This document shows positions 1 through 42,708 of a stretch of DNA of 42,708 nucleotides, piece by piece; the first letter of the stretch is position 1, and every line of letters begins with the position of its first letter. The position numbers and the translations under genes were made by a program. The DNA lies in assembly GCA_943354165.1 (NCBI GenBank), contig CALRBH010000006.1, positions 1 through 42,708 on the forward strand. Direction: 5' to 3'. The stretch is from Candidatus Uhrbacteria bacterium RIFOXYB12_FULL_58_10. Its GTDB lineage: Bacteria; Patescibacteriota; Patescibacteriia; UBA9934; GWF2-40-263. The notes below the pieces were generated by a model that ran no database searches, was not told where the DNA came from, and worked only from the letters and a program-made list of their open reading frames with translations.

Positions 1-188
1 TTGGTCCCTGAAAATTCATGCGTCTCCCCGACAGACTTCGCGAGCTCCACGCTCGCACGATGTTCGTAAGGACCGAAGGCGAATATCGTTCCCGAAAGAT
101 CCGGAGCAATCAGCGTTCCGATACCGTTCCAGAGAATAAACCCAGCGCAGACGAGCGCAAAAATATTAGAACGCGCGAGCCGCTTCAC
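1..188 (-). CDS. Hypothetical protein, N-terminal part (runs off the window start); likely signal/TM segment
   Basis: Absent from the ORF track because it has no stop in the window. Manual reverse-strand translation from GTG 188..186 (1 nt after the leuS stop) stays open to position 1: VKRLARSNIFALVCAGFILWNGIGTLIAPDLSGTIFAFGPYEHRASVELAKSVGETHEFSGT. The N-terminus is hydrophobic. Confidence 0.4.
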   Translation of the reverse strand, partial: MKRLARSNIFALVCAGFILWNGIGTLIAPDLSGTIFAFGPYEHRASVELAKSVGETHEFSGT

Positions 189-189
189 A

Positions 190-2598
190 TCAAACCACGA
201 TGAAATTGATCACGCGTCCCGCCACGTACACCACCTTTTTCACCTCTTTCCCCTCCAAATGCTTCGCAACATTCTCCGTAGCCTCGGCACGAGCCCGGGC
301 TTCATCGGCTCCAAGTTCCGGAGAAATGTCGATGGTCGCGCGTAGTTTGCCGTTTACCTGAACCGCGACGGCTACAATCGAATCCTTGAGCAAGGATTCA
401 TCAGCCACAGGCCACCCATGATCAAACACACTCTTCGCCCCGCTCACTTCCGACCAAAGTTCTTCGGCAAGATGCGGCGCGTACGGAGCCATCGTGCGCA
501 CGAACGTCATATACGCCTCGCGCGGAATCGCTTCAGCCGCGGCGAACACATTCGCACACTTCATCATCTCAGCGATCGCCGTATTGAACTTCATCGCATC
601 CGTATCGTCACCAACGCGCTTCACACATTTGGCAACAGCCTTATCGATCGCTGGATCGACGGAGTCGGCGAGCCGTTCACGCGCCATCCAAACCTTATCC
701 AGGAAGCGACGCACACCGACCACGCCCTTAGTGTCCCAAGGCTTGGCATCTTCGAGTGGCCCCATGAACATTTCGTAAAGGCGAAGCGTGTCGGCTCCGT
801 ATTCGGAAACGATTTCGTCCGGGTTCACGACGTTGCCTTTCGACTTCGACATCTTCTCCCCGTCGGGTCCAAGAATTAATCCCTGGTTCCGCAACGCGAC
901 AAACGGTTCATCGAATTCAAGATAACCAAGATCCTTAAGCGCATAGCAGACGAAACGCGAATACAGAAGATGAAGCACAGCATGTTCCGCGCCGCCGACG
1001 TACAGGTCGACCGGACACCAAGCCTTAATCGATGCTTCGTCCGCAAACACTTCCGAGTTTGTCGGATCGGTATAGCGCAGAAAATACCACGAAGAATCAA
1101 CGAACGTATCCATCGTATCGCTCTCGCGGCGTGCGGCATTTCCACACTTTGGACAGTTCACTTCATGGAAGGATTTCGAACCTACGAGCGGTGACTGGCC
1201 TGTCGGTTTGAAGTCGACATCATCTGGAAGAATCACTGGCAGGTTTTTCGGATCGACTGGTTGCACGCCACAATCCTCACACCAGATCGCAGGGATCGGC
1301 GCACCCCAATAACGCTGGCGAGAGACGAGCCAGTCCCGGATGCGGTAGAACGTGACGCGGCGACCCTTCTCTTCCCCTTCGAGGGCGTCGGCAACTTTCT
1401 GTTTTGCGTCCGTACTCGTAAGGCCGTCGAACTGGCCGGAGTTCACTAGGATTCCCATGTCCGTGTAGGCAGCATCGGCAACACGATCATCCTGATCGGG
1501 CGATGCGATGACCCACTTGATCGGCAGGTCATACTTCTTTGCAAACGCATAGTCGCGCTCATCGTGCGCAGGCACACCCATGACAGCACCGGTCCCGTAC
1601 GTCGTAAGCACATAATCGCTCACCCAAATCGGAACGAGTTCGCCCGTAAGCGGATGATGCGCATAAGCACCCGTAAAAATCCCGGCCTTATCCTTCTCAA
1701 GCTGCGTGCGCTCAAGCTCGCTCTTCTTACGCGCCTGGTCGCGATAATTCACAAGGTCCATCTGATGCTCTTCCGTGACGAGTTCGTCGAGCAGCGGATG
1801 CTCCGGCGCAAGGACGATGTACGAAACGCCCATGAGCGTATCCGGCCGCGTCGTGAAAACACGAATCACTTCTTCCTTCTTGTCATCAATAATATCGAAG
1901 TCGATTTCGACCCCTTCGCTCTTCCCGATCCAGTTCCGCTGCATCGCCTTTATGCGCTCTGGCCAATCGAGCTTATCGAGCCCAGCAAGAAGTCGATCGG
2001 CATATTTCGTGATACGGAAAAACCACTGCTCGAGCTCCTTCTGAACCACGAGCGTCCCGCATCGCTCACACTTTCCGTCGACGACCTGCTCGTTCGCGAG
2101 TACGGTGTTATCGGTCGGGCACCAGTTCACCGGAGCCTTAGCGCGATACGCAAGATCGTTTTTCCAGAGCAACAGGAACAGCCACTGTGTCCATTTGTAA
2201 TACTCCGGCTCGCACGTAGAAATCTCACGATCCCAATCGTACGAGAATCCAAAGCTCTTTATCTGACGTCGGAAGTTATCGATGTTCTTGCGAGTAATAT
2301 CGCGCGGATGCCCACCCATCTTGATGGCGTAGTTCTCGGCCGGCAAACCAAATGCGTCCCAGCCCATCGGGTGCAGCACGTTGAACCCCTCCATCCGACG
2401 CTTTCGCGCCGTAATATCGGTAGCCGTGTACCCCTCAGGGTGCCCAACATGGAGCCCCGCCCCAGACGGGTACGGAAACATGTCGAGAATATAGAGATTC
2501 CCCTTTTTGCTCTTTTTCGAAGCATCGGCACTGAAGGCGGAATCCGCTTCCCACTGTGCCTGCCATTTCTTCTCAATCTCCTGGTGGTTGTAAGGCAT
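190..2598 (-). CDS. leuS: Leucyl-tRNA synthetase
   Basis: 802 aa ORF with the class I HIGH-type motif (HVGHPEGY) and KMSKS (GEKMSKSKGN). Length and architecture match bacterial LeuRS. Confidence 0.97.
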   Translation of the reverse strand: MPYNHQEIEKKWQAQWEADSAFSADASKKSKKGNLYILDMFPYPSGAGLHVGHPEGYTATDITARKRRMEGFNVLHPMGWDAFGLPAENYAIKMGGHPRDITRKNIDNFRRQIKSFGFSYDWDREISTCEPEYYKWTQWLFLLLWKNDLAYRAKAPVNWCPTDNTVLANEQVVDGKCERCGTLVVQKELEQWFFRITKYADRLLAGLDKLDWPERIKAMQRNWIGKSEGVEIDFDIIDDKKEEVIRVFTTRPDTLMGVSYIVLAPEHPLLDELVTEEHQMDLVNYRDQARKKSELERTQLEKDKAGIFTGAYAHHPLTGELVPIWVSDYVLTTYGTGAVMGVPAHDERDYAFAKKYDLPIKWVIASPDQDDRVADAAYTDMGILVNSGQFDGLTSTDAKQKVADALEGEEKGRRVTFYRIRDWLVSRQRYWGAPIPAIWCEDCGVQPVDPKNLPVILPDDVDFKPTGQSPLVGSKSFHEVNCPKCGNAARRESDTMDTFVDSSWYFLRYTDPTNSEVFADEASIKAWCPVDLYVGGAEHAVLHLLYSRFVCYALKDLGYLEFDEPFVALRNQGLILGPDGEKMSKSKGNVVNPDEIVSEYGADTLRLYEMFMGPLEDAKPWDTKGVVGVRRFLDKVWMARERLADSVDPAIDKAVAKCVKRVGDDTDAMKFNTAIAEMMKCANVFAAAEAIPREAYMTFVRTMAPYAPHLAEELWSEVSGAKSVFDHGWPVADESLLKDSIVAVAVQVNGKLRATIDISPELGADEARARAEATENVAKHLEGKEVKKVVYVAGRVINFIVV

Positions 2599-2608
2599 AC
2601 TGGCTTGG

Positions 2609-2637
2609 ATGCTAACACCTGGGGCTTATGGAAGCAA
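2609..2637 (-). promoter_or_regulatory. Candidate sigma70-type promoter of leuS (TTGCTT-N17-TAGCAT), near-leaderless
   Basis: On the minus strand, TTGCTT is at 2637..2632, the spacer is 17 nt and TAGCAT is at 2614..2609. The -10 box ends 10 nt before the leuS ATG at 2598. No Shine-Dalgarno sequence lies between them. Confidence 0.35.
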
Positions 2638-2669
2638 AACAAAAACCCCGGAGACCAGGGTCTTCGGGG
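2635..2669 (-). terminator. Intrinsic terminator downstream of the Fis-type HTH gene
   Basis: The minus strand reads CCCCGAAGACCCTGGTCTCCGGGG (GC stem) followed by TTTTTGTTTTG. Confidence 0.55.
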
Positions 2670-2681
2670 CAGCTAAGCCGT

Positions 2682-3095
2682 TTACCTCATGCCGTACTCC
2701 TTCATTTTGATCATCAGACTCTTTCGGGAGATCTTGAGCATGCGTGCCGCGTGAATGACATTGCAGTTGGTGTGTTTGAGCGCTCGTTGAATGAGATCCT
2801 TTTCGAGTTCCCGCGTGGCATGTCCAACAATGTCCTTCATTGTTTCTTGATGTTCTGTTGTCACATACGCATCAGCGGGAGATTTTGTGGGATCCGGATT
2901 GTTTGTGAATTTAGGAGTGACCGTCACAGTAACGACAGTGCCATCCCCATCAATATCGACGGACACACCGAATGAATTACCTCTCGAGAGATTCTCATCA
3001 ATCTCGTTCATGAGGAACTCAGTCATTTTTTGTCGACTGCCAATCCACTTCCGAGTGAAACCAACAAATTCGAAAGAACTTTTCTTGAGCTCCAC
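2682..3095 (-). CDS. Small DNA-binding protein with a C-terminal Fis-type (HTH_8) helix-turn-helix and an unknown N-terminal domain
   Basis: The C-terminus ELEKDLIQRALKHTNCNVIHAARMLKISRKSLMIKMKEYGM matches the Fis/NtrC-type HTH pattern. I place the start at GTG 3095 because AAGGAGG lies 5 nt upstream. The track ORF extends to 3197. Confidence 0.6.
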   Translation of the reverse strand: MELKKSSFEFVGFTRKWIGSRQKMTEFLMNEIDENLSRGNSFGVSVDIDGDGTVVTVTVTPKFTNNPDPTKSPADAYVTTEHQETMKDIVGHATRELEKDLIQRALKHTNCNVIHAARMLKISRKSLMIKMKEYGMR

Positions 3096-3216
3096 GGTAA
3101 CCTCCTTTATTGATAGAAAACCGTGACGAAGAAACATACCTAAAAATCGACAGATTGTCAGTCCCTGCTTGGTCAGATGAAACAAAAAACCGCCCATATC
3201 GGACGGTTTCCCACTC

Positions 3217-4143
3217 TTATTCCTTATGCGCGAGGTACTTCTCCGCCTCCAGCGCCGCCATGCACCCAGTCCCAGACGCCGTTATCGCCTGGCGATACTT
3301 ATAGTCAGCCACATCGCCTCCTGCATAAACGCCCGGCACGCTCGTCGACGCCGTACCAGGCGTGACGATCACGTATCCCTTGGCATCCAAATCGATCTGG
3401 CCCTTGAGCATCTCCGTATTCGGCTTGTGGCCGATGGCGAGAAAGAGGCCGTTGGCGTCCATCGTCGAAACTTCGCCTGTCTTAAGATTCCGTGCTTTGA
3501 CGCCAGTCATCTTCGTACCGTCACCAAGCACTTCCTCAACGGCCGTGTTCCAGACGAACGAAATCTTCGGGTTCGCTTTCGCGCGTTCCTGCATGATGAC
3601 GGACGCGCGCAACGCTTCGGAGCGAACGAGTACTTTTACCTGTGTCGCGAACTTGGTGAGGAACAACGCCTCTTCCATGGCAGAGTCTCCCCCACCAATA
3701 ACGAGGATCGATTTCTCGCGGAAGAAAAACCCGTCGCACGTGGCACAAGACGATACCCCGCGACCCTTGTACTTATCCTCGCCAGGAACTCCAAGCCAGA
3801 GAGCAGAAGCACCGGTCGCAATGATTACTGCATTCGCTGTGTATTCGTTCGTCGTTGTCTTCACAAAAAACGGACTCACAGAAAAATCCACCTTGATGAC
3901 GGAATCCGTCACAAAGCGCGTACCGAATCGCTCGGCCTGCTTGCGGATCATCTGCATCATGTCAGGACCCAAAATCCCATCCGGATACCCCGGCCAATTT
4001 TCGACATCCGTTGTCAGCATGAGCTGACCGCCCGGCTGCGGGCCTTCGATAAGCAGCGGCTTCAGCATCGCGCGCGACGCATAAATCCCGGCCGTGTATC
4101 CGGCCGGTCCGCCACCGATGATGATCAAATTTTCATGTTGCAT
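3217..4143 (-). CDS. trxB: Thioredoxin-disulfide reductase
   Basis: Contains GGGPAGY (FAD), CATCDG (redox-active CxxC) and GGGDSAMEEA (NADPH). The start is trimmed to ATG 4143 (MQHENLIIIGGGPAG). The track ORF's extra 32 codons read through the repeat array. Confidence 0.95.
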   Translation of the reverse strand: MQHENLIIIGGGPAGYTAGIYASRAMLKPLLIEGPQPGGQLMLTTDVENWPGYPDGILGPDMMQMIRKQAERFGTRFVTDSVIKVDFSVSPFFVKTTTNEYTANAVIIATGASALWLGVPGEDKYKGRGVSSCATCDGFFFREKSILVIGGGDSAMEEALFLTKFATQVKVLVRSEALRASVIMQERAKANPKISFVWNTAVEEVLGDGTKMTGVKARNLKTGEVSTMDANGLFLAIGHKPNTEMLKGQIDLDAKGYVIVTPGTASTSVPGVYAGGDVADYKYRQAITASGTGCMAALEAEKYLAHKE

Positions 4144-4152
4144 GAGAGCTGT

Positions 4153-4237
4153 GGGTTGTAAGGGTTGTGAGGGTAGTGAGGGTTGTAAGGGGCTTCTTTC
4201 CCTTACCACCCTTATCGCCCTTACCACCCTTACCGCC
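4153..4237. repeat. Inverted nonamer array, GGGNNGTAA/TTACNNCCC family, copy 1
   Basis: The G-rich arm at 4153-4192 is GGGTTGTAA GGGTTGTGA GGGTAGTGA GGGTTGTAA GGGG. The loop is CTTCTTT. The C-rich arm at 4200-4237 is CCCTTACCA CCCTTATCG CCCTTACCA CCCTTACCG CC. The arms are imperfectly complementary, with GGG/CCC in register. Confidence 0.9.
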
Positions 4238-4238
4238 A

Positions 4239-4556
4239 TTAAACGTGTTTTTCAACACGTGCTTTCAAAGCGTCCTTGGACATCGATCCGGAAAACTGGT
4301 CTACAACCTGCCCACCCTTAAAGACGATGAACGTCGGGATGGAAAGAATGTTGTACCGGCTGGCGATGGCGATGTTGTCGTCCACGTTGAGCTTCCCAAC
4401 TACAAGGGAACCGAGTTCCTTTGCGAGCTCTTCCACAACTGGACTCATCACCTTGCATGGTCCGCACCATGGAGCCCAAAAATCTACCAATACAGGTTTT
4501 TCGGACTGAAGAACGGAAGTGTCAAAGTTCTCTGCCGTCAGGACAAGCTCGGACAT
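4239..4556 (-). CDS. trxA: Thioredoxin
   Basis: WCGPC active site and a 105 aa product from ATG 4556 (MSELVLTAENF...). The upstream part of the track ORF (..LTTLTTLTTLTT..) is repeat read-through. Confidence 0.95.
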   Translation of the reverse strand: MSELVLTAENFDTSVLQSEKPVLVDFWAPWCGPCKVMSPVVEELAKELGSLVVGKLNVDDNIAIASRYNILSIPTFIVFKGGQVVDQFSGSMSKDALKARVEKHV

Positions 4557-4563
4557 ATGTGAA

Positions 4564-4651
4564 GGGGTTGTAAGGGTGGTAAGGGTTGTAAGGGTGGTAA
4601 GGGGGTTTATTCCCTCACCGTCCATTACCGCCCTTACAACCCTTACCGCCC
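4564..4651. repeat. Inverted nonamer array, GGGNNGTAA/TTACNNCCC family, copy 2
   Basis: The G-rich arm at 4564-4605 is GGGGTTGTAA GGGTGGTAA GGGTTGTAA GGGTGGTAA GGGGG. The loop is TTTAT. The C-rich arm at 4611-4651 is TCCCTCACCGTCCATTACCGCCCTTACAACCCTTACCGCCC. Confidence 0.9.
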
Positions 4652-4656
4652 TAAAA

Positions 4657-6684
4657 TTAACGTTTCGAAATTCCTTCCAACACAAGCAACTGGGCCTTGT
4701 TTTCCTCTGAGTAGGCTTCGAGTATATCACCGATTTCGGCCTTTACACGACTCTTGTAGCGCATCCCGCACTCCTGGCCGCCCTTCGCCTCGCGGAGCTC
4801 GGATTTGCCGAGCTGGAGCCCGATGATTTCGCCTTCGCCAATATACACCTCTCCGCGCTTGATGCGGAGCTTGGCCTTGGGGAGAAGTTTTCCGCCCATG
4901 ACGCGTCCGCCCACGATCCAACCCTCGTCCGTCTTCTTGAAGTTGGCGAGCACTTCCAGCTTGCCGAGTTCTGTAATGATAATTTCGGACGGGAGAAGCT
5001 TCTGGAGTTCCTTAATCGCGTCTTCGAACAAACGGTAGATGACCTGATAGGTGCGGACATCGAGTTCCTTATCGCGAATGAAGCCCTGAGCGGTGGAAAC
5101 GATCTGAACATTGAAGCCCATCACCATGGCCTTGGACGCATCGGCGTTCTGCACGTCCGTGTCCGTGATGTTGCCGAGTCCCTTTGCGATCACCTTCACG
5201 CCAACCGACTCATGCTTGATGGTGTCGAGCATGCCGAGGATCGCTTCGAGCGAACCGAGCACGTCCGCGCGCACGATGATGTTGAGCATCTTTTTCCCGG
5301 CCGCATCGTCCGAAATATTTTGGACATGCTTGATGGAGGCGACGTCTTCCGACGCCTTATTGTTGTCCGCTTTTACCTTGATAAGCCCAGCAACGCTCGC
5401 AGGAACCTCCATGACATCTCCGACCGATGGAGCCGCCTTCCAACCCAAAATCTCTACCGGAGTAGATGGAGGAGCCTCCTTCAGTTCCCCACCCTTCCAA
5501 TCCTTCATGGCACGGACGCGACCGAAGTGCATTCCGCGCACACCAAGCACATCGCCAACACGCAAGGTGCCGGACTGTACGAGGAGCGTGGCGATAGGGC
5601 CCGAGCCTGGATCAACATGGGATTCAATGACCGTTCCGATCGCGCGGCGCGAAGGGTTCGCAACAATGCGCTCTGCCTCAAGTTCATTTACGAAAAGCAA
5701 CTGGTCGAGCAGTTTATCAAGTCCAATATTCGACTTGGCAGAAAGTGGAACCATGATGGTCTTCCCTCCCCAATCGTCTGGAATCAAATTCAATTCCGCG
5801 AGCTGGGACTTTACCTTCTCAATGTTCGCGTCGGCCTTATCGATCTTGTTGATGGCAACCACGAACGGCAGATGCGCGGACTGAATAATGTTGATAGCTT
5901 CCTTGGTCTGTGGCTGAACACCGTCATCCGCCGCAACCACAAGCACCGCGATGTCAGCCACCTTGGCTCCACGCGAACGCATGACCGTAAACGCTTCATG
6001 TCCTGGAGTATCGATAAAGGTCAGCGCCTTATCCTTATGATGGGCCTGGTACGCGCCAATGTGCTGCGTGATGCCGCCGGATTCCGATGCGGCCACGTTT
6101 GCCGAGCGGATCTTGTCGAGAAGCGTGGTTTTTCCGTGGTCCACGTGACCCATGATCACGATAACTGGCGCACGCGGCGTATTTGCCTCTGGGCCGACTT
6201 CTGCGAGCGCGGCCTTAAGCGTATCGACACCCTCGACGTCCGTTTCCCCGCCGACTTTTGCTTCCATGGGCACCGCCTTAAACCCAAGATCTTCCGCGAT
6301 GATGGAAGCGGTATCAAAGTCGATGCGTTCATTAATGGCGGCAAGAATCCCGCTGCGCATGAGTTCCTGCATCACCTTAGGGACGGGAAGGTTCAGGAGG
6401 GTGGCGAAATCACGCACCGTAATGACGGGCGGAACGGAAACCGGATGCGTCTCCGCAATGGCGCGACGCTGCTCGCGCGCTTCCGTGGCGGTCTTCTGGG
6501 CTTCCATCTTCTGGTTCACGCGCTCACGGCGCTTAAGCTCCCCCCAGGCTTCCATGATCTGGCTGGCCACGCGGTTGTCTACCTGAATAGCCTTGCGCCC
6601 AACCGCAAAACCGAGATCCGGAAGTTTCTCTCGGAGCTCATCTGGCGGAACGCGTAGACGACGGGCAAGTTCTGTAATGTTCAT
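4657..6684 (-). CDS. infB: Translation initiation factor IF-2
   Basis: 675 aa with an IF2 N-terminal segment, G-domain motifs [20 protein letters not shown] and NKID, and a C-terminal IF2 fold region. Confidence 0.96.
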
Positions 6685-6704
6685 GGGGAGGTGTTAATGC
6701 GGCA

Positions 6705-6733
6705 AGGGTAATGGAAATGGGCTTTGTAGTCAA
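6705..6733 (-). promoter_or_regulatory. Candidate promoter of infB (TTGACT-N17-TACCCT)
   Basis: On the minus strand, TTGACT is at 6733..6728, the spacer is 17 nt and TACCCT is at 6710..6705, about 20 nt upstream of the infB ATG. It lies immediately downstream of the long palindrome. Confidence 0.4.
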
Positions 6734-6734
6734 T

Positions 6735-6842
6735 GAAACGACAAACGACAAAGAAATGCAGGAAACGACAAATGGTTAAAATTTTACCCGTTTGTCGTTT
6801 CCTGCATTTCTTTGTCGTTTGTCGTTTGTTTTTTGTCGTTTC
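6735..6842. repeat. Long palindromic element, AAACGACAA/TTTGTCGTT family, copy 1 (perfect 37-bp stem)
   Basis: 6736-6772 (AAACGACAAACGACAAAGAAATGCAGGAAACGACAAA) is the exact reverse complement of 6791-6827. The 18-nt loop is TGGTTAAAATTTTACCCG. Extra TTTGTCGTT units run to 6842. Confidence 0.93.
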
Positions 6843-6846
6843 TCCC

Positions 6847-7611
6847 CTAGCGCTGAACGGAGATCGGGATGGAAAGCTCTGGATCGCAGGCGCTCACAAG
6901 GATCCGCCCGCCCGCCGTCTTATTGATCACATAATCCGTGTTTGCCGCGGTTCCCGTATTTGGATCGATGGGAATAGCAGAGAGATAGGTTGGAACAAGA
7001 GCGGACGTAAGATCCGTACAGGCGGCCAGTTCAGTTCCCGCAAGGGTGCAAGTAGAATCACAACCGGACCCAGCCGTTCCAAGCACCTGTGAAGTCCCCA
7101 CGACAGAATCGAGCGCTGGATACATGAGGGCGCTTTGCGCTTTTTTCTTAATCTCATAATCCTTAGCGTACCGCACGGCGAGGCTTTCCAGATTCTCCGA
7201 AAGCGTCCCGGACTCCTCCCCCGCCCGTACCATGCTGATGAAGTATGGATTGAACGTCTTTGGGAAAGACGCAAGCGCATCCGCAAGCCGACTGCCTCCG
7301 AGCACCTCTTCCCGCACACGAAGAAGCAGCGGCTTCAGGCGTCCGGCGGCCTGCTCCGAAAGAATTTCAATGGCTTCATCAATCCCAACTCCAGCCTTAA
7401 GGAGCACCGCGAGATTTTTTGTGAACACCACCTTCTGCAAATTGGAAACGCCGCCGACGTAATAAATCTTCGCGACATGAACCGCATCGATGGACACGAC
7501 CGTAAGTCCGCGCTCCTTCAGGTCCTTCACGGCGTTCGCACGCGTTTTCGCCTCAAGCGTTCCCTTGAGTTTTTTACCGGCTTTGGATGTGGCGACGTAC
7601 GTAAACGTCAT
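6847..7611 (-). CDS. pilC: Chimeric ORF: PilC/GspF-type platform protein N-terminal cytoplasmic domain (about aa 1-165) fused to a pilin-like C-terminal segment; possibly a pseudogene
   Basis: aa 1-165 align to the PilC N-terminus and first T2SSF cytoplasmic helices (FTKNLAVLLKAGVGIDEAIEIL...MVRAGEESGTLSENLESLA...ALMYPA). No TM segment follows. The tail instead reads ...CTDLTSALVPTYLSAIPIDPNTGTAANTDYVINKTAGGRILVSACDPELSIPISVQR. Only 267 nt remain before the stop. Confidence 0.55.
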   Translation of the reverse strand: MTFTYVATSKAGKKLKGTLEAKTRANAVKDLKERGLTVVSIDAVHVAKIYYVGGVSNLQKVVFTKNLAVLLKAGVGIDEAIEILSEQAAGRLKPLLLRVREEVLGGSRLADALASFPKTFNPYFISMVRAGEESGTLSENLESLAVRYAKDYEIKKKAQSALMYPALDSVVGTSQVLGTAGSGCDSTCTLAGTELAACTDLTSALVPTYLSAIPIDPNTGTAANTDYVINKTAGGRILVSACDPELSIPISVQR

Positions 7612-7662
7612 ATCCCCCTAAATAGTTTTGCGCCTGCCCTCCGAAGCCTTAGCGTAGGAGGG

Positions 7663-9357
7663 TTAATCCGCGGCTACGCGGAGAACCTCCTCGATGGTCG
7701 TGACTCCGTCCACAAGTTTCCTCAGACCGTCCTCAAACATACTCGTCATCCCTTCCGTCAGGGCCTTCGCCTTCATGACGCCCGCATCCGCTCGGCGAGT
7801 AATGAGCTCCCGGATACTATCCGTCACTTCCATGACCTCAAAAATACCTACGCGCCCATGGAACCCCGTATGCTGACACACGGTGCACCCTTTTCCGTGA
7901 TACGTCCGAATGGATTTCTTCGTCCCAAAATATTTTTTGTACAGCGGGGCCGGGATGCTTGTCTTCAACTTCGCGAGGCTCATCTCCAGGCTCGTAATGC
8001 AGACCCCGCAAATACGCCTCACCAGCCGCTGGGCGATAATGACGTTGACCGAAGACGCCACGAGAAACGGTTCCACGCCCATATCGAGCAGGCGCGGCAG
8101 CGTGGTGGCGGCATCGTTCGTGTGCAATGTCGAAAGTACAAGGTGGCCCGTCATGGCGGAATTCACCGCGATGCTTGCGGTTTCCTGGTCGCGAATTTCT
8201 CCAACCATGATGACGTCCGGATCCTGATGAACAATAGACCGGAGCCCGGCGGCAAACGTAAGGCCCGTGCGTGCATTCACCTGGATCTGGTTCACGCCCT
8301 CAATATCAAATTCCACCGGATCCTCGATGGTCTGAATGTTCACGTCCCGTTTGTTGAGAATTTTCAACACCGCATACATGCTGGTGGTCTTGCCGGAACC
8401 GGTCGGACCCGTCGCAAGAATCATACCGTAGGGACACTCCGCCGCCTTGTGGACGCGCGCGAGATCCGATGGCGCGAAACCAAGGGTGTCGAGCGAGAAG
8501 GCCCGACCCTTGTCCGAAAGAATACGCATGACGATCTTCTCCCCTCCCGTAATGGGAACGATGGAGACGCGGACGTCCACCTTCTGCCCCTCGATCACCG
8601 CGCGCAGCTTTCCGTCCTGGGCACCGAAGTGTTCGTCCGTACGCAGGTTCGAGAGAATTTTTATGCGGGCGACCACGAGGTCGTGCAGGGGCTTGGGCAT
8701 TTTGGCCACGTCCTGCAGCAGCCCGTCGATGCGATATCGCACCACGCTCGCCTTCTCCTGCGGCTCGATGTGGACATCCGAAGCGCGGTTCGTGTAGCCG
8801 TATTGAAGAAGCAAATCCGTGTAGGAAACGACGAGGCCTTCCTGCCCCTCGCTCTCTTCCTTGATTTTCCCCGCCTTCGACAACTGCTCGAACGAATCGG
8901 AAAGCGCAACGATCTTCGTGATGAGATTTTCACTGAAGGTTTCAAGCGCCTCTTCCAAAAGACCCGGCGTGGTATAGCCGATATCAATAGGCACGCCGGT
9001 TTTCTTTTCAAGAAACCCGACGATTTCGATATTAGAAGGGTCCGTCATGGCGACCTCGAGCCGCCCATCCTTCCAGGCATAAGCGAGCATACCGTGTTTG
9101 CGCATGAGTACGTCCGGAATGAGCATGGCCGCTTCCGGAGCCACCTGCAGGCGCTTCATGTTCACGAAGGACACCCCATACGCGTCGGCCACGAGCCTTC
9201 CCGCCTGTTCGTTGGAGAGGGTGCCGTCCTCGACAAGGACCGCTTCGACCGGCTTCCCCTGCTCGCCAGCCATGGCAAGCGCGCGTGAAAACTCCTTCTC
9301 AGCAAGAAGGCCGGATCCGACAAAGATTTTTTTGTATCCGTCGGCCGTAATCCCCAT
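7663..9357 (-). CDS. pilB: Type IV pilus assembly ATPase PilB (GspE family)
   Basis: 564 aa with a T2SSE N-terminal domain, Walker [10 protein letters not shown], Walker B IMVGEIRD, His box [12 protein letters not shown] and a tetracysteine motif (CGVC...CTVC). Confidence 0.93.
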   Translation of the reverse strand: MGITADGYKKIFVGSGLLAEKEFSRALAMAGEQGKPVEAVLVEDGTLSNEQAGRLVADAYGVSFVNMKRLQVAPEAAMLIPDVLMRKHGMLAYAWKDGRLEVAMTDPSNIEIVGFLEKKTGVPIDIGYTTPGLLEEALETFSENLITKIVALSDSFEQLSKAGKIKEESEGQEGLVVSYTDLLLQYGYTNRASDVHIEPQEKASVVRYRIDGLLQDVAKMPKPLHDLVVARIKILSNLRTDEHFGAQDGKLRAVIEGQKVDVRVSIVPITGGEKIVMRILSDKGRAFSLDTLGFAPSDLARVHKAAECPYGMILATGPTGSGKTTSMYAVLKILNKRDVNIQTIEDPVEFDIEGVNQIQVNARTGLTFAAGLRSIVHQDPDVIMVGEIRDQETASIAVNSAMTGHLVLSTLHTNDAATTLPRLLDMGVEPFLVASSVNVIIAQRLVRRICGVCITSLEMSLAKLKTSIPAPLYKKYFGTKKSIRTYHGKGCTVCQHTGFHGRVGIFEVMEVTDSIRELITRRADAGVMKAKALTEGMTSMFEDGLRKLVDGVTTIEEVLRVAAD

Positions 9358-9387
9358 ACGTAAGTCCGCCTATGGCGGAGGTTCTAA

Positions 9388-9783
9388 CTATTTGGAAATC
9401 GCCGCAAGGTGTTCTTGGATTTTCTTTACCATCTCTGAAAGTGAGTAGTCGGCCTTTACGAGATATTCACGCACGCCTAGTTTTTCAATTTGGGCGATAT
9501 CTTCCTGTTGTCCGAGGTTCGACAAGACGAGGACAGGGAGTTTCGCGAGCGCGGGGGTTCCACGGACTTCCGTCAACACTTCGAACCCACTTTTCTTAGG
9601 CAGAATAAGGTCGAGCAGCATCAATGTAGGCTTGAGCCGATTCGCCTCTTTCACAGCGGTCTCTCCATCGCTTGCAACCGTAACATCGATCCCTTCGTCC
9701 ATGAGACGCTTAGAGAGCACCTTATAGAGAAACGGATCGTCCTCTACGAGGAGCACGTGAATTTTTGAAGATGATTTTGGCAC
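9388..9783 (-). CDS. Single-domain response regulator (receiver only, CheY-like)
   Basis: 131 aa with VLLVEDD, phospho-acceptor context MLLDLILP, a conserved K in EYLVKAD and no output domain. The GTG start lies 5 nt after the upstream stop. Confidence 0.88.
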   Translation of the reverse strand: MPKSSSKIHVLLVEDDPFLYKVLSKRLMDEGIDVTVASDGETAVKEANRLKPTLMLLDLILPKKSGFEVLTEVRGTPALAKLPVLVLSNLGQQEDIAQIEKLGVREYLVKADYSLSEMVKKIQEHLAAISK

Positions 9784-9788
9784 AAGGT

Positions 9789-10193
9789 TTAGGAGTTCAA
9801 AACTTGTTCGATGGTGGAATAAAGCAGATCAGGACTGATGATGGTTTTTACCAGATATTTCTCCGCACCGAGGCTGATCCCCTGACGTTGCTCGAAGTCC
9901 TGGTCAAGGGAGGAGAGAATAATCACCGGTTGTTTGCGGGTCTTCGGGTTGCGTCGAATTTCTGTGAGCACCTCGAATCCATCTTTTTTTGGAAGCAGGA
10001 CGTCGAGTAATATAAGGTCGGGGGCGGTATGAAAGGCTTTCTCGATCCCGGTTACTCCATTATCAGCCGTATCAACTTCATAGCCTTTTGCCTCAAGCCA
10101 AGCCGTATACATCTCACGCAAAGCCTGCTCGTCTTCTACGACAAGCACCCGTTTCTTGGGAGTGGAAGATGTCTGTTTCTTTTTTACCGGCAT
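9789..10193 (-). CDS. Single-domain response regulator (receiver only)
   Basis: 134 aa with VLVVEDE, LILLDVLLP, KYLVKT and no output domain. Confidence 0.88.
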   Translation of the reverse strand: MPVKKKQTSSTPKKRVLVVEDEQALREMYTAWLEAKGYEVDTADNGVTGIEKAFHTAPDLILLDVLLPKKDGFEVLTEIRRNPKTRKQPVIILSSLDQDFEQRQGISLGAEKYLVKTIISPDLLYSTIEQVLNS

Positions 10194-10223
10194 ATCCTAT
10201 GTAGTATACAAGATTCAGCTTAC

Positions 10224-11375
10224 TCAAGCGAGGGGAAACGCCACAAACATAGAGGTCCCCTTCCCTTTAGAACTCGTAAACCACACATCTCCGTTCATGC
10301 CCTGAGCAATCGCTTTGGTCAGCGTAAGACCGATCCCCTTGCCGTCCACCCAGAGGTCACGGGCGTCGGACCCGCGGAAAAACGCATGGAACATGCGTTC
10401 CCGCTCCTCCGCCCCGATGCCGATCCCTTCATCCCGTACCGCAAGCACGAGCATGCGGTCGAGCGAAGGCGGAATTTTCCACGCCTTCCGTTCTGCGGCG
10501 GATTCCTTCCCCTTAAGCTGAAGCAGGCGGACCGCGATGGTTTTCCCGGCGCCGTGAGAATAACGGATCGCATTATCGATGAGGATGTTCACGATCTGTG
10601 AAACGCGTTCCGGATCTGCATGAATCTTTCCAGGAATCGTTTCCGGATGTTTCCAGTCCAAACGCAACCCCTTCTGCCGCACAGGAACGGCCCATCGGCC
10701 GGCGACCTCATCAATAAGCGCGACGAGATTGCACGCAAGCGGGCGCATGCGCAACGGCTCTCCGCGCAACACGATCAGTGCGTCCTGCAGTTCCGAGGCC
10801 ACAGAGACAAGTTTGACGGTAGAATATTCCAACTTGTCGAGAATTTCCCGCTGTTCCTCGTTCACCTGTCCGGCCTCCTCGTTCTTCAGGGTCTCCACGG
10901 ACCATCGGATGGCGTTAAGCGGCGTGCGCAGGGTATGCGCGATGTAATACATGAAATCCGAAAGGGTACCGGTAGCCTCTGCGGTTTCCTGTTGGGTCCT
11001 GTCAATTTCCTGCTGTAAGGATCCAGTAAGCGTTTCCATCCGTTCACCAAATCCATGCAGCGCATGAGCAAGCTCTTCGGTTTCAAGGCTCGTCGCCTCG
11101 AACGGCCGCTTCAGAATCGCCACGGATTGCGGGTCCGTCGGATCCGTGTCGATGACCCGGCGTGCCAATCGACGGACATCACAGGTGAGGTAGGTGGAGA
11201 GATGCCAAGCAATGGCACCGAACAACAGACCGATGAGCCCAAGAAAAAGGATTCCTGACGCCCACCCGTTTGCCACGGCCATGGCAAACATCACTAGCAC
11301 TGTCAGACTGGAACCGAACAACGCCAAGCATAACAAGATGCGACCACGTATGCTTTGAAGTGGGGTGTGTGGCAT
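10224..11375 (-). CDS. Membrane-bound sensor histidine kinase
   Basis: Two N-terminal hydrophobic helices, the H-box IAHTLRTPLNAI, the N-box ILIDNAIRYS, G1 VRDEGIGI and G2 GKGIGLTL. AGGAGGAG lies just upstream of ATG 11375. Confidence 0.9.
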   Translation of the reverse strand: MPHTPLQSIRGRILLCLALFGSSLTVLVMFAMAVANGWASGILFLGLIGLLFGAIAWHLSTYLTCDVRRLARRVIDTDPTDPQSVAILKRPFEATSLETEELAHALHGFGERMETLTGSLQQEIDRTQQETAEATGTLSDFMYYIAHTLRTPLNAIRWSVETLKNEEAGQVNEEQREILDKLEYSTVKLVSVASELQDALIVLRGEPLRMRPLACNLVALIDEVAGRWAVPVRQKGLRLDWKHPETIPGKIHADPERVSQIVNILIDNAIRYSHGAGKTIAVRLLQLKGKESAAERKAWKIPPSLDRMLVLAVRDEGIGIGAEERERMFHAFFRGSDARDLWVDGKGIGLTLTKAIAQGMNGDVWFTSSKGKGTSMFVAFPLA

Positions 11376-11414
11376 ACTCCTCCTAGGTATGGTAGCAAGA
11401 TTATATCACACTGT

Positions 11415-12122
11415 ATGGAAGGATTTCTCTTGATCGACAAACCCGCCGGCCCGACTTCACACACGATTGTGAACATGGTTCGGCGTCTCACAAACGAAAA
11501 GCGCGTAGGCCACGCCGGCACGCTCGATCCGTTCGCAACCGGCCTGCTCATCGTCGGCGTCGGCCGTCCGGCCACACGTGAATTTTCGAAGTTGGTCGGA
11601 ATGGATAAGACGTATGTAGGAACGATGGTCCTCGGAGCCACGAGCGATACGCAGGACGGGACAGGCGTAATTACGAAAGGTTTGGGAAGTTTGGGAGGTT
11701 CGGAAGGTTGGGAAGGACGAAGGGGCGAGTTGGAGAAGGTCTTCGAACGGTTCGTCGGCCTGTTGAAACAGATTCCCCCGATGTACTCCGCCAAAAAGGT
11801 CGGCGGCAAGAAACTCTACGAGCTGGCCAGGCAAGGCAAAGAGATCGTCCGCCAGCCATCGGATGTGACCATCTATTCCCTTTCGATCGTAAACGTCGAT
11901 TTACCACGCATCACCTTCGAAGTGCGTTGTTCGAGCGGGACGTACATTCGAACCCTCGCCCATGATATCGGCCAGAACTTGGGTTGCGGAGCCTATCTAG
12001 AATCTCTTCGACGAACCTCAATTGGTCCATGGACCATCGATCAGGCCGTTAAACTAGATTCCCTCACCAAAGAGAACGTTCAGGGGTCGCTTTTAGCAAT
12101 CCAAAACGTAATTCCTGTTTAA
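11415..12122 (+). CDS. truB: tRNA pseudouridine(55) synthase
   Basis: Contains LLIDKPAGPTSH, the catalytic-Asp motif GHAGTLDP, and QIPPMYSAKK. The start is trimmed to ATG 11415 (MEGFLLIDKP). Confidence 0.93.
   Translation: MEGFLLIDKPAGPTSHTIVNMVRRLTNEKRVGHAGTLDPFATGLLIVGVGRPATREFSKLVGMDKTYVGTMVLGATSDTQDGTGVITKGLGSLGGSEGWEGRRGELEKVFERFVGLLKQIPPMYSAKKVGGKKLYELARQGKEIVRQPSDVTIYSLSIVNVDLPRITFEVRCSSGTYIRTLAHDIGQNLGCGAYLESLRRTSIGPWTIDQAVKLDSLTKENVQGSLLAIQNVIPV
11680..11724. repeat. In-frame nonamer array inside truB (GTTTGGGAA-type units)
   Basis: The units are GTTTGGGAA GTTTGGGAG GTTCGGAAG GTTGGGAAG GACGAAGGG, five units of period 9, and encode GLGSLGGSEGWEGRRG. Related GTTTGGGA/GTTTGAGG units occur in the spacers at 34301-34310 and 28781-28796. 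Confidence 0.85.
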
Positions 12123-12123
12123 T

Positions 12124-12176
12124 TTTTGTCGTTTTCTGTCTTTATTTGTCGTTTGACGTTTGTTGTTTGTCTTTTT
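12124..12176. repeat. Solo T-rich arm of the TTTGTCGTT family
   Basis: TTTTTGTCGTTTTCTGTCTTTATTTGTCGTTTGACGTTTGTTGTTTGTCTTTTT lies directly after the truB stop. No complementary A-rich arm is nearby. Confidence 0.8.
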
Positions 12177-12373
12177 CCCCTCAGGGCCATATAGTAGGAA
12201 CGTAACCATTAACCCCCGTGTGGGGGCTGTGCGAACGCATTTCTTGTTCTGGACGTTATGGATCTGACACATATTTGGTGTAAAAACAGGCAGAATTTCT
12301 CACGGACTGAATAGCCTGTTTCGGCCCATTTTGTCATATCCGCGCACGGTCTATCCTCAGGGACAGATTCGTT

Positions 12374-13930
12374 ATGTATTTCGCTCTTATTGGGATCGTC
12401 TCCCTCGCCCTTGGTGGGGCCGTAGGCTATGTCGTCCGCCAGGTTCTAGGAAAGCGCTCCGCAGGTGACGCTGAAAGCAAAGCAGAAAAGATTCTCTCGG
12501 AAGCCAAGCAAAAAGCACAGGAGGTCGTGCAGGAAGGAAAGAATCAGCATCAGGAACTTCTCATTGAAGCGAAGGAAAAGGCCCTGAAGATTGCCGAAGA
12601 AGCCAAACAGGACGAGTTGGCGCGCCGCAACGACATCTCCGAACAGCAAAAACGTCTAGAAAAGCGCGAGACGATGTTCGATTCCAAGCTCCTTGAGATC
12701 GAGGACAAGAAGACGCGGCTCGAGATCGAAGCCAAAGCCATGGAATCCACCAAGGCTGATCTTGAGTCTCTGCGCATACAGCAAACCACCAAGCTCCAGG
12801 AAATCGCCGGCCTCACCAAGGACGCCGCCCTCGAACGCTTGATGACCGCCATTGAAAACGATGAAAAGGAAGCGCTCATGGGCCGCATCCGCAAGCTTGA
12901 AGACGTGGGCGAAGAGGAATTGGAACGCAAAGCGCGCAACATTCTTTCGCTCGCCGTCACACGCTACGCCTCGTCCGTCGTTACTGAGACGACCACATCG
13001 AGCGTCGATCTGCCATCCGATGAAATGAAAGGCCGCATCATCGGGAAGGAAGGACGCAACATCAAGGCGATCGAGCTCATCACCGGAACAGAAATCATCG
13101 TCGATGACACACCGAATGCCATTACGATCAGCGGCTTCTCCCCTATTCGCCGCCAGGTCGCCAAGCGCGCGCTTGAGGCCCTCATCAAGGACGGCCGCAT
13201 CCAGCCCGCCCGCATTGAGGAAGCGGTGAACGATGCAAAGAAGCAGCTCGCAACGGATCTCAAGAAGGCCGGCGAGGAAGCGCTCTACGCCCTCGGCATT
13301 CCTGTGACGTCCATCGATCCAAAACTCGTGTCGATTCTCGGCCGCATGAAGTACCGCACCAGCTACGGCCAGAACGCGCTCCAGCACTCCATCGAGGTCG
13401 CCCAGATTGCAACGATGGTCGCTGAGGAACTCGGCGCCGACGTGTTCATCTGTAAGAAAGGCGGCCTCTTCCACGACATCGGCAAGGCCGTGGACCACGA
13501 CATGCAAGGCGCCCACCCAGAGATCGGCTACAACATCATGAAAAAGTTCGGCTTCCCAGAAGAGATCGCGTACCAGTCGATCGCCCACCACGAAGATCGC
13601 CCTCGGACAATCGAAGGTGCCATCGTGAAGGCCGCTGACGCCATCTCAGGCGCACGTCCAGGAGCCCGCAAACAATCACTTGAGCAGTTCATCCAGCGCA
13701 TGGAACAGCTCGAGCACACCGCCAGCGGATTCGAAGGCGTAGAAAAAGCCTACGCCATCCAGGCCGGCCGCGAGATCCGCGTGTTCATCCACCCAGAAAA
13801 GATCGATGACCTCGGTTCGTACAAGCTCGCCAAGGACATTGCGAACAAGATCGAAGCAGAGCTGTCATACCCAGGCGAGGTGAAAGTCACCGTCATCCGC
13901 GAGACCCGCGCGATCGAGTTTGCGAAGTAG
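12374..13930 (+). CDS. rny: Ribonuclease Y
   Basis: 518 aa with an N-terminal TM helix, a long charged coiled region, a KH domain (GRIIGKEGRNIKAIE) and an HD domain (HHE...). Confidence 0.95.
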   Translation: MYFALIGIVSLALGGAVGYVVRQVLGKRSAGDAESKAEKILSEAKQKAQEVVQEGKNQHQELLIEAKEKALKIAEEAKQDELARRNDISEQQKRLEKRETMFDSKLLEIEDKKTRLEIEAKAMESTKADLESLRIQQTTKLQEIAGLTKDAALERLMTAIENDEKEALMGRIRKLEDVGEEELERKARNILSLAVTRYASSVVTETTTSSVDLPSDEMKGRIIGKEGRNIKAIELITGTEIIVDDTPNAITISGFSPIRRQVAKRALEALIKDGRIQPARIEEAVNDAKKQLATDLKKAGEEALYALGIPVTSIDPKLVSILGRMKYRTSYGQNALQHSIEVAQIATMVAEELGADVFICKKGGLFHDIGKAVDHDMQGAHPEIGYNIMKKFGFPEEIAYQSIAHHEDRPRTIEGAIVKAADAISGARPGARKQSLEQFIQRMEQLEHTASGFEGVEKAYAIQAGREIRVFIHPEKIDDLGSYKLAKDIANKIEAELSYPGEVKVTVIRETRAIEFAK

Positions 13931-13937
13931 TGAAACA

Positions 13938-13973
13938 GAAAACCGCCTGGCACATGCCAAGGCGGTTTTTGTT
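13938..13973. terminator. Bidirectional intrinsic terminator between the convergent rny and hup genes
   Basis: AAAACCGCCTGGCACATGCCAAGGCGGTTTTT: a GC-rich stem flanked by an A-tract and a T-tract. Confidence 0.75.
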
Positions 13974-13984
13974 TGAGGATATGC

Positions 13985-14311
13985 CTATGCGACTGGGGCT
14001 GATGCAGGAGCTGCGGCCGGCGCAGAACCTTCCTTCCCCTTCAAGGCCTTCTTCAAAGCGCTCCCCGCCTTAAACTTGGCCACCGTGACGGACGGAATCT
14101 TCATCTTTTCCGTAGGCTTCTGAGGGTTCACTCCCATGCGGCCAGCGCGCTCCTTGGCAGAGAACGTGCCGAATCCGGCGATGGTCACTTCTTCCCCGTT
14201 CATAAGGGCGCTGGTGACGATGTCTTCAAAGGCCGCGACGAAATCTTCTCCCATTTTCTTGGAGACACCCATCTTGTCACCAAGCTTCGAGGCGAGTTCT
14301 GCTTTGTTCAT
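13985..14311 (-). CDS. hup: HU/IHF-family nucleoid protein with an Ala/Pro-rich C-terminal tail
   Basis: MNKAELASKL...GFGTFSAKERAGRMGVNPQKPTEKMKIPSVTVAKFKAG is the canonical HU fold. An extra tail of about 18 aa (KGKEGSAPAAAPASAPVA) follows. Confidence 0.92.
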   Translation of the reverse strand: MNKAELASKLGDKMGVSKKMGEDFVAAFEDIVTSALMNGEEVTIAGFGTFSAKERAGRMGVNPQKPTEKMKIPSVTVAKFKAGSALKKALKGKEGSAPAAAPASAPVA

Positions 14312-14376
14312 ATCGGAGCTTGTTACGTACTATCTGCCCTGATGCTAGCCAAATTCCTAGGAAAAGGCAAGCCAGC

Positions 14377-14889
14377 CTACCGGGAGCTCCGGAATGTGGC
14401 GCCGATCGGGTCAAAAACCGCACTCTCGTTCAGGAACACGGAAACGATGAGGAGGGCGTCTTTTACCGGCACAAGATAGTGGTATTTCGGCTCTCCGGCC
14501 TCTGTGGTGCTGGTAATCTTGGTTGCAGACATCTCTCCAAGTTTCGTCTCCTCCGCGGAAGTAATTTCGATCCCCGCGCCGGATTTCACGAGCGCGTCCT
14601 TGAACGTATCCACCGTAACGTCCTTCATGGCGTAAAGATAAAATACGTTCGTCGGCTTCGAATCCCGGACGACATCCCGTACGCTCGCGAAGAAATCCGC
14701 AGGAAGGCCGATGTACGTGGTCTGACGAACACCTTCGTCACGCGAGCGGACGTCCATTTCCTTTGGATACGAGAACGCAAACCCATACTGGGGGTTTTCG
14801 TACGTTGTGTTCCCTGCGGGGATCACAGGTCCCGCGCAGCCAAACCCCGCAAGCGCGAGGGCTATCAAACTAATGAGAAGTCGTTTCAT
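14377..14889 (-). CDS. Putative secreted protein or lipoprotein, function unknown
   Basis: Signal-like MKRLLISLIALALAGFGC followed by a soluble domain. Overlaps the 3' end of proS by about 20 nt. The start could also be at 14898. Confidence 0.6.
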   Translation of the reverse strand: MKRLLISLIALALAGFGCAGPVIPAGNTTYENPQYGFAFSYPKEMDVRSRDEGVRQTTYIGLPADFFASVRDVVRDSKPTNVFYLYAMKDVTVDTFKDALVKSGAGIEITSAEETKLGEMSATKITSTTEAGEPKYHYLVPVKDALLIVSVFLNESAVFDPIGATFRSSR

Positions 14890-16159
14890 AGGGTTCATTC
14901 ATGAACGTTGTAACATGCTCGACGATTTCGGCAAGGGGGACGAGTTTTGCCTCCTCCTCATGACGAGGCTTCCATTCCACCGATCCCTGTGCAAGAGACT
15001 TCGATGAAACAACCAATCGGAGCGGTAGACCGATGAGGTCCGCATCTGCAAACTTCTCCCCAGCAGATGCTCCGCGTTCGTCCCACAACGGTTCGAACCC
15101 GGCCTTCGTAAGCTCGTCGTGAAGCGCGGACGCCGTGGCCGCAACCTTTTCCTGCTCCGCAGGATCCTTTGCGGAAAGCGAGACGAGGTGTACTGGATAT
15201 GGCGCGACCGACTTCGGCCACATCATCCCCTTCGCATCGTTACAGGCTTCAACAATCGTTCCGAGCAGACGGGTCGTTCCGATGCCATAGCATCCCATGA
15301 TGAGATGTTTCCGTTCCCCGTTTTCATCGGTAACAGCCAAGTTGAACGCTTCTGAGAATCGACTTCCAAGATCAAAGATGTTTCCGACTTCGACACCGGT
15401 CATCACTTCGAGTTCCTCGCCGTTGTCAGGATTCTTGTCCCCAGCTTTCAAGGTGGAAATTTCGATGTTCTGCGCGAACGAACCGGTCTTCGACGTCAGA
15501 ATCTTATCCTCCCCCGCTGGCGTGAGCACTTGAAATTCGTGCGTATGCTTCGTCGTAAACGCACCTCCGCTTGCTTCAACGACCTTCGCATCCAGCCCGC
15601 AGCGGCGATACACATTCAAGTACGCAGGAATCGTTCGATCATAGAACGCCTGAAAATCTTCCGGAGTAAGGTGGAATGAATACATGTCCTTCATCCCAAA
15701 CTCGCGCCCGCGCAGAACGCCGGACTTTGCGCGAAGCTCATCGCGATACTTATTGGAAATCTGATACACGGCAAGTGGCAAATCCTTATACGACTGCACG
15801 AACTGCGCAACGAGCGGCGTGATCACTTCTTCCGCCGTCGGCCCGAGCGCGTACTGTTTCCCCGTCTGGCTCGGCACCTTAAAAAGCACGTCGACGGTGT
15901 CCCAACGCTTTGTCGTATCCCAATGCTCCTTGGATTGGAGCGCGGGAAGCAAAACCTCGTGCGCGCCGAGCTTGTTCATCTCGTCACGAACGATCGCTTC
16001 CACGTTTCTAAGTGCACGAAGTCCGAGCGGAAGCCAGGCGTACACCCCAGCCATTTCCTGTCGGACAAAGCCGGCTTGCACAAGAAGGCGAGCGTTGGCG
16101 GAATCGGCATCGTGCGGGGCGGACTTGTTTGTTTTTCCAAAAAGCTGTGAATAGCGCAT
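14870..16159 (-). CDS. proS: Prolyl-tRNA synthetase, short bacterial-type form without the INS editing insertion
   Basis: 429 aa with a class II core (MRYSQLFGKT...FVRQEMAGVY...REFGMKDMYSF...GCYGIGTTRL) and an anticodon-binding domain. Only about 40 aa occupy the position of the INS domain. Confidence 0.93.
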   Translation of the reverse strand: MRYSQLFGKTNKSAPHDADSANARLLVQAGFVRQEMAGVYAWLPLGLRALRNVEAIVRDEMNKLGAHEVLLPALQSKEHWDTTKRWDTVDVLFKVPSQTGKQYALGPTAEEVITPLVAQFVQSYKDLPLAVYQISNKYRDELRAKSGVLRGREFGMKDMYSFHLTPEDFQAFYDRTIPAYLNVYRRCGLDAKVVEASGGAFTTKHTHEFQVLTPAGEDKILTSKTGSFAQNIEISTLKAGDKNPDNGEELEVMTGVEVGNIFDLGSRFSEAFNLAVTDENGERKHLIMGCYGIGTTRLLGTIVEACNDAKGMMWPKSVAPYPVHLVSLSAKDPAEQEKVAATASALHDELTKAGFEPLWDERGASAGEKFADADLIGLPLRLVVSSKSLAQGSVEWKPRHEEEAKLVPLAEIVEHVTTFMNEPYETTSH

Positions 16160-16182
16160 AAGGATTGATTCTCGCGCAATGT

Positions 16183-16217
16183 AACAATAAAAGACGGTGG
16201 GAGCAAACCCACCGTCT
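16183..16217 (-). terminator. Intrinsic terminator after the 16245-16937 gene
   Basis: The minus strand reads AGACGGTGGG-TTTGCT-CCCACCGTCT (10-bp perfect stem) followed by TTTATTGTT. Confidence 0.7.
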
Positions 16218-16244
16218 CCGCGGCATCAGCTGAGCTGAGCTCTG

Positions 16245-16937
16245 TCATACCGCGTAAGCCATTTCTGCGTCGTAGGCGTCCTGCATCCGCTCCAGATCGC
16301 GTCGCAGCACGTGTTTCAGATCGTCCCAGTTACGGAACGCTTTTATGTGCCCCGGGAGCGTCGTTACCAGTGCGGCAAACTGCTCGTCCGTATCATGCAC
16401 CCGCAACAGGTACTGATAGGGCACATCCTCCCGAGAAATCTTTTCGAGCACGTCCAGTCGGTCATCCACAAAATGTGTCAGACCAAGCTGGGCGCAATAA
16501 AGATCTTTCCTGTCACGCTCACCGGGAAACCGGAGAACGGACTTCTTCACCTGATAGGTCGATCGTTCCGATCTCGGCACCTTGGCCAGCTGCTTATAGG
16601 GTGAGGAGACGCACAGACCGGTCCGATTCTCGAAGTCATGTTCATCCAACCACAGAATCCGCGAGGTCACGACCTTCGGATAGCCGGACGTGACAATGAA
16701 CACCTTCAGTTTTCTGTCATCGCTATCCTTGCGTCTCACATGGCGTCCGCGGTACACGTTCGGCGGAAACTCGAAATCCTTCACAAGGCCAGCGATGGCC
16801 ACGAAGGCACCATCAACTTCCGGAAGTTTCGGGTGCCGCCGCCGGAACCGTTCGCCAGTCTCTGGATCAATCATGTACTTATCGATAATCACGCCCCCGA
16901 GGTCCAACCCGAGGCGCGGTACTCTTGCGCGACTCAT
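16245..16937 (-). CDS. Hypothetical protein with HAD-like motif spacing but a degenerate motif I
   Basis: The pattern LGLDLGGVI ... VFIVTSG ... RKDLYCAQLGLTHFVDDRLD resembles HAD motifs I-IV, but D+2 of DxD is Gly. The start is trimmed to ATG 16937, preceded by GGAGGA. Confidence 0.5.
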   Translation of the reverse strand: MSRARVPRLGLDLGGVIIDKYMIDPETGERFRRRHPKLPEVDGAFVAIAGLVKDFEFPPNVYRGRHVRRKDSDDRKLKVFIVTSGYPKVVTSRILWLDEHDFENRTGLCVSSPYKQLAKVPRSERSTYQVKKSVLRFPGERDRKDLYCAQLGLTHFVDDRLDVLEKISREDVPYQYLLRVHDTDEQFAALVTTLPGHIKAFRNWDDLKHVLRRDLERMQDAYDAEMAYAV

Positions 16938-16974
16938 GGGGTCCTCCAAGGGTTAGATATACGGGTACAAGGCG

Positions 16975-17003
16975 GTTGTATGATTTTTTGAGAGATTTGT
17001 CAA
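16975..17003 (-). promoter_or_regulatory. Candidate promoter (TTGACA-N17-TACAAC) of the 16245-16937 gene
   Basis: On the minus strand, TTGACA is at 17003..16998, the spacer is 17 nt and TACAAC is at 16980..16975. Confidence 0.5.
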
Positions 17004-17013
17004 TCCTCTCCCT

Positions 17014-17047
17014 AATAAAAAACGCCGTCCGAAAGGTCTCGGACGGC
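17014..17047 (-). terminator. Intrinsic terminator after the 17071-17433 gene
   Basis: The minus strand reads GCCGTCCGA-GACCTT-TCGGACGGC (9-bp stem) followed by GTTTTTTATT. Confidence 0.8.
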
Positions 17048-17070
17048 GCATGAGATAGGTATGATTCGCA

Positions 17071-17433
17071 TCAGGAAATGAAGGGGAACGACTGTTGCCC
17101 CTCTGACTTGCCGATCTCGATCACCTTCATAAAGGCTTCATATTCGCTCGTGAATGCCCAATCGGCGTAGACCGTTTCCTGATCCAGTCGCAGGAACGGG
17201 TCCGGCACATGACGCCGAAAGACCATACGAGCGTCCATCGCGACCACGCTCCCCGCGAGACGTCGGATGAAACTGAGCCGTGGGACGCTTCCAACGGCTT
17301 CGATGTGACAACGCCACTTGATGGAACACTGGATGTGCTCCTTCGTCCCATCGACCTCAACCGTGAACATCTCTCCGTTCACGGCGATCACGGTGCCGTG
17401 CTCCAGACAATGCACTTTCTTTCTTTTCCCCAT
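17071..17433 (-). CDS. Hypothetical protein; the N-terminal 75 aa or so resemble an IF-1/S1-like OB fold, followed by a C-terminal extension of about 45 aa
   Basis: ATG 17433 is preceded by AGGAGG. The blocks HGTVIAVNGEMFTVEVDG...IKWR and FIRRLAGSVVAMD..RMVFRR parallel the IF-1 blocks [20 protein letters not shown]...GKMR and YIRILTGDKVTVE..GRIVFR as I recall them. Confidence 0.4.
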   Translation of the reverse strand: MGKRKKVHCLEHGTVIAVNGEMFTVEVDGTKEHIQCSIKWRCHIEAVGSVPRLSFIRRLAGSVVAMDARMVFRRHVPDPFLRLDQETVYADWAFTSEYEAFMKVIEIGKSEGQQSFPFIS

Positions 17434-17469
17434 GGTTTCCTCCTGCAATAAGGTTGTCTGACGTCGGCA

Positions 17470-17498
17470 ATAATAGCCTAAAATCGATGAAATGTCAA
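17470..17498 (-). promoter_or_regulatory. Candidate promoter (TTGACA-N17-TATTAT) of the 17071-17433 gene
   Basis: On the minus strand, TTGACA is at 17498..17493, the spacer is 17 nt and TATTAT is at 17475..17470. Confidence 0.6.
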
Positions 17499-17515
17499 TG
17501 ATCTGAACTAAACAG

Positions 17516-17545
17516 AAAAACCACTCCTTTTCGGGAGTGGTTTTT
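17516..17545 (-). terminator. Intrinsic terminator directly after tRNA-Arg (symmetric A/T flanks)
   Basis: AAAAA-CCACTCC-TTTTCG-GGAGTGG-TTTTT. Confidence 0.7.
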
Positions 17546-17546
17546 G

Positions 17547-17623
17547 TGGTGTGGGCGGAGGGATTTGAACCCCCTACCTCCTGGTTCGAAGCCAGGCGCT
17601 CTATCCAAATGAGCTACGCCCAC
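17547..17623 (-). tRNA. tRNA-Arg (anticodon UCG), CCA encoded
   Basis: The reverse complement GTGGGCGTAGCTCATTTGGATAGAGCGCCTGGCTTCGAACCAGGAGGTAGGGGGTTCAAATCCCTCCGCCCACACCA folds as a cloverleaf. The anticodon loop is CTTCGAA. Confidence 0.9.
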
Positions 17624-17632
17624 ATGCGGCCT

Positions 17633-17661
17633 ATCCTAGGCTCAATCTTGACTAGGGTCAA
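17633..17661 (-). promoter_or_regulatory. Candidate promoter of tRNA-Arg (TTGACC-N17-TAGGAT)
   Basis: On the minus strand, TTGACC is at 17661..17656 and TAGGAT at 17638..17633. The -10 box is 9 nt from the tRNA 5' end. It overlaps the divergent tRNA-Lys promoter. Confidence 0.5.
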
Positions 17662-17676
17662 TGGATTTGCGATACT
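17648..17676 (+). promoter_or_regulatory. Candidate promoter of tRNA-Lys (TTGACT-N17-GATACT)
   Basis: TTGACT is at 17648-17653, the spacer is 17 nt and GATACT is at 17671-17676, 11 nt upstream of the tRNA 5' end. Confidence 0.45.
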
Positions 17677-17687
17677 TCCGCCGTTAC

Positions 17688-17763
17688 GCATCGGTAGCTC
17701 AGCTGGTAGAGCAGGGGACTCTTAATCCCTTGGTCGTGGGTTCGAGCCCCGCCCGATGCACCA
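17688..17763 (+). tRNA. tRNA-Lys (anticodon CUU), CCA encoded
   Basis: GCATCGGTAGCTCAGCTGGTAGAGCAGGGGACTCTTAATCCCTTGGTCGTGGGTTCGAGCCCCGCCCGATGCACCA. The anticodon loop is CTCTTAA. Confidence 0.92.
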
Positions 17764-17822
17764 AAAAAATCTATCCTCCAGGATGGATTTTCTTGTTTCG
17801 GCGTGCTAAAGTCGGATCCACT

Positions 17823-18371
17823 ATGAGCTTGTTTTCTTTCATGAAATCGACGGTCCTCGACCTCAAAACGGTCGGAACACTCTCCCCCGCCTCTTCGTTT
17901 ACCGCGAAGCGCGTTGGCAACGCGTTGCCACCAAACGCAAAAACCGTCCTTGAACTTGGCGCCGGCGATGGAGCCATTACGCGCACCTTGCTCGAACGCC
18001 TTTCCCCGGACGCTCGCCTGCTCGCCGTAGAAATGAAACCGGAATTCGCCGCCGTGCTCGAAGCCATCGGCGACGCTCGCCTTTCCGTTTACACGGGCGA
18101 CGCGCTCCAGATAAAAAACGAAGCCGCATCGCGCGGCTTCGTTTCTTTTGACGTCATCGTGTCGAGCCTACCGTTCGCGCTCTTCCCAGAAGCAGCGCGC
18201 GATTCCCTGCTGAACGATATTTTTGATTTGCTTGCGCCAGGTGGCGTCATCATCGTCTGCCAGCACATGCCTACCCTGCTCCCGGCGCTCAAGGAGAAAT
18301 ATCACATCGATATCCAGGTGGAACCACTGAACATGCCGCCGTATTTCATCCTGCGCGGGACGAAGCGGTAA
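17823..18371 (+). CDS. Class I SAM-dependent methyltransferase (substrate unknown)
   Basis: Motif I VLELGAGDGAITRTLLE and the post-I acidic residue LLAVEM. The start is trimmed to ATG 17823. The track ORF's N-terminus reads through tRNA-Lys. Confidence 0.75.
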   Translation: MSLFSFMKSTVLDLKTVGTLSPASSFTAKRVGNALPPNAKTVLELGAGDGAITRTLLERLSPDARLLAVEMKPEFAAVLEAIGDARLSVYTGDALQIKNEAASRGFVSFDVIVSSLPFALFPEAARDSLLNDIFDLLAPGGVIIVCQHMPTLLPALKEKYHIDIQVEPLNMPPYFILRGTKR

Positions 18372-18380
18372 ACCGCTTCT

Positions 18381-18480
18381 GGGTCTGTAAGGGCGGTAAG
18401 GGTTGTAATGGACTGTGAGGGGCGAAGATTCGTTTTGTTTTCCCCTAACAGCCCTTACCACCATTACAACCCTTACCGCC
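18381..18480. repeat. Inverted nonamer array, GGGNNGTAA/TTACNNCCC family, copy 3
   Basis: The G-rich arm at 18381-18422 is GGGTCTGTAAGGGCGGTAAGGGTTGTAATGGACTGTGAGGGG. The loop is 19 nt. The C-rich arm at 18442-18480 is CCCCTAACAGCCCTTACCACCATTACAACCCTTACCGCC. It lies between the convergent methyltransferase and rnc genes. Confidence 0.9.
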
Positions 18481-18489
18481 TTTCGCCTC

Positions 18490-19179
18490 CTACCATCCCT
18501 TCGCCTTAATCGCCTCCTCCGCCGCAGCGACCTGCGCTTCGTGCTTAGAACTTCCGGACCCCTTCGCAACGAGTTCCTTGTTCAAGTAGATGCCCACTTC
18601 GAAAATTTTATTGTGATCGGGACCCACCTCGCTCATCACTTTGTAGTTTGGCGTGATGCCAAGCTTCTCCTGTGAAGCTTCCTGGAACCGACTCTTAGGA
18701 TCCACGTATAATCGGTGTTCAAGAATGCGCGGAAGCTCGGAGAGAACCACGCGCGTGATGAATTTCTTGGACTCGTCCCAGCCGCGATCGATGTAGATGG
18801 CGCCGATGATGGCCTCGATGGCGTTCGCGAGAATATAGCGGCGAGCCTTTGAGTCGGCATCCTTCGATTCTCCACGCGAAAGGTAAAGGAACGGCTCGAC
18901 ATCGAGCTTCTTACAGATATCCGACATCATGTCCGCGTTTACCAAGGCCGCGCGCCAGTTGGTGAGCTCACCCTCTGGATTTTCGTAATGCTTGTAGAGA
19001 TATTCCGTAACGACCAGTTCGAGCACGGCGTCGCCAAGAAACTCTAGGCGTTCATTGTGCCCGAGCGGAAAATCAGGATGTTCGTTGAGGTAACTGCGGT
19101 GAACCAGCGCTTGGCGCAGCGTATCCGTGTTTAGAAACGTTACACCAAGGGTTTGTTCAAACGGTTGTAAATTCGTCAT
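18490..19179 (-). CDS. rnc: Ribonuclease III
   Basis: Signature NERLEFLGDAVLE and a C-terminal dsRBD (GSGSSKHEAQVAAAEEAI). Confidence 0.95.
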   Translation of the reverse strand: MTNLQPFEQTLGVTFLNTDTLRQALVHRSYLNEHPDFPLGHNERLEFLGDAVLELVVTEYLYKHYENPEGELTNWRAALVNADMMSDICKKLDVEPFLYLSRGESKDADSKARRYILANAIEAIIGAIYIDRGWDESKKFITRVVLSELPRILEHRLYVDPKSRFQEASQEKLGITPNYKVMSEVGPDHNKIFEVGIYLNKELVAKGSGSSKHEAQVAAAEEAIKAKGW

Positions 19180-19184
19180 AACGT

Positions 19185-19676
19185 CTATAGGGGAGTTGCA
19201 GATTGAACTTCCTCCACTTTTTTCACCACGGGAGCCTTATCAATATCCTTCGTCGTCCCCGTTGCCACCATGTCCTTGTAGATAGCCCCGAGCACACCGT
19301 TCACAAACTGCCCCGACTTCTCTCCACCGAATCCCTTGGCGAGTTCAATCGCCTCGTTGATGGCCACCTTGGAAGGAACCGATGGGGAAAAGCGCAGCTC
19401 ATAGCAGCCGAGGCGGAGAATGTTCCGGTCGACCACCGTCATGGCATCCAGCGGCCACTCTGGGGCGAACTGGGCCAAGATGGCATCGACCTGTTCCATG
19501 TTCGTAATCGTCCCATCCACCAGTTCCTTAATGAACCCGCCGTCATCGAAGTTTGAGGCGAACTCCGCCTTGCAGAACTTCATAATCTCCTCGATCCGGC
19601 CTTCCGGACGGCCAAGAAAATCCCATTGGTAGAGGGTTTGCATGGCGATGGTTCGGGCAAGATGGCGGTTGGACAT
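19185..19676 (-). CDS. nusB: Transcription antitermination factor NusB
   Basis: MSNRHLARTIAMQTLYQWDF... is typical of NusB. ATG 19676 is preferred over the TTG at 19685. Confidence 0.9.
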   Translation of the reverse strand: MSNRHLARTIAMQTLYQWDFLGRPEGRIEEIMKFCKAEFASNFDDGGFIKELVDGTITNMEQVDAILAQFAPEWPLDAMTVVDRNILRLGCYELRFSPSVPSKVAINEAIELAKGFGGEKSGQFVNGVLGAIYKDMVATGTTKDIDKAPVVKKVEEVQSATPL

Positions 19677-19702
19677 AAAGGGCAAGGGCTGTAAGGGATT
19701 TC
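19677..19702. repeat. Short G-rich remnant of the GGGNNGTAA family
   Basis: AAAGGGCAAGGGCTGTAAGGGATT lies immediately upstream of the nusB start. Confidence 0.6.
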
Positions 19703-19721
19703 AGTAAACCCATGATAACAG

Positions 19722-19753
19722 AAAGGCGCCGATCCTGTTAGACCGGCGCCTTT
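19722..19753 (-). other. 10-bp hairpin between rpmF and nusB (attenuator or processing-site candidate)
   Basis: AAAGGCGCCG-12 nt loop-CGGCGCCTTT, starting 5 nt after the rpmF stop. No extended U-tract follows. Confidence 0.4.
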
Positions 19754-19757
19754 TGGC

Positions 19758-20096
19758 TTACTTGGCGGCTTTTGGAGCCTTTGCAACCTTCTTGGCATTA
19801 GGCGCGGGCTTTTTCTCGTCGTCATGACCTTCGCCTGGGGCGTGATTATGACCGGCATGGTCATCAGCCATAGGCGCTGCCTTCTTAGCGGAAGCCTTCT
19901 TTACGAGCTTCGCGGCGATGCGCTTGGTCGAAAGGACCTTCTTGCCCTTGTAGGCACCGCAGTTCTTGCAGGCGCTGTGCGGAGCGATAGGAGCCTTGCA
20001 CTCGGTGCAGACCGAAAGCGCAATCGGCTTAAGGGCGAAGTGGGAAGCGCGGCGACGCTTGTGTGAACTTGTACGGCGATGTCCGGGAAGGCCCAT
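19758..20096 (-). CDS. rpmF: 50S ribosomal protein L32 with a long C-terminal extension
   Basis: MGLPGHRRTSSHKRRRASHFALKP...CTECKAPIAPHSACKNCGAYKGKKV is an L32 core with a CxxC...CxxC zinc ribbon. A Lys/Ala- and His-rich tail of about 50 aa follows. Confidence 0.9.
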   Translation of the reverse strand: MGLPGHRRTSSHKRRRASHFALKPIALSVCTECKAPIAPHSACKNCGAYKGKKVLSTKRIAAKLVKKASAKKAAPMADDHAGHNHAPGEGHDDEKKPAPNAKKVAKAPKAAK

Positions 20097-20123
20097 AGGA
20101 AATAGGAAGAATTGATTGGCGGG

Positions 20124-20152
20124 AGCTTAGCAGTGGGCTCTTGAACCGTCAA
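20124..20152 (-). promoter_or_regulatory. Candidate promoter of rpmF-nusB-rnc (TTGACG-N17-TAAGCT)
   Basis: On the minus strand, TTGACG is at 20152..20147, the spacer is 17 nt and TAAGCT is at 20129..20124. Confidence 0.4.
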
Positions 20153-20156
20153 GAAT

Positions 20157-22631
20157 CTAGACGATGGTGGCGGTTGCGACCGTATCATCCACCTTCTTGA
20201 ACCGCATCACACGGACCCCCTGTGTCGCCCGACCAATCACGGATACCGAGGAAATCGAGGAACGAATGACCTGGCCATTGGCCGAAACCACGATGAGATC
20301 GCGGTCGTCCTTGGCGTTTACGATCGTTGCGATCGTGATCGTACCCGTCTTCTTGGTAATCGCGGCTGTAAGAATCCCAGATCCGCCGCGACCTTGAGTC
20401 TTGTACTCAGTCACGTCCGTGCGCTTTCCGTACCCGTTTTGCATAATGACAAGGAGCTGAAGCTGACCAGCCTTCGTGCCAGTTCCCGCTTCGACGACTT
20501 CCATGCCGACAACCTTATCGTTCCCCTTGAGCTTGATCCCGCGCACACCTGCGGCCATACGACCCATCGGACGCGCGTCCTTCTCGGCGAAGCGGACGGA
20601 CTGACCATTCGAAGTGACGAGCATGATGTCGTCCTTGCCGGAGGTCGGCTTCACCCAAGCGAGACTCTCGCCGTCCTTGAGCTTGATCGCGATGAGTCCC
20701 GAGCGGCGCACGTTGTCGAACGAATCGAGTTCCGTCTTCTTCACGGTTCCCTTGTCGGTTACCATCAGGAGGAATTTCACGTCTTCCATCTCTTCCAGCG
20801 AGAGCGCAGCCGAAACCATTTCCCCTGGCGCAAGTTGAAGGAAGTTCACCAATGCCTGACCCTTCGAAATTCGAGAAACTTCCGGAACCTCGTACGCCTT
20901 GAGCTGGAACACACGTCCACGCGAGGTAAAGAAAAGAAGATCCGTGTGTGTGGTCGTCGAGAAGATCTGATCGATCTCATCCTCCTCCTTGGTGGTAATC
21001 CCGGACACGCCCTTCCCTCCGCGTTCCTGGCGCTTGAAGGTATCAGGTGGCAAACGCTTGATGTACCCGCCGCTCGTAATCATCACCATGGCCGGAACGT
21101 CAGGAATTACATCCTCAATGGAGAATTCCTTGATGCCCGTCTTCACAATCTGCGTGCGGCGCTCGTCGCCGTAGGTTTCCTTAAGCTCCTTGAGCTCGGT
21201 GGAAATAACGCCGAGCATGCGCTTCTCTGATTTCAAAATCGCTTCAAGCTCCTTAATGATCTTCATCTTTTCATCGTATTCCTGTTCCACTTTCAAGCGT
21301 TCAAGGTTTGCGAGAGCCTGCAAGCGCATTTCAAGAATGGCCACGGACTGAATCTCGGAAAGCCGGAATCCACCCATGAGGTTCACACGGGCGTCGTCCT
21401 TGTCCTTGGACTTCTTGATGGTGGCGATGATCTTATCGATCTGAAGCAATGCAATACGAAGACCTTCAAGAATGTGGGCGCGATCCTGTGCGCGGGCGAG
21501 ATCGTACGCGGTGCGACGACGAACCACTACGCGGCGATGCTTGAGATATTCCTCAAGGATCATCTTGAGCGTGAGCACGCGCGGCTGAATGCCGTCCACG
21601 AGCGCCAGCATGTTGTAGTGGAAGGTCTCCTGAAGCTGGGTGGTCTGGTACAGGCGGTTCAACACCTTCTTTGGGAACGCGTCCTTCTTGAGTTCGATGA
21701 CGATGCGCACACCGTCCTGCGTGGACTCATCGCGAAGATCGCGAATCCCTTCAAGCTTCTTTTCCTTCACGTTATCCGCAATCTTTTCAAGAAGCGTGGA
21801 CTTGTTCACCTGATAAGGAATCTCGTTCACGATGATGGCGAAGTTCCCTTTGGAGTCCTCAACGATCTCCGTCTTCGCACGCACCACTACGCCACCCTTC
21901 CCCGTAGCGAAGGCGACTTTGATGTCCGAGGAACTGTACGCAATGCCGCCCGTTGGGAAGTCTGGACCTTTAACAAATTCGCAAAGTTTATCGACATCAA
22001 CGTCAGGGTTTTCGATGAGGTATTGAATCGCATCGATGATCTCGCCCAGGTTGTGGGGAGGGATCGATGAAGCCATACCGACAGCAATGCCGACCGTGCC
22101 GTTCACGATCAGGTTCGGAACTTTTCCTGGAAGAACCTTTGGTTCCTTATGTGTTCCATCAAAATTCGGACTGAAGTCAACGGTGTCCTTCTCGATGTCC
22201 GTCAACATTTCCTCCGCGAGGCGCTTGAGCTTGGCTTCCGTATAACGATACGCAGCGGCCGCGTCGCCATCGAGCGAACCGAAGTTTCCCTGGCCCATGA
22301 CGAGCGGGTAGCGGAGCGAAAAATCCTGCGCCATGCGGACCATGGACTCGTACACCGCGCTGTCGCCGTGCGGGTGATACTTACCAAGAACGTCTCCGAC
22401 CACGGTCGCGGATTTACGGAACTTGGCGGATGCACGGAGTCCTGACTGCCACATGGAGAAGAGAATGCGTCGGTGCACCGGCTTCAAGCCGTCGCGGATG
22501 TCAGGAAGCGCACGACCAACAATCACGCTCATCGCGTAATCAAGATAGCTCGTCTGCATTTCATCGACGATGTTCTGTTGAAGGATGGTGCCGCGGTTTG
22601 AGGCTTCAACCGGTTCAGTCTCTCGTGGCAT
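20157..22631 (-). CDS. gyrA: DNA gyrase subunit A
   Basis: 824 aa with the active-site Tyr context [11 protein letters not shown] and GyrA C-terminal beta-pinwheel repeats. Confidence 0.96.
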
Positions 22632-22632
22632 A

Positions 22633-22956
22633 TCAAGGAGTTTCTAAATTCGTTTTCATGCGGGCGGCTACATCGCGCAGAACCGCTTCCTGCCGCGCGA
22701 CTTCAGCGGACTGAGGCGGCTCGGCGACTTCCTGCTTCACCAGATCGCGCTGCGCACGCGTCTCTTCGTCTAGTTGCAGGAAGAAACTCTGCGCGCTCTG
22801 CACCCCATCGCCACTGGAGGCGACCGCGCTCATGACCACAGACTTGATCGTGAACACCCAGCCCACGGCCACCAGCGCAAAAATCCCCACGATCACGCTC
22901 CAAAACTTGGCGTGTTCCGCGTGAGACCGTACCGGGACGTAGACATGGTTTTCCAT
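22633..22956 (-). CDS. Small single-pass membrane protein, function unknown
   Basis: 107 aa with one hydrophobic helix ([20 protein letters not shown]). Its stop abuts the gyrA start. No recognisable motifs. Confidence 0.5.
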
Positions 22957-22958
22957 AC

Positions 22959-23588
22959 CTAGCGGGTTAAGACCACGATGATCATATCTTCCTCAGGCAA
23001 ATCCTTGCGCGCTACCTTGTACTTGTTCATTTCTTCCTTGCGCGCGCCACCCATCGCCTTCACGAATTCAGAAACAGGTTGAAGCTCTTCCTTGAGCCCG
23101 TCCACTTCATAGGTCATCGGGATCACCACGCGAGGTTCCACCGCAGCGATAATCTCCGCCGCCTTTTTCCCATCGAGCACGCGTCCGCCGCCAACCGGAA
23201 TCATGAGAATGTCCACGTCTTTCAAGGATTCGATCTCTTCATCCGTGAGCATGCGATCAAGGGCGCCAAGGTGGGCCACAGACATGTCCTCGCTCTCAAT
23301 GCGACAGATACGATTGTCGCCCTTCGCGTTCGGCGCACTCACTGCATACACAAACACGCCTTTTACTTCGAATTCGCCAGGCAAATCCACGCGGAACGGC
23401 GAGCCCGTAACAGCGCTCACGTTATCCGCATCGTTGCCTTTGTGGCTGATCGTCACAATCTGCGCCTCCAAGGCGCGCTGCTTCAGTCCGGTCGCCGCAT
23501 CGTACGGATCCGTAACAATAACTACCTCGCCATCCGAGGTTTTGGTCGTAATTTCAAAACAAGCCAAGCCATTCCAGGAGATTTGCAT
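22959..23588 (-). CDS. MBL-fold metal-dependent hydrolase (UPF0173-like)
   Basis: 209 aa. MQISWNGLACFEITTK...IVTISHKGNDADN...MIPVGG resembles the small stand-alone beta-lactamase-fold hydrolases. Confidence 0.65.
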   Translation of the reverse strand: MQISWNGLACFEITTKTSDGEVVIVTDPYDAATGLKQRALEAQIVTISHKGNDADNVSAVTGSPFRVDLPGEFEVKGVFVYAVSAPNAKGDNRICRIESEDMSVAHLGALDRMLTDEEIESLKDVDILMIPVGGGRVLDGKKAAEIIAAVEPRVVIPMTYEVDGLKEELQPVSEFVKAMGGARKEEMNKYKVARKDLPEEDMIIVVLTR

Positions 23589-23597
23589 AACGGCGCA

Positions 23598-23626
23598 ATC
23601 TTATCAGCCGAGGCTTGTATTTACAA
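23598..23626 (-). promoter_or_regulatory. Candidate promoter (TTGTAA-N17-TAAGAT), with the -10 box only 9 nt from the ATG
   Basis: On the minus strand, TTGTAA is at 23626..23621, the spacer is 17 nt and TAAGAT is at 23603..23598. The ATG is at 23588 and there is no SD. Confidence 0.4.
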
Positions 23627-23637
23627 CTGATCGTCAA

Positions 23638-23668
23638 CCCCCGACTACCGACTCCCAGCTACCGACCC
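23638..23668. repeat. Locus-private heptamer array (GACTACC-type)
   Basis: CCCCC GACTACC GACTCCC AGCTACC GACCC. Confidence 0.7.
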
Positions 23669-23673
23669 TTCTC

Positions 23674-24348
23674 TTAAAGTTCCTCGCCCAACACCCCTTT
23701 CCAGTACTCAATTTCCTTGGTGACCTCCTCAAGCTCCGGATCACGCTCGGTGACAAGGAACCCTTCGCGGAAACGTTCTACGCGCCCCATGATTTCCTGG
23801 TTCCACTTGGGATCCTTAAGCGCGAGTTTTTCGAGTTCATCGATCTTTGCTTCGATGGCGGCGGCGTGAGCCTCCCACTTTGCGAGAGCTTTCTTATACG
23901 CCTCATTCTCCGGATGCGCGGCCTTCCCCATCTCTTCCTTAAGATGATCCGCCGCATCAAACAACGCGTCCTCTACCTGATAGCGCTCCTCCGCCGTAAA
24001 CTCTTCTTCAAAAATCGAACTGTTCGTAATCGCCTCAAGCGGAACGCCGGCATCAAGATGCTTCTTGAGCTTCGCAAGCACCTTTTCATCGACATGCTCC
24101 AAAACCATCTCAAGCTTGCGAGTCTCCTCAAGCTTTCCCACCACATCATGAAACGCCTTACGATGCGGATATTCCGCCCGCCCCGTCTTCTCAAGCGCCG
24201 CGAGGATCTCCTCCTCCATGGCGTTCTCATTGGCAAGTAAGGCGTCGTGTAGACCCTGGCCTTCGGCTTTTACCTCTGCAGGGACAGTAGGAACAAGGTG
24301 ATCGATGGCAAATTGGTATTCTTTAAGGAGATTTTCGTGAGGATGCAT
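23674..24348 (-). CDS. Hypothetical acidic, probably all-helical protein
   Basis: 224 aa from ATG 24348 (MHPHENLLKEYQF...). No motif recognised. The upstream 26 codons of the track ORF are hydrophobic read-through toward the repeat. Confidence 0.55.
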   Translation of the reverse strand: MHPHENLLKEYQFAIDHLVPTVPAEVKAEGQGLHDALLANENAMEEEILAALEKTGRAEYPHRKAFHDVVGKLEETRKLEMVLEHVDEKVLAKLKKHLDAGVPLEAITNSSIFEEEFTAEERYQVEDALFDAADHLKEEMGKAAHPENEAYKKALAKWEAHAAAIEAKIDELEKLALKDPKWNQEIMGRVERFREGFLVTERDPELEEVTKEIEYWKGVLGEEL

Positions 24349-24395
24349 AACGAGAATTGGGGATAAACCTATGGATAGTATGAGGCAGGCTGAAT

Positions 24396-24550
24396 GAAAC
24401 GACAAACAAAAAACGACAAATGACAAAGAAAGCCTGAAAATCCGAAAGGTTAAATGAGCTCATTTACCTATTTGTCGTTTTCTACTTTTCTTTGTCGTTT
24501 GCCCCTGCCGGAGCCCTCAGGCGAGGACAAACGTTTGTTGTTTGTAGTTT
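24396..24550. repeat. AAACGACAA/TTTGTCGTT family element, copy 2 (degenerate arms, nested perfect palindromes)
   Basis: The A-arm is at 24396-24432 and the T-arm at 24471-24501. The core has the 16-bp palindrome TAAATGAGCTCATTTA (24451-24466). There is an extra 12-bp palindrome ACAAACGTTTGT (24527-24538) and a TTTGTTGTTTGTAGTTT tail. Confidence 0.85.
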
Positions 24551-24652
24551 AGTGGCTCTCCCTTGCTAAATTGAGCCACTTCCAGTACCTTTCCCCCGCT
24601 ATCTATTCTTAATTCCGACGGTCTAATCCCCTGGTTTTACTGGGCTGGAAAC

Positions 24653-25801
24653 ATGACTTTCGGCAACTCTTCTATGGCTACGGCCAAGAAAGGCGGATTT
24701 GTGGAGCTGATGGAGGAAGGATCGAACATGGCCATTCCTCAGGTTGGCGATGTGGTTCGTGGCAAGGTGCTTTCTGCCAGCCGCCGCGAGGTGAAGCTGG
24801 ATATCGATGGGATGCGCGTAGGCGTGGTCCGCGGCCGCGAACTCTTTGCGGAGTCCGCCGAGTACAGCAACCTCGCTGACGGCTCCGAGATCGAAGCCAC
24901 AGTCATCGACATGGAAAACGAGAACGGCGAAATGGAACTCTCCTTCCGATTTGCCGGTCAGAAGAAGGCTTGGGAGGAATTGAAGCGCCTGTTCACCACC
25001 GGTGAAATGGTTGAGGCGAAGATCCTCGAGGCCAACAAGGGCGGTCTCCTTGTGCGCGTGAACAACGCCGCAGGCTTCCTGCCAGTGTCCCAGCTCTCAC
25101 CAGACCACTACCCACGCGTGTCCGGCGGCGACAAGCAGAAGATTCTCGAGAAACTCAAGACCTACGTCGGTACTTCCTTTGAAGTCCGCGTGCTCGATGT
25201 GAACGAAGAGGAAGAAAAGCTCATCGTGTCTGAAAAGGCCGTTTGGGAAGACAAGCAGAAGAACGTGCTTTCCAAGTACCGCGTGGGCGACACCGTAGAA
25301 GGTGAAGTCACTGCTGTGGCCGACTTCGGCGCCTTCGTCCGCTTCGATGCGCTTGAAGGTCTCGTGCACATTTCCGAAATCGCTTGGCAACGCATTGACC
25401 ACCCACGCGATGTACTTACGGTCGGCCAGCAGGTGAAGGCCGAGATCATTGGGATTGAAGGTTCCAAGATCTTCTTGTCCATGAAGAAACTCGTGCAAGA
25501 CCCATGGAAGAACATCACGGACAAATACAAGATCAACGACATGGTGGAAGGCACTGTGCTTAAGGTGAACCCATTCGGCTTCTTCGTGGAGCTCGATTCC
25601 GAAATCCACGGTCTCGCCCACGTGAGCGAACTTTCTGACACCCCAGTCGCCGACGTCACCACCCTCGGAAAAGTTGGCGATCGCCTCAAGTTCCGCATCG
25701 TGTCCATTGAACCAACAGAACACCGCCTCGGTCTCTCACTGAAGAGCCAGCCAAAGGAGGAACCAAAATCCGAGAAGAAGGCCGATGAAGCCGCCGCTTA
25801 A
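24653..25801 (+). CDS. rpsA: 30S ribosomal protein S1 (short, four S1 domains)
   Basis: 382 aa with repeated S1 motifs (VGDVVRGKV, GEMVEAKIL, VGDTVEGEVT, INDMVEGTVL ... GLAHVSEL). Confidence 0.88.
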   Translation: MTFGNSSMATAKKGGFVELMEEGSNMAIPQVGDVVRGKVLSASRREVKLDIDGMRVGVVRGRELFAESAEYSNLADGSEIEATVIDMENENGEMELSFRFAGQKKAWEELKRLFTTGEMVEAKILEANKGGLLVRVNNAAGFLPVSQLSPDHYPRVSGGDKQKILEKLKTYVGTSFEVRVLDVNEEEEKLIVSEKAVWEDKQKNVLSKYRVGDTVEGEVTAVADFGAFVRFDALEGLVHISEIAWQRIDHPRDVLTVGQQVKAEIIGIEGSKIFLSMKKLVQDPWKNITDKYKINDMVEGTVLKVNPFGFFVELDSEIHGLAHVSELSDTPVADVTTLGKVGDRLKFRIVSIEPTEHRLGLSLKSQPKEEPKSEKKADEAAA

Positions 25802-25828
25802 GGCGTCTCCGCACACGCCAGCCAACGT

Positions 25829-27652
25829 ATGCGACCCCTCACAAAGCAGCTCACCATTGCCGTGCTCGCCGTAATTATCGCCGGGCTCGCCCTCTCTTCC
25901 TATTCCCTCTCCGGCAAAGCGCCGGAAGAGGTGACGATCTCCGCCCTCATCGAGCATATTGAGAAAGAGAATCTCAAGGAACTTTCCGTGGAAGGCAGCA
26001 CCATTACCGCGACCCTTAAAGACGATACCGAGGTGAAGACCCAGAAAGAATCGGAAGGATCGATTGTGGAGCTTCTCAAGAACTACGGCGTTGACGAGGA
26101 CAAGATCAAAGCCGCCAACATCACCATCTCGGAACGTTCGGCACGCTCCTATATTTTGAGCTACATCCTCCCCTCGCTCATCCCGTTGATTCTCGTAGGC
26201 ATCCTGCTCTTCTTCATGGTGCGCCAGATGCAGGGCGCCAACTCCAAGGCCATGACGTTCGGCAGCTCCGGCGCGCGCGAGGCGGACCCTAAGGGAAAGA
26301 ACCGCGTGAAGTTTTCGGACGTAGCCGGCGCCAAGGAAGCCAAGGAAGAACTCCACGAAATCGTGGAGTTCCTGAAGAACCCTAAAAAGTTCGCCGACCT
26401 CGGCGCAAAGCTCCCTAAAGGTGTGCTCCTCATGGGCCGTCCAGGTACAGGAAAGACACTGCTCGCCCGCGCGGTCGCTGGGGAAGCAGAAGTTCCCTTC
26501 TTCCACATCTCCGGATCCGAATTCGTGGAAATGTTTGTCGGTGTAGGTGCAAGCCGCGTACGCGATCTTTTTGCAAAAGCAAAAAAGAGCGCGCCATGCA
26601 TTATTTTTATCGATGAAATCGATGCGGTCGGCCGCCAGCGCGGAGCCGGACTTGGCGGAAGCCACGATGAGCGCGAACAGACCTTGAACCAGATCCTCGT
26701 GGAAATGGACGGGTTTGAAGCGAACCTTGGTGTCATTGTCGTCGCCGCCACCAACCGCCCAGACGTACTCGATCCAGCCCTCCTGCGCCCAGGCCGCTTC
26801 GACCGCCGCGTCATCCTCGACCTTCCGGACATCACGGAGCGTTTGGAAATTCTCAAGGTGCACGCGATCGGAAAACCAATGGCAAAGGACGTCGCACTCC
26901 AGCGCGTTGCTGAACGCACCGTTGGATTCGCCGGCGCTGACCTCATGAACCTGCTCAACGAAGCCGCCATCCGCACCGCGCGCCAGAACCGCGCAGAGGT
27001 GACCCAGGAAGACATCCTTACCTCTATCGAAAAAGTCATGCTTGGACCTGAACGCAAGAGCAAGGTCATGTCGGAGGGAGACAAGAAGCTCGTGGCCTAC
27101 CACGAAGCCGGTCACGCGATCGTGGCCCACTTCTCCAAGCACGCGGATCCCGTCCATAAAGTTTCGATCATCTCCCGCGGCTCGGCCGGCGGGTACACCA
27201 TGAACGTTCCTGGCGAGGACCAGCGCTTCCCGCGCCGCGCCCAGTTCATTGATGACATGGCGGTCTGTCTCGGTGGATACGTGGCCGAACAGGAAACGTT
27301 TGGCGATCTCACCACAGGAGCCTCAAGCGATCTTAAAAAGGCTACGCGTATCGCCCGCGACATCGTCACTCGCTACGGTATGAGCGAACTCGGCCCACAG
27401 GTATTCGGCGAATCGGAAGAGATGGTCTTCCTCGGCCGCGACCTGCATGAGACACGCAACTATTCCGAGAACACGGCCCAGCGCATCGACGAAGCCGTTT
27501 CGAAGCTCGTTCATGGCGCCATGGAGACCGCTCGTGGTATTATTACGAGCAAGAAAGTTGAACTCGATAAGATTGCAAACGCGCTCCTCGTAAAGGAGAC
27601 ACTTGAAAAGGAAGCGTTCGAAGAACTTCTTGGCGGAGCGAAACAGAGGTAG
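25829..27652 (+). CDS. ftsH: ATP-dependent zinc metalloprotease FtsH
   Basis: N-terminal TM helices, AAA+ Walker A GRPGTGKT, Walker [12 protein letters not shown], and zinc site HEAGHAIV. Confidence 0.97.
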
Positions 27653-27723
27653 TAGTAAGTAGATAGTAGTTAGTAGATTTTACTTCACCACTACTAACTA
27701 CTTACTACTACCTACTAACTAAG
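27649..27723. repeat. Locus-private inverted array (TAGTAGT/ACTACTA units)
   Basis: Arm 1 is GTAGTAGTAAGTAGATAGTAGTTAGTAG, the loop is 13 nt and arm 2 is ACTACTAACTACTTACTACTACCTACTAACTAAG. The array begins at the ftsH stop codon. Confidence 0.85.
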
Positions 27724-27741
27724 ACTTTCATACGGAGGAAT

Positions 27742-28728
27742 ATGAAACACACACCCATGGTGCTCCACCGTGAACTTTTGCGCGAAGCGTTAGGGCTCGC
27801 GTGGAAACGGAAAGCGCTGTGGGTGTTTGGTTTGTTCGCCGCCCTCGTATCGACGGGTGGAATCGTCGATATGGCCTTCCGTACCTTCCGCCAAGTGGAA
27901 GCCGGACGCGACCTGTATTTCCAGGCTCTCGATAACGCACTTCCCTTCGCCTCCTGGTTCTCCACCTATTTCCGTCTACTCGACGTCGTAGACCATTCGC
28001 GCGTCACCCTGACCATCATCGTCGCAACACTCCTCCTCATCGCCCTCGCCTTCTTTGCTGTGCTCTCGCAGGGAGCGCTTATGGTGGGATCGATGGCAAA
28101 GAACCATGAGCACCCGTCTACCCTCATGCGCAAGGCACTTCCCTGGGTACCGACCCTGGCGGTCATCGCCTTTATTGGAAAACTCGCCCAGGCGATTCTC
28201 GTTGCCCTCACCACTCTGCCCCTTGTCCTCTATCTCACAAATGCGAGCCTGGAGAACGGGTTGATTTACTTCGTCCTCTTCCTCATGTTCTTCCCGGCGA
28301 CCGTCCTGGTGCAGCTTGTGAGCATCCTCGCAGGCTTCGAGATCGTCCGGCACGAGACATCCCTCGTTCAGGGATTCAAGGGAGCGCTCGCCATGGCGTA
28401 CCGTCATTGGCTGGCCGCACTTGAACTTGGAGTACTCCTGTTCCTCATAACAGGTCTCATGGGGATGGCAGCCGGCGTCCTCTTCATCCTCCTCGCGATT
28501 CCGTTCACGATCCTTATTTCTGCCTCCATTGCGGCCGGTACACCCGTCCTCTTCATCGGAAGCGTTTCCGTGGCTGCCATTACTGCCGCCGTCCTCTCGT
28601 GGATGACCGTGGGAGCTTCCATTACCATCCAGTACACCGCCTGGTCCCTCTTCCATGACCGCGCGTCCCATCCGCATCCAAAAACACGTATGATTCCAAA
28701 GCTCGAGCGCCTCTGGGCAAAGCTTTAG
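27742..28728 (+). CDS. Polytopic membrane protein, function unknown
   Basis: 328 aa with about 7 hydrophobic helices and GGAGGA 5 nt upstream of the ATG. No catalytic motif recognised. Confidence 0.65.
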   Translation: MKHTPMVLHRELLREALGLAWKRKALWVFGLFAALVSTGGIVDMAFRTFRQVEAGRDLYFQALDNALPFASWFSTYFRLLDVVDHSRVTLTIIVATLLLIALAFFAVLSQGALMVGSMAKNHEHPSTLMRKALPWVPTLAVIAFIGKLAQAILVALTTLPLVLYLTNASLENGLIYFVLFLMFFPATVLVQLVSILAGFEIVRHETSLVQGFKGALAMAYRHWLAALELGVLLFLITGLMGMAAGVLFILLAIPFTILISASIAAGTPVLFIGSVSVAAITAAVLSWMTVGASITIQYTAWSLFHDRASHPHPKTRMIPKLERLWAKL

Positions 28729-28761
28729 CTGGGCCGTACACTAGCGCAAACGACCAGCACC

Positions 28762-28798
28762 TTTTTGTTTGCTCTTTGTCGTTTGAGGTTTGGAGTTT
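28762..28798. repeat. Solo T-rich arm (TTTGTCGTT / GTTTGAGG units)
   Basis: TTTTTGTTTGCTCTTTGTCGTTTGAGGTTTGGAGTTT lies just upstream of the ATPase start. Confidence 0.7.
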
Positions 28799-28806
28799 CA
28801 TCCCAT

Positions 28807-30531
28807 ATGTCCGATTCCCAAAGCATTGAACAACTCCTCAAAAAACCAGGCGCCGCAGGTGCTTCTTCGACGATCCCAAGCGTAGGAGACAAGTTCGATA
28901 CCAAGATGAAGGACATCCGTCTCAAAGAAAAAGAGCAGGAGGCAGAAAAGCAGGCGCAGGCTTCAGGGATTCCGTACGTGAACCTCAAAGGGTTTCCCGT
29001 AAGTCCGGAAGCGCTCGTCCTTATCCCGCGCGAACAGGCGAACGCCCTCAAGACGCTGTGCTTTCTCTTTACTGGAACAGACTTCCGCCTTGCAGCCATA
29101 AGCCCCACCGACAAATCCGTCACGGAAATGCTCTACCAGATGGAAGAGCGTCTCCAGGCGAAGGGCGGCGTCTACCTCATCTCCGAGGAAAGTTTCCGTT
29201 CCGCGGAAAAGCTCTACGACGCGCTCCCAAAGATGCGCAAGATCGTAAAGGGTGTGAAAGTCACGGATGAAGAGTTGGCCCGCTACCAGCAAGACCTCAA
29301 GACCTACGCGGACATGCAGCGCGTTCTTGAGAAGGCCTCGGTAACGGACATCATGACCATCATCATGGCCGCTTCCCTCGCCTTCAACACGAGCGACGTC
29401 CATATTGAAGCCGAGGAAAAGAAAGTGGCCGTTCGCTTCCGTATCGATGGCGTGCTGCAAGAAGTCGCCACCATGCATGCAGAGCTGTGGAAAAAGATCA
29501 TCGCCCGCGTAAAGCTCATCAGCGGACTCAAAATCAACATCACGGACCGCCCACAAGACGGCCGATTTACGATTTTCTTAAAAACAGGCGACACGGACGT
29601 CCGTGTTTCGACCATCCCAACCGCATGGGGCGAGTCCGTCGTCATGCGTATCCTGAAGCCATCGGCCATCAACGTAGAATTCGCCGGCCTTGGGTTCCGC
29701 CCGCTCGTCGAAGCGAAGTTGCGCAAGGAAATCGACAAGCCACATGGCATGATCATCACCACCGGCCCGACCGGTTCCGGAAAAACCACCACACTCTACG
29801 CCATCCTGCGCAAGCTCAACACTGCGGATGAGAAGATCGTCACATTGGAAGATCCTATCGAGTACAAGCTGGAAGGTATCAACCAGTCCCAGATCGAGTC
29901 CTCAAAGAATTATACGTTCGCCTCGGGTCTGCGCTCCATTCTTCGTCAGGACCCGGACATCGTCATGGTCGGAGAAATCCGCGACCTGGAAACCGCCGAG
30001 GTCGCCATCAACGCCGCCCTCACCGGCCACCTCATGCTTTCAACTCTGCACACCAATGATGCGGCTGGTGCGCTTCCGCGTTTCATTTCGATGGGCGTAA
30101 AGCCGTTCCTTCTTTCCCCGGCCCTCAACGCCATCATCGGTCAGCGCCTGGTTCGAAAAATCCACGAGGCCTGCAAGGAAGAATTCGTACTCGCACCTGA
30201 TGTGCTTGCGACCGTAACCAAAATCATGGCCAAGCTCTCCCCCGCCTCCGGAGAAACGCCGCTCCCACCGGAGCAATGGAAGTTCTCTCGTGGCAAGGGA
30301 TGCGAAGTGTGCAACATGTCCGGATACAAGGGCCGGCTTGGGATTTACGAGGTCCTCATGATGGACGACGCCATCCGCGGTTCCCTTTCCGAATCCATCA
30401 ACGAATACCAGGTCCGCGAGCTCGCCCACACCCAAGGCATGGTCACCATGACCCAGGACGGGTTCCTGAAGGCGCTCGACGGCATCACCACCGTCGAAGA
30501 AGTTCTTCGTGTAGCTGGAGAAGGCATTTGA
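28807..30531 (+). CDS. Second GspE/PilB-family secretion ATPase (paralogue)
   Basis: Walker [30 protein letters not shown] and a T2SSE N-terminal-like region. The first Cys pair of the Zn motif is degenerate (HEAC-KEEF) and the second is present (GCEVC). The start is trimmed to ATG 28807. Confidence 0.9.
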
Positions 30532-30587
30532 CGCCCCAATGAGACGTGGTTACATTGGGAGGGCTCGGTCTCAACGTTGGGAGTAAC

Positions 30588-30968
30588 ATGAGTGAGAAAA
30601 CGGTATTTCGCCTCGGATTTCGTCGCACGGACACGGGGGTCATCGAGTCTTGGTGCTCCCCTCACCATGACACCATCGTCACAGAGCTCCAGCTTCTCGT
30701 GCCTTTCGTCCGTCTGAAGAGCGGAAGCGCCTTCTATATCAGCGCTTCGGTGGATGATGAAACGCGCGTGCGGGGTGCATGGCTCCATCCGCGCGAGCTC
30801 TTCGACCGGATCTGCGACATTGTCGAGCGCGGCGCGGACGATCTCGAAAAAGTGCGTGCGCGAAAACAGGTCCAGGAAGAGCCCGTGCTGCCCGTGGCGT
30901 TCTCCCTCGGGATCCGTTCTCCTGCCCTGTGGAGCAGAACCCTGTTCCCGCGCGCCTACACGGAATGA
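30588..30968 (+). CDS. Hypothetical protein
   Basis: 126 aa from ATG 30588, with GGGAG 5 nt upstream. No motif recognised. A terminator follows. Confidence 0.45.
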   Translation: MSEKTVFRLGFRRTDTGVIESWCSPHHDTIVTELQLLVPFVRLKSGSAFYISASVDDETRVRGAWLHPRELFDRICDIVERGADDLEKVRARKQVQEEPVLPVAFSLGIRSPALWSRTLFPRAYTE

Positions 30969-30991
30969 CCGACTCTCGCGTCCTGCAGCAT

Positions 30992-31017
30992 ACCGCCTCA
31001 AAAGGGCGGTTCTTTTT
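30992..31017 (+). terminator. Intrinsic terminator
   Basis: ACCGCC-TCAAAAG-GGCGGT followed by TCTTTTT. Confidence 0.7.
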
Positions 31018-31021
31018 GCCC

Positions 31022-31057
31022 AAAAAAAGAAGAACGGACCCGCGTGGTGGGGCCCGT
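31022..31057 (-). terminator. Intrinsic terminator after the 31086-31343 gene
   Basis: The minus strand reads ACGGGCCC-CACCACGC-GGGTCCGT followed by TCTTCTTTTTTT. Confidence 0.7.
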
Positions 31058-31085
31058 AAGGTTGCTCCCGATGGAGCGCGTATCA

Positions 31086-31343
31086 CTAGAAGCCGGACTC
31101 TTTCATTTGCGGAAGCCCGTTCAGCTCCCGCAGGGTTTCCTGGATATCCCGCTCCGTGCGGATCGACTTGCGCTCGTTGCGCAACTTCCGGATCAGATCC
31201 TCCGTGATGCAGTTGTACCCGCCCGGCGTGCAGCAGTAGGGCGGTGTGTTCGACTCCCGATGGTAACGTTGCTGGTTCGTCTCTTCTGTCTCCTCCTCGG
31301 GTTGCGGAGAAGTTGGAGCGTCGGACTTCGCCGTGTCAGTCAT
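31086..31343 (-). CDS. Small hypothetical protein (85 aa) with an acidic N-terminus and a CC motif
   Basis: GGAGGA lies 3 nt upstream of the ATG. The gene has its own promoter and terminator. No homology recognised. Confidence 0.55.
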   Translation of the reverse strand: MTDTAKSDAPTSPQPEEETEETNQQRYHRESNTPPYCCTPGGYNCITEDLIRKLRNERKSIRTERDIQETLRELNGLPQMKESGF

Positions 31344-31371
31344 GGATCCTCCGTGGTGCGTGGTGGGCGGT

Positions 31372-31400
31372 ACATTAAACGAAAACGAGGGTCATGTCAA
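31372..31400 (-). promoter_or_regulatory. Candidate promoter (TTGACA-N17-TAATGT) embedded in the tsaE stop and terminator hairpin
   Basis: On the minus strand, TTGACA is at 31400..31395 and overlaps the tsaE TGA stop. The spacer is 17 nt and TAATGT is at 31377..31372. The hairpin AACGAGGGT/ACCCTCGTT (31384-31408) is followed by TTTCGTTT. Confidence 0.5.
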
Positions 31401-31837
31401 CCCTCGTTCCCCGCCCGTTCTATGGAAATTTTACGAGTTACGTCGCCCGTAGCATCGATGGTGACCTGCCAAATCGGCGTTCCGGCGGGCACGGCAAGCG
31501 CCTCCGGCGGCCACTCGACGCAGACAACGATGTCTGGTCGGCCAGTGAATTCATGGAGCCCGAGCTCGTCCAGCTCGTTCGGATTTTTCACACGATAGAA
31601 ATCCAAATGGACCAATTGCGTGATCGCCTTCGCTTGAACACGATAGATGTTCATGATGCTAAAGCTCGGACTGCGCGCTGCCTCCCCACCGAGCGCTTCG
31701 ACGAGCCCTTGAACGAACGCCGTCTTCCCCGCCCCGAGCGGACCGGTAAGCAACACCAATTCCCCGCCATGGAGATTCTTTGAGAACTCGGCGGCGAACG
31801 TTTTTGTTTCTTCGATGGAATGCGTCTCGATGGTCAT
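31397..31837 (-). CDS. tsaE: tRNA t6A37 biosynthesis ATPase TsaE
   Basis: 146 aa with the P-loop LTGPLGAGKT, typical of the YjeE family. ATGA overlap with the tsaD stop. Confidence 0.9.
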   Translation of the reverse strand: MTIETHSIEETKTFAAEFSKNLHGGELVLLTGPLGAGKTAFVQGLVEALGGEAARSPSFSIMNIYRVQAKAITQLVHLDFYRVKNPNELDELGLHEFTGRPDIVVCVEWPPEALAVPAGTPIWQVTIDATGDVTRKISIERAGNEG

Positions 31838-32844
31838 ACGCGTTCAGCTAACTTCATGTTCGGATCCGCCGCGAGCAAAAGCGGGTTCACCGTCTGCCCT
31901 GAACGGAAACGAAAATATCCGGCCGCGGCGATCATCGCAGCATTGTCGCCGGTATAAGCGAGGTCGGGAATGTGAAACGTAATGCCGTCGATCTGCGCAA
32001 CGGATTCCGCGAGTCGTTCGCGCAACACACGATTAGCAGACACGCCGCCGCACAGGATCACGGACGCCGGCTGGGTCTGCTGAACCGCGGTCATGGTCTT
32101 TTGCACAAGGATATCGGCGACAGCTTCCTCAAGCGAAGCGCAAACATCTTCCCGCCTCGCCTCCGGGTGTTCGCGAACATACACCGCGACGGCTGTTTTC
32201 AATCCGGAAAAACTAAAATCAAGGTCCCCGCTTTCAAGCATCGGACGTGGAAATTCGATCGCATGAGGATTTCCTTTCTGCGCCAGCTTGGACACGTTCG
32301 GTCCGCCCGGATATTCCAAACCGAGCAGCTTCGCCCCCTTATCGAACGCCTCCCCCGCCGCGTCATCGCGCGTCTTGCCGAGCAATTCATATTCCCCGTG
32401 CCCGCGCATCAGAATGAGCTCCGTGTGACCGCCAGAAACAAGCAGCGCGAGGGCTGGAAACGCCGGAACCTGCTGCTCCAGCCAAACTGAATACAAATGC
32501 CCTTCAAGATGGTTCACGGGCACGAGTGGCTTCTTCCAAAGGTAAGAAAGCGTCTTTGCCGCCTCGACGCCGATACGCAGCGCAGGAACCAATCCCGGCC
32601 CCGCCGTCACCGCAATCGCATCGATCCCCTTCCCATCCCGCGGAACGCCCGCCGCTTCGAGGAGTGGAAACAGCGCGTCGACGTGACGCCGAGCCGCGAC
32701 TTCAGGAACCACGCCGCCATACTTCGCATGCTCCGCCGCCTGGGACGCGATCGCATTCTCGTGAACCATAAGCACATCGCCTTCTCCAGAAAGGAGGGCG
32801 ACCGCGGTTTCATCGCAACTGGTTTCGATGGCGAGGATGCGCAT
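31834..32844 (-). CDS. tsaD: tRNA N6-adenosine threonylcarbamoyltransferase TsaD
   Basis: 336 aa. MRILAIETSCDETAVA..., HLEGHL metal site and CGGVSANRVLRE. Confidence 0.95.
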   Translation of the reverse strand: MRILAIETSCDETAVALLSGEGDVLMVHENAIASQAAEHAKYGGVVPEVAARRHVDALFPLLEAAGVPRDGKGIDAIAVTAGPGLVPALRIGVEAAKTLSYLWKKPLVPVNHLEGHLYSVWLEQQVPAFPALALLVSGGHTELILMRGHGEYELLGKTRDDAAGEAFDKGAKLLGLEYPGGPNVSKLAQKGNPHAIEFPRPMLESGDLDFSFSGLKTAVAVYVREHPEARREDVCASLEEAVADILVQKTMTAVQQTQPASVILCGGVSANRVLRERLAESVAQIDGITFHIPDLAYTGDNAAMIAAAGYFRFRSGQTVNPLLLAADPNMKLAERV

Positions 32845-32857
32845 AAGTCAAGAAAAG

Positions 32858-32886
32858 AGAATAACGGGAAATGCTCCGTATGGCAA
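32858..32886 (-). promoter_or_regulatory. Candidate promoter of tsaD-tsaE (TTGCCA-N17-TATTCT), with the -10 box 13 nt from the ATG
   Basis: On the minus strand, TTGCCA is at 32886..32881, the spacer is 17 nt and TATTCT is at 32863..32858. There is no SD. Confidence 0.4.
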
Positions 32887-32896
32887 GGAATGCTGG

Positions 32897-32934
32897 CAAA
32901 AAAAATACGACCCTGCACCACGTGGTTCAGGGTC
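32897..32934 (-). terminator. Intrinsic terminator after the 32965-33201 gene
   Basis: The minus strand reads GACCCTG-AACCACGTGGTG-CAGGGTC followed by GTATTTTTTTT. Confidence 0.7.
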
Positions 32935-32964
32935 AGAAACCAGCAAGATCGCTGGCGAGAGAAA

Positions 32965-33201
32965 CTATTTCTTGGCAGCGCGTGCCTTGACCTCAAGCTC
33001 CTTGAGCTCAGTTTCACTCGTCTCAAAGTACTCGAGAGAGAGCTTGGAATCCCGGAACTCCGTCAGGAAGCTCTGGTAATGAATCAGCGTCGGAAACTTC
33101 CGCAATCGTCCGAGCGCCTGCTTGGCCAGCTGGTTGATCAGCTCCTTCTTCTTGTCATGAGGAGTCCTTGCGAGCTGCTGGCCTGACTGCGATACACTCA
33201 T
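32965..33201 (-). CDS. Small hypothetical basic protein (78 aa)
   Basis: GGAGGTG lies 3 nt upstream of the ATG and the gene has its own terminator. No homology recognised. Confidence 0.5.
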   Translation of the reverse strand: MSVSQSGQQLARTPHDKKKELINQLAKQALGRLRKFPTLIHYQSFLTEFRDSKLSLEYFETSETELKELEVKARAAKK

Positions 33202-33280
33202 GGCACCTCCGTAGGGGAAACGTTCCCCGTGCCCGATCGGTAAAGACCCTACTTGGGTTTCCCTATGAAAGCAAGAAGGA

Positions 33281-33309
33281 AAATCAAAAACCGCCTGGAA
33301 AAACCAGAC
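33281..33309 (-). terminator. Intrinsic terminator after tRNA-Glu
   Basis: The minus strand reads GTCTGG-TTTTT-CCAGGC followed by GGTTTTTGATTT. Confidence 0.55.
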
Positions 33310-33317
33310 AGTTTCTG

Positions 33318-33392
33318 TGGTGACCCCAAGGAGAGTTGAACTCCTGCTACAGGCTTGAAAAGCCCGTGTCCTAACCGTTAGACGATGGGGCC
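33318..33392 (-). tRNA. tRNA-Glu (anticodon UUC), CCA encoded
   Basis: The reverse complement is GGCCCCATCGTCTAACGGTTAGGACACGGGCTTTTCAAGCCTGTAGCAGGAGTTCAACTCTCCTTGGGGTCACCA. The anticodon loop is TTTTCAA. Confidence 0.9.
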
Positions 33393-33404
33393 GTATGCGG
33401 CGGA

Positions 33405-33433
33405 ATAATAGACAAAAGGAGTCCGTTCGTCAA
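33405..33433 (-). promoter_or_regulatory. Candidate promoter of tRNA-Glu (TTGACG-N17-TATTAT)
   Basis: On the minus strand, TTGACG is at 33433..33428, the spacer is 17 nt and TATTAT is at 33410..33405, 12 nt upstream of the tRNA 5' end. Confidence 0.6.
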
Positions 33434-33445
33434 TCCGTACCACTC

Positions 33446-33473
33446 TTGCCTTCCCCGCCACATACGCTACCCT
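33446..33473 (+). promoter_or_regulatory. Candidate promoter of the SPFH gene (TTGCCT-N16-TACCCT), with the -10 box 9 nt from the ATG
   Basis: TTGCCT is at 33446-33451 and TACCCT at 33468-33473. The ATG is at 33483 and there is no SD. Confidence 0.35.
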
Positions 33474-33482
33474 ACCCTCCAT

Positions 33483-34229
33483 ATGATTGAACTTCTCTTT
33501 GGGCTGTCGCCGTTTATTGCCATCGGTCTCCTGGCCTCATTGCGCCAAGTGAACCAATATCAGCGCGGAGTGCGGTTTACGATGGGTAAATTCTCCGGCC
33601 TCGCCGAACCAGGCTGGCGCCTTGTCATCCCCGTCTTTCAGTCGATGACGAAAGTCGACTTGCGTCTGAAGGCCGTGGACGTGCCGTCGCAGGATGCGAT
33701 CACCAAGGACAACATCAGTGCGAAGATCAACGCCGTGATCTACTACAAGGTGACGGACGTAAAAAAGGCCGTACTCGAAATCCAGTCGCTCGACTACGCC
33801 GTGCTCCAGCTTGCCATGACCACCATGCGCAACATCGCCGGCGAGGTCACGCTCGATGAGCTCCTTTCCCAGCGCATGATCATCTCCGCAAAGATCGAGG
33901 AGCTTGTTGATGAAGCCACCAAAGACTGGGGCGTGGAAGTCACCACCGTCGAGCTCAAGGACATCAACCTCCCTGCCGACATGGTCCGCACCATCGGAAA
34001 GCAGGCGGAAGCAGAACGCGAGCGCCGTGCCGTCATCATTAACTCGGAAGGTGAAGTGGCTGCAGCAGCCAACCTCGCTAAGGCGGCCGAAATGCTCTCC
34101 GCAAGCCCAGGTGCCCTGCATCTGCGCACGCTGAATTCGATCAACGATATTTCAAGCGACGCATCGAACACAGTAGTATTCGCCGTACCGCTCGAGATCC
34201 TAAAGGCGTTCGAGGGGATGAAGAAATAA
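33483..34229 (+). CDS. SPFH/band-7 (stomatin-like) membrane protein
   Basis: 248 aa with an N-terminal TM helix followed by VNQYQRGVRFTMGKF...ITKDNISAKINAVIYYKV...ERERRAVI, typical of the SPFH domain. Confidence 0.9.
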   Translation: MIELLFGLSPFIAIGLLASLRQVNQYQRGVRFTMGKFSGLAEPGWRLVIPVFQSMTKVDLRLKAVDVPSQDAITKDNISAKINAVIYYKVTDVKKAVLEIQSLDYAVLQLAMTTMRNIAGEVTLDELLSQRMIISAKIEELVDEATKDWGVEVTTVELKDINLPADMVRTIGKQAEAERERRAVIINSEGEVAAAANLAKAAEMLSASPGALHLRTLNSINDISSDASNTVVFAVPLEILKAFEGMKK

Positions 34230-34345
34230 ACGACAAACGATAAATCCCAAACGACAAAGAAAGAGGGAAACGACAAACGGGTAAAACTTTTGTCGTTTTT
34301 CGTTTGGGATTTCTTTGTCGTTTGTCGTTTCCTCTTTGTCGTTTT
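34228..34345. repeat. AAACGACAA/TTTGTCGTT family element, copy 3 (imperfect foldback)
   Basis: The A-arm at 34228-34280 is AAACGACAAACGATAAATCCCAAACGACAAAGAAAGAGGGAAACGACAAACGG. The loop is GTAAAAC. The T-arm at 34288-34345 contains CGTTTGGGA opposite TCCCAAACG. Confidence 0.88.
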
Positions 34346-34365
34346 CGCGTTATACTGAAACAACT

Positions 34366-35067
34366 ATGCCCGCGTTTTCCATCGTGTCTATCGTATTACT
34401 CGCCGTGTGGCTTCTTCTGTTTGCCGTAGGAAAGCACACGCGTCGTGAACAGCTCATCATGAGCCTGCTTGGAATATTCATCTCCCCGGGCGCACTTCTT
34501 TTTGCCGCAACGGACTATCGAGCAGGTGAGGCGGCGGGCGTAGCCTTTACTGGATTCCCTGAACTCCTCTTTGGATTTGCTGTATTTGGCATCGCCGCCG
34601 TGCTCCACGAACACCTTCCTCACAAGCGTCAGCCCATGGAGCTGCACCCGAAATCCAAACTTGTGCGCCCGATCGAACACTGGCTTGCACGTCTATGTGT
34701 AGTTAGTGGAGTCTGGCTGTTTGTCGCTGTGGCGGGAAATACGATCTTCCATCTTCCTTCCGTATCTGCCTTTATCCTCGGTGGAGCGCTTGTCGGCGTC
34801 TACGTCATTGCGGACAGGAAGGATCTGGTCCTTGAAGCGCTCCTGTCCGGCGTGTTCATCACCATACTTATTTTCCTTATCGAACAGTTTTTCTTTGTGC
34901 GACTCTACCCAGAAGCCGCGGCGGATTTCTGGAAGATCGGAAACCTCTCTGGCCTCATCCTAGGAGGGATTCCCGTAGAAGAACTGCTCTGGGCGGCTAT
35001 TGTAGGTTTCTCGGTAGGTCCTCTCTATGAATTCGTAAGTGGAACGCGTCCCAAGCCTTTCGTATGA
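34366..35067 (+). CDS. Integral membrane protein, possibly lycopene-cyclase-domain family
   Basis: 233 aa with about 6 TM helices and two PxE(E)-type motifs (FPELLFGF, IPVEELLWA). TATACT lies 9 nt upstream of the ATG. The family assignment is tentative. Confidence 0.45.
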   Translation: MPAFSIVSIVLLAVWLLLFAVGKHTRREQLIMSLLGIFISPGALLFAATDYRAGEAAGVAFTGFPELLFGFAVFGIAAVLHEHLPHKRQPMELHPKSKLVRPIEHWLARLCVVSGVWLFVAVAGNTIFHLPSVSAFILGGALVGVYVIADRKDLVLEALLSGVFITILIFLIEQFFFVRLYPEAAADFWKIGNLSGLILGGIPVEELLWAAIVGFSVGPLYEFVSGTRPKPFV

Positions 35068-35456
35068 CGGAATCCAATGACCAATCCTATCTCACCGGTC
35101 TCACAGACGCGGTACTAAAGCCCGAGGAAGGCCAACTTTCCGTGGACGTCATTGAGCGTACGCACGATATTGTCGTCCGCTCCGCCATCGCTGGCGTGGG
35201 CGCGGACGATCTCGATGTTCATATCACCCGCGACACCATCACCATTCGCGGCCTCCGTCACCATGGATGCGAAGAACAGTCCACGGACACCGTACACATC
35301 CAGGAGTGTTTCTGGGGCACCTTTTCCCGTTCCATCATCCTCCCCTGCGAAGTGGATCCAAACGATGCGGATGCCACCATGAAGAACGGCATCTTGACCA
35401 TTACGCTACGTAAGGTAGAACAAGGGAAGACGCTATCGATTAATTATGGAAGTTGA
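35064..35456 (+). CDS. Hsp20/alpha-crystallin small heat-shock protein
   Basis: 130 aa with the alpha-crystallin core (...FSRSIILPCEVDPNDADATMKNGILTITLRK). ATGA overlap with the upstream gene. Confidence 0.88.
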   Translation: MTESNDQSYLTGLTDAVLKPEEGQLSVDVIERTHDIVVRSAIAGVGADDLDVHITRDTITIRGLRHHGCEEQSTDTVHIQECFWGTFSRSIILPCEVDPNDADATMKNGILTITLRKVEQGKTLSINYGS

Positions 35457-37347
35457 GGCCCCCGTCCCACAACCCCGCCTGCTTAAATTCCCCCGCAAAA
35501 CCGTAGTCATCACCGCCACGGCTTTTGTCGTCCTGATCGCTCTTGGAGCAGGCAGTGCCTATGTCTGGGCGGATCAATACCAAGGCCATATCGCCCCGAA
35601 TATTGCCATCGGTCCGGTAGATGTGAGCGGACTTGAACCGGCGCTCGCCCGCATCAAGGTCCAAAATGCGGTAGACCAGCTGCTCGGAACCGGCATTCCC
35701 GTGATCTTCAATGGATCCCAAACCACGCTCCCTCTTTCCGCCTCCGGTACGGACGCAGTGGAACTCGTCTCGTTTGAAGTCGATGCCGCGATCGCCAAAG
35801 CCCTTGCCTATCGACGTTCCTCGGAAAAGGCCTTGGACACCCTTTATTTGATTCAACATCTCGTCACTCGATCCAACGAGGTCATCGCCGTCCCGGTCAC
35901 CCTTCACGAAGAGGCGATTAAAACTTCCATACGTTCCCTTTATCCGGACGCAGAGATGGCTTGGAACAATGCCTCCTTTTCGTTCTCGCGCATCGGAGCT
36001 GACTGGCAAGGCCGCGTAGAATCCGCACGTCCTGGACGCGTGTTCAGCTATCCATCCTTCTTCCGTGACCTCACCGCAAAGCTTTCGGTCCTCACCACAG
36101 AAGGCTTCGTCACTCTAGAAATTGTCTCTGCAACCCCGAGCATCACAGACGCGGATGCACAGGCCGTGCTCGCCAATGCGGAAACCGCCATGCGCCGAGC
36201 CCCCTACTCCATCATGGAACGTCCAGAAGGCACCGGACGCACCTGGCCCATCCCCGCAAAGGATTTGGGCAGCCTCCTGCGCCCTGACACCTCCGGCGAC
36301 GGTCTGCGCATTGGGATCGATGCGGAAACATGGAAGCTCTATCTTGAGGAACATGTTTCCCCAGAGGTTGAAGAGCTGGCTGTGAATGCTCGTTTTCAAA
36401 TCGAAGACGGAAAAGTAAAGGAATTCGCCGGAAGCGCACAAGGCGTCTCGCTTGATGTCGATGGTATGCGCGCCGCCCTTGAACAAGCGATCGCTGAAGA
36501 CACCACTTCCATCATTCTTGCGACATTTGTGACCGAACCGGAAATCACCACGGAAGAGGTGAATGATCTTGGGGTCACGACGTTGCTCGGGACCGGAACG
36601 TCCTCGTATAAAGGCTCACCGAAAAACCGGATCCAAAATATCAAAAACGGCGTCCAACTCCTGAATGGACTCCTGATTGCTCCAGGAGAGACGTTCTCCC
36701 TTCTGAATGCGCTTCAACCGTTTGTCGCGGAGAACGGCTATTTGCCGGAACTTGTCATTAAGGGCGATAAGATCACTCCTGAAATCGGTGGTGGACTCTG
36801 TCAGATCGGCACGACCACCTTCCGCGCAGCCATGAAATCCGGACTGCCTATCGCCGAACGCCGCAACCACAGCCTTGTCGTCTCCTACTATAACGATCCG
36901 GCCAATGGAAAGCCGGGAACTGACGCCACCATCTACGATCCAGCCCCAGACCTCAAGTTCACGAACGATACGGGACATTTCGTCCTGTTCGAGGCGCTGA
37001 ATAACACAAAAACCCAAGCGCTTTCCTTCAGTTTTTGGGGAACCTCCGATGGCCGCAAGGGTTCCTACACACCACCGGTCGTCATCCGCTGGCTTCCCGT
37101 GGGCGAGACCAAGCGCATCGAAAGTGCCGATCTCAAACCCGGCGAGGAAACCTGTCAGGGAGAACACGTCGGAGCAGATACCACCTTCACCTACACCGTC
37201 CTCAAGGCCGATGGTTCAACCGTGGACACCGTCTTCGATTCCCACTATCGCCCGCTCCCAAAAATCTGTCTCGTGGGCGTAACGCCCATCCCCGGAGAGA
37301 CGCCTGCGGTTCCCGAAACCATCCTCGAACCCACCGTAACCCCCTAA
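35446..37347 (+). CDS. VanW-domain protein with an N-terminal membrane anchor
   Basis: 633 aa with a TM helix near the N-terminus and a VanW core (IAPGETFSLLNAL...GGGLCQIGTTTFRAAMKSGLPIAERRNHSLVVSYY). Confidence 0.88.
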   Translation: MEVEAPVPQPRLLKFPRKTVVITATAFVVLIALGAGSAYVWADQYQGHIAPNIAIGPVDVSGLEPALARIKVQNAVDQLLGTGIPVIFNGSQTTLPLSASGTDAVELVSFEVDAAIAKALAYRRSSEKALDTLYLIQHLVTRSNEVIAVPVTLHEEAIKTSIRSLYPDAEMAWNNASFSFSRIGADWQGRVESARPGRVFSYPSFFRDLTAKLSVLTTEGFVTLEIVSATPSITDADAQAVLANAETAMRRAPYSIMERPEGTGRTWPIPAKDLGSLLRPDTSGDGLRIGIDAETWKLYLEEHVSPEVEELAVNARFQIEDGKVKEFAGSAQGVSLDVDGMRAALEQAIAEDTTSIILATFVTEPEITTEEVNDLGVTTLLGTGTSSYKGSPKNRIQNIKNGVQLLNGLLIAPGETFSLLNALQPFVAENGYLPELVIKGDKITPEIGGGLCQIGTTTFRAAMKSGLPIAERRNHSLVVSYYNDPANGKPGTDATIYDPAPDLKFTNDTGHFVLFEALNNTKTQALSFSFWGTSDGRKGSYTPPVVIRWLPVGETKRIESADLKPGEETCQGEHVGADTTFTYTVLKADGSTVDTVFDSHYRPLPKICLVGVTPIPGETPAVPETILEPTVTP

Positions 37348-37380
37348 CCGCCCTTACAGCCCTTACCACCCTTACAGCCC
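37341..37380. repeat. Solo C-rich arm of the TTACNNCCC nonamer family
   Basis: CCCCTAACCG CCCTTACAG CCCTTACCA CCCTTACAG CCC. It starts in the last VanW codons and spans the stop. No G-rich partner lies within about 100 nt. Confidence 0.85.
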
Positions 37381-37404
37381 TACGTTGTTATCCACACCGA
37401 GAGC

Positions 37405-37432
37405 TTGCGTAGCGCATACGGGAGCGTATCAT
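37405..37432 (+). promoter_or_regulatory. Candidate promoter (TTGCGT-N16-TATCAT) of the unassigned transcript
   Basis: TTGCGT is at 37405-37410, the spacer is 16 nt and TATCAT is at 37427-37432. Confidence 0.35.
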
Positions 37433-37439
37433 CTTCATC

Positions 37440-37774
37440 AGACCCGCGATGCTCGACCTAGCATAAGCATGGCCGCGCCTCGATGGGCAAGAACACAGAC
37501 AAAAGAAAATCCCCTACCGTTAGGTAGAGGACCCTCGCGCCCGTTGTAGAGAGTGAACTGCAGGCAAGAAATTTCAGGTATCAAACGGACGAGCCTTGGC
37601 CCGACCGCCGGTACTATGAAATCCCATGCTTGTCGTGCCTGCAGGCTACTGTCTGCAACGGGCTTCACAGGGGTTCCTGTGACTGCGAACCTTAGCACAT
37701 CGCTGGGTTGTGTCAAGCGTTGCAAACACCTCACTGTCAATCACTTCTGACACTCCGCCCTTGGCGGTTTTTTT
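37440..37774 (+). ncRNA. Candidate structured non-coding RNA of about 335 nt, class unassigned
   Basis: A 560-nt gap with no credible ORF. Promoter-like hexamers lie upstream and a CCGCC-CTT-GGCGG-TTTTTTT terminator lies at the 3' end. Internal stems: CTGCAGGCA (37558-66)/TGCCTGCAG (37636-44), TCACAGG-GGTT-CCTGTGA (37665-82), and CCCCTACC-GTTA-GGTAGAGG (37511-30). Confidence 0.3.
37755..37774 (+). terminator. Intrinsic terminator (short GC stem plus T7)
   Basis: CCGCC-CTT-GGCGG followed by TTTTTTT. No plus-strand CDS ends nearby. Confidence 0.55.
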
Positions 37775-37789
37775 GTTGTGGATATTGGG

Positions 37790-37830
37790 AAATATGAATG
37801 TCAAAGCCCGTGAGAAATTCACGGGCTTTG
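37790..37830 (-). terminator. 12-bp perfect hairpin downstream of clpP
   Basis: CAAAGCCCGTGA-GAAAT-TCACGGGCTTTG. On the minus strand it is followed by GACATTCATATTT, which is only moderately U-rich. Confidence 0.45.
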
Positions 37831-37889
37831 ACCACAGGCAGAAGGCAGACAAGGCCACAGGCCGGAGAAAACATCGCTGCTTCCTGTGG

Positions 37890-37917
37890 CCTAACGCCTA
37901 AAGCCTAACGCCTCACG
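37890..37917. repeat. Locus-private heptamer array (TAACGCC-type) overlapping the clpP stop
   Basis: CC TAACGCC TAAAGCC TAACGCC TCACG. Confidence 0.65.
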
Positions 37918-38503
37918 ACTTATTGATGACCTTATCAATAAGTCCGTAAGCGAGTGCTTCTTTTGGATCCATGAAGTTATCGCGTTCCGCGTCCTGTTCC
38001 ACTTTAGCCATCTTTTGGCCCGTGTGCTTAGCGAGGATCGAGTTCAACTGATCCTTGGTCTTCAGGATGCGATCCGTATGAATGCGGATATCCGTTGCCT
38101 GACCCTGAAAGCCTCCGAGAACCTGATGGATCATGACTTCGGCGTTCGGAAGCGCGAACCGCTTTCCCTTCGCCCCACCGGCGAGCAGGACGGCTCCCAT
38201 CGATGCAGCCATGCCGATACAGATCGTCGAAACGTCTGGCTTCACGTACTGCATGGCATCATAAATCGCGAGGCCAGCCGTAACGCTCCCGCCTGGGCTG
38301 TTGATGTAAATCTTGATGTCCTTGGTCTTATCCTGGCTTTCAAGGAAAAGAAGCTGGGCAACAACGAGGTTTGCCACTGTGTCATCAATCTCTGTTCCGA
38401 GAAAAATAATGCGATCCTTCAGCAAACGGCTATAAATATCGTAAGCCCGCTCCCCCATGTGGGTTTTTTCAATGACGGTCGGAATGAGGATGGATGATTT
38501 CAT
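37913..38503 (-). CDS. clpP: ATP-dependent Clp protease proteolytic subunit
   Basis: 196 aa from ATG 38503 ([14 protein letters not shown]...) with catalytic Ser in GMAASMG, His in MIHQ, and an Asp region. The track ORF's 46 upstream codons overlap the DHH gene's 3' end and are not used. Confidence 0.95.
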
Positions 38504-38513
38504 AGTGGAATGA

Positions 38514-39515
38514 TTATGGCATGGGTTTTTGAAGAGCCGCAAGGAGCGTCGCCTCGGCCTCCTGAAGAGTTCCAGGAATCTCGCAACCGGCTGCCTGTTT
38601 GTGCCCTCCCCCACCGAACTGCTTAGCAAGCGCAGCAACATCCCGTTTCACCGACCGAAAACTCGCCCCTACTGAACCCTTTGCGCCTTCTGCGGCCTTT
38701 GAGCCATTTGAGCCCTCCTGTTCCTTCAGCACACACACCGTATCCGTCTCACTTACGATGCCAAGATAATTTTTGAGTTCATACATTTCATCGTCTGTTA
38801 CGCCATTTTCTGTAAGGTCTGCCCGTGTCAGGTGGGTGACGACGAGGTTGTGCTCCGGATATTTCCGAAGTCGACCGAGCGCGGTTCCCCACACTCTAAG
38901 CGCTTGAACACGACGATTGCGCAACAGCTTGTTCGCCACCGCCTCCGGCTTCCCTCCCATCATGGTGAGATCAGCGACCGCATTCAACGCACGCGCATTC
39001 GTTCCACCGTTCCCGAGAGCCGTCGTGTCGAACGTGATTCCTGTAAGAAGCGCTGTGACCGCTTCGCGTGTGAACGAATAGTTGGCGGCGACGAGAAGCT
39101 GATAGACGAGCTCGGCCGTAGCCGGCGCCCCCGTGTCGACAAGGTTCACTGTTCCGTATCGCGGATTCGTCGCGTGATGATCGATGTTGATAATCGACGG
39201 CGATGCTTTCATTTTCCCAAGGATCTCGGCGACATACGGTCCATCGGAACAGTCGACGAAGATGAGAAGATCGATCGTCGGATCGACGAGGACACCGGGG
39301 TCGGTCGTCATCTTATCGGCATGCGGGATGAACTGATATCGCTCCGGCAATGGGCCTGAGATGTAAGCTTTGGCTGACTTCCCTACCAATGCGAGATAAT
39401 CGATGATTGCAGCCGCCGACCCAATACTGTCCCCGTCCACGCGAACGTCTGGAACAATCAATGGGTGATCGGCCTTGCGAAGGAGGTTTAGGATGTCAGT
39501 TTGGATCTGATCCAT
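38514..39515 (-). CDS. DHH/DHHA1 family phosphoesterase (NrnA-like)
   Basis: 333 aa with [15 protein letters not shown] (the DHH motif) and DHHA1 [11 protein letters not shown]. Confidence 0.88.
38676..38717. repeat. In-frame nonamer array inside the DHH/DHHA1 gene (CCTTTGAGC-type units)
   Basis: The plus strand reads CCTTTGCGC CTTCTGCGG CCTTTGAGC CATTTGAGC CCTCC. It encodes, on the minus strand, [15 protein letters not shown], just upstream of SFRSVK...FGGGGH. Confidence 0.8.
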
Positions 39516-39575
39516 AAGGGGTCGAGGTTATCAGCTCTGGATCGATGGGTCAATCGATGTTATCGTCTAAGTAAT

Positions 39576-39845
39576 ATGGAACAAGCCACATTCCGCGTCA
39601 TTATTGAACCAGATAAGGGTGGATATCATGGATATGTCCCAGCTCTTCGAGGCTGTCATTCTTGGGGAAAGACGGTCACGAAAACCCAACAGCATCTCCA
39701 GGAAGCGATTGAACTGTTCATCGAGTCCCTCGCGGCTCATGGCGATCCGATCCCGACAGATGTGGGTTTTGAATCGTTCCAGACCGTTACACTTCCAAAG
39801 ACAAAAGCTATTCGCTCGCGTGTTGCAAGCCGACAGTATGCCTAA
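39576..39845 (+). CDS. hicB: HicB-family antitoxin (UPF0150 fold)
   Basis: 89 aa. FRVIIEPDKGGYHGYVPALRGCHSWGKTVTKTQQHLQEAIELFIESL matches the HicB N-terminal domain pattern. Overlaps hicA by 8 nt. Confidence 0.8.
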   Translation: MEQATFRVIIEPDKGGYHGYVPALRGCHSWGKTVTKTQQHLQEAIELFIESLAAHGDPIPTDVGFESFQTVTLPKTKAIRSRVASRQYA

Positions 39846-40059
39846 GATACCAGTCGTCAAACCTCGACGACTCGTAGCGGCACTGCTTCGACTTGGATTC
39901 GTACTCGATCGTCAACGCGGCGCCCATGCGATGTATCGGCATGATGATGGACGCATGACGATTGTTCCAATGCATCCAGGCGACATTCCACCAGGAACAC
40001 TCCGAGGGATTCTGGAAGATATCGAGGTGACTGTTGATCAAATAAAAGAAGTGCTGTAA
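39838..40059 (+). CDS. hicA: HicA-family mRNA interferase toxin
   Basis: 73 aa. PRRLVAALLRLGFVLDRQRGAHAMYRHDDGRMTIVPMHPGDIPPGTLRGIL matches the YcfA/HicA pattern. Confidence 0.8.
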   Translation: MPKIPVVKPRRLVAALLRLGFVLDRQRGAHAMYRHDDGRMTIVPMHPGDIPPGTLRGILEDIEVTVDQIKEVL

Positions 40060-40060
40060 C

Positions 40061-40080
40061 CCCCGCCCTGTGCGGGTTTT
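40061..40080 (+). terminator. Intrinsic terminator after hicA
   Basis: CCCGC-CCTGT-GCGGG followed by TTTT. Confidence 0.55.
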
Positions 40081-40083
40081 ACA

Positions 40084-40118
40084 TTTCGTAGTTTCGTAGC
40101 CGTTCGTAGGTTCGTAAC
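40084..40118. repeat. Locus-private short-period array (TTTCGTAG-type)
   Basis: TTTCGTAG TTTCGTAG CCGTTCGTAG GTTCGTAA. Confidence 0.7.
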
Positions 40119-40125
40119 ACCGCCT

Positions 40126-40158
40126 AATAAAAAGCACCCCACACGTATGCGGGGCGCT
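40126..40158 (-). terminator. Intrinsic terminator after the 40178-40645 lipoprotein gene
   Basis: The minus strand reads AGCGCCCCGC-ATACGT-GTGGGGTGCT followed by TTTTATT. Confidence 0.6.
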
Positions 40159-40177
40159 TGTTGGACGGAATGTTGTT

Positions 40178-40645
40178 CTAGGGCTGGCAAGCGGGAGGGT
40201 CATGAGAAACCACTTCCGCAAGCACCGCCCGATCAGCTCCTTCAGTCGCAATCAGGAGCTCAGCGAAGTCTACAATGGTGACTGTCGCACGATTGCGCGT
40301 GCCCATAAAGCACGGTTGTCCTTCCTGGTAGAAGTCCTGGTCGAAGTCATTCCTGATCCCGAAGTAGTCTTTTGCTTCTTTGGTGTTCCAGAAACAAAGC
40401 GTGTACGACTCTACTGGCAGCTTGGCACGGGAACTCTCGTCGAGGTCGAAGCAGACAGTATCCCCCGGAACCTCGTTGGGCGAGAACCAGTACTCACCCG
40501 AGATCTCTGCTTTTCCATCGTAGTAGTCGTAGTCGGCGATGTGGTAGCTGAACTGAAACGACTCATCAGGAGAAGGCTCTGTGCCACATCCGGCACCGAC
40601 GAGCACCAGAAGCGAAGTGACAATGACTGCGAACGTTTGCTTCAT
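40178..40645 (-). CDS. Putative lipoprotein, function unknown
   Basis: MKQTFAVIVTSLLVLVGAGCG has a lipobox-like VGAGC. GGAGGA lies upstream of ATG 40645. The mature part is rich in Cys, Asp and Tyr. Confidence 0.65.
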   Translation of the reverse strand: MKQTFAVIVTSLLVLVGAGCGTEPSPDESFQFSYHIADYDYYDGKAEISGEYWFSPNEVPGDTVCFDLDESSRAKLPVESYTLCFWNTKEAKDYFGIRNDFDQDFYQEGQPCFMGTRNRATVTIVDFAELLIATEGADRAVLAEVVSHDPPACQP

Positions 40646-40748
40646 AATTCTTCCTCCAGCACCAAAATAGTGCGACCTCAAAATATCACAAAATCAGCCT
40701 TTTGTCAACCGTGATATACTCCTTCCATTGAGTTTTCTGACTTGAGCT

Positions 40749-42708
40749 ATGCACCTCGTTAAACTTGAAATCCAAGGTTTTAAGACGTTTGCCAAGAAAA
40801 CGACCCTCACGTTCCTCGCTCCTAAGGAAGGCGTGAGCCCGCTTACCGCCATCGTGGGTCCGAACGGCTCTGGAAAGTCGAATGCCGCCGACGCCATCCG
40901 TTGGGTACTCGGTGAACAATCCCTCAAACTCCTGCGCGGAAAGAAGTCCGAGGATATTATTTTTTCTGGTTCCGAAGGCCGCGGACGCGCCGGCTTCGCC
41001 GAGGTTTCGATTTCCTTCAACAACGAGGATCGGAGCATGCCGATCGACTACACCGAAGTGACCATCACCCGCCGCCTTTATCGCGATGGCGAGTCCGAGT
41101 ATCTTTTGAACGACGCCACCGCGCGTCTCGCCGACATCCAGCTTCTGCTCGCCCAAGCAAACGTCGGCCAGCGTTCTTACTCCGTGGTCGGCCAAGGCAT
41201 GGTGGATCACATCCTCGTCTCCTCCCCCGAGGAGCGCAAAGCGTTTTTCGACGACGCCACCGGCGTGCGCCCGCTCCAGATGAAGCGTCATGAAGCGATG
41301 TTGAAATTGAAACGCACGTACGAAAACCTTACTGAGGTCGAAATGCTGCTTACGGAAATCGAACCTCGCCTTCGATCGTTGAAGCGCCAGGTGAGTCGTC
41401 TTGAGCAGCGCGATGAAGTAGAAAAATCCCTCCGCTCCCTTGAGGCCGCCTACTACGGAACCATGTGGTGGCAGCTTGAGGACCAGCACAAGACCGCGAA
41501 GGAACGCCATGCGAAATTGGAAGCCGATGTTGAAGCCGCAAAGGGCGGAATGGGTGGACTCGAAGCGCGCGTCGAAGCCATCGCCGCCGAAGATTCAGGA
41601 AAGAAGTCCGAAGCCGACGCCGGGCTTATCGAACTCCAGAAGCGCTACCAGGAACTGCAAAAAGAACGCAGCAAGGCCCGCGAGGCGGAATACCAGTCGA
41701 GCCGCCAGCTTGAGCTCATGAAAGTCCGCGCACAGTCGACCTGGGCTCCGCTTCCGCTTACAAAAATCATCGAAGAAATCGACACTATCGTCGCCGAGCA
41801 GCGCCAGCTGCTCGAACAAGTACGGTCCCTTACAGACCTTACCGCCCTTACAACCCTTACCGCCCAAATCGACGCGACTCTGTCACGTTCGACGAAACTC
41901 GTCGGCCGCCTCCAGCGCCCTGCCCCGGAAGACGTAAAACCCGACCCCGTCCTCGTTGCAAAAACCGAGGAGCACGCCAGCGATCGCGCGCGCATCGAAG
42001 GCGAGATCGCCACGCTCGAAAAGGAAATGGAAACCAAGGCGACGAGCGAAAAGCAGGTCCGCACCGAGCTCATCGACCTCCAGCGCGAACTCCGTCAGAA
42101 GCAGGCGCAGCTACATTTACTTGAAAGCCAGCGCAACAGCGTCTCCATTGAACTCGCGCGCTTCGAGGAGCGCCGTGGGAACCTTGTGCGCGAAATGGAC
42201 GAGCAACTCAAGGGTGAAATCGGCGACATCCGCACCGTGCGCCCATCGACGTTTGCCGACACCGCCGCGGCCTATCCGGAAATCCAGCGCCTCCGCTACC
42301 GCCTGGAACTCATCGGCGGCATCGACCCGGAGATCGTCAAAGAGTTCGAGGAAACGAATGCACGCTTTACCTTCCTCGACGCGCAGGTCAAAGATCTACG
42401 CGGAGCGATTTCGTCGACCGAAAAGCTCATCGACGAGCTCGACGAAGACATTCACATCCAGTCCGAACAGTCGTTCAAGGCCATCAACGTGGAGTTCCAA
42501 AAGTTTTTCAAACTGCTCTTCGGTGGCGGATCCTGTTCCCTGCTCAAGCTCACGAAGGAAGACCTCGAACCGGAACAACCGCCAGGCGAAGGGGTCACAC
42601 CTGAACGCGTCAGCACCGACACCGGAGCCGCCGAACGCAAGGAACATGAGGAAGACACCTCGGTAGAAGCCATCAAGATCCGCATCAAGGAACGCGAGGA
42701 CCGCGTGG
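40749..42708 (+). CDS. smc: SMC-family chromosome segregation ATPase (partial, runs off the window end); unusually short arms with no recognisable hinge
   Basis: Absent from the ORF track because it has no stop in the window. Manual translation from ATG 40749 is open to 42708. The N-head reads MHLVKLEIQGFKTFA...GPNGSGKSNAADAIRWVLGEQS...ITRRLYRDGESEYLLN. The C-head entry (ELIGGIDPEIVKEFEE...FKLLFGGG) is already reached by about aa 520-590. Confidence 0.85.
   Translation, partial: MHLVKLEIQGFKTFAKKTTLTFLAPKEGVSPLTAIVGPNGSGKSNAADAIRWVLGEQSLKLLRGKKSEDIIFSGSEGRGRAGFAEVSISFNNEDRSMPIDYTEVTITRRLYRDGESEYLLNDATARLADIQLLLAQANVGQRSYSVVGQGMVDHILVSSPEERKAFFDDATGVRPLQMKRHEAMLKLKRTYENLTEVEMLLTEIEPRLRSLKRQVSRLEQRDEVEKSLRSLEAAYYGTMWWQLEDQHKTAKERHAKLEADVEAAKGGMGGLEARVEAIAAEDSGKKSEADAGLIELQKRYQELQKERSKAREAEYQSSRQLELMKVRAQSTWAPLPLTKIIEEIDTIVAEQRQLLEQVRSLTDLTALTTLTAQIDATLSRSTKLVGRLQRPAPEDVKPDPVLVAKTEEHASDRARIEGEIATLEKEMETKATSEKQVRTELIDLQRELRQKQAQLHLLESQRNSVSIELARFEERRGNLVREMDEQLKGEIGDIRTVRPSTFADTAAAYPEIQRLRYRLELIGGIDPEIVKEFEETNARFTFLDAQVKDLRGAISSTEKLIDELDEDIHIQSEQSFKAINVEFQKFFKLLFGGGSCSLLKLTKEDLEPEQPPGEGVTPERVSTDTGAAERKEHEEDTSVEAIKIRIKEREDRV
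41827..41866. repeat. In-frame copy of the TTACNNCCC nonamer array inside smc
   Basis: CCCTTACAG ACCTTACCG CCCTTACAA CCCTTACCG CCC uses the same units as the intergenic arrays at 4200-4237, 4611-4651, 18442-18480 and 37341-37380. It encodes SLTDLTALTTLTA. Confidence 0.88.

Follow-up and report, generated by a model that had tools for sequence, protein, structure and literature searches.

STRRs are dispersed arrays of short tandem units found in intergenic and intra-operon spacers, with several families per genome, some of them inverted and hairpin-forming. They are heptamers and are typical of heterocystous cyanobacteria. REP/BIME sequences are single GC-rich palindromes of 20-40 nt, while in REPINs two inverted repeats make up one long hairpin that is copied as a unit. 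The RNA-level effects of REPs include a barrier to 3'-5' exonucleases, and REP-mediated mRNA stabilisation was reportedly the subject of work by Higgins and Newbury. Patescibacteria have very small, compact genomes with few recognisable regulators.

In E. coli, REPs near stop codons stall ribosomes (PMC12306157). The GGGAATC repeats of Xanthomonas and the GGGGAYT repeats of Nostoc are G-rich, quadruplex-forming SSRs with a preference for four units and a strong intergenic bias; they are mostly transcribed, and action via a four-stranded (G4) structure was proposed for both (Rehm et al. 2015, PMC4692102). Their G-rich strand is the coding strand up to 50 bp past a stop codon (overlaps included) and the non-coding strand up to 50 bp before a start, and each Xanthomonas genome contains 70-75 convergent inverted pairs which can form stem-loops (PMC4692102). 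The TAACTGA heptamer repeats of Beggiatoaceae, Cyanobacteria, and Bacteroidetes are intergenic, lie a few nt from starts in spacers without a canonical ribosome-binding site, and form direct arrays in nearly every case (of 170, one is inverted); they were proposed to act post-transcriptionally (MacGregor 2015, PMC4679880). In the literature searched, no earlier description of elements like those presented below was found for Peregrinibacteria or Patescibacteria.

The window, the whole stretch of 42,708 nt analysed here, contains an infB-trxA-trxB gene order on the minus strand which was borne out by Pfam. The nearest TrxB homologues (~70% identity) are annotated as Candidatus Uhrbacteria or Patescibacteria. 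The gene limits and spacer lengths given in an earlier, sequence-only reading match the Pfam-confirmed coordinates: the trxA-trxB spacer is 4144-4238 (95 nt) and the infB-trxA spacer is 4557-4656 (100 nt). The genes and the elements in their spacers are the following.

3217-4143, minus strand: trxB, short form, 308 aa; the Pyr_redox_2 domain (Pfam) begins at long-ORF residue 37; a product of exactly these 308 aa has been recorded
4153-4238, no strand assigned: nonamer hairpin element 1, trxA-trxB spacer; G-rich arm on the plus strand 4153-4192, loop 4193-4199, C-rich arm on the plus strand 4200-4238
4239-4556, minus strand: trxA, short form, 105 aa; the Thioredoxin domain (Pfam) begins at long-ORF residue 62; relatives have homologues of 105-106 aa
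4562-4652, no strand assigned: nonamer hairpin element 2, infB-trxA spacer; G-rich arm on the plus strand 4562-4605, loop 4606-4611, C-rich arm on the plus strand 4612-4652
4657-6684, minus strand: infB (IF-2), the upstream cistron, stop codon 4657-4659; Pfam IF2_N, GTP_EFTU, and IF-2; public gene call

No Shine-Dalgarno (SD) sequence was found upstream of trxA, trxB, or infB, and C-rich tracts precede all three. A scan found no promoter or terminator matches in either spacer; infB, trxA, and trxB are therefore probably co-transcribed, and transcription would run through the spacer elements.

Both spacers contain 4-5 GGGNNGTAA units, a short loop, and 4-5 TTACNNCCC units. These inverted nonamer arrays, first reported from the sequence-only reading, were recovered by direct inspection of the sequence and by TRF, which placed period-9 arrays at 4153-4191, 4200-4234, 4565-4603, and 4612-4652, with 3.9-4.4 copies each. 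They had been said to fill the spacers end to end, which is nearly so: 4 nt are left after each stop codon and 8-9 nt before each ATG. On the mRNA (minus) strand, element 2 reads stop, 4 nt, (GGGNNGUAA)n, loop, (UUACNNCCC)n, 8 nt, AUG. An arm complementarity of about 70-75% had been estimated, and in-register matches were counted at 29/39 (74%) and about 27/36 (75%) in the two spacers, with GGG/CCC triplets in register across the arms of both. The minus-strand RNA folds into significant hairpins in both spacers (element 1: -43.6 kcal/mol, z -4.4; element 2: -54.2 kcal/mol, z -6.0). The antisense (plus) strand is more stable than the mRNA strand in both, by 7-13 kcal/mol, contrary to what selection for mRNA hairpin stability predicts. 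As to a possible assembly artefact, both arrays are 100% identical in an independent Logan assembly, L002, which possibly comes from the same read set.

The 12-mer GGGNNGTAAGGG (at most one mismatch) occurs 31 times in the window against 1.9 expected, a count reached in 0 of 100 shuffles. The exact unit GGGNNGTAA occurs 21 times (2.7 expected), always inside arrays. Within the unit conservation peaks at GGG, with 27-32 of 32 units having G at each of the three positions; GTAA is as strongly conserved, beyond what pairing requires, and 2 positions per 9-nt unit are variable.

The nonamer family is not confined to the two spacers. Six nonamer loci were found in 42.7 kb, five of them intergenic, and other unit families (AAACGAC heptamers and further units) have the same architecture of purine arm, loop, and pyrimidine arm. 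The additional loci are listed below, together with rnc.

6736-6841, no strand assigned: heptamer (AAACGAC/GTCGTTT) hairpin element, 5 nt past the stop of a T2SSF gene and 51 nt before the infB ATG; fold z -12
12125-12175, no strand assigned: heptamer half element, 2 nt past the truB stop
18381-18481, no strand assigned: nonamer hairpin element 3, between convergent genes, 9 nt past a methyltransferase stop and 8 nt past the rnc stop
18490-19179, minus strand: rnc (RNase III)
19677-19697, minus strand: nonamer remnant, 2-3 C-rich units on the mRNA, immediately 5' of the nusB ATG (19676)
24397-24500, no strand assigned: heptamer hairpin element, third full copy, 5' of an S1-domain gene
27650-27721, no strand assigned: inverted TAGTAGN/ACTACTA array that opens with the ftsH stop codon as its first unit; GGAGG and the next ATG come after it
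34228-34344, no strand assigned: heptamer hairpin element, beginning within the TAA stop of a Band_7 gene and extending to the next gene
37342-37381, no strand assigned: nonamer half element, a single C-rich arm on the plus strand; its first unit CCCTAACCG includes the TAA (37345-37347) of a VanW-domain gene
41827-41865, plus strand: nonamer half element in frame inside smc (SMC_N match), encoding SLTDLTALTTLTA

The presence of rnc in the window, which had been brought up in connection with RNase III processing of the hairpins, is correct; it is uninformative as support because rnc is near-universal, and no specific link between rnc and the elements was seen.

Elements 1-3 have a T-rich loop and a CCCTTACCGCC terminus in common. 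Compared over their whole length they are 84-87% identical in one orientation and 73-78% when reversed (n=3 copies, with values inflated by the periodic arms), and elements 1 and 2 are 84% identical in the same orientation. The four heptamer loci likewise have ~60 nt of arm in common, including non-periodic landmarks. In every inverted pair seen, of whatever unit, the purine arm comes first. In 5/6 pairs the plus strand gives the better fold whichever strand the genes are on, and GC skew is negative throughout; six pairs are too few to interpret, and strand asymmetry was dropped as a pointer to the functional strand. In-frame period-9 repeats also occur in a variable loop of truB, where they arose independently in 5/5 genomes, pointing to an active slippage process.

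The strongest regularity of the arrays, absent from the earlier reading, is their anchoring to stop codons. Eleven arrays lie between -6 and +9 nt from the nearest stop codon. In roomy spacers they sit on the stop side: the distances to the stop and to the other side are 5 vs 51, 2 vs 220, 7 vs 52, and -5 vs 220 nt. The stop codons of ftsH, the Band_7 gene, the VanW-domain gene, and clpP fall within the first unit or flush against it. The nonamer and other arrays together make up ~2.3% of the window, and stop-anchored tandem-repeat hairpins account for about one fifth of the intergenic DNA in this 43-kb stretch. Each of the two spacers thus very probably carries a ~90-nt polar, imperfectly palindromic, non-coding element which is anchored to the stop codon and belongs to one of several dispersed families, with copies lying 0-9 nt past stops.

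By architecture, the G-rich inverted-pair SSRs (PMC4692102), which the earlier reading did not mention, are the closest published analogue. Both consist of tandem G3 units, about four per array (the preference for at least four units of at least three Gs is matched by the 3.9-4.4 copies found here), and in both length and sequence turn over from one related genome to another while the type (single array or pair) is kept. The positional rule reported for the SSRs is obeyed in both spacers, in element 3, and in 8-9 of the 11 stop-adjacent arrays of all unit types. The differences are that the unit GGGNNGTAA has a period of 9 nt and not 7, that GTAA is conserved besides GGG, that the host belongs to Patescibacteria (CPR), that the three full copies resemble one polar ~90-nt element, and that non-G-rich families of the same design coexist with the G-rich one.

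A resemblance to STRRs had been proposed and is apt as an architectural analogy, since the nonamer loci are dispersed, mostly intergenic, multi-copy arrays. Membership fails on the period (9 against 7) and the taxon. The AAACGAC family of the window does match the heptamer period, though not the taxon or sequence; the host is placed by the Uhrbacteria/Patescibacteria homologues of TrxB and by conserved synteny, and not among cyanobacteria. The likeness to REP/BIME elements also holds as a functional and architectural analogy: the elements are extragenic, multi-copy, imperfect palindromes at 3' ends or between cistrons, within what the lack of promoter and terminator matches suggests are transcription units. 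They are unlike REP/BIME in size (86-101 nt) and arm structure (tandem 9-nt units), and BIME-type alternation is absent. No RAYT (Y1 transposase) is visible in the 49 kb covered of the 298-kb scaffold, where Y1_Tnp matched none of the scanned window ORFs or listed gene calls, nor was any other mobilising gene seen there. The higher identity of elements 1-3 in one orientation and their similar loops and termini might point to REPIN-type copying of whole units, but the periodic arms inflate such values and there are three copies to compare. With the TAACTGA repeats the elements share short-unit tandem arrays in intergenic spacers; they differ in the frequent inverted pairs and in being anchored most tightly to stop codons. 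The elements are a variant of the STRR/G-rich-SSR/REPIN phenomenon, which stop-anchored repeat hairpins in a compact genome extend to Patescibacteria.

Several other known classes do not fit. The elements had been judged not to be canonical terminators, and indeed no T-run follows either arm on either strand and the scan gave no terminator-like site at the arrays; intrinsic terminators were rejected on these grounds and because canonical ones (GC hairpin and T-tract) do occur elsewhere on the scaffold. A TIGR array alternates two repeats of 8-12 nt with variable spacers of ~9 nt in a ~36-nt unit beside a Nop-domain Tas gene; the arrays here have one 9-nt unit, no 36-nt period, and no Nop-domain gene in the window. 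A CRISPR array has direct repeats of 24-48 nt set apart by unique spacers of about equal length; the nonamer units stand head to tail with no spacers and have no Rfam CRISPR match. At the gathering score, Rfam 15 families matched only three tRNAs in the window and none of the arrays. DNA uptake sequences (DUS/USS) occur as thousands of single copies across a genome, in genes as well, and sometimes as inverted pairs behind genes; they were rejected because no exact unit stands alone, all 21/21 falling in the six array loci. A MITE has terminal inverted repeats (TIRs) between target-site duplications; the arms could act as long TIRs, and inspection found no direct duplication at the flanks of elements 1-3, although three copies do not define a target site.

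The syntenic locus was compared in eight Uhrbacteria-like genomes. With the values of the window first, the infB-trxA junctions are 100/3/3/69/3/17/26/2 nt and the trxA-trxB junctions are 95/-4/94/74/70/4/53/-4 nt. Several relatives thus have junctions of 2-4 nt or overlapping by 4 nt, and others have non-homologous hairpins at the trxA-trxB junction. The exact fill of the spacers therefore probably represents insertion or expansion into once-tight junctions. A trxA-trxB spacer of 53-95 nt is present in 5/8 genomes, with a strong hairpin in three (the window, L117, and L119) whose sequences are unrelated: the long spacers of L117 and L119 contain non-homologous period-9 or repeat-armed hairpins. 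The L118 spacer has a degenerate period-9 pair whose fold is not significant. L116, L200, and L201 have no trxA-trxB spacer element, so the element is dispensable for the operon. The infB-trxA-trxB locus consequently offers a natural comparison series, from overlapping to 95-100-nt hairpin-filled junctions, on which mRNA stability and translational coupling could be tested. A metagenome scan with a TrxB profile found 80 loci (51-62% identical), with trxA directly upstream in only 3, and so added little to the syntenic comparison.

A genome scan detected GGGNNGTAA arrays in many phyla. In viral contigs the real unit formed 8 arrays and permuted G-rich nonamer controls formed 9, 15, and 16; a conserved cross-phylum unit was rejected because the controls were equally common or commoner. 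The spread across phyla is therefore no evidence of conservation, and meaning attaches only to families with several loci in one genome.

The anatomy of the elements, their dispersal and anchoring to stops, the fact that some relatives lack them, their non-coding nature, and the lack of a canonical terminator are established. The likeliest action, put forward tentatively and at somewhat below an even chance, is that of a stop-proximal intercistronic mRNA hairpin affecting decay, processing, and translational coupling. In the mRNA each element would form an imperfect hairpin of ~35-40 bp, 4-5 nt past the stop and 8-10 nt before the next SD-less AUG. Such a hairpin might shield the 3' side of the upstream cistron against 3'-5' exonucleases, or might itself be a cleavage site for a double-strand RNase, and either would give segment-specific mRNA levels, as for REPs. 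It could also slow or disturb termination at the adjoining stop, as for E. coli REPs near stops. Initiation at the next AUG may be tied to upstream ribosomes, with the terminating ribosome melting the base of the stem and freeing the 17-19 nt before the AUG. Single-arm copies at 37342, 41827, and 12125, including the one in frame inside smc, show that the family can persist without a hairpin. As a whole, the explanation by a dispersed stop-anchored element that acts as an mRNA hairpin stands at about an even chance.

The chance that the repeats are selfish or neutral comes close to that of action through the mRNA hairpin and, taken singly, stands at perhaps one in three. The repeats would spread by copying, gene conversion, or slippage with template switching, and would survive where they do least harm, just past stops; the rules of position and orientation would then be filters of purifying selection and the repeats would have no role for the cell. 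This would account for the dispersed copies (one of them inside a coding sequence), the half elements, the several relatives without elements, the turnover of unit sequence at the same junction, the poor arm complementarity, and the lower stability of the mRNA strand. Active slippage in truB and the permuted arrays in viral contigs, which are no rarer than the real unit, point the same way. Against it, arrays occupying ~2.3% of the window are hard to square with a small, compact Patescibacteria genome. The recurrence of a 53-95-nt trxA-trxB spacer in five of the eight genomes, three of them with strong hairpins, suggests either hairpin retention or a hotspot, and the invariant purine-first chirality calls for an explanation.

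The remaining readings of the arrays as functional sequences are all improbable. Four-stranded DNA or RNA could form on the G-rich arms, (G3N6) repeated at least four times, as a G-quadruplex or i-motif, with the G4 on the sense strand past stops and on the antisense strand before starts. All four G4-motif matches in the window (4153-4192, 4200-4229, 4564-4605, and 37330-37380) fall in nonamer arrays, GGG is the best conserved part of the unit, and the 4-5 units per arm fit the four-unit preference and positional rule of the published repeats (PMC4692102). Yet the conservation of GTAA is equally strong although a G4 does not need it, and the duplex or hairpin of an inverted pair competes with a G4. 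Enrichment of the motif in the window was rejected, as the count of 4 is not above that of shuffles (mean 2.3, max 8). Non-G-rich units obey the purine-first positional rule just as G-rich ones do, which argues against a purely G-quadruplex explanation, and the AAACGAC and TAGTAGN families and the L117-L119 spacer hairpins share the design without G-tracts.

There is a similarly small chance that the arrays serve as binding sites: an SD-like UAAGGG could hold terminating ribosomes while CCCUUAC mimics an anti-SD, or the units could be sites for S1, CsrA, or a Csp-type RNA-binding regulator. The TAACTGA repeats next to starts, in spacers without canonical ribosome-binding sites, provide a precedent (PMC4679880). 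AAGG recurs every 9 nt in purine arms, both those of the window and those of relatives (UAAGGG, AAGGUGG, GGUAAGGAA, UAAGGAGGG), trxA, trxB, and infB have C-rich tracts in place of an SD, and GTAA is conserved past pairing needs. However, the heptamer and TAGTAGN families have the same design without an SD-like core, the SD-like units are mostly paired in the stem, and no candidate binding protein came to light. Arrays of the GGGAGGTAA type are also found in Flavobacteriales, which make little use of SD-led initiation.

A more specific proposal, of about the same low standing or slightly lower, is that stop-anchored period-9 hairpin cassettes replace overlap-type translational coupling in Patescibacteria. 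The 5' arm would be SD-like (UAAGGR) and the 3' arm an anti-SD mimic, the base of the stem would appose the stop and the SD-less AUG, and ribosomes would be handed across in a shunt-like re-initiation. If this were true, the cassettes would be a tunable coupling device evolving by unit slippage.

In neither spacer does a stop codon interrupt the reading frame of the downstream gene, a feature which the earlier reading did not report. Translation of the arrays, which would lengthen TrxB at its N-terminus to 340 aa (with the start at 4239) and TrxA to 128-163 aa, is very improbable and was rejected. In its favour, the trxA stop shares bases with an ATG at 4237-4239 (TAATG), smc contains a translated copy of the unit, and in L059 the unit apparently encodes a signal-peptide-like segment. 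Against it, the Pfam domains begin at the short-form methionines, and homologues of TrxB (305-324 aa) and TrxA (105-106 aa) all have the aligned methionine as their start. The record contains no 340-aa product, and the relatives have nothing homologous to the predicted peptides (MAVRVVRAIRVVRERSPLQPSLPSQPLQPTAL...). Open frames are also expected by chance: stops are absent from all frames of the C-rich arm and from 2/3 of those of the G-rich arm, so both spacers would be open in ~4/9 of cases. The arrays do mislead gene callers, as in the public call of a 128-aa trxA which starts inside the array, and they break short-read assemblies: Logan contigs end at the heptamer arrays, as expected for multi-copy DNA.

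The inverted nonamer arrays of the infB-trxA and trxA-trxB spacers are confirmed. Pfam domains agree with the gene identities proposed in the sequence-only reading: IF-2 domains lie on 4657..6684(-) (infB); the ORF that ends at 4239 carries a thioredoxin domain beginning at methionine 4556 (trxA), and the one that ends at 3217 carries thioredoxin-reductase domains beginning at methionine 4143 (trxB). This sets the spacers at 4557-4656 (100 nt) and 4144-4238 (95 nt). Both have the architecture described in that reading: 4-5 GGGNNGTAA units, a loop of 6-7 nt and 4-5 TTACNNCCC units, with arm complementarity of 74% and about 75% (in-register count) and GGG/CCC in phase. The arrays were said to fill the spacers exactly; they do occupy most of each, but gaps of 4 nt after each stop and 8-9 nt before the next ATG remain. 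Across the window GGGNNGTAAGGG occurs 31 times with at most one mismatch (1.9 expected) and exact nonamer units 21 times (2.7 expected). The Logan short-read assembly (L002; read set possibly shared with the window's assembly) is identical to the window through both arrays. MRNA-sense folding of the two spacers gave -43.6 and -54.2 kcal/mol (z -4.4 and -6.0); the antisense strand folds more stably. Arrays 4565-4603 and 4200-4241 match 100% at period 18, a super-period in which unit variants strictly alternate (e.g. TT / TG).

The nonamer family extends beyond these two spacers, with a further full pair, two single arms and a remnant:

Other nonamer arrays in the window
18381-18481: full inverted pair (element 3), 9 nt past the methyltransferase stop and 8 nt past the rnc stop
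37342-37381: single arm; its first unit supplies the TAA of the VanW-domain gene
41827-41865: single arm of four units, in frame within smc, encoding SLTDLTALTTLTA
adjoining the nusB ATG: remnant of 2-3 units

The three full copies are 84-87% identical in one orientation versus 73-78% reversed, and have a T-rich loop and a CCCTTACCGCC terminus in common. On this evidence they appear to be copies of a single polar element of ~90 nt. That GGGNNGTAA arrays are widespread across taxa does not speak for conservation of the unit, because in a control permuted G-rich nonamers were as common as the real unit in viral contigs. The nonamer array is a real, non-coding, dispersed hairpin element. In an Altimarinota locus (L059, 1015-1050) the nonamer unit of the smc arm appears to encode a signal-peptide-like MKKFLSTLTTLITLTTVTT. 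Near element 3, two divergent tRNA genes lie at 17550-17623(-) and 17688-17760(+); the second is overlapped by the 236-aa methyltransferase ORF (17661..18371), which must in fact start further downstream.

Other families coexist with the nonamer, all arrays jointly making up ~2.3% of the window:

Other array families in the window
6736-6841, 24397-24500, 34228-34344: full AAACGAC heptamer hairpins (two partial copies also present)
TAGTAGN: one inverted pair
GCCTAAC, TTCGTAGG, CCGACTA: single arrays, each once

The AAACGAC copies have ~60 nt of arm in common, including non-periodic landmarks. Logan contigs L002, L003 and L005 terminate inside these hairpins (window 6772, 24486, 34234), unlike the nonamer hairpins, which are passed through unbroken. 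This suggests a higher genomic copy number for the heptamer family. The sequence read amounts to 49 kb of the genome, and the window forms the end of a metagenome scaffold of 298 kb. No repeat arrays occur in the 6.8 kb past the window start (public scaffold record L001).

Of 5.8 billion proteins, the TrxB sequences closest to this one reach just ~70% identity (annotated Candidatus Uhrbacteria / Patescibacteria), which makes this a CPR bacterium with no close relative sequenced. The infB-trxA-trxB order is kept in seven relatives, all syntenic Uhrbacteria-like loci:

Junction lengths (infB-trxA; trxA-trxB)
window: 100 nt; 95 nt
L116: 3 nt; -4 nt
L117: 3 nt; 94 nt
L118: 69 nt; 74 nt
L119: 3 nt; 70 nt
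L200: 17 nt; 4 nt
P0015: 26 nt; 53 nt
L201: 2 nt; -4 nt

Tight junctions are thus common and the elements are lineage-specific additions; one added to a 3-nt junction necessarily fills the spacer exactly. The long trxA-trxB spacers differ in sequence among genomes: L117 has (AAGGTGGAN)n, a loop and (CCACC..)n up to the ATG (dG -42, z -8.8), L118 a degenerate AAGG/CCTT period-9 pair, and L119 a hairpin with repeated arms. The recurrence of unrelated hairpins hints at a hotspot, or at hairpin retention, at this junction. L117 also has a GGTTGTAGGGAGTA / CCTACAA inverted array (4679-4775) between the rny and HU genes, adjoining the HU-gene ATG; its GGTTGTAGGGAGTA unit is similar to GGGTTGTAA of the window.

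Relative to a stop codon, arrays start at -6 to +9 nt. In roomy spacers they lie on the stop side (5 vs 51 nt, 2 vs 220, 7 vs 52, -5 vs 220), and the first unit includes or directly adjoins the stop codon of ftsH, the Band_7 gene, the VanW-domain gene and clpP. All inverted pairs seen (window; Peregrinibacteria, Peribacteria and Altimarinota loci; L117; Gemmatimonadales) run purine-rich arm, loop, pyrimidine-rich arm, which amounts to a purine/G-rich sense strand after a stop and a C-rich sense strand before a start. An SD-like motif is found at only ~35-40% of called starts (window, e.g. 6684 infB and the 34229 region; L116/L117). C-rich or CCUCC-like tracts lie 5' of many starts, including infB, the HU gene and the UDP-glucose dehydrogenase gene (example: CACCTCCCC ATG). 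In five of six inverted pairs RNA from the + strand has a more stable fold than RNA from the - strand, whatever the gene orientation (regions 4150-4654, 6733-6846, 18378-18484, 34226-34350). The three nonamer elements have a single polarity, and GC skew is negative throughout the window; in this small sample of 6 pairs, a replication-linked polarity may be involved.

The arrays are not canonical terminators, as the sequence-only reading held: no T-run lies 3' of either arm and the terminator scan was blank there. GC-rich hairpins with T6 do occur as intrinsic terminators 3' of two genes on the same scaffold (L001 17960-17995, 18830-18865), and the array hairpins are a class distinct from these. 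The scan found no promoter-like or terminator-like site in either spacer; transcription should therefore run through the elements as part of the operon mRNA. There the hairpin spans from 4-5 nt past the upstream stop to 8-10 nt short of the next AUG, which lacks an SD. A mechanism can be inferred only by analogy with REPs. The hairpin could shield the upstream segment from 3'-5' decay or invite double-strand-specific cleavage; it might disturb termination at the neighbouring stop codon (in E. coli, REPs near stops cause ribosome stalling, PMC12306157); and downstream initiation could depend on ribosomes melting the stem base.

Almost as likely is a selfish or neutral element without strong selection on an mRNA hairpin, given that the mRNA strand folds less well than the antisense strand, complementarity between the arms is just ~75%, single arms occur (one copy in frame within smc) and the element is absent from some relatives. 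The nonamer arms suit a G-quadruplex role: they are (G3N6) repeated at least four times and hold all four G4 motifs of the window. That role leaves the conserved GTAA and the non-G families of the same architecture unexplained. Spacers as coding N-terminal extensions are ruled out: both are open in the frame of the downstream gene, as expected by chance because the C-rich arm is stop-free in all frames and the G-rich arm open in two of three, while homologues (TrxA 105-106 aa, TrxB 305-324 aa) start at the aligned methionine and the public protein record has a 308-aa TrxB product and no 340-aa one. The public trxA call (128 aa; window 4557-4625, L001 9519-9905) has no recorded Pfam hit and starts, without homologue support, at an ATG from a variant unit within the array; it is probably a start-site misannotation due to the open array.

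Among published repeats, the G-rich SSRs of Xanthomonas and Nostoc (PMC4692102) come closest: they too favour about four units per array, lie mainly in intergenic DNA, follow the stop/start strand rule and occur as convergent inverted pairs, but they differ in host and in period (7, versus 9 here). STRR, REP/REPIN and TAACTGA repeats (PMC4679880) are analogues, membership in each failing on at least one defining feature. TIGR arrays do occur in Patescibacteria; the nonamer arrays fall outside their definition. Novel aspects of the nonamer element are period 9, a CPR host, polar whole-element copies and coexisting non-G families.

In all five syntenic genomes the TruB hypervariable loop (alignment columns ~97-127, common to all five) contains an in-frame period-9 tandem repeat, with a different unit each time (window 11677-11716; L116 7078-7107; L117 6829-6855; L118 5802-5836; L119 4687-4721). 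This suggests independent, recurrent 3-codon slippage at one tolerated site, active in the lineage.

Follow-up and report, generated by a model that had tools for sequence, protein, structure and literature searches.

What is a long and almost faultless palindrome doing between the stop codon of a pilin-gene remnant and the promoter of infB? The question arises at positions 6735-6842 of the stretch of DNA analysed here (42,708 nucleotides, hereafter the window), which is chromosomal DNA of a Patescibacteria (Uhrbacteria-like) freshwater metagenome-assembled genome and corresponds to bases 5-42712, reversed, of a 298-kb scaffold. Its best named IF-2 relatives are Candidatus Uhrbacteria and the ‘Patescibacteria group’. 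The window carries leuS, trxB, trx, infB, truB, rny, hup, rnc, nusB, rpmF, gyrA and rpsA, together with ftsH, tsaD/E, clpP, smc, two pilB-like genes and a hicA toxin gene, and it also encodes a histidine kinase with two receivers. Expression signals in the candidate phyla radiation are almost unstudied because the organisms are uncultured. An earlier note on this DNA had described the palindrome as one copy of a repeat family and had suggested either a recent insertion or duplication or selection for a stable hairpin, with a possible function as a terminator or insulator.

Downstream of the palindrome lies infB (IF-2, 675 aa; 4657-6684, minus strand), recognised from Pfam and from its relatives. 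Its promoter (6705-6733, minus strand) consists of a -35 hexamer TTGACT (6733-6728), a 17-nt spacer and a -10 hexamer TACCCT (6710-6705); the pattern ATTGAC(C/T)-17/18-TAnnCT is kept upstream of infB in relatives, and 2 nt separate the -35 hexamer from the near end of the palindrome. We used a consensus promoter/terminator scanner with a promoter threshold of 9 of 12 matches and a terminator loop limit of 3-8 nt, and the infB promoter, with 8/12 matches by manual count, falls below that threshold. The earlier note had also described the TTGTCG hexamers of the repeat units as -35-like. This proposal is not supported, the conserved infB promoter TTGACT-17-TACCCT lying outside the repeat, and just one arm of the family, at 12167-12195 (read by eye), has a unit at the proper distance from a -10-like hexamer.

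On the far side of the palindrome lies a remnant ORF (6847-7611, minus strand) in which PilC residues 1-167 run in frame into a type IV pilin's 88 C-terminal residues, which bears out the placing of the palindrome between a pilC remnant and the infB promoter. The native pilin C-terminus and its stop codon (6847-6849) are intact, and the palindrome follows 5 nt after this stop. The closest relative contig (IF-2 76% identical) has the order pilC, minor pilin-like genes, pilM, two pilin genes, a 104-nt gap, infB, trx and trxB, and from its gene coordinates we estimate the loss from the pil cluster of the window at ~8.5 kb. By this comparison, the remnant is what a pilC-pilA deletion has left of a decayed pil operon. 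An ORF on the plus strand (6733-7092) that starts inside the palindrome was dismissed, as it runs antisense to the conserved pilin C-terminus.

The left, A-rich arm of the palindrome (6736-6772, AAACGACAAACGACAAAGAAATGCAGGAAACGACAAA), made up of AAACGAC units and the clamp TGCAGG, is the exact reverse complement of the right, T-rich arm (6791-6827), which is composed of TTTGTCGTT, the clamp CCTGCA, TTTCTTTG and TTTGTCG units. These two perfect 37-bp arms are separated by the 18 nt TGGTTAAAATTTTACCCG (6773-6790), exactly as had been described. The centre is nearly palindromic too: 46 nt per side pair around a dyad centre at 6781|6782, within AAAA|TTTT, with mismatches only at 6776/6787 and 6773/6790. 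Overall, the palindrome measures 92 bp with 2 mismatches, its arms extending to 46 nt at 96% with no spacer, and arms and centre alike belong to neither strand. Two additional T-units on the plus strand (GTTTTTTGTCGTTTC, 6828-6842) lack a left-hand partner and reach to within 5 nt of the pilin remnant's stop codon. Terminal inverted repeats are present, trivially, as the element is palindromic throughout.

A structure of this kind could arise in assembly, as a foldback chimera or through arms collapsed to identity, and the source-run short-read contigs do end at the arm boundaries of the palindrome, breaks which an inverted repeat longer than the assembler’s word would explain. Contigs of the source run nevertheless tile the palindrome exactly (6300-6772, 6743-6820 and 6813-7300), an independent lake-water run, X3, yields a 242-nt contig that agrees in every base with 6751-6992 and spans the loop, the right arm and its flank, each side of the palindrome is bordered by a unique gene of its own (infB on one, the pilin remnant on the other), and a contig of another lineage, L200, carries the family at the orthologous place. 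Together these observations make the artefact that the earlier note had named as its own possible undoing very unlikely.

The palindrome belongs to a family. The unit TTTGTCGTT occurs in 21 exact copies in the window against 0.56 +/- 0.72 in shuffles (39 copies against 11.7 expected when up to one mismatch is allowed), or ~0.5 copies per kb, and all 21 fall in five intergenic clusters, none in coding DNA. The clusters, at 6735-6842, 12124-12176, 24396-24550, 28762-28798 and 34228-34345, are the five sites that had been named from the letters. Eight arms at these five loci align over ~60 nt with 74-87% identity and follow a common plan: a core half TTTA(A)CC, TTTGTCGTT, a clamp, TTTnTTTG and then two to five distal TTTGTCG-like units, usually ending in TTTC. 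The clamp is variable and G+C-containing (CCTGCA, CTGTC, CTAC, CCCTC or CAGGC), and the TTTnTTTG directly after it forms invariant columns in 8/8 arms. With this fixed compound plan the arm is more than a microsatellite. Tandem Repeats Finder reports period 7 with 2.4-4.4 copies at 6736-6752, 6811-6841, 12145-12175 and 24397-24427, and with up to 8.4 copies at 34228-34344.

Three of the five clusters are inverted doublets and two are singlets, all of them intergenic. The copy at 24396-24550, a degenerate palindrome assigned to neither strand, fills a divergent gap between a 224-aa gene on the minus strand and rpsA on the plus strand; the core recurs in it at 24448-24470, and it has an added G+C hairpin (24497-24532) followed by TTTGTTG/TTTGTAG units, which by its make-up is a plain terminator, at least putatively, with a U-tract made of family heptamers. 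The degenerate palindrome at 34228-34345, again without a strand, begins inside the Band7 stop codon, has the core at 34281-34290 and carries a private TTTGGGA unit common to both arms. Both copies, and their GGT(T)AAA..TTTACC core, are as the earlier note gave them. Dyad centres without a spacer in the family read AAAA|TTTT and GAG|CTC. The T-arm at 12124-12176 (plus strand), which starts at the truB stop codon, is indeed alone. The second supposedly solo arm, at 28762-28798, is not: an A-unit partner, CAAACGAC, lies at 28748-28755, so that the whole is a short T-arm copy (28748-28798, plus strand) just upstream of the second pilB-like gene (ATG 28807). A search with an nhmmer profile built from the eight arms brought no additional arm to light, whether in the window, in 5.3 kb of sequence to the left of it or in the relatives L198 and L199.

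What stands in this place in related genomes? In the five relatives that have a same-strand gene upstream of infB (L117, L119, L122, L198 and L199), a short G+C hairpin and a T-run precede the same -35 hexamer; this plain terminator abuts the hexamer in four of them and lies ~20 nt upstream in L122. Judged by position, the palindrome occupies the slot of the relatives’ apparent plain terminator. In a further relative, L134, an array-type palindrome lies upstream of infB between divergent genes. L200, a 1.9-kb contig from another run, encodes a pilin that is 70% identical in protein and, in DNA, 73% identical to that of the window over 267 nt, and the family begins 1 nt after the orthologous pilin stop. 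The 17-mer GACAAACGACAAAGAAA there agrees exactly with three copies of the window, and a 57-nt stretch that takes in the G+C module is 91% identical to the arm at 24487-24543. In the L200 copy, as at 24497-24550 of the window, A-units and T-units border a G+C hairpin, which is the make-up of an ordinary terminator with family heptamers for its U-tract. The site before infB is therefore old, and the family consensus has been kept, whether through selection or because its many members are copied from one another. The suggestion that the perfect copy marks a recent insertion finds no support in this comparison, the L200 lineage already having the family after its orthologous pilin gene.

The metagenome has more copies, on contigs of equal depth; these lack the core and, like some window copies, begin on a stop codon or no more than a few nt from one, and centres vary among copies (18 nt, 23 nt, an 8-nt loop, or an extra 52 nt). 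A metagenome scan with IF-2 gave 80 loci, and those without a repeat cluster have at most two stray copies of the 9-mer each and no clusters. In 0.97 Mb of related genomes, TTTGTCGTT is absent save for 9 scattered, unclustered single copies, and the 9-mer is missing from the more distant relatives, those with IF-2 at most 71% identical. No close relative appears among the matches listed in a scan of genome contigs with TTTGTCGTT-N9-18-TTTGTCGTTTG; those listed are dominated by plain (TTTGTCG)n microsatellites in cyanobacteria, Bacteroidales and others. Two Saccharibacteria matches, L026 and L049, have T-arm-like arrays and were set aside as unrelated loci.

Identity of 74-87% across eight arms implies copying between loci, and spread or decay of the family is evident, too, from copies in divergent gaps and from solo arms. 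The element may then be a selfish or neutral scattered repeat, MITE-like or REPIN-like, that copies itself, leaves solo arms as decayed halves and has no role before infB. Same-direction and divergent gaps alike carry copies, contigs of the same depth bear copies with modular centres, a palindrome of a sister family at 4565-4652 is an insertion (see below), and the consensus is kept in a second lineage, as it is in REP families. Against this, target-site duplications sought at the three palindromic copies were absent, with no duplicated flank bases (CAATG../..CTCCC; GAAAT../..TCGCG; GAATG.. with an ambiguous right end). The copies have no sharp common ends and no defined length, with 2-5 distal units in their arms and an extra G+C module in one copy. 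Neither a transposase or autonomous transposon nor a Y1 (RAYT) gene was found among the ORFs of the 42.7-kb window, and plasmids, phages and viral contigs gave no match to the family. Moreover, the U-tract is the most conserved part of the arm, and the site is the relatives’ terminator slot. From the lack of duplications, common ends and a transposase and from the differing centres, we conclude that the family also behaves as a scattered modular repeat; a purely selfish or neutral origin is rather unlikely. The MITE-like insertion proposed earlier is not supported, given the same observations and the differing unit numbers, and of the expectation that aligned copies would share a core, an arm plan and boundaries, the core and arm plan were borne out and the sharp ends were not.

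We infer, as the best reading of these sequences, that the family is a scattered, repeat-decorated bidirectional terminator or insulator. Each arm can be read as half of a bidirectional intrinsic (Rho-independent) terminator, the A-rich arm mirroring the T-rich arm: a core or loop, the stem unit TTTGTCGTT, a G+C clamp, the U-tract TTTCTTTG and TTTGTCG units that would lengthen the U-rich tail. This anatomy makes the family look like a bidirectional terminator with its A/U-tracts expanded into mutually pairing heptamer arrays. In the copy before infB, a terminator-like hairpin is embedded at 6757-6806 (neither strand), with 25-bp arms closed by TGCAGG/CCTGCA, and on both strands it is followed by TTTCTTTGTCG. 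This inner 50-nt hairpin has a dG of -27.8 on the minus strand and -31.8 on the plus strand, and TTTCTTTGTCGTTTG lies directly 3’ of it on either strand (6807-6821 on the plus strand, 6756-6742 on the minus strand). Its U-tail scores -4.65, to be compared with -4.4 to -5.5 in 6/7 of the window’s ordinary terminators checked and -3.2 in the seventh. The full hairpin with 46-bp arms has, on the minus strand, the tail CATTGACT, with a score of -2.06 and no U-run, so termination must rely on the inner hairpin.

A stable, G-C-closed stem thus lies between a gene end and the next promoter, in the place of the relatives’ plain terminator and with a U-tract after its inner hairpin on both strands, and the insulator or terminator role suggested earlier gains support accordingly from position and structure as predicted. 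The inner 25-bp-arm hairpin followed by UUUCUUUG would stop transcription arriving from upstream and so shield infB. Should transcription read through, the full stem of 37-46 bp would offer a substrate to the RNase III encoded in this genome. We consider termination or insulation the best-supported role for the copy before infB and, on balance, a probable one. The consensus scanner called no terminator at the palindrome, a consequence of its loop limit, and is uninformative at all three palindromic sites. Rfam gave just sub-threshold plant-miRNA-precursor matches to the palindrome, as any long perfect hairpin would.

Several observations do not fit termination. Divergent genes, which need no terminator between them, flank the palindromes at 24396-24550 and in L134, and no significant fold was obtained for the lone arm at 12124-12176. 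In 4/5 same-direction gaps the antisense RNA folds better than the sense RNA, which gives no sign of selection on the sense RNA and makes the palindromes look strand-symmetric and shaped at the DNA level. How, then, did one copy become perfect? Events at the DNA level offer the best account both of the heptamer make-up and of this perfection: slippage would expand the units of the A-tract and U-tract, and template switching inside the palindrome would recopy one arm from the other. The spacer-less dyad centres fit template switching, as do the private variants found in both arms of a copy (CCTGCA here, TTTGGGA at 34228-34345), and perfection is better explained by such recopying than by recent insertion.

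The same long stem could act after transcription rather than at its end. The RNA of the whole element folds at -70.1 kcal/mol on the plus strand (z = -14.8) and at -63.8 kcal/mol on the minus strand (z = -12.7). As an explanation in its own right, RNA processing or stability would have the 37-46-bp stem of read-through transcripts cut by RNase III or blocking 3’ exonucleases, uncoupling the upstream mRNA from infB. A perfect stem of at least 37 bp with a dG of -64 to -70 and the presence of rnc, the RNase III gene, in the window would suit it, as would sister families without a U-tract that fill stop-to-start gaps inside likely operons (infB-trx-trxB and ftsH-next gene). However, infB is served by a promoter of its own beyond the hairpin, and the bias in stability towards the sense strand that selection on RNA would leave is absent; we hold this explanation to be decidedly improbable.

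Alternatively, a protein might recognise the DNA, the TTTGTCG units and/or the GGTTAAA..TTTACC core serving as operators or UP-like elements for adjacent promoters (those meant are the promoters of infB, rpsA, the 224-aa gene, pilB2 and the lycopene-cyclase-domain gene). Each site has a T-arm facing a gene start 10-200 nt away, that of infB abutting the -35 hexamer; two such palindromes lie in divergent promoter gaps (at 24396-24550, and in front of infB in L134); the unit sequence is unchanged in a lineage with pilin DNA of only 73% identity; and the core is a dyad, like dimer operators. Yet 2/8 arms point into a gene’s 3’ end, the likely rny promoter (read by eye) lies ~170 nt beyond the 12124 arm, other copies in the metagenome have no core, and no candidate binding protein was identified. 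The 43 kb also hold at least two more unit families of the same architecture, and relatives fill the same slots with other units, which argues for structure rather than for one binding protein. A protein-binding array is unlikely.

Or the 9-mer might be a DNA uptake signal, a tag for the competence or pilus machinery paired as terminators in the manner of Neisseria and Haemophilus. The density of copies in the window, inverted pairs that follow stop codons and a genome with ComEC and type IV pilus genes speak for such a tag. It would not be expected, however, to have 0/21 copies in coding DNA and all of them in clustered tandem arrays, to share its architecture with unrelated unit families, or to number merely the 9 unclustered copies in 0.97 Mb of related genomes. 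We regard it as very improbable.

The family is part of a wider class: tandem arrays of period 6-12 number 18 in the window, compared with 0.33 after shuffling. A 9-mer family, GGGTTGTAA/CCCTTACCA, occurs at 4153-4241, 4565-4652 and 18381-18477 with solo arrays at 37342-37381, and a 7-mer family, TAGTAGA/ACTACTA, at 27647-27720; both have the architecture of the TTTGTCG family but no U-tract, and termination therefore cannot explain the whole class. The preceding stop codon lies 0-9 nt from the start of the arrays, which in many cases reach all the way to the next gene start. Across the 43-kb window, hairpins of short tandem units occupy the majority of the longer gaps between genes. Such hairpins replace ordinary terminators or fill stop-to-start gaps. 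The infB-trx gap measures 3-26 nt in relatives versus 100 nt in the window, where a palindrome occupies it, so the 9-mer palindrome at 4565-4652 is an insertion.

What fills a given slot differs between lineages. Between trx and trxB the window has a 9-mer palindrome, and L198 and L199 have one made of GTAGTGC/GCACTAC heptamers; behind truB there is a T-arm in the window, a CCCCTTCNG array in L198 and nothing in L199. Unit number at the infB palindrome is the same over 6751-6992 in the X3 contig, the sole independent contig, and between lineages the same slot holds different arrays. In the 0.97 Mb of related loci we counted 208 arrays and 31 inverted pairs, concentrated in a few lineages. The pattern fits the general tendency of inverted repeats in bacteria to be most frequent immediately behind stop codons. 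The slots between genes in Uhrbacteria-like genomes may be filled systematically by lineage-specific inverted arrays of 7-9-nt units, through slippage and template switching, with TTTGTCG as a portable, conserved module for bidirectional termination, either spreading between loci or recognised by a dedicated protein; we offer this tentatively, as a possible account and not the favoured one. If true, it would be a mode of evolution of terminators and intercistronic hairpins not described for the candidate phyla radiation, and our literature search found no description of the inverted-array pattern for this group.

Should the TTTGTCG family terminate transcription, it would offer a ready-made, testable terminator module for these genomes and a clear example of slippage and palindrome correction remodelling terminators. 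Such elements also break short-read assemblies, as at the three palindromic copies, which matters for the quality of metagenome-assembled genomes, and they cause miscalls of gene starts, in the window those of trx and the lycopene-cyclase-domain gene.

Several known systems resemble the element in part. The REP/BIME elements and REPINs of Proteobacteria are extragenic, lie just after stop codons, form inverted doublets that fold into long hairpins and leave decayed singlets. Their unit is an imperfect palindrome of 20-40 nt mobilised by a RAYT transposase, a family consensus is kept across related species, and their roles include protection of mRNA 3’ ends and termination. The TTTGTCG family is REP-like in being extragenic, in its position after stops, in its doublets and singlets and in a consensus kept across lineages, but its arms are direct runs of heptamers without a dyad of their own, in place of the 20-40-nt palindromic REP unit, and the window has no RAYT gene. 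With bidirectional intrinsic terminators, which are widely used in this genome and likewise lie between a stop codon and the next promoter, the palindrome shares an A-rich 5’ flank, a G-C-closed stem, a U-rich 3’ flank and strand symmetry; it differs in that its A/U-tracts are mutually pairing heptamer arrays and that it is a member of a scattered family, and its arms of 25 to 46 bp compare with ~7-13 bp in the ordinary terminators checked in the window.

The Correia elements of Neisseria and the DUS/USS pairs are intergenic inverted repeats that may be terminators, RNase III targets or promoter donors. The likeness lies in small scattered inverted repeats and in an over-represented short word paired after genes; in contrast to them, the family described here has no TA duplication, no fixed length and no fixed terminal repeats, its word is absent from coding DNA and its arms consist of tandem units.

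The pattern also matches the inverted heptamer arrays of Xanthomonas (GGGAATC) and the class of long simple sequence repeats (SSRs). The Xanthomonas study describes arrays of 7-nt tandem units, mostly ~4 per array and ~90% intergenic, close to where the upstream ORF ends (mean distance 28 nt), with 70-75 inverted array pairs able to form a stem-loop or cruciform and with length and sequence that differ between close relatives at the same site (PMC4692102). Heptamers are the commonest class of long SSR, according to a second source, and polymerase slippage is the proposed cause (Mrazek et al. 2007, in PMC4679880). Our arrays are alike in their tandem units, their intergenic site near an ORF end and their inverted pairs. 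The TTTGTCG arm differs in its fixed plan (core, proximal unit, clamp, U-tract and distal units), its units are A/T-rich and terminator-like, not G-quadruplex-forming, and the host is a reduced-genome Patescibacterium with at least three unit families in 43 kb. The cyanobacterial STRR and the TAACTGA repeats of Beggiatoaceae are lineage-specific intergenic tandem heptamers near gene ends as well, TAACTGA with 169 sets in direct orientation and a single inverted one, in many cases immediately before start codons (PMC4679880); whereas these are mostly direct arrays, inverted pairing and a compound arm are the rule in the TTTGTCG family. The element is thus a variant of inverted long-SSR arrays, REP-like palindromes and bidirectional terminators in an unstudied host group.

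The perfect TTTGTCG-family palindrome (6735-6842) is flanked on one side by a pilC-pilin remnant (6847-7611, minus strand), in which PilC residues 1-167 are joined in frame to the last 88 residues of the pilin. Compared with the closest relative, which retains the missing minor pilin-like genes, pilM and pilins, the pil cluster of the window has undergone a deletion that we estimate at about 8.5 kb; pilB, upstream of the fusion, is intact. At the right end of the palindrome, word depth in the metagenome sequencing run X1 reaches ~965 at 6810-6843 as against ~9 in the flanks. This jump indicates that some far more abundant component of the metagenome also contains (TTTGTCG)n words, whether because other organisms use this heptamer or because it is present in many copies.

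On its other side lies infB, which is not preceded by a Shine-Dalgarno (SD) sequence; the bases 5' of its ATG, CCTCCCC, resemble an anti-SD (6682-6710, minus strand). At two infB loci of relatives, L198 (9965-10003) and L199 (about 9790-9830), only 8-10 nt separate the -10 hexamer from the ATG, a distance so short that infB transcripts of this group may have no leader, or almost none. Repeats also occur near infB elsewhere. A relative whose IF-2 (the infB product) is 64% identical carries ~11 copies of TCCGACT between the infB promoter and start codon (L117 7777-7852; L118 9900-9975), a unit nearly identical to that of a (CCGACTA)n array 3' of a 224-aa gene in the window (23641-23666). In a second relative (L134; IF-2 51% identical), a ~60-nt near-perfect palindrome of ATTTGTA-type units (860-925) lies between divergent genes, ~15 nt upstream of the infB -35.

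The public gene calls extend into repeats at two sites. For trx (4239-4556, minus strand) the called product is 128 aa long, whereas alignment with relatives places the start at 4556, giving 105 aa; the lycopene-cyclase-domain gene (34315/34366, plus strand) is called from a TTG within a T-arm, the T-rich half of a TTTGTCG-family palindrome, although its likelier start is the ATG at 34366. The public annotation also misses a 73-aa HicA-toxin ORF (39838-40059, plus strand; Pfam E = 3e-17), leaving a 437-nt gap; 3' of this ORF comes an array of TTCGTAG 7/8-mers (40085-40116), along with two ordinary terminators.

Two further hairpin families are present. A TAGTAGA/ACTACTA heptamer hairpin (27647-27720; -34.8 kcal/mol, z = -5.4), which has no U-tract, occupies most of the gap between ftsH and the next gene. 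The 9-mer family, (GGGTKGTAA)n..(CCCTTACMR)n, is found at 4153-4241, 4565-4652, 18381-18477 and 37342-37381, and also at 19686-19697. A CCCTTACAG-type 9-mer array also lies within smc (40749 to the window end), at 41827-41865 (plus strand), where it is in frame with the coiled-coil coding sequence of SMC and is translated as SLTDLTALTTLTAQ; either the gene was invaded by the intergenic family or the likeness is due to chance.

In three gaps, trx-trxB, infB-trx and rnc-convergent, the 9-mer family folds into strong hairpins of -44 to -57 kcal/mol. In relatives, the infB-trx gap measures 3-26 nt and the trx-trxB gap holds a different heptamer palindrome. With 4-5 repeats of G3N6, the G-arm is, judged by its sequence, a textbook G-quadruplex motif.
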